DNA from: Candidatus Zixiibacteriota bacterium
GTDB taxonomy: Bacteria > Zixibacteria > MSB-5A5 > WJJR01
DNA: 17,105 bases
Reading direction: 5' to 3'
NCBI GenBank assembly: GCA_036170655.1
Contig: JAVHPP010000042.1
Span: 1-17,105 of the forward strand
Shown one piece after another: positions 1-17,105 of the stretch. Below the pieces are notes generated by a model, which did no database searches, was not told the DNA's origin, and was given only the letters and a program-made list of their open reading frames with translations. How positions within the stretch are numbered: position 1 is the first letter of the stretch; every line of letters begins with the position of its first letter. The position numbers and the translations under genes are program-made.

Positions 1-1162
1 TGGCGAGGTAGTACTCCCCGTTGCTGACCGGTCCGCCGAGATAGGCCAGGGTGAGCTTCCCCGTCTGGCGCACACGCGCGATCGCACGCCGCATCTCTTC
101 GAGGCGCGCCCAACCCAGCTTGGGACTGTCGATCGTCAAGATCACCGCCCCGATGCTGGGGTCGGACGCTGCCTTATCGAGCAGCGCCGTCCACTCGTAG
201 GTCGTTAACGGGCTGGCTCCGAACAGATGTCGGGGCGGTCTACGGTCAGGGATTTCTCCAGACAATCTCAGTTGCACGACTTCCCGGGGCATGCGCACGA
301 CCGGCTTGCGACGGGTCTCGTTCAGCCCCACATAAGCAACGCCCCCTTGGTAGCGGCCGTTGTGGCGGAAGCTGGAATGCGTGCCCGCAAAGACGTTGGC
401 GAGATTGACTCGTCCACCGATGAAAAAGTCTTTATTCCGGTCAATGTCAGCGAACGCGGTCAGGCCACTGTGGATTTCGAATGACGCACCCAGACGGTAT
501 GTTCCCGCCCACAGGTTCTGGCTCGACGTCTGGTACCAGTCGCCGCCTACCATGAGGCGCCCATCGAGGAGATTGACGGCCGCCGAATACACGTATTCAC
601 GGTCAGTACGGACACGGGACACGGGCATGCGGTTGTAGTTGTCGAGCACGACGGCCAGCGAGAACGTCTTGGTGGGTCGCCAGGTCAGTCCATACGACCA
701 GAAGTGCGACTTATTCTGGGTTGGATCATCGGACCGACGCCACTGATAGGATCCTCCGATGGCGAACGCCTGCTCCTGGTTCGTGGACATGCCAACCGAG
801 TACGCGCGCCCTTTGGGAGATCCCCCTGCCCCAAGCCACTCAACTCCGAACCCACCGCCGTGTAATGACAAATACGCGGCATCATCGCCGCTGAGGGAGG
901 AATCGGAAAAGGTATGGTAGTAATTTGCGCCGAACCCCGGATCAAACGCCAGTCCGGCCGGATTGAATCTCAGCGCACTGGGACCGTCGACCGCCGCCGC
1001 CGGCACGAATGGGAAAACGATTCGCTGCCGTGGAAAAGGCGCCGCGTCTGCCGCCGCGACACGAAAACAGATCGCGATTGTGGCTAAGATGATTACCCTG
1101 TAAAGGAGAGAGTTACTCCGTGGCTGCTTGATGCGTTGTATCTCGAAAAATCCTCCAGACAT
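1..1162 (-). CDS. sppA: Signal peptide peptidase SppA (S49, protease IV) with N-terminal beta-barrel-like extension; partial, runs off the left edge
   Basis: Absent from the ORF track because no stop lies in the window. Manual minus-strand translation from ATG 1162 (purine-rich GGACAGGGGG upstream) gives MSGGFFEIQR...VIILATIAICFRVAAADA (signal-like), FNPAGLAF, a beta-strand-rich region, then VVQLRLSGEIPD...LLDKAASDPSIGAVILTIDSPKLGWARLEEMRRAIARVRQTGKLTLAYL...NGEYYLA, which matches the N-terminal S49 domain of long-form SppA. Confidence 0.88.
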   Translation of the reverse strand, partial: MSGGFFEIQRIKQPRSNSLLYRVIILATIAICFRVAAADAAPFPRQRIVFPFVPAAAVDGPSALRFNPAGLAFDPGFGANYYHTFSDSSLSGDDAAYLSLHGGGFGVEWLGAGGSPKGRAYSVGMSTNQEQAFAIGGSYQWRRSDDPTQNKSHFWSYGLTWRPTKTFSLAVVLDNYNRMPVSRVRTDREYVYSAAVNLLDGRLMVGGDWYQTSSQNLWAGTYRLGASFEIHSGLTAFADIDRNKDFFIGGRVNLANVFAGTHSSFRHNGRYQGGVAYVGLNETRRKPVVRMPREVVQLRLSGEIPDRRPPRHLFGASPLTTYEWTALLDKAASDPSIGAVILTIDSPKLGWARLEEMRRAIARVRQTGKLTLAYLGGPVSNGEYYLA

Positions 1163-1322
1163 CACTGACCCCCTGTCCGAACCCGATCGGCAGCAATTGT
1201 CGCCACCTCGAACCGGCGACCTGTAGACTCACAATGGGAGAAACAAGAAAGACGATCAATACGCCAGTGGAAAACGACACAGCAGCAAACGATTGGGTGC
1301 CGGGATGGGGTGTGCGGGAAAG

Positions 1323-2531
1323 TTACTTTCCCCGAAGTTCGATGACGCCGGGGCCTGAAAGATCAATGTCGATCTGGCCGTTCCCGCTGCCGCAGATACC
1401 CTCCAGCCGGTCCGAGCCCAACAGGTTCTCGTGCGTCTGAATCAGCAGACCGCGCGTCCGAATGACCCCCCCCGGGCCGACCGAGAGATTCAACCGCGCC
1501 GAGAGCCGGCCGGGGACATTCACTCGAACGGGCGCGTGGCTGGTCTGAATTTCCAGACGGGCGCTGCCGAATTCGATGATGTCCGCGTCGACCGTGACAT
1601 TCTCGCCCTGCACCCGTGACGTGGAGCCAACCAGTGAGATACGGTCGAGCCGGATCGGGGCGCTCCCGGTCTGCGTGTTCACTGCGCCTACCAGGTCACT
1701 GACCGTGATGGGACCGTAAGTGTTCTCCAGTCGCGCGGGCCGCTCGGGATCGGAGACAGCGCGGCGCAAGCGCAGATCCGCGTAACTGGTCGTCACGTCG
1801 ATGACCCCTTTGACATCGCTCACTTCCATGCCGGTGTATTCACCCCGAATATCTGTCCGGCGGTCGACTCCCTGCAGCTTCACGCGTCCATATTTGGTAG
1901 TCACGCTCACGTCACGGAATGGCCCATTCAGGTCATACTCGAAATACTGCGCGTCGATATCGATATCCCACTGGGGAGGAACGGCCACTGTGAGATCCAG
2001 GGTGATGCCCCAGTCTGTCCCCTCCCACATGGCACCGGTCGGGGTCACGACATCCAGGTTCAACGCACTGCCAACCGGATGAGGGGTCACATTGATTTCC
2101 TGGAAGAGTTTGGTGGCAAGATTCTGCGAGTCGACGCGCAAGAGCTTGTTGATTTCAATGCGGACTGAGTCGGGCGGGCCTACGCTGACAATGATGTGTC
2201 CCCCCAGGTTCGAAGGACCAGACAGATGCAGTGATGACAATCCGGAGGCCGGCACTGACTGCACGATCGAGATCAGATAACGGCCCCCGCCGAGCGCTTT
2301 GATCTTGTCTGTGTCGGTGGCGCCATGTGCCGCTCCGGTCAGCAGGAATGCAGCGACGATCGCGCCGGCGTCTGGGCACGCATGCCGCAGGAGACGCGCA
2401 CACCATCTCGCAGAGGAATACCCGTTGGAACGATACGCTCGAAGATCCCCTGTCGAGCGGGGCCACGTATCACCACGGTGGCTGCGCTGGGCAGCGATTT
2501 CGTGCAGCGATGAGAGACGGAGAGGCATCAT
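1323..2531 (-). CDS. Exported DUF4097-like (putative adhesin) beta-strand repeat protein
   Basis: 402-aa ORF with a hydrophobic signal-like segment (AIVAAFLLTGAAHGA), the motif LDLTVAVPPQWDIDID, and repeated TxxG-type units (TTKYGRVKL, TTSYADLRL, NTYGPITV, QTGSAPIRL, TSHAPVRV). The true start may be downstream. Confidence 0.7.
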   Translation of the reverse strand: MMPLRLSSLHEIAAQRSHRGDTWPRSTGDLRAYRSNGYSSARWCARLLRHACPDAGAIVAAFLLTGAAHGATDTDKIKALGGGRYLISIVQSVPASGLSSLHLSGPSNLGGHIIVSVGPPDSVRIEINKLLRVDSQNLATKLFQEINVTPHPVGSALNLDVVTPTGAMWEGTDWGITLDLTVAVPPQWDIDIDAQYFEYDLNGPFRDVSVTTKYGRVKLQGVDRRTDIRGEYTGMEVSDVKGVIDVTTSYADLRLRRAVSDPERPARLENTYGPITVSDLVGAVNTQTGSAPIRLDRISLVGSTSRVQGENVTVDADIIEFGSARLEIQTSHAPVRVNVPGRLSARLNLSVGPGGVIRTRGLLIQTHENLLGSDRLEGICGSGNGQIDIDLSGPGVIELRGK

Positions 2532-2553
2532 GAAATCCGGTCGTCAGACTTGG

Positions 2554-2579
2554 TACGGCCATCCACGGTGGCGGTTGCA
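2554..2579 (-). promoter_or_regulatory. Putative ECF sigma-factor promoter TGCAAC-N16-CGTA
   Basis: Minus strand reads TGCAAC (2579-2574), a 16-nt spacer, then CGTA (2557-2554), about 22 nt upstream of the DUF4097 ATG. One mismatch to the SigW-type consensus TGAAAC-N16-CGTA. Confidence 0.5.
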
Positions 2580-2632
2580 GGAATCATGATTTATGTGGGG
2601 GCAAAAGACGATGGACAGGGCCTGCCGCCATT

Positions 2633-3544
2633 TCATACCAACAATCTTCGCTCCTCTGATATCAGCCGGTCCATGATAATCGCTCCGGCGACGGCGGCAT
2701 TGAACGATTCTACGCCACGTTGCATCGGCAGGAAGATCCGGCGAGGAGATGCTGTCTCCCACGCGCGATCAACCTGCCCGGTCTCGCTGCCGATCACCAG
2801 AGTCCAAGGTTTTGTCAAGGCGACTTCATCCAGCGGTCTGCCATTCCGGACATCCGCGATCAGCACGGTGTGGCGATGGTCACGGCACCATGCCACGAAC
2901 TCTGTCACTGCGATTCCGCAAAAAACCGGGATGTGGAAGATCGTGCCGGCAGTTGCGCGAATTGTCTTAGGATTGGTCATCTCGACCGAGTTTGGTCCGG
3001 CCAGGACCGCATCCAGGCCAAGACCGGCGGCCGTTCTGATCAGAGTCCCCAAGTTGCCCGGGTCAGCGATACGATCGCAGAACAGTAGATGCTGTGCCCG
3101 GAGAGAGGCAAGATCGGTATGCGGTCTGGGGTTCCATTGTACGATGGCTGCCACGCCGGCGCTGTGAACCGTGTCCGTGATCTGGGAGAACTCACGACGC
3201 GGTACGCGTACTGCCGACCCCACCCGCCCCAAAGCAAGGGGAGTCGACGGAATCACAGCACCAAGCGCCCGTGCCGCCGCACGGCGGCCCTCATCGTCAT
3301 CCGCTGTCAAGAGGGCTTCGATTGGACACCCGGACAGGAGCGCCTCGCTCACGAGACGAACGCCTTCAGCCACGAATTGTCCGGAGCGTTCGCGGCTCTT
3401 CTGCGTGCTCAGTTTCCGCCAGACCGCGATACGCGCGTTCGACGCAAGCGGCCACGCTGACGGATCCGTCGTGAGTGCCATAACGTTAGAAAGTGGCCGG
3501 ACCGACTGTGTCGCAAGAGATTTCACGATTCGATACTGAGTCAT
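2633..3544 (-). CDS. TrmH/SpoU-family (SPOUT) RNA 2'-O-methyltransferase
   Basis: Motifs FVAEGVRLV, DRIADPGNLGTLIRTAAGLG, NPKTIRATAG, LVIGSE and VESFNAAVAGAIIM. Alternative start at ATG 3481. Confidence 0.92.
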   Translation of the reverse strand: MTQYRIVKSLATQSVRPLSNVMALTTDPSAWPLASNARIAVWRKLSTQKSRERSGQFVAEGVRLVSEALLSGCPIEALLTADDDEGRRAAARALGAVIPSTPLALGRVGSAVRVPRREFSQITDTVHSAGVAAIVQWNPRPHTDLASLRAQHLLFCDRIADPGNLGTLIRTAAGLGLDAVLAGPNSVEMTNPKTIRATAGTIFHIPVFCGIAVTEFVAWCRDHRHTVLIADVRNGRPLDEVALTKPWTLVIGSETGQVDRAWETASPRRIFLPMQRGVESFNAAVAGAIIMDRLISEERRLLV

Positions 3545-3678
3545 TCCAAGATTCTGCTCATGATCCGGTGCGCAGCAATGACTCCTCTGTTACATCTTCC
3601 CCAAGGCGTCGAGCCTCGGCCAAGCAGTTCGATATCTCCTGTCCAGTGGCCGGTCCGATGAACCTCCCAGGAGTTGGG

Positions 3679-3801
3679 CCGAGCCAAGCCGACGAGATCA
3701 TCACGCCAGGAGAAACGGACCTGGTGCTTCTTACGCGGGAAATACTTCGAGAGCCGAGCTGGACGACACAGTATAGGTATGCCGTTCGCCGCCGCAAGCG
3801 A
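3679..3801 (+). pseudogene. C-terminal remnant of an NADH:flavin oxidoreductase (OYE, YqjM/NamA-like)
   Basis: The frame reads PSQADEIITPGETDLVLLTREILREPSWTTQYRYAVRRRK, resembling the YqjM-type C-terminus (PxQAxEII..GxADLVLLARExLRxPxW...PxQY). No upstream TIM-barrel coding sequence is present. Confidence 0.55.
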
Positions 3802-3849
3802 CGTGTCGTCCGGCCATGATCGGCCCGCCCGGACTTGGACAATAGACAA

Positions 3850-3875
3850 AAGAACTTATCACGGAAATGATCGTA
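3850..3875 (+). promoter_or_regulatory. Putative ECF sigma-factor promoter (AAGAAC-N16-CGTA) for the ABC transporter operon
   Basis: AAC at 3853-3855 (within GAACTT), a 16-nt spacer and CGTA at 3872-3875, in an AT-rich patch. An overlapping sigma70-like reading TAGACA(3843)-N17-AATGAT is also possible. Confidence 0.4.
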
Positions 3876-3937
3876 TACCACATGTGCGAAGGGCGCGGTC
3901 GACCGTGGCTGGTTGCCGTGCCCTTCGCGAGGCGCCG

Positions 3938-4042
3938 GTGAATAAGAACTCCGGCTGTTCAGCGATGAGCGTATCACTTCTCGCTCTTGGACTAATCTGG
4001 GAGTTGGCGTTTTCGCGACCTGCGGGAAGTGATACTGATTGA
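3938..4042 (+). CDS. Possible 34-aa hydrophobic small protein or gene remnant coupled to the ABC ATPase
   Basis: GAGG at 3929-3932 and GTG at 3938 give [34 protein letters not shown]. Its TGA overlaps the TTG start of the ATPase (TTGA, 4039-4042). Confidence 0.3.
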   Translation: MNKNSGCSAMSVSLLALGLIWELAFSRPAGSDTD

Positions 4043-4752
4043 GTGACGCCTGGCTGCGAACGGTTGATCTCTGTCGGCACTATCGGCGCGGGCCCCAGGA
4101 AGTGCGGGCTGTCGATGGCGTCAGCCTCTCTTTGCGGAAGGGCGAGTTCCTCGCTGTCGTGGGCGCCTCAGGATCGGGCAAGTCCACGCTTCTGAATCTG
4201 CTGGCGGGTCTTGATACTCCGACTTCGGGACAAATCGAGATCGAGGGTACCGCGCTGGGAACTCTGAACCGTCGAGAGGTGGCGGCCTATCGGGCGCGAC
4301 GAGTCGGTATGGTATTCCAATCGTTCAACCTCATCGCTCACCATACCGCCCTGCGAAACGTCGAGCTGGCGCTGTACTTCAATCACACACCTCTTCGGGA
4401 GCGGCGACACTTGGCGACCGCGATCTTGGAACAGCTGGGATTATCTGACCGCTTGGACCATCGGCCGGGCGATCTGTCTGGAGGCGAGCAGCAGCGTGTC
4501 GCCATCGCCCGGGCGCTGGTCAAGAAGCCCGATATCCTATTTGCTGATGAGCCGACCGGAAATCTCGACTTGGACAACGCGAAGCAGATCATTCAGTTGA
4601 TTGCGGATCTTAATCGGCAGGGTCTGACTGTTGTCGTGGCGACCCATGATCTGGTCATGATGCAGACGCATGCCCATCGGATTATTCGTATGAGCTATGG
4701 TCGTCTGGCTGGGGAGACGATTCTTCGTGGTGTAACCGGAGAGACATCATGA
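4039..4752 (+). CDS. ABC transporter ATP-binding protein, LolD/MacB/SalX-type
   Basis: Walker [11 protein letters not shown]-loop GMVFQSFNL, signature [15 protein letters not shown], Walker B and D-loop [13 protein letters not shown]-loop ATHD. Confidence 0.95.
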
Positions 4753-6215
4753 CGTTTCAGGATCTCCTGCATAGCTCGACCGGAAACCTGTGGCGGATGA
4801 AACTGCGTTCCTTCCTCACGATCTCTGGCGTCGTCATCGCCATAGCCGCATTTGTCTCGATGCTGTCATTCGGCGCCGGGATGCAGAGAAACGTCTCAGA
4901 GCAGTACGACAAACTGGGCCTGTTCTCGACGATGCAAGTGTATCCGCCGGACAAAAGCAAGATTGCGGATTCAATCGGCAAGGCGGCCGTTCTCGATCAG
5001 GATGCCGTAAGGGGACTGTCAGCCATTCCGGGCGTTGTGTTGGCGTATCCGTTTGATGCCTTTCCGGTGACCGTTGCCATTGCCGACACGGTGCTGGCGA
5101 CCACAGCCCAGGCGCTCCCGGAGGCAGCGGTCCAAACGAAGCTTTTTTCGCAGATGCGTGCCGGCGCCGTCTTCACCGGCGACAGTTCCGACCAGGCAGT
5201 GGTTTCGGAAGACCTGCTGGAAATCCTGCGGATCAAGGATCCCGACTCTCTTCTTGGCCAGCGTCTCGTCGTATCGGCGAAAATTGCCATTCTTGACAGC
5301 GGGATCGTTCATGTCTTCCGGGGATTGCCCGCGCATCTGCACGAACGATTCGACCAGATCCGCTGGGACTCTCTAAATAACGGAGAATACTGGTCCAGAC
5401 TTGGGCGTGAAGAGGTGACTGCTACGTTATCCCGATTCGCCGATGGGTTCCTGAATGCCCGATCGGTCGTCACCGACACACTCCGTATCAGCGGGGTCAT
5501 CGAAGGACGCACGCACGGCCGGGCCACTGTCAAATCGGTCATCATCGCTGCGGGCAGAGCGGCGCGTTTCCGTACGGGAGGCTTCAGTGATGATCCCGCC
5601 GAGCTCCTCGGGGCGTTGAGAAGTGGGACGCTGTTTGCCCCTGCGGGTGCGATGGGTGGCAAAGAGTACCCGCAAGTCACACTGAGCCTCGATCCGAATG
5701 TCGCGTACGAACCGATCCGTGATTCAGTCAAGGCCCGGGGATTCCGGACTTTCAGCTATGCCGAAGAGTTCAAAGAGATTCGGAAATTCTTTCTTTATTT
5801 CAATCTGGGGCTCAGCGTTGTCGGCCTGATCGCGCTGATCACGGCATCGCTGGGCATTGTCAACACGATGGTCATGTCGATTATCGAGCGGACACGTGAA
5901 ATCGGCGTTCTCAAGTCATTGGGCGCAGAGGATCGCGATATCCGGCTGCTGTTTCTGGCAGAATCAGGCATGATAGGAAGTATCGGAGCAACAATTGGAA
6001 TCCTGTTCGGGTGGCTGATCACCCGGGTGGCGTCGGTCATCGCACATTTGATCATGGTGCGTGAAGGGATCCCCAAGTTCGAACTGTTCGTGCTGCCGCC
6101 CTGGCTTATTCTATCTGCATTCCTGTTCGGACTTGTGGTCAGTCTCGTGGCGGGGTTGTACCCGGCCGCCCGTGCCGCCCGTGTAGATCCCGTGGAGGCT
6201 TTGCGGAATGAATGA
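4749..6215 (+). CDS. ABC transporter permease, MacB/FtsX family
   Basis: KLRSFLTISGVVIAIAAFVSM (TM1), a large periplasmic domain, GIVNTMVMSIIERTREIGVLKSLGA and C-terminal GLYPAARAARVDPVEALRNE. ATGA overlap with the ATPase. Confidence 0.95.
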   Translation: MTFQDLLHSSTGNLWRMKLRSFLTISGVVIAIAAFVSMLSFGAGMQRNVSEQYDKLGLFSTMQVYPPDKSKIADSIGKAAVLDQDAVRGLSAIPGVVLAYPFDAFPVTVAIADTVLATTAQALPEAAVQTKLFSQMRAGAVFTGDSSDQAVVSEDLLEILRIKDPDSLLGQRLVVSAKIAILDSGIVHVFRGLPAHLHERFDQIRWDSLNNGEYWSRLGREEVTATLSRFADGFLNARSVVTDTLRISGVIEGRTHGRATVKSVIIAAGRAARFRTGGFSDDPAELLGALRSGTLFAPAGAMGGKEYPQVTLSLDPNVAYEPIRDSVKARGFRTFSYAEEFKEIRKFFLYFNLGLSVVGLIALITASLGIVNTMVMSIIERTREIGVLKSLGAEDRDIRLLFLAESGMIGSIGATIGILFGWLITRVASVIAHLIMVREGIPKFELFVLPPWLILSAFLFGLVVSLVAGLYPAARAARVDPVEALRNE

Positions 6216-6446
6216 TGCCGCATTCGGTCAGGAGTACTGCCGAAAGATTGCGCGGCGTATGACAATTTGCGTGCCCGTGGGCCTGAGCCGGGTTCAGTTT
6301 CGCTTGATTGCCGCCTGCGAATCGCGTTGGTTCCGGAACCGGGACCGATCCGGCGGGAAAGTTGTTTTCGGGGCAATAGGAGTGACACATCCCGTTGGGC
6401 GGCCATAGGCTTTTTCAACGATTGAACCCGGCGGAGGCCAGTCTAT

Positions 6447-7508
6447 ATGAAGATGAAAGCGGTAGTTAAGACCAAACCTGAACCCGGGGCAATGCTGATT
6501 GAAGTCGATGTGCCTCGGATTGCGTCGGATGAGGTCCTGGTCAAGGTCAAGGCAACCTCGATCTGTGGCACTGATGTCCATATTTACCAGTGGGAACGGT
6601 GGGCGCAGAGTCGCATACCGGCTGCACATCTTCCCCAGATTCTCGGACATGAAATGGCGGGAGACATTGTGGAGGTTGGCGCCGGGGTGCGCGATTTGAA
6701 ACCGGGCGACTATGTTTCCGTCGAAACGCATATCCCTTGCGGCCACTGTCGTCAGTGTTTGAGCGGACAGAGGCACATTTGCCAGAATCTGAAGATCTTC
6801 GGCGTGGATCGCGACGGATGCTTCGCTGAGTACGTGGCAGTTCCGGGAATCGTGGTCTGGAAGAACGACTCGTCCATCCCGCTGGAGTACGCGGCAGTGC
6901 AGGAACCGCTCGGCAATGCGGTTTACTGCACATTGGTGGAGCCGGTAGCGGGGAAGACGGTACTGATCTTTGGCGACGGTCCGATTGCACTGCTCGCGGT
7001 CGGTGTCGCACGGGTCAGCGGCGCCGCACGGATCGTTCTGGCCGGGATGGAGCCGGCGCGCCTGGAAATCGCGCGTCGCATGGGCGCTGATGAAGTCATC
7101 AATGTTCTGCAAAACGATACCGTGTCCGTCATCCTCGACCGCACTGGTGGCGTGGGCATGGATGTCGTGCTCGAGATGGCCGGAGCGCAGAAGGCGATTG
7201 AGCAGTCGTTCAAGTGTGTGCGCAAGGGGGGGCGAATCTCCGCCTTCGGCATTCCCTCCGGTCCAGTCCAGTTGGACTGGAACAATGGCGTTGTCTTCCG
7301 GGGCGTGACGCTCTACGGGATCAATGGCCGCCTGATGTTCGACACGTGGATCACTGTTCGCAACCTGCTCGCCTCGAAGCGCCTCGACATTTCACCGGTC
7401 GTGACCCACAAGTTGCCGCTGGCAGACTATGAGAAGGGGTTCGACTTGATGATTACGTCACCCAAGACTTCGGGCAAGGTCGTGCTCTTCCCGCACGGTG
7501 TCAGCTAA
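6447..7508 (+). CDS. tdh: L-threonine 3-dehydrogenase (Zn-dependent MDR family)
   Basis: TSICGTDVHIY, LGHE, VSVETHIPCGHCRQC..HIC (structural Zn), GVDRDGCFAEY, EPLGNAV, LEMAG, GINGRLMFDTW and SGKVVL. GGAGG RBS, and kbl lies in the same operon. Confidence 0.9.
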   Translation: MKMKAVVKTKPEPGAMLIEVDVPRIASDEVLVKVKATSICGTDVHIYQWERWAQSRIPAAHLPQILGHEMAGDIVEVGAGVRDLKPGDYVSVETHIPCGHCRQCLSGQRHICQNLKIFGVDRDGCFAEYVAVPGIVVWKNDSSIPLEYAAVQEPLGNAVYCTLVEPVAGKTVLIFGDGPIALLAVGVARVSGAARIVLAGMEPARLEIARRMGADEVINVLQNDTVSVILDRTGGVGMDVVLEMAGAQKAIEQSFKCVRKGGRISAFGIPSGPVQLDWNNGVVFRGVTLYGINGRLMFDTWITVRNLLASKRLDISPVVTHKLPLADYEKGFDLMITSPKTSGKVVLFPHGVS

Positions 7509-7517
7509 ACAGCGGCG

Positions 7518-7931
7518 ATGATCATCGGTGTGGGGAACGACATCGTCGAGGTCACGCGGATGCGGCATGAACTCGACACGGCAGGTGTTGCGTTCCGGGA
7601 TCAGGTGTTTTCCCCGGCGGAAATCACGTATTGTGAGGAGAAACGTTATCCGGCACGCCACTATGCAGCACGATTTGCGGCCAAGGAGGCCTTTTTCAAG
7701 GCGCTGGGCACCGGACGGGGTAACGGTCTTGGTTGGCGGGATGCGGTGGTGTGTCACGATGCCCAGGGGAAACCAGGCCTGGTTCTCTCTGGCGAGGCGT
7801 TGCGGCTGTCGCGGGAACGGGGGATCAATCGCGTGTTCCTTTCTCTCTCGCATACTGCCGAACTGGCCATGGCCAGTGTGATTCTGGAAGGCGAACCAGC
7901 GCCAATGACCAATGAGGTTCCACCTGAGTAA
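7518..7931 (+). CDS. acpS: Holo-[acyl-carrier-protein] synthase (AcpS-type 4'-phosphopantetheinyl transferase)
   Basis: MIIGVGNDIVEV, YAARFAAKEAFFKALGTG, GKP and LSLSH motifs; 137 aa. Confidence 0.93.
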   Translation: MIIGVGNDIVEVTRMRHELDTAGVAFRDQVFSPAEITYCEEKRYPARHYAARFAAKEAFFKALGTGRGNGLGWRDAVVCHDAQGKPGLVLSGEALRLSRERGINRVFLSLSHTAELAMASVILEGEPAPMTNEVPPE

Positions 7932-8021
7932 GATGAGATCCGGAAAAGACGGGCCGCGCAGGGCCGGCGGCTCGGCGCACGCATGGGTGCACGATTCGAT
8001 CTGATCGCGAAGGAGAATGTC

Positions 8022-8273
8022 GTGGAGAATCTCAAGCAGTCTGTTTTGGATTATGTTCGCAAAGAGTATTTGGAGGAGGGTGACGATCGCGAACTGACGG
8101 TAGACACCCCACTCATTACCGGCGGGATTGTGGACTCGTTCTCGATGGTTTCCCTGAAGCGTTTTCTGGAGAAGACCTACAGCATCCACATCCCTGATGC
8201 CGAGGCCACCCCCCAAGCGTTCGACACGGTCACACGTATCGCGGCTCTGGTCGAGCGATTCCAGAAACGGTAG
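8022..8273 (+). CDS. Acyl/aminoacyl carrier protein (phosphopantetheine-binding)
   Basis: Probable GTG start at 8022 behind AAGGAG (the track starts at 7983). 83 aa with DTPLITGGIVDSFSMVSL (Ppant Ser at 8136-8138) and IPDAEATPQAFDTVTRIAALV. Confidence 0.88.
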   Translation: MENLKQSVLDYVRKEYLEEGDDRELTVDTPLITGGIVDSFSMVSLKRFLEKTYSIHIPDAEATPQAFDTVTRIAALVERFQKR

Positions 8274-8317
8274 GAGACGAGCCATCAGCAGTAGTTATTC
8301 TGCGATAGGAGGGAGAC

Positions 8318-9565
8318 ATGACGTACAGCGAAGCAACACGCGCATGGTATCAGAAGGAACTGAAGGCGATCCATGACGCAGGCCTGTTCAAAGAAGAGCG
8401 TAGCATTCATGCCCCCCAAGGCGCGGAGATTGAAGTGGAGTACCCCGCGGGGGCTCCGGTCAGAACGGTCATTAATATGTGCGCGAACAACTACCTCGGA
8501 TTATCGAGTCATCCGGACGTGGTGGAGGCCGCGCATCGCGGGCTGGACCATCGCGGTTACGGGATGTCATCCGTGCGATTCATCTGCGGGACACAGGACA
8601 TTCACCGCGAATTGGAGCGCCAACTGACTGCGTTCCTTGGGACCGAAGACACGCTGTTGTTTCCCTCCTGCATGGATGCAAACGCGGGTGTGTTCGAAGC
8701 CATCCTGGGCGAACAGGATGTGATCATCGCCGACCGGCTGGTGCACGCATCATTGATCGACGGGATGCGTTTGTGCAAGGCGATGCAGGACACTTACAAG
8801 CACTCTGACATGGCCCACCTGGAGGAGAAGCTCCAGGAGCATCAGGACAAACGCGTCCGTATGATTGTCACCGATGGTGTCTTCTCCATGGATGGGGACC
8901 TGGCGCCGCTGGAACGGATCGTGGCCCTGGCGGAGTCGCACGATGCCATGGTGCTGGTGGATGACTCGCATGCGACGGGATTCATCGGGAAGACAGGACG
9001 CGGGACGCACGAGCATTACGGGGTCATGGGCCGCGTCGATGTCATCACGACCACACTCGGGAAGGCCTTGGGCGGCGCCTCCGGCGGCTGTGTCAGCGGG
9101 CGGCGCGAGCTGGTGGAGATGTGCCGTCAACGGGCGCGGCCGTATCTGTTCTCAAATACAGTTGCCCCAGTCATCGTCGCCGGGGCCTTGAAAGTTCTTG
9201 ATCTGATTTCACGGACGACCGAACGCCGTGACAAATTGGAGCAGAACACGCGCTATTGGCGCCAGTTGCTCACCGAAGCAGGCTTCGACATCAAGCCGGG
9301 CGAGAGTCCGATTGTGCCGGTGATGCTGTACAATGCCAAACTGGCGCAGGATGTGGCGCGCGACCTCTTTGCCGAAGGCATCTACGCGGTCGGGTTCTTT
9401 TTCCCCGTGGTGGCCAAAGGGCAGGCGCGGATTCGCACACAGTTGTCCGCCGCCCACGAGAAACATCATCTGGACACTGCCCTGGCGGCGTTTGTGAAGG
9501 TCGGAAAGAAGTATGACATTCTGGGCAAGGGGAAGAAGGAGATCATCGAGCGCTACGGGGTTTAG
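8318..9565 (+). CDS. kbl: Glycine C-acetyltransferase / 2-amino-3-ketobutyrate ligase (PLP alpha-oxoamine synthase family)
   Basis: CANNYLGL, Kbl-type GMSSVRFICGTQDIH, HASLIDG, TDGVFSMDGD, DDSHATG, PLP-Lys motif TLGKALGG, RQRARPYLFSN and ARIRTQLSAAH. GGAGG RBS. Confidence 0.93.
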   Translation: MTYSEATRAWYQKELKAIHDAGLFKEERSIHAPQGAEIEVEYPAGAPVRTVINMCANNYLGLSSHPDVVEAAHRGLDHRGYGMSSVRFICGTQDIHRELERQLTAFLGTEDTLLFPSCMDANAGVFEAILGEQDVIIADRLVHASLIDGMRLCKAMQDTYKHSDMAHLEEKLQEHQDKRVRMIVTDGVFSMDGDLAPLERIVALAESHDAMVLVDDSHATGFIGKTGRGTHEHYGVMGRVDVITTTLGKALGGASGGCVSGRRELVEMCRQRARPYLFSNTVAPVIVAGALKVLDLISRTTERRDKLEQNTRYWRQLLTEAGFDIKPGESPIVPVMLYNAKLAQDVARDLFAEGIYAVGFFFPVVAKGQARIRTQLSAAHEKHHLDTALAAFVKVGKKYDILGKGKKEIIERYGV

Positions 9566-9590
9566 CGAGCTGCTAAAAGAACGGACAAAC

Positions 9591-9623
9591 TATCATTCTG
9601 GGGAGCGGAGCGACGAAGAATCT
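9591..9623 (+). repeat. Single degenerate copy of a REP-like intergenic repeat (TGTCATTCTGAG...GCGAAGAATCT type)
   Basis: TATCATTCTGGGGAGCGGAGCGACGAAGAATCT with internal ATTCT/AGAAT pairing. It resembles a recalled family of dispersed intergenic palindromic repeats, but only one copy occurs in the window. Confidence 0.5.
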
Positions 9624-9689
9624 GCTTTCTGACAGAGGGCGCGCTACGCCTGATGAGGCGAATTCGAGAGAGAGGAAGAAGGGAATGCC

Positions 9690-10421
9690 ATGAGCCGGCT
9701 GCCTCTTCGTAAGGTGATCATCGCGATAACCGCGGTCGGCGGCGTGATGGCGCTTCTCATTTGGGGGTTTGTCGAGGGTCGCAAGGAGGCCGCTCTGGAA
9801 CGCGAACGTGAACAGCCAGTCGCCCCGCCGTTGCGCGTTTCGCTAACGGACGGACAAGTCGTCGTGACCGTTGACAAGGAGACGCGTGAACGCGGAGGTC
9901 TGGAGCTGGGGGCTCTGATGGCGGTCACGTTCCACCCGCGGACACGGGCCTATGCAGCGGTCGTCAACCTCGATCCACTGGCGTAACTGCAGGCGAACAT
10001 CCGAAAGATGCAAGCTGGTTTCTCCGCATCGCAGCAGGAGTATGAACCATCACGCGCCCTGTACGATCTGGCCCGAATCGTTTCCGACAGGGATCTCGTC
10101 TCCGCCGAAGTCGCATGGCACAAGGATGAAGCTGATCTCCGTGCTCTGCAGATCGCGGCGCAACAGGAGTGAGGTGACACAATCGCGGCGTGGCTAATGG
10201 GAGGTAACAGAACACTCGAGAACTTGTTCGCTGGAAGGGAGTCTCTGGTTCGCGTCAGTCTCCCGGGAGGAGTGCCGTTCCCTTCTCCATCTAAGACTGC
10301 CGATGTGCAGGTCAGTGACTCGGTGGTTGTCTCGGCGCGGTTCCTCTCTGCTGCGCGAAAGAGCAATCCCCGCCTCCAAAGTGTCGATCTCCTCTATTTT
10401 GCAGAGATCCCACCACTGTTT
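9690..10421 (+). pseudogene. Decayed RND periplasmic adaptor (membrane fusion protein, CzcB/CusB-like)
   Basis: One continuous frame from ATG 9690 (N-terminal TM helix, then a helical region) is interrupted by TAA at 9984-9986 and TGA at 10170-10172 (QQE*GDTIAAWL, probably TGG>TGA). It continues in frame into the 10197 ORF (LVRVSLP...NPRLQ) and is truncated at about 10400-10425. Confidence 0.75.
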
Positions 10422-11495
10422 TGCGTCGTCGGCAGCGATTTGGACTCTCTCGATCGCAAAGCTCCGGAGATCGCCCGAACGCTCTCCGACATACCCGGGG
10501 CAACGGAAATCCAGGTTCAATCACCTGTCGGCACGCCCCAACTGGCCGTTCGGCTCCGTTCAGACGACCTCGCGCGCTGGGGACTCAGCCCTGTCAATGT
10601 GCTCGAGACTGTCCGCATGGCCTTTCAAGGTGAGGTTGTGAGTCAGGTGTACGAGGACAACCGCGTGGTTGATGTGTCGGTCATTCTCGATCCTTCGGAG
10701 AGGCGGACCGTCGAACAGGTCGGAGCGTTGCCGTTGCGGAACAGCGCCGGGAATTATGTCTCCCTCCGACAGGTCGCTGATATCTATGTGACATCCGGGC
10801 GTTATGTGGTCCTGCACCAAGGCGCCCGGAGAGTGCAAACGGTGACCTGCAACGTCGCCGGGCGGGACGTCAATTCCTTCGTGGCGGAGGCACAGCGAAG
10901 AATCAAGCAAGCCGTGAACCTGCCTGCGGGGATGTATGTGGAATTCTCCGGTGCGGCGGAAGCGCAAACGCGCTCGCGGCAAGAGCTGGTCACTCATTCC
11001 TTGCTCGCCGGCGCTGGAATCATCCTGCTTCTATCTGTCGTCTTTGGTCGCGCGCGCAATCTTCTGCTTGTGCTCGTCAATTTGCCGTTCGCCTTGGTGG
11101 GCGGCATCCTGGCCGTGTTCGCTTCGGGTGGCTGGCTGACACTGGGGTCGATGGTCGGATTCGTAACTCTCTTCGGCATTACTCTCCGCAACTCGATCAT
11201 GATGATCTCACATTACGATCACCTGGTCAATGTTGATGGCATGGCGTGGGATCAGGACACGGCGATCCGTGGCGCTGCCGAACGCCTGACGCCGATCCTC
11301 ATGACCGCTCTCGTTACCGCTCTCGGTCTGTTGCCGCTCGCGATTGGGAGCCGTGCGCCGGGACGCGAGATCGAAGGCCCTCTCGCCATCGTGATCCTCG
11401 GCGGGCTCACCACATCGACGCTGTTGAATCTCCTTGTGCTTCCGACCCTGGCGCTCCGGTTCGGCCGGTTCGGTGGCAAAACGGACCGCCCTTGA
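10422..11495 (+). pseudogene. C-terminal ~360 aa of a CusA/CzcA-family heavy-metal RND permease (5' two-thirds deleted)
   Basis: GSDLDSLDRKA, VTCNVAGRDV, LVNLPFALVGG, GSMVGFVTLFGITLRNSIMMISH, ERLTPILMTALVTALGLLPLA and GREIEGPLAIVILGGLTTSTLLNLLVLP. Full-length members are about 1030-1050 aa. Confidence 0.85.
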
Positions 11496-11658
11496 GTTTG
11501 CGAAGACCAACGCCTGGTTATCGTGCAGCTTGTGACGAACAGGCGGCGATTCTGGCAACGAGCCGTCAGAGTCAAAGAGTACACGTGGGGAAGGGCAGCA
11601 TCGGGTTCGTGTTGGGGAAACGCCTCTGATGGTCCATGGTCAATTCCTCACGCTTACC

Positions 11659-13077
11659 TCAGAACTTTCGATTGTACTCCGCTTCGATCTGCTGTGCCGA
11701 GATCGACTCATCGAGGTAGTGGTTCTTGTCAGTTCCCATCCAACGTGGGTTCGGGTGGCGTCGCGTGATGCGATGGATATTCAGCAGATGACGAACAGTA
11801 ATGTTGTCGGTCGTCGTGTTGTGGGCCCCGGCGCCACAACTGAGCGTGAACGAGGGATGGAGGGCGTTGTTCATGCCGCCGAGCGCGCCGAATGTTGACG
11901 GCATATTGACAAGAATACGGCTTGCATCGACGGCACGGGAGAAGCGCGCGATTTCCTCATCGCGGTCCGAATAGATAACGGCGGTGTGCCCGACCCCGCC
12001 AAAGCGGGTGATTTCGGCGCAACGCTGGATTGCGGCATCGGCATTGGCTTCCACGTAGAAGGCGAGGATCGGGGCGAGGATTTCCGCCGAGAGCGTGGTA
12101 TCGGGCCCGACGGTGTCGAGCCGCGCCACGAGCAGTTTGCTGTCCGAAGGCACGCTGATGCCGGCGCTCTCGGCGATCCGGTGCACGGACTGGCCAACAA
12201 CGGTGGCGCGCATGACCCGCTGCTCGCGGTCATAAGCCACACGCCCAACCTTCTCGATTTCATCGGGAGAAAGAAAGTAAACCCCCTGCCTCGTGAACTC
12301 GGCAATGACCGGACGGGCTGTTTCCTGCCCGACCACGACGGCTTGTTCGCTGGCGCAGACCGTCCCGTTGTCGAACGTTTTTGACGCGATGATCGATGCC
12401 ACCGCGAAGGGCACATCCGCCGTGGGTCCGATATACACCGGGACATTCCCCGGGCCGACGCCGATGGTGGGTGTGCCCGACCGGGACGCCTTGCGCACCA
12501 CCGAACTGGTCCCGGTCGCGAGAATCAAAGACAAGTGGTGGTCGGACATGATGTCGTTGATTGTCTCCGACGATGTTTTCTCGAGACATTGAATGCAGTC
12601 CTCCGGTGCTCCCGCCTGTACAGCCACCTGATAGCAGATCGCAGCGGCGGCGGCAGTGCAATGACGCGCCGCGCCCGGTGGGCTGATGATCAGAGGGTTG
12701 CGCGTCTTCATTGCGATCAGGATTTTGAAAATCGTCGTCGCGGTGGGATTGGTCACGGGGATGAAGGCCAGGATCGGGCCGATGGACTGGGCCACTTCCA
12801 CAATGCCATTGCCAGCATTGTCGGACACGACACCGACCGTCCTCAGATTCTTGATGTCCTCATAGACCAGTTGGGTGGCAATGACGTTTTTCACGACCTT
12901 GTCCTGCCAGACCCCGAGTCCGGTTTCTTCGTGCGCCATCCGAGCCAACTCGACCCGGTGGTCCAGCGCGGCCAGATAGACGGCGCGCACAACCGCGTCA
13001 GTCTGCTTCTGGTCGAGGGCCCGAAAGGCGGCAGCGGCGGCGGATGCCCTGCGAATGATCTCCTGTGCGCGTGACAT
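11659..13077 (-). CDS. CoA-acylating aldehyde (acetaldehyde) dehydrogenase, stand-alone AdhE-type ALDH domain
   Basis: ETGLGVWQDKVVKN, IPVTNPTATTIFKILIAMKTRN, ILATG, IGVGPGN, catalytic SKTFDNGTVCASEQ, GHTAVIYS and PSFTLSCG. 472 aa with no Fe-ADH domain. Confidence 0.9.
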   Translation of the reverse strand: MSRAQEIIRRASAAAAAFRALDQKQTDAVVRAVYLAALDHRVELARMAHEETGLGVWQDKVVKNVIATQLVYEDIKNLRTVGVVSDNAGNGIVEVAQSIGPILAFIPVTNPTATTIFKILIAMKTRNPLIISPPGAARHCTAAAAAICYQVAVQAGAPEDCIQCLEKTSSETINDIMSDHHLSLILATGTSSVVRKASRSGTPTIGVGPGNVPVYIGPTADVPFAVASIIASKTFDNGTVCASEQAVVVGQETARPVIAEFTRQGVYFLSPDEIEKVGRVAYDREQRVMRATVVGQSVHRIAESAGISVPSDSKLLVARLDTVGPDTTLSAEILAPILAFYVEANADAAIQRCAEITRFGGVGHTAVIYSDRDEEIARFSRAVDASRILVNMPSTFGALGGMNNALHPSFTLSCGAGAHNTTTDNITVRHLLNIHRITRRHPNPRWMGTDKNHYLDESISAQQIEAEYNRKF

Positions 13078-13318
13078 AGGATTTCAGGCGGCTGACCTGC
13101 GAAGGCCGGCAGACGCGGACAGGAATTTACTCCACGCGGGGTGCAGCATCAAGCGGCTTTCCCCGGGATATGCGCAGTGGGTTCTGTCAAGCAAGACGAG
13201 AAGTGATTCCGCCCCGTGGCTTCGCGGCGTAGAGTGTTTGGGGGGGAGAGCGGCGACGGATTTACCGGGAACAAAAACGCCGGATCGAAGCCCCGCGTTT
13301 CGTGAGAAATCACATGCG

Positions 13319-14554
13319 ATGAGAATCCCCGACGATGAGCAGGTCCGCTGGCTGTATCTGGACCTCAACTCCTACTTTGCCTCGGTCGAGCAGCAGATCA
13401 ATCCCAAACTGCGCGGCCAGCCGGTGGGTGTTGTGCCGTTGCTGGCGGGGAACCCCTGCTGTATTGCGGCCAGCCGCGAAGCCAAGGTGTTCGGAGTGAA
13501 AACAGGCACCTCGATGGTGGATGCGCGGCGGCTGTGCCCGGGGATTCGCATTGTCGAAGCGCGGCCGCAACGGTATGTGGAATACCATCACCAGATCATC
13601 GCAGCCGTCGAGTCGTGCATCCCGGTCACGGGCATTCATTCCATTGACGAGATGGCCTGCCGCTTGAGTGGTCCGGAACGGGATCCGGCCGTGTCACTGC
13701 GACTCACGCACAAGATCAAGGAGACGGTCCGTGATATAGTGGGAGTGGTATTAACATCCTCGATCGGCTTGGCGCCGAACCGGTGGCTGGCCAAGGTCGC
13801 CACCGACATGCAGAAACCGGATGGGCTGGTTGTGATTCGCCGCCGCGACCTGCCGCAAATCCTCTACTCTCTTGCCCCCATCGATCTTCCCGGCATCGGC
13901 CCGCGGATGAACAAACGTCTCGAGGTACGCGGAATTACGACTGTGCAACGTCTCTGCGAACTGACCGAAAAGGAGATGTCACATCTGTGGGGCGGAATCA
14001 CCGGCCGGCGCTTCTGGCACTGGCTGCAGGGACACGACATCCCCGACGTGGTGACCCGCCGGAGTTCCCTCGGGCATTCGCATGTGCTGGGGCCCGAGGT
14101 GCGCAGCGAAGCGGGCGCTTACGGTGTGCTGCAACGACTGCTTTCCAAAGCGGCTGCGCGCCTGCGCCATGGTAATCTTTGGGCAACCGGCATGATCGTG
14201 TTTGTGAAGTGTTACAGCGGCCGCTCCTGGGAATCGAAAGCGTCATTTCAGGAGTGCCAGGACACATTGACGCTCTTGGAGACGCTGCGGATGCTGTGGC
14301 AGGAACGCCCATCGTTCGAACGCGCCACTCCGCAGATGGTTGGCGTGAGCTTCGTGGGGTTGGTCGCTGACGAGCGGCACAATCTGTCGCTGTTCGGCAG
14401 CGAACGACGCGAGGCGCTGTCCCGGGCGATGGACCGCGTCAACGCCCGGTACGGCCGCGATGCGCTCTACTTCGGCGGCATCCACGACTTCAAAACCACC
14501 GCCCCGACCCGCATCGGCTTCACCAGCATCCCCGAAGAGTGCGACTGGGCATGA
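13319..14554 (+). CDS. dinB: Y-family DNA polymerase IV (DinB-like)
   Basis: Probable ATG at 13319 (the track's 13055 start overlaps the ALDH gene). Motifs YLDLNSYFASVE, IAASREAKVFGVKTG, SIDE (catalytic acids intact), LAKVATDMQKPDG, LPGIG and a UmuC/DinB-like tail AMDRVNARYG. Confidence 0.88.
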   Translation: MRIPDDEQVRWLYLDLNSYFASVEQQINPKLRGQPVGVVPLLAGNPCCIAASREAKVFGVKTGTSMVDARRLCPGIRIVEARPQRYVEYHHQIIAAVESCIPVTGIHSIDEMACRLSGPERDPAVSLRLTHKIKETVRDIVGVVLTSSIGLAPNRWLAKVATDMQKPDGLVVIRRRDLPQILYSLAPIDLPGIGPRMNKRLEVRGITTVQRLCELTEKEMSHLWGGITGRRFWHWLQGHDIPDVVTRRSSLGHSHVLGPEVRSEAGAYGVLQRLLSKAAARLRHGNLWATGMIVFVKCYSGRSWESKASFQECQDTLTLLETLRMLWQERPSFERATPQMVGVSFVGLVADERHNLSLFGSERREALSRAMDRVNARYGRDALYFGGIHDFKTTAPTRIGFTSIPEECDWA

Positions 14555-14600
14555 GGGTCGCGGCTTGATTCCCGCAGAATCGTGCCGGAGCTGCTCACGG

Positions 14601-14669
14601 GCAGGGGCGGATTCAAACCTGCCCTGCTGAGACCTGAAATACAGAGGGCGGGTCTGAGACCCGCCCCAC
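14601..14669. repeat. Pair of REP-like GC-rich hairpins between convergent dinB and msrAB; possible bidirectional terminator
   Basis: GCAGGGGCGGATTCAAACCTGCCCTGC (14601-14627, imperfect stem) and GGGCGGGTCT-G-AGACCCGCCC (14646-14666, perfect 10-bp inverted repeat). Both resemble GTAGGGGCGGG...CCCGCCCCTAC REP units. Confidence 0.65.
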
Positions 14670-14706
14670 TATAGATCATAGTTTCCGACTTCGATGATGC
14701 TGGCTA

Positions 14707-15672
14707 TCAGAAGCGTTTCTGGTACGCGTGACAGTACGGCTGACTGCCGGTATGTTCGTAGTAATCCTGGTGATACTTCTCCGCTTCCCAGAATGTCTCT
14801 GCCTTGGAGAGCTGGGTGACAACGTCGTATCCTTTGTCCTTGAGAATACGAATCAGGCGTTCGGCGGTCTGTCGCTGATCATCGTTGGTATAGAAAACGG
14901 CTGAGCGGTACTGATCTCCGATGTCGGGTCCCTGGCGGTTGATCTCCGTCGGGTCGTGGATTTCAAAGAACAAGCGCGCTAGTTTCTCGAAGGTTATCTT
15001 CGATGGATTAAACTGGATTTCAACCGTCTCCGCATGGCCGGTGCCGTGGGCACAGACATCCTGATAGGTGGGATTCTTTGTGTGGCCGCCCATGTACCCC
15101 ACCCGCGTCCCGATGACCCCATCAGTCTTCTTCAGCATGTATTCCGTTCCCCAAAAACAGCCGCCCGCGAAGTAGGCTTTCTCTGTCTTCACTGTCGTTT
15201 CCGGGTCTGCGGCAACGAAGTTCAGCGAGATCGAATTGACGCAGTGACGCACGTTCCTGGGCGTGAGATGCTCACCGGCAAACACGTGTCCCAGATGCGC
15301 GCCGCAGCGCGCGCAGGTAATCTCCGTGCGGAGGCCATCCGCATCGACCGTGCGCCTGACCGCGCCGGGGATTTCATCGTCGAAACTGGGCCATCCGCAC
15401 TCGGAGTCGAACTTGTCGGAGGACCGATACAAGGAAGCGCCGCATTGCTTGCACGTGTAAGTGCCCTTCTCGTGGGAATTGGTGAACTTGCCGGTGAACG
15501 GCGGTTCGGTTCCCTTGTGGAGGATCACACGTTGTTCCTCCGGTGTCAGCCTATTGAGTGTCACGGTACTCTCCTCCGAACGTATTGTCAACGCCATGAC
15601 AACCACACCACAGACTACGGCCACCGCCATCGGAATGAAGAATCGCCATCGGAAACTTCTCCGCTTGAACAT
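14707..15672 (-). CDS. msrAB: Bifunctional methionine sulfoxide reductase MsrB-MsrA with N-terminal signal/anchor
   Basis: Probable ATG at 15672 (the track's 16134 start overlaps the methyltransferase). MsrB motifs GTEPPF, CKQC, KFDSECGWPSF, CARCGAHLGHVF and RHCVNS; MsrA motifs AGGCFWG, TGHAE, HDPT and AEKYHQDY. Confidence 0.95.
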   Translation of the reverse strand: MFKRRSFRWRFFIPMAVAVVCGVVVMALTIRSEESTVTLNRLTPEEQRVILHKGTEPPFTGKFTNSHEKGTYTCKQCGASLYRSSDKFDSECGWPSFDDEIPGAVRRTVDADGLRTEITCARCGAHLGHVFAGEHLTPRNVRHCVNSISLNFVAADPETTVKTEKAYFAGGCFWGTEYMLKKTDGVIGTRVGYMGGHTKNPTYQDVCAHGTGHAETVEIQFNPSKITFEKLARLFFEIHDPTEINRQGPDIGDQYRSAVFYTNDDQRQTAERLIRILKDKGYDVVTQLSKAETFWEAEKYHQDYYEHTGSQPYCHAYQKRF

Positions 15673-15737
15673 CAAGTGTTCGCCCCTTTCCAGCCTACTC
15701 AACTCCCCAGTCTGATGCAAGTGCCTTTCGCTCTCAC

Positions 15738-15766
15738 TTAGACGCGCGCGGGCGTCGAATTGTTCC
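15738..15766 (-). promoter_or_regulatory. Putative ECF sigma-factor promoter GGAAC-N17-CGTCTAA upstream of msrAB
   Basis: Minus strand GGAAC (15766-15762), a 17-nt spacer and CGTCTAA (15744-15738), about 65 nt upstream of the msrAB ATG. Confidence 0.5.
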
Positions 15767-15924
15767 CGGAGCCGGCGACCTTGGAGGCCCCGTTGTTGGC
15801 CAATCCGGTCGAAAGACAAGATCCGCTTCCCTCCTTGATTGCCGGCTTTCACATTGCTTTCTTTCGGTGGCGGCCTGACGGTTCGCCCGCCCGGGACCAA
15901 GCCAAGCATATACGGATCGCTCCG

Positions 15925-16740
15925 ATGACGACTGCGAAGCAGACAGGGCAAGGCCACTCGTTCAAAACACCCTACGATCAGCCGGAGGTCTATGACATTG
16001 CCTTTGATTTTCGCGATCTCGACGCGGAGTGCAATGCGCTCGACGCGATCTGCGAGGAATATCGCGGCGGCAAGCCGGCGTCGTTTGCGGATCTGGCCTG
16101 CGGCTCGGGTTTTCACTGTGTGCAATATGCGCAACGCGGGCTGCGTTCATTCGGAATCGACATCAACCCCGCGATGCTGGACTTTGCCCGCCGCAAGGCA
16201 CGGCAGGCCGGCGTGACCGTCGGGTTTTTGCTTGGGGACATGGCCGAATTCACGCTACCGGAGCCGGTCGATCTCGCCTTCTGTGCAATGGCGTCGTTTC
16301 ACCACCTACTGACCAATGATGATATTGTAAGGCATTTGCGCTCGGTGGCACGCAATCTCACGTCCGGCGGCCTCTACGTGATCGAAGCCAACCATCCACG
16401 CGATGTCTTCCGTACGGGCAAGTCGCTGCACAACGAGTGGGAGGCGCAGCGGGGCGAGACAGTTGTGCATTCACGCTGGGGATTTGACGACGACCCATTT
16501 GACCCAATCACCCAGATTGCCCAGTGCCGTGTCCACATCGAGGTGCGGCAAAACGGGCACACGACAAAGATGGACTTCATCGCCCGCGACCGTTCACTCA
16601 CCCATCAGGAATTCAATCTGCTGATCGGGCAAGCCGGGGTCTTCGATCCCGTGGCGTGGCTGGGCACACTCGATGTGAGTCAGCCATTCGATAACAGCAA
16701 GCAGTCGCTGCGCATGATCCCGGTGTTGCGGAAGAAGTGA
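15925..16740 (+). CDS. Class I SAM-dependent methyltransferase
   Basis: Probable ATG at 15925. Motif I DLACGSG, GIDINPAML, GDMAEF, VDLAFC and LTSGGLYVIE. Confidence 0.88.
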   Translation: MTTAKQTGQGHSFKTPYDQPEVYDIAFDFRDLDAECNALDAICEEYRGGKPASFADLACGSGFHCVQYAQRGLRSFGIDINPAMLDFARRKARQAGVTVGFLLGDMAEFTLPEPVDLAFCAMASFHHLLTNDDIVRHLRSVARNLTSGGLYVIEANHPRDVFRTGKSLHNEWEAQRGETVVHSRWGFDDDPFDPITQIAQCRVHIEVRQNGHTTKMDFIARDRSLTHQEFNLLIGQAGVFDPVAWLGTLDVSQPFDNSKQSLRMIPVLRKK

Positions 16741-16771
16741 GCGTCATCCACGCTGGAGGGCCGGAGGAACC

Positions 16772-17105
16772 ATGATATCTGTTAAAGACAAGTCGGTCAT
16801 CATCACCGGCGCCTCGCGCGGGGTGGGGCGGGCCACCGCCATGATCTTAGCGCAACGTGGCGCGCGTGTGGCCTGTGTCGGGCGTGATGAGAACGCATTG
16901 CACGAGGTCGTGGAGCGGATCACCAGTGCGGGTGGGCAGGCGTTCAACATTTTCTGCGACGTGCGCGACGAGTGGTCAGTCAAGCGCACGGTCGAGTTTG
17001 TGCTCGCGCAATACGAGTCGGTCGACATCCTGATCAACAACGCCGCGGTCGGTATTCACGGCCGGATTGAAGACTACTCGCTCGCCAATTGGCACGCGAC
17101 GATCG
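16772..17105 (+). CDS. Short-chain dehydrogenase/reductase (SDR), partial, runs off the right edge
   Basis: GGAGG RBS and ATG at 16772: MISVKDKSVIITGASRGVGRATA...CDVRD...VDILINNAAV (TGxxxGxG and NNAx motifs). Confidence 0.9.
   Translation, partial: MISVKDKSVIITGASRGVGRATAMILAQRGARVACVGRDENALHEVVERITSAGGQAFNIFCDVRDEWSVKRTVEFVLAQYESVDILINNAAVGIHGRIEDYSLANWHATI

Follow-up and report, generated by a model that had tools for sequence, protein, structure and literature searches.

The window analysed here, a 17,105-nucleotide stretch from a Candidatus Zixiibacteriota genome (G000) that is rated 100% complete, carries four closely spaced, co-oriented genes encoding a threonine dehydrogenase, a phosphopantetheinyl transferase, a small carrier protein and a glycine C-acetyltransferase (Kbl). 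The ORF coordinates confirm the gaps given in the preliminary description (9, about 90 and 44 nt), the middle one measuring 90 nt. The features of the locus, together with one candidate associated part, are the following:

6447..7508, plus strand: tdh, Zn-dependent L-threonine 3-dehydrogenase (Tdh); NF003808, 432 bits, above 380
7518..7931, plus strand: acpS, AcpS-type phosphopantetheinyl transferase; TIGR00516, 86.6, above 59.8
7925..8004, plus strand: spacer, site of the deleted acetate ligase and possible decayed scar; aligned with G001, G002, G003 and G010
8022..8273, plus strand: private carrier, stand-alone PCP/DltC type, Ser39; 83 aa, GTG start
8318..9565, plus strand: kbl, carrier-linked glycine C-acetyltransferase clade; TIGR01822, 591, above 493
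11659..13077, minus strand: EutE/AdhE-N-like acylating aldehyde dehydrogenase, candidate for an associated role; TIGR02518, 456 bits, below 620

The four genes do not make up a complete unit. They are a deletion derivative of a five-part module with the order (tdh)-acpS-acetate ligase-carrier-kbl, conserved in many phyla, from which the acetate ligase between acpS and the carrier has been deleted. The kbl gene directly follows the carrier gene in 80 of 80 GTDB loci, and the two are adjacent in 70 of 70 metagenome loci whose downstream sequence runs to 400 nt or more and in 20 of 20 fetched relatives, a linkage far beyond chance; acpS lies near the carrier in 68 of the 80 GTDB loci. An AMP-ligase, proposed earlier as a possible extra partner, indeed belongs to the module, an acetate ligase adjoining the carrier-kbl pair in 77 of the 80 loci and an acetate-type ligase being present in 22 of 22 module-bearing relatives. 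The pair is kept in the ligase-less loci L067, L076, L080, L218, L241 and L242, and the ligase-less copy in the window likewise indicates that the carrier goes with Kbl and not with the ligase. No close relative of the carrier was present in the plasmid collection (best match 39.5%). A role in a microcompartment was considered and rejected, with no shell genes found in G000–G003 or G011; such genes border the modules of some relatives, yet are common in module-less genomes.

In relatives, the site of the 90-nt gap is occupied by an acetate ligase of about 566 aa; of five such ligases tested, four score above the cut-off of NF003313, the model for acetate-CoA ligase. The module ligase was not found elsewhere in G000, where the best matches are 25–38% identical and the AMP-binding enzymes number two, a FadD-like one and MenE. 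Misassembly was rejected as the cause, since single contigs of X1, X2 and X5 cross the junction gaplessly (X1 may itself be where the window comes from; X2 spans 7719–9800 and X5, from an independent study, 6443–9800); X3 has a hole at the junction and is uninformative. The ligase has been lost from this genome. The spacer contains a start-like TGAGTAAG followed by an in-frame K-x-R-S-G-K that resembles the last motif of the ligase, and it is possibly a decayed scar of that gene, its likeness at the protein level being borderline (P 0.05–0.07 against the last 40 residues of the ligase, 0.34–0.39 against the whole). At the DNA level the likeness to the ligase is not significant (P 0.03–0.39 over five relatives, with inner parts of the gene scoring higher).

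The start codon of the carrier lies 6 nt past an AAGGAG, and the resulting product equals protein P0001 in length. The putative phosphopantetheine serine of the carrier, in GIVDS39FS, is unchanged in all 41 carriers of the alignment, helix II is basic (SLKRFLEK), and the nearest solved chains are 6cxt_A, 2my5, PigG, PltL and DltC. Its best NCBIfam match, the OlsHI-associated ACP model NF052616, scores 69 against a cut-off of 130, the DltC model NF003464 reaches 26.6 of the required 68, and a Pfam search of the carrier gave no match. Carriers of the module are 66–78% identical across many phyla, whereas the match to the genome's own AcpP is local and spans 25 residues only. The housekeeping AcpP-FabF locus of G000 lies elsewhere in the genome, as does another acpS, located on C180, to which the module acpS is 40% identical; the product of the module acpS also passes NF000832 (108.6, above 107).

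The Kbl of the window also passes NF005394 (585.5, above 460) and is the sole Kbl-clade enzyme found in G000, which has one other paralog, 35% identical. The preliminary description had proposed a phylogenetic search for an ACP-linked group of Kbl proteins, and in a quick version of the tree the carrier-linked enzymes do form their own clade (stem 0.59, SH-aLRT 100). A single-chain model of mediocre quality (pLDDT 75.9), which served the fold search only, has CnKBL (7bxp) as its best match, with TM scores of 0.86–0.87 for Kbl structures. The equivalents of N50, V79, H136, S185, H213, K244, L272, F273 and R368 are invariant in 90 of 90 carrier-linked Kbls; in the window these PLP-lysine and substrate-cavity residues are N57, V86, H143, S190, H218, K249, L277, F278 and R373. 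Their roles are taken from PMC9814548, and V79, L272 and F273 were transferred by us from the CnKBL numbering used there. Over 239 conserved columns the window enzyme shows three deviations (median 3.5).

The CoA-adenosine pocket has changed. At the position of Lys156 of R. capsulatus ALAS, which binds the CoA ribose (PMC4615937), and of Arg150 of the E. coli enzyme, Arg or Lys is found in 20 of 20 canonical Kbls vs 2 of 90 carrier-linked ones. The window enzyme has Gln157 there (register checked), and the following residue is Asp in 86 of the 90, while helix II of the carrier, as noted, is basic. In a complementation screen, the ALAS lysine tolerated Thr, Ser, Asn, His and others (PMC4615937), so that Gln157 is compatible with CoA use. 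Prediction of the Kbl-carrier complex, also suggested earlier, gave 0.49 against 0.00 for the best control, with runs sharing at least 86% of contacts and a partner pLDDT of at least 83. The pass is weak: 116 of 157 solved pairs attained the mark, as did 2 of 215 mismatched ones, but only 18 of the 157 did so with a score of 0.60 or less, against both of the mismatches. Since a crosslinked BioF-ACP structure (8dle) exists, this pass may reflect that known complex. Taken together, the linkage, the separate clade, the pocket change and the weak complex pass make it likely, on comparative grounds, that Kbl uses the co-encoded carrier, as had been conjectured.

The window Tdh, which scores just below the cut-off of TIGR00692 (444.6 vs 458), is the single strong match and the sole Tdh found in G000, where no SDR-type Tdh was found. 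Within the class (61 genomes examined) the earlier link to threonine holds, as a Tdh is present in 23 of 23 module genomes, 17 of them with the Zn-type and the remaining six with an unrelated SDR-type enzyme encoded immediately upstream of the module; canonical Kbl was not seen in 19 of these 23. It does not extend evenly to other groups, where no more than 20 of 50 module genomes, whose completeness is not given, showed a Tdh, a proportion that suits a condensing direction for the core module.

On the basis of these data, the reading that we favour, at a probability of about one half, is that in this ligase-less derivative of the module Kbl moves the acetyl group of 2-amino-3-ketobutyrate to the carrier, most likely in threonine breakdown. 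AcpS would arm Ser39 of the carrier, Tdh would convert threonine to 2-amino-3-ketobutyrate, and Kbl would cleave this to glycine and acetyl-carrier, the carrier replacing CoA; the AcsA-type ligase of relatives would turn acetyl-carrier into acetate plus ATP, or the reverse. AMP-forming Acs operating towards ATP has a precedent in PMC4992975, and the AasR-AcpR-SPT system (PMC9386255) offers one for an alpha-oxoamine synthase paired with a carrier of its own. With the ligase deleted, the acetyl group would have to leave the carrier by another route. The best candidate for this exit is the aldehyde dehydrogenase, which might pass the acetyl group via its acyl-enzyme to CoA; an ADP-forming ligase-type enzyme could then yield acetate and ATP, and glycine cleavage could consume the glycine. 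G000 encodes the glycine cleavage P protein, an ADP-forming ligase-type ORF and a tryptophanase; no acetate kinase was found in it.

The aldehyde dehydrogenase gene lies 2 kb downstream of kbl. Such genes occur in 10 of the 61 genomes of the class, all ten module-bearing (10 of 23 module genomes), and adjoin the module in G006, G009, G012 and G010. Among the wider genomes, 3 of 50 have one at 55% identity or more, and none was found in the ligase-less genomes G061 and G062.

The locus might instead be a decaying remnant in which, after the loss of the ligase, Kbl uses free CoA with Tdh while acpS and the carrier are vestigial. No enzyme that would load or unload the carrier has been identified in G000, and the tolerance of ALAS to substitutions of its pocket lysine would allow such use. 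One of the two strain differences listed for acpS is non-synonymous (G23R), and the carrier change K51T falls at a conserved column. Against this, a strain from a different study, at about 1% divergence, has the carrier and acpS frames both intact, the carrier dN relative to relatives (0.11–0.19) is inside the range found among them whereas the spacer is barely recognisable, the Kbl pocket has not reverted, and the carrier is kept in the other ligase-less loci too. The carrier retains 35 of 37 conserved columns, and of the strain differences listed within the four genes, 21 are synonymous and 2 non-synonymous (8:0 in kbl); the carrier has one listed difference only, too few to demonstrate selection on it after the deletion. 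We consider decay doubtful.

A biosynthetic direction appears rather improbable. A substitute enzyme would load the carrier from acetyl-CoA or acetaldehyde, Kbl would condense acetyl-carrier with glycine, and Tdh would reduce the product to threonine. Only one of the 23 module genomes was found to have a homoserine dehydrogenase, and this is not G000, in which threonine synthesis would thus be useful, but 32 of 38 module-less genomes lack the enzyme too, so that its absence says little. A ThrC-like gene is present in 9 of the 23 module genomes vs about 21 of the 38 others, without clear complementarity, and as a test of direction both profiles proved uninformative. In the 30 of 50 wider module genomes that show no Tdh, Kbl would have to condense, as the AasR-AcpR-SPT system does, and in L080 a threonine synthase gene precedes the carrier-kbl pair. 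The obvious loader, on the other hand, is the very gene that has been lost.

It is very unlikely that threonine-derived acetyl-carrier donates to a distant consumer, for example a membrane acyltransferase of Dlt-like kind, or that the main role of Kbl is that of a threonine aldolase supplying the aldehyde dehydrogenase. The DltC/PCP type of the carrier would suit the former, and the co-distribution of the aldehyde dehydrogenase with the module in the class the latter, as would the switch of CnKBL to aldolase at low CoA described in PMC9814548. Neither an MBOAT (no PF03062 match) nor a microcompartment shell gene was detected in G000, however, an aldolase could do without both Tdh and the carrier, and the aldolase rates given in that paper are low (kcat values < 0.1).

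The earlier idea of a longer acyl-ACP condensing with glycine, to give either a beta-hydroxy amino acid of greater length or a lipid precursor of sphingoid-like kind, is most improbable and finds no support: despite the ornithine-lipid ACP model nearest to the carrier (below its cut-off), the lipids that AasR-AcpR-SPT makes, and the changes F112 to M/L and N135 to V near the tunnel in 90 of 90 carrier-linked Kbls, the active site, including V79, is that of a C2 Kbl, the SPT models lie far under their cut-offs (NF047600, 327 < 640; NF047599, 279 < 500; NF047603, 227 < 670), the partner ligase is of acetate type, and no recurrent lipid or fab genes were recognised by eye from sequence in the neighbour clusters of 100 loci.

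If carrier-based threonine breakdown is correct, a reaction taught as CoA chemistry uses, in uncultured bacteria of many kinds, a protein arm reserved for it, and genes annotated as acetyl-CoA synthetase and Kbl are mis-assigned in metabolic models, including those behind inferences of acetate use. G000, whose operon lacks a ligase present in that of almost every relative, would be a natural test case: its four genes are the smallest set with which direction could be tested, and its locus suggests that the carrier can also be loaded or unloaded in a second way. A broader proposal, which we regard as speculative and unlikely, is that in many uncultured phyla a central amino-acid pathway draws on acetyl groups bound to a private protein and kept apart from CoA, with a fixed carrier-Kbl core and interchangeable end enzymes. 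The latter would comprise two unrelated Tdh folds and either an acetate-carrier ligase or, in G000, the aldehyde dehydrogenase as a bridge from carrier to CoA. A literature search, with subscription papers and supplements outside its scope, found no module of this kind, and a carrier-based threonine pathway is apparently undescribed so far.

Among known systems, the closest in enzyme content is kbl-tdh of E. coli (NC_000913.3, b3616–b3617), which has the same two enzymes, its Kbl being 54% identical to that of the window; the fold and invariant active site are also common to CnKBL and EcKBL (1fc4). Unlike canonical Tdh-Kbl systems, the locus has a dedicated AcpS and carrier between tdh and kbl, and the carrier-linked Kbls differ from canonical ones in their separate clade and altered CoA-adenosine pocket, in an insertion near residues 41–45 and, in most of them, in a basic C-terminal extension. 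The carrier belongs to the same sequence family as DltC, PigG, PltL, the 6cxt carrier and the OlsHI-associated ACP, whose partner enzymes are OlsH and OlsI according to PMC12971839; it differs from the DltC and OlsHI-type systems in that all family models stay below cut-off and the partner enzymes are different, Dlt systems having the MBOAT partner that was not found in G000. The module most resembles, in design, the AasR/AcpR/SPT system of Caulobacter and other Rhodobacteria, in which, according to PMC9386255, an alpha-oxoamine synthase likewise works with its own carrier and, as in the relatives of the module, with its own adenylating ligase, labelled a CoA ligase by pipelines. That system joins a long-chain acyl group to serine, whereas the module would handle a C2 unit and glycine, and AcpR keeps an acidic helix II where the module carrier, of PCP/DltC type, has a basic one; the module, moreover, is tied to Tdh and, in G000, lacks the ligase.

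The tdh-acpS-carrier-kbl feature is real: four co-oriented genes, separated in order by 9, 90 and 44 nt, were claimed in the preliminary description and were reproduced in the window, which encodes:

2-1165, minus strand, SppA-like protein, cut off, with a long N-terminal region
6447-7508, same strand as the next three genes, tdh, passing its curated cut-off
7518-7931, same strand as tdh, acpS, passing its curated cut-off
8022-8273, same strand as tdh, carrier of 83 residues, below every curated cut-off
8318-9565, same strand as tdh, kbl, passing its curated cut-off
11659-13077, minus strand, acylating aldehyde dehydrogenase, under all family cut-offs
13322-14554, plus strand, DinB-like polymerase IV, scores under cut-offs
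14707-15900, minus strand, fused MsrB/MsrA

The best model for the carrier is an ornithine-lipid ACP (69 bits against a cut-off of 130), and among solved chains it comes closest to stand-alone peptidyl and D-alanyl carriers. Elsewhere, the genome (G000; 2.6 Mb, 100% complete) has a housekeeping AcpP-FabF locus and another acpS, so the window's carrier is additional to the housekeeping one.

Searching GTDB genomes for the carrier gave 117 confirmed stretches, of which the best 80 (66–78% identity) were kept; their record titles include Acidobacteriota, Fibrobacterota, Zixiibacteriota, KSB1, Calditrichota, Gemmatimonadota, Eisenbacteria, Myxococcales and others. Among these best 80 of 117, kbl follows the carrier in all 80, acpS is near the carrier in 68 and a ligase of ~566 residues lies upstream of it in 77, with a close Zn-type tdh in just three and an SDR-type in two more. 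The acetate-CoA ligase model NF003313 was passed by four of the five module ligases tested. In 80 metagenome loci, kbl* (encoding the carrier-linked Kbl, Kbl*) comes after the carrier in 70/70 whose downstream DNA is long enough to tell, and the ligase comes before the carrier in 62/66 whose upstream DNA is; of the four without it, one has 740 nt upstream only. Within the window's class, the carrier occurs at no less than 57% identity in 23 of 61 genomes and the ligase, at 68–100%, in all 22 other genomes bearing carrier and kbl* (module genomes); because the GTDB, metagenome and class sets share a few members and include related genomes, these counts are not independent. In G000's three relatives of the same genus the unit has five genes, in the order tdh-acpS-ligase-carrier-kbl. 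A ~101-residue protein without a Pfam family, not found in G000, is encoded close to kbl* in 42 of the best 80 of 117 GTDB loci (e.g. L023:9535-9840), directly downstream in those inspected and in many with a CP motif at its end. Microcompartment shell (BMC) genes flank the module in several relatives (loci L117:2519-3046, L058:8086-8754 and L001:2-1862), the L001 flank also having an RnfC/PduS-like gene and an ACT-domain gene.

G000 has lost the module's ligase. Its AMP-binding enzymes are two, one FadD-like and one MenE, and a search of the genome for the module ligase gave no match above about 38%, over short stretches. Contigs from three runs cross the short acpS-carrier junction, and one junction-crossing contig, from another study, has 38 differences over 3.36 kb. 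The spacer aligns with the ligase's start and end and keeps an in-frame K-x-R-S-G-K, at P 0.05–0.07 only. An ORF of 23 codons (7933-8004, plus strand), which shares the frame of the ligase scar, starts 1 nt past the acpS stop, and all three listed strain differences in it are synonymous third positions (~1 in 27 by chance, post hoc); at position 7944 a contig of X1, one of the runs covering this region, also differs from the window. Because carrier-kbl* pairs without an adjacent ligase exist (loci L067, L076, L080, L218, L241 and L242), the fixed core is the carrier and Kbl*; for the three of these loci with genomes, of completeness not given, the module ligase was not found (best 28–39%). The layout is threonine synthase-carrier-kbl* at L080:6487-9535 and canonical kbl-acpS-carrier-kbl* at L067:6290-9521, where acetyl could be moved between CoA and carrier via ketobutyrate; Tdh was found in neither genome.

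Listed strain differences inside the four genes, a count outside which 16 further differences lie, comprise 21 synonymous and 2 non-synonymous changes (kbl 8:0, tdh 11:1, acpS 1:1, carrier 1:0). Of the 239 conserved Kbl* columns, 3 differ in the window (median 3.5), as do 2 of the carrier's 37, one of these being just the GTG start. These comparisons show selection on kbl* and tdh after loss of the ligase, and are compatible with, but no proof of, selection on the carrier.

A quick maximum-likelihood tree built on 62 rows (40 of the 90 Kbl*, the 20 canonical Kbls in full and two long-branched outgroups) places the carrier-linked proteins on a single branch of length 0.59 with SH-aLRT 100. Since the Kbl* label requires both adjacency and at least 65% identity, monophyly is in part a product of the labelling; the long stem is not. 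The substrate-cavity and PLP residues that PMC9814548 names for the solved CnKBL are all invariant in 90/90 Kbl*, which argues for glycine plus C2 chemistry. At the CoA entry the clade differs in its residues from canonical Kbl: Lys156 of R. capsulatus ALAS, which binds the CoA ribose (PMC4615937), aligns gap-free with E. coli Arg150 and the window's Gln157, a position held by Arg or Lys in 20/20 canonical Kbls versus 2/90 Kbl*, and the stretch of five residues at this site carries a net negative charge in 84/90 Kbl*, against a zero or positive one in 20/20 canonical. Many substitutions are permissible at Lys156 according to the same source, a caution on reading the pocket change. Helix II of the carrier is basic, which makes a charge match with the negative Kbl* stretch plausible. 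The proposed complex prediction passed weakly, with 0.49 for the Kbl* dimer and its carrier and 0.00 for the highest-scoring of three controls; the already solved BioF-ACP complex (8dle) weighs against over-reading it.

A Zn-type Tdh is encoded in 17 of the 23 class module genomes; the remaining six have directly upstream of the module an unrelated protein that we take to be an SDR-type Tdh, from a motif and its place beside canonical kbl, Pfam giving the epimerase family only. By our own count, Tdh of either type occurs in 26 of 38 class genomes without the module. In the window's own family it is present in 9/9 module genomes and was found in 0/6 others (one 80% complete, with a partial kbl*). 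Canonical Kbl is also present in just four of the 23. A wider survey of 50 of 80 genomes, hand-picked to span taxa and without the three loci whose tdh was already known, gave Tdh of either type in 20 of the 50. The threonine link, at 23/23 versus 20/50, is thus strong in the window's class and optional elsewhere.

Given its Tdh and the loss of the ATP-driven loader, G000 would most simply convert threonine, through ketobutyrate, to glycine and acetyl-carrier, and the carrier would then have to be emptied. Acylating aldehyde dehydrogenases form an acyl-enzyme thioester, so the one in the window could bridge carrier and CoA; among the 61 class genomes this enzyme is encoded in 10, every one with the module (10/23 versus 0/38), and in four of these its gene is next to the module. 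This exit route is the weakest step, since two other ligase-less genomes gave no match to the enzyme and few genomes of the wider set have it. An apparently broken insertion (9690-11495, plus strand) separates it from kbl, the two being adjacent in the relative G010: a 98-residue ORF resembling the start of an efflux membrane-fusion protein, with no NCBIfam match, is followed by the C-terminal part alone of a CusA/CzcA-type RND permease. G000 has glycine cleavage, tryptophanase and an ADP-forming ligase-type ORF; acetate kinase, homoserine dehydrogenase, MBOAT and shell protein were not found in it. Where the module is intact, its ligase could either load the carrier, like AasR (PMC9386255), or run towards ATP, as in Syntrophus (PMC4992975); module genomes with no Tdh favour loading. 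We give the proposed mechanism as a whole about an even chance (roughly 0.5).

Elsewhere in G000, a further alpha-oxoamine synthase with 35% identity to Kbl* lies on contig C49 (9106-10170; locus L152) beside an NAD-dependent epimerase-family gene, a pair that is possibly lipid-related, and contig C5 has a type III PKS-like gene (L164:1495-2649) with a weak DpgA match.

A full-text literature search, with subscription papers and supplements outside its coverage, returned no paper joining the module's terms. The window's Tdh and Kbl are members of the Tdh/Kbl families by score. The unit would work like the AasR-AcpR-SPT system but is no member of it, since its Kbl* falls below the cut-offs of the SPT models and no cognate synthetase was found in G000. 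On sequence comparison, it appears to be a variant of a known design, applied to central C2 and amino-acid chemistry.
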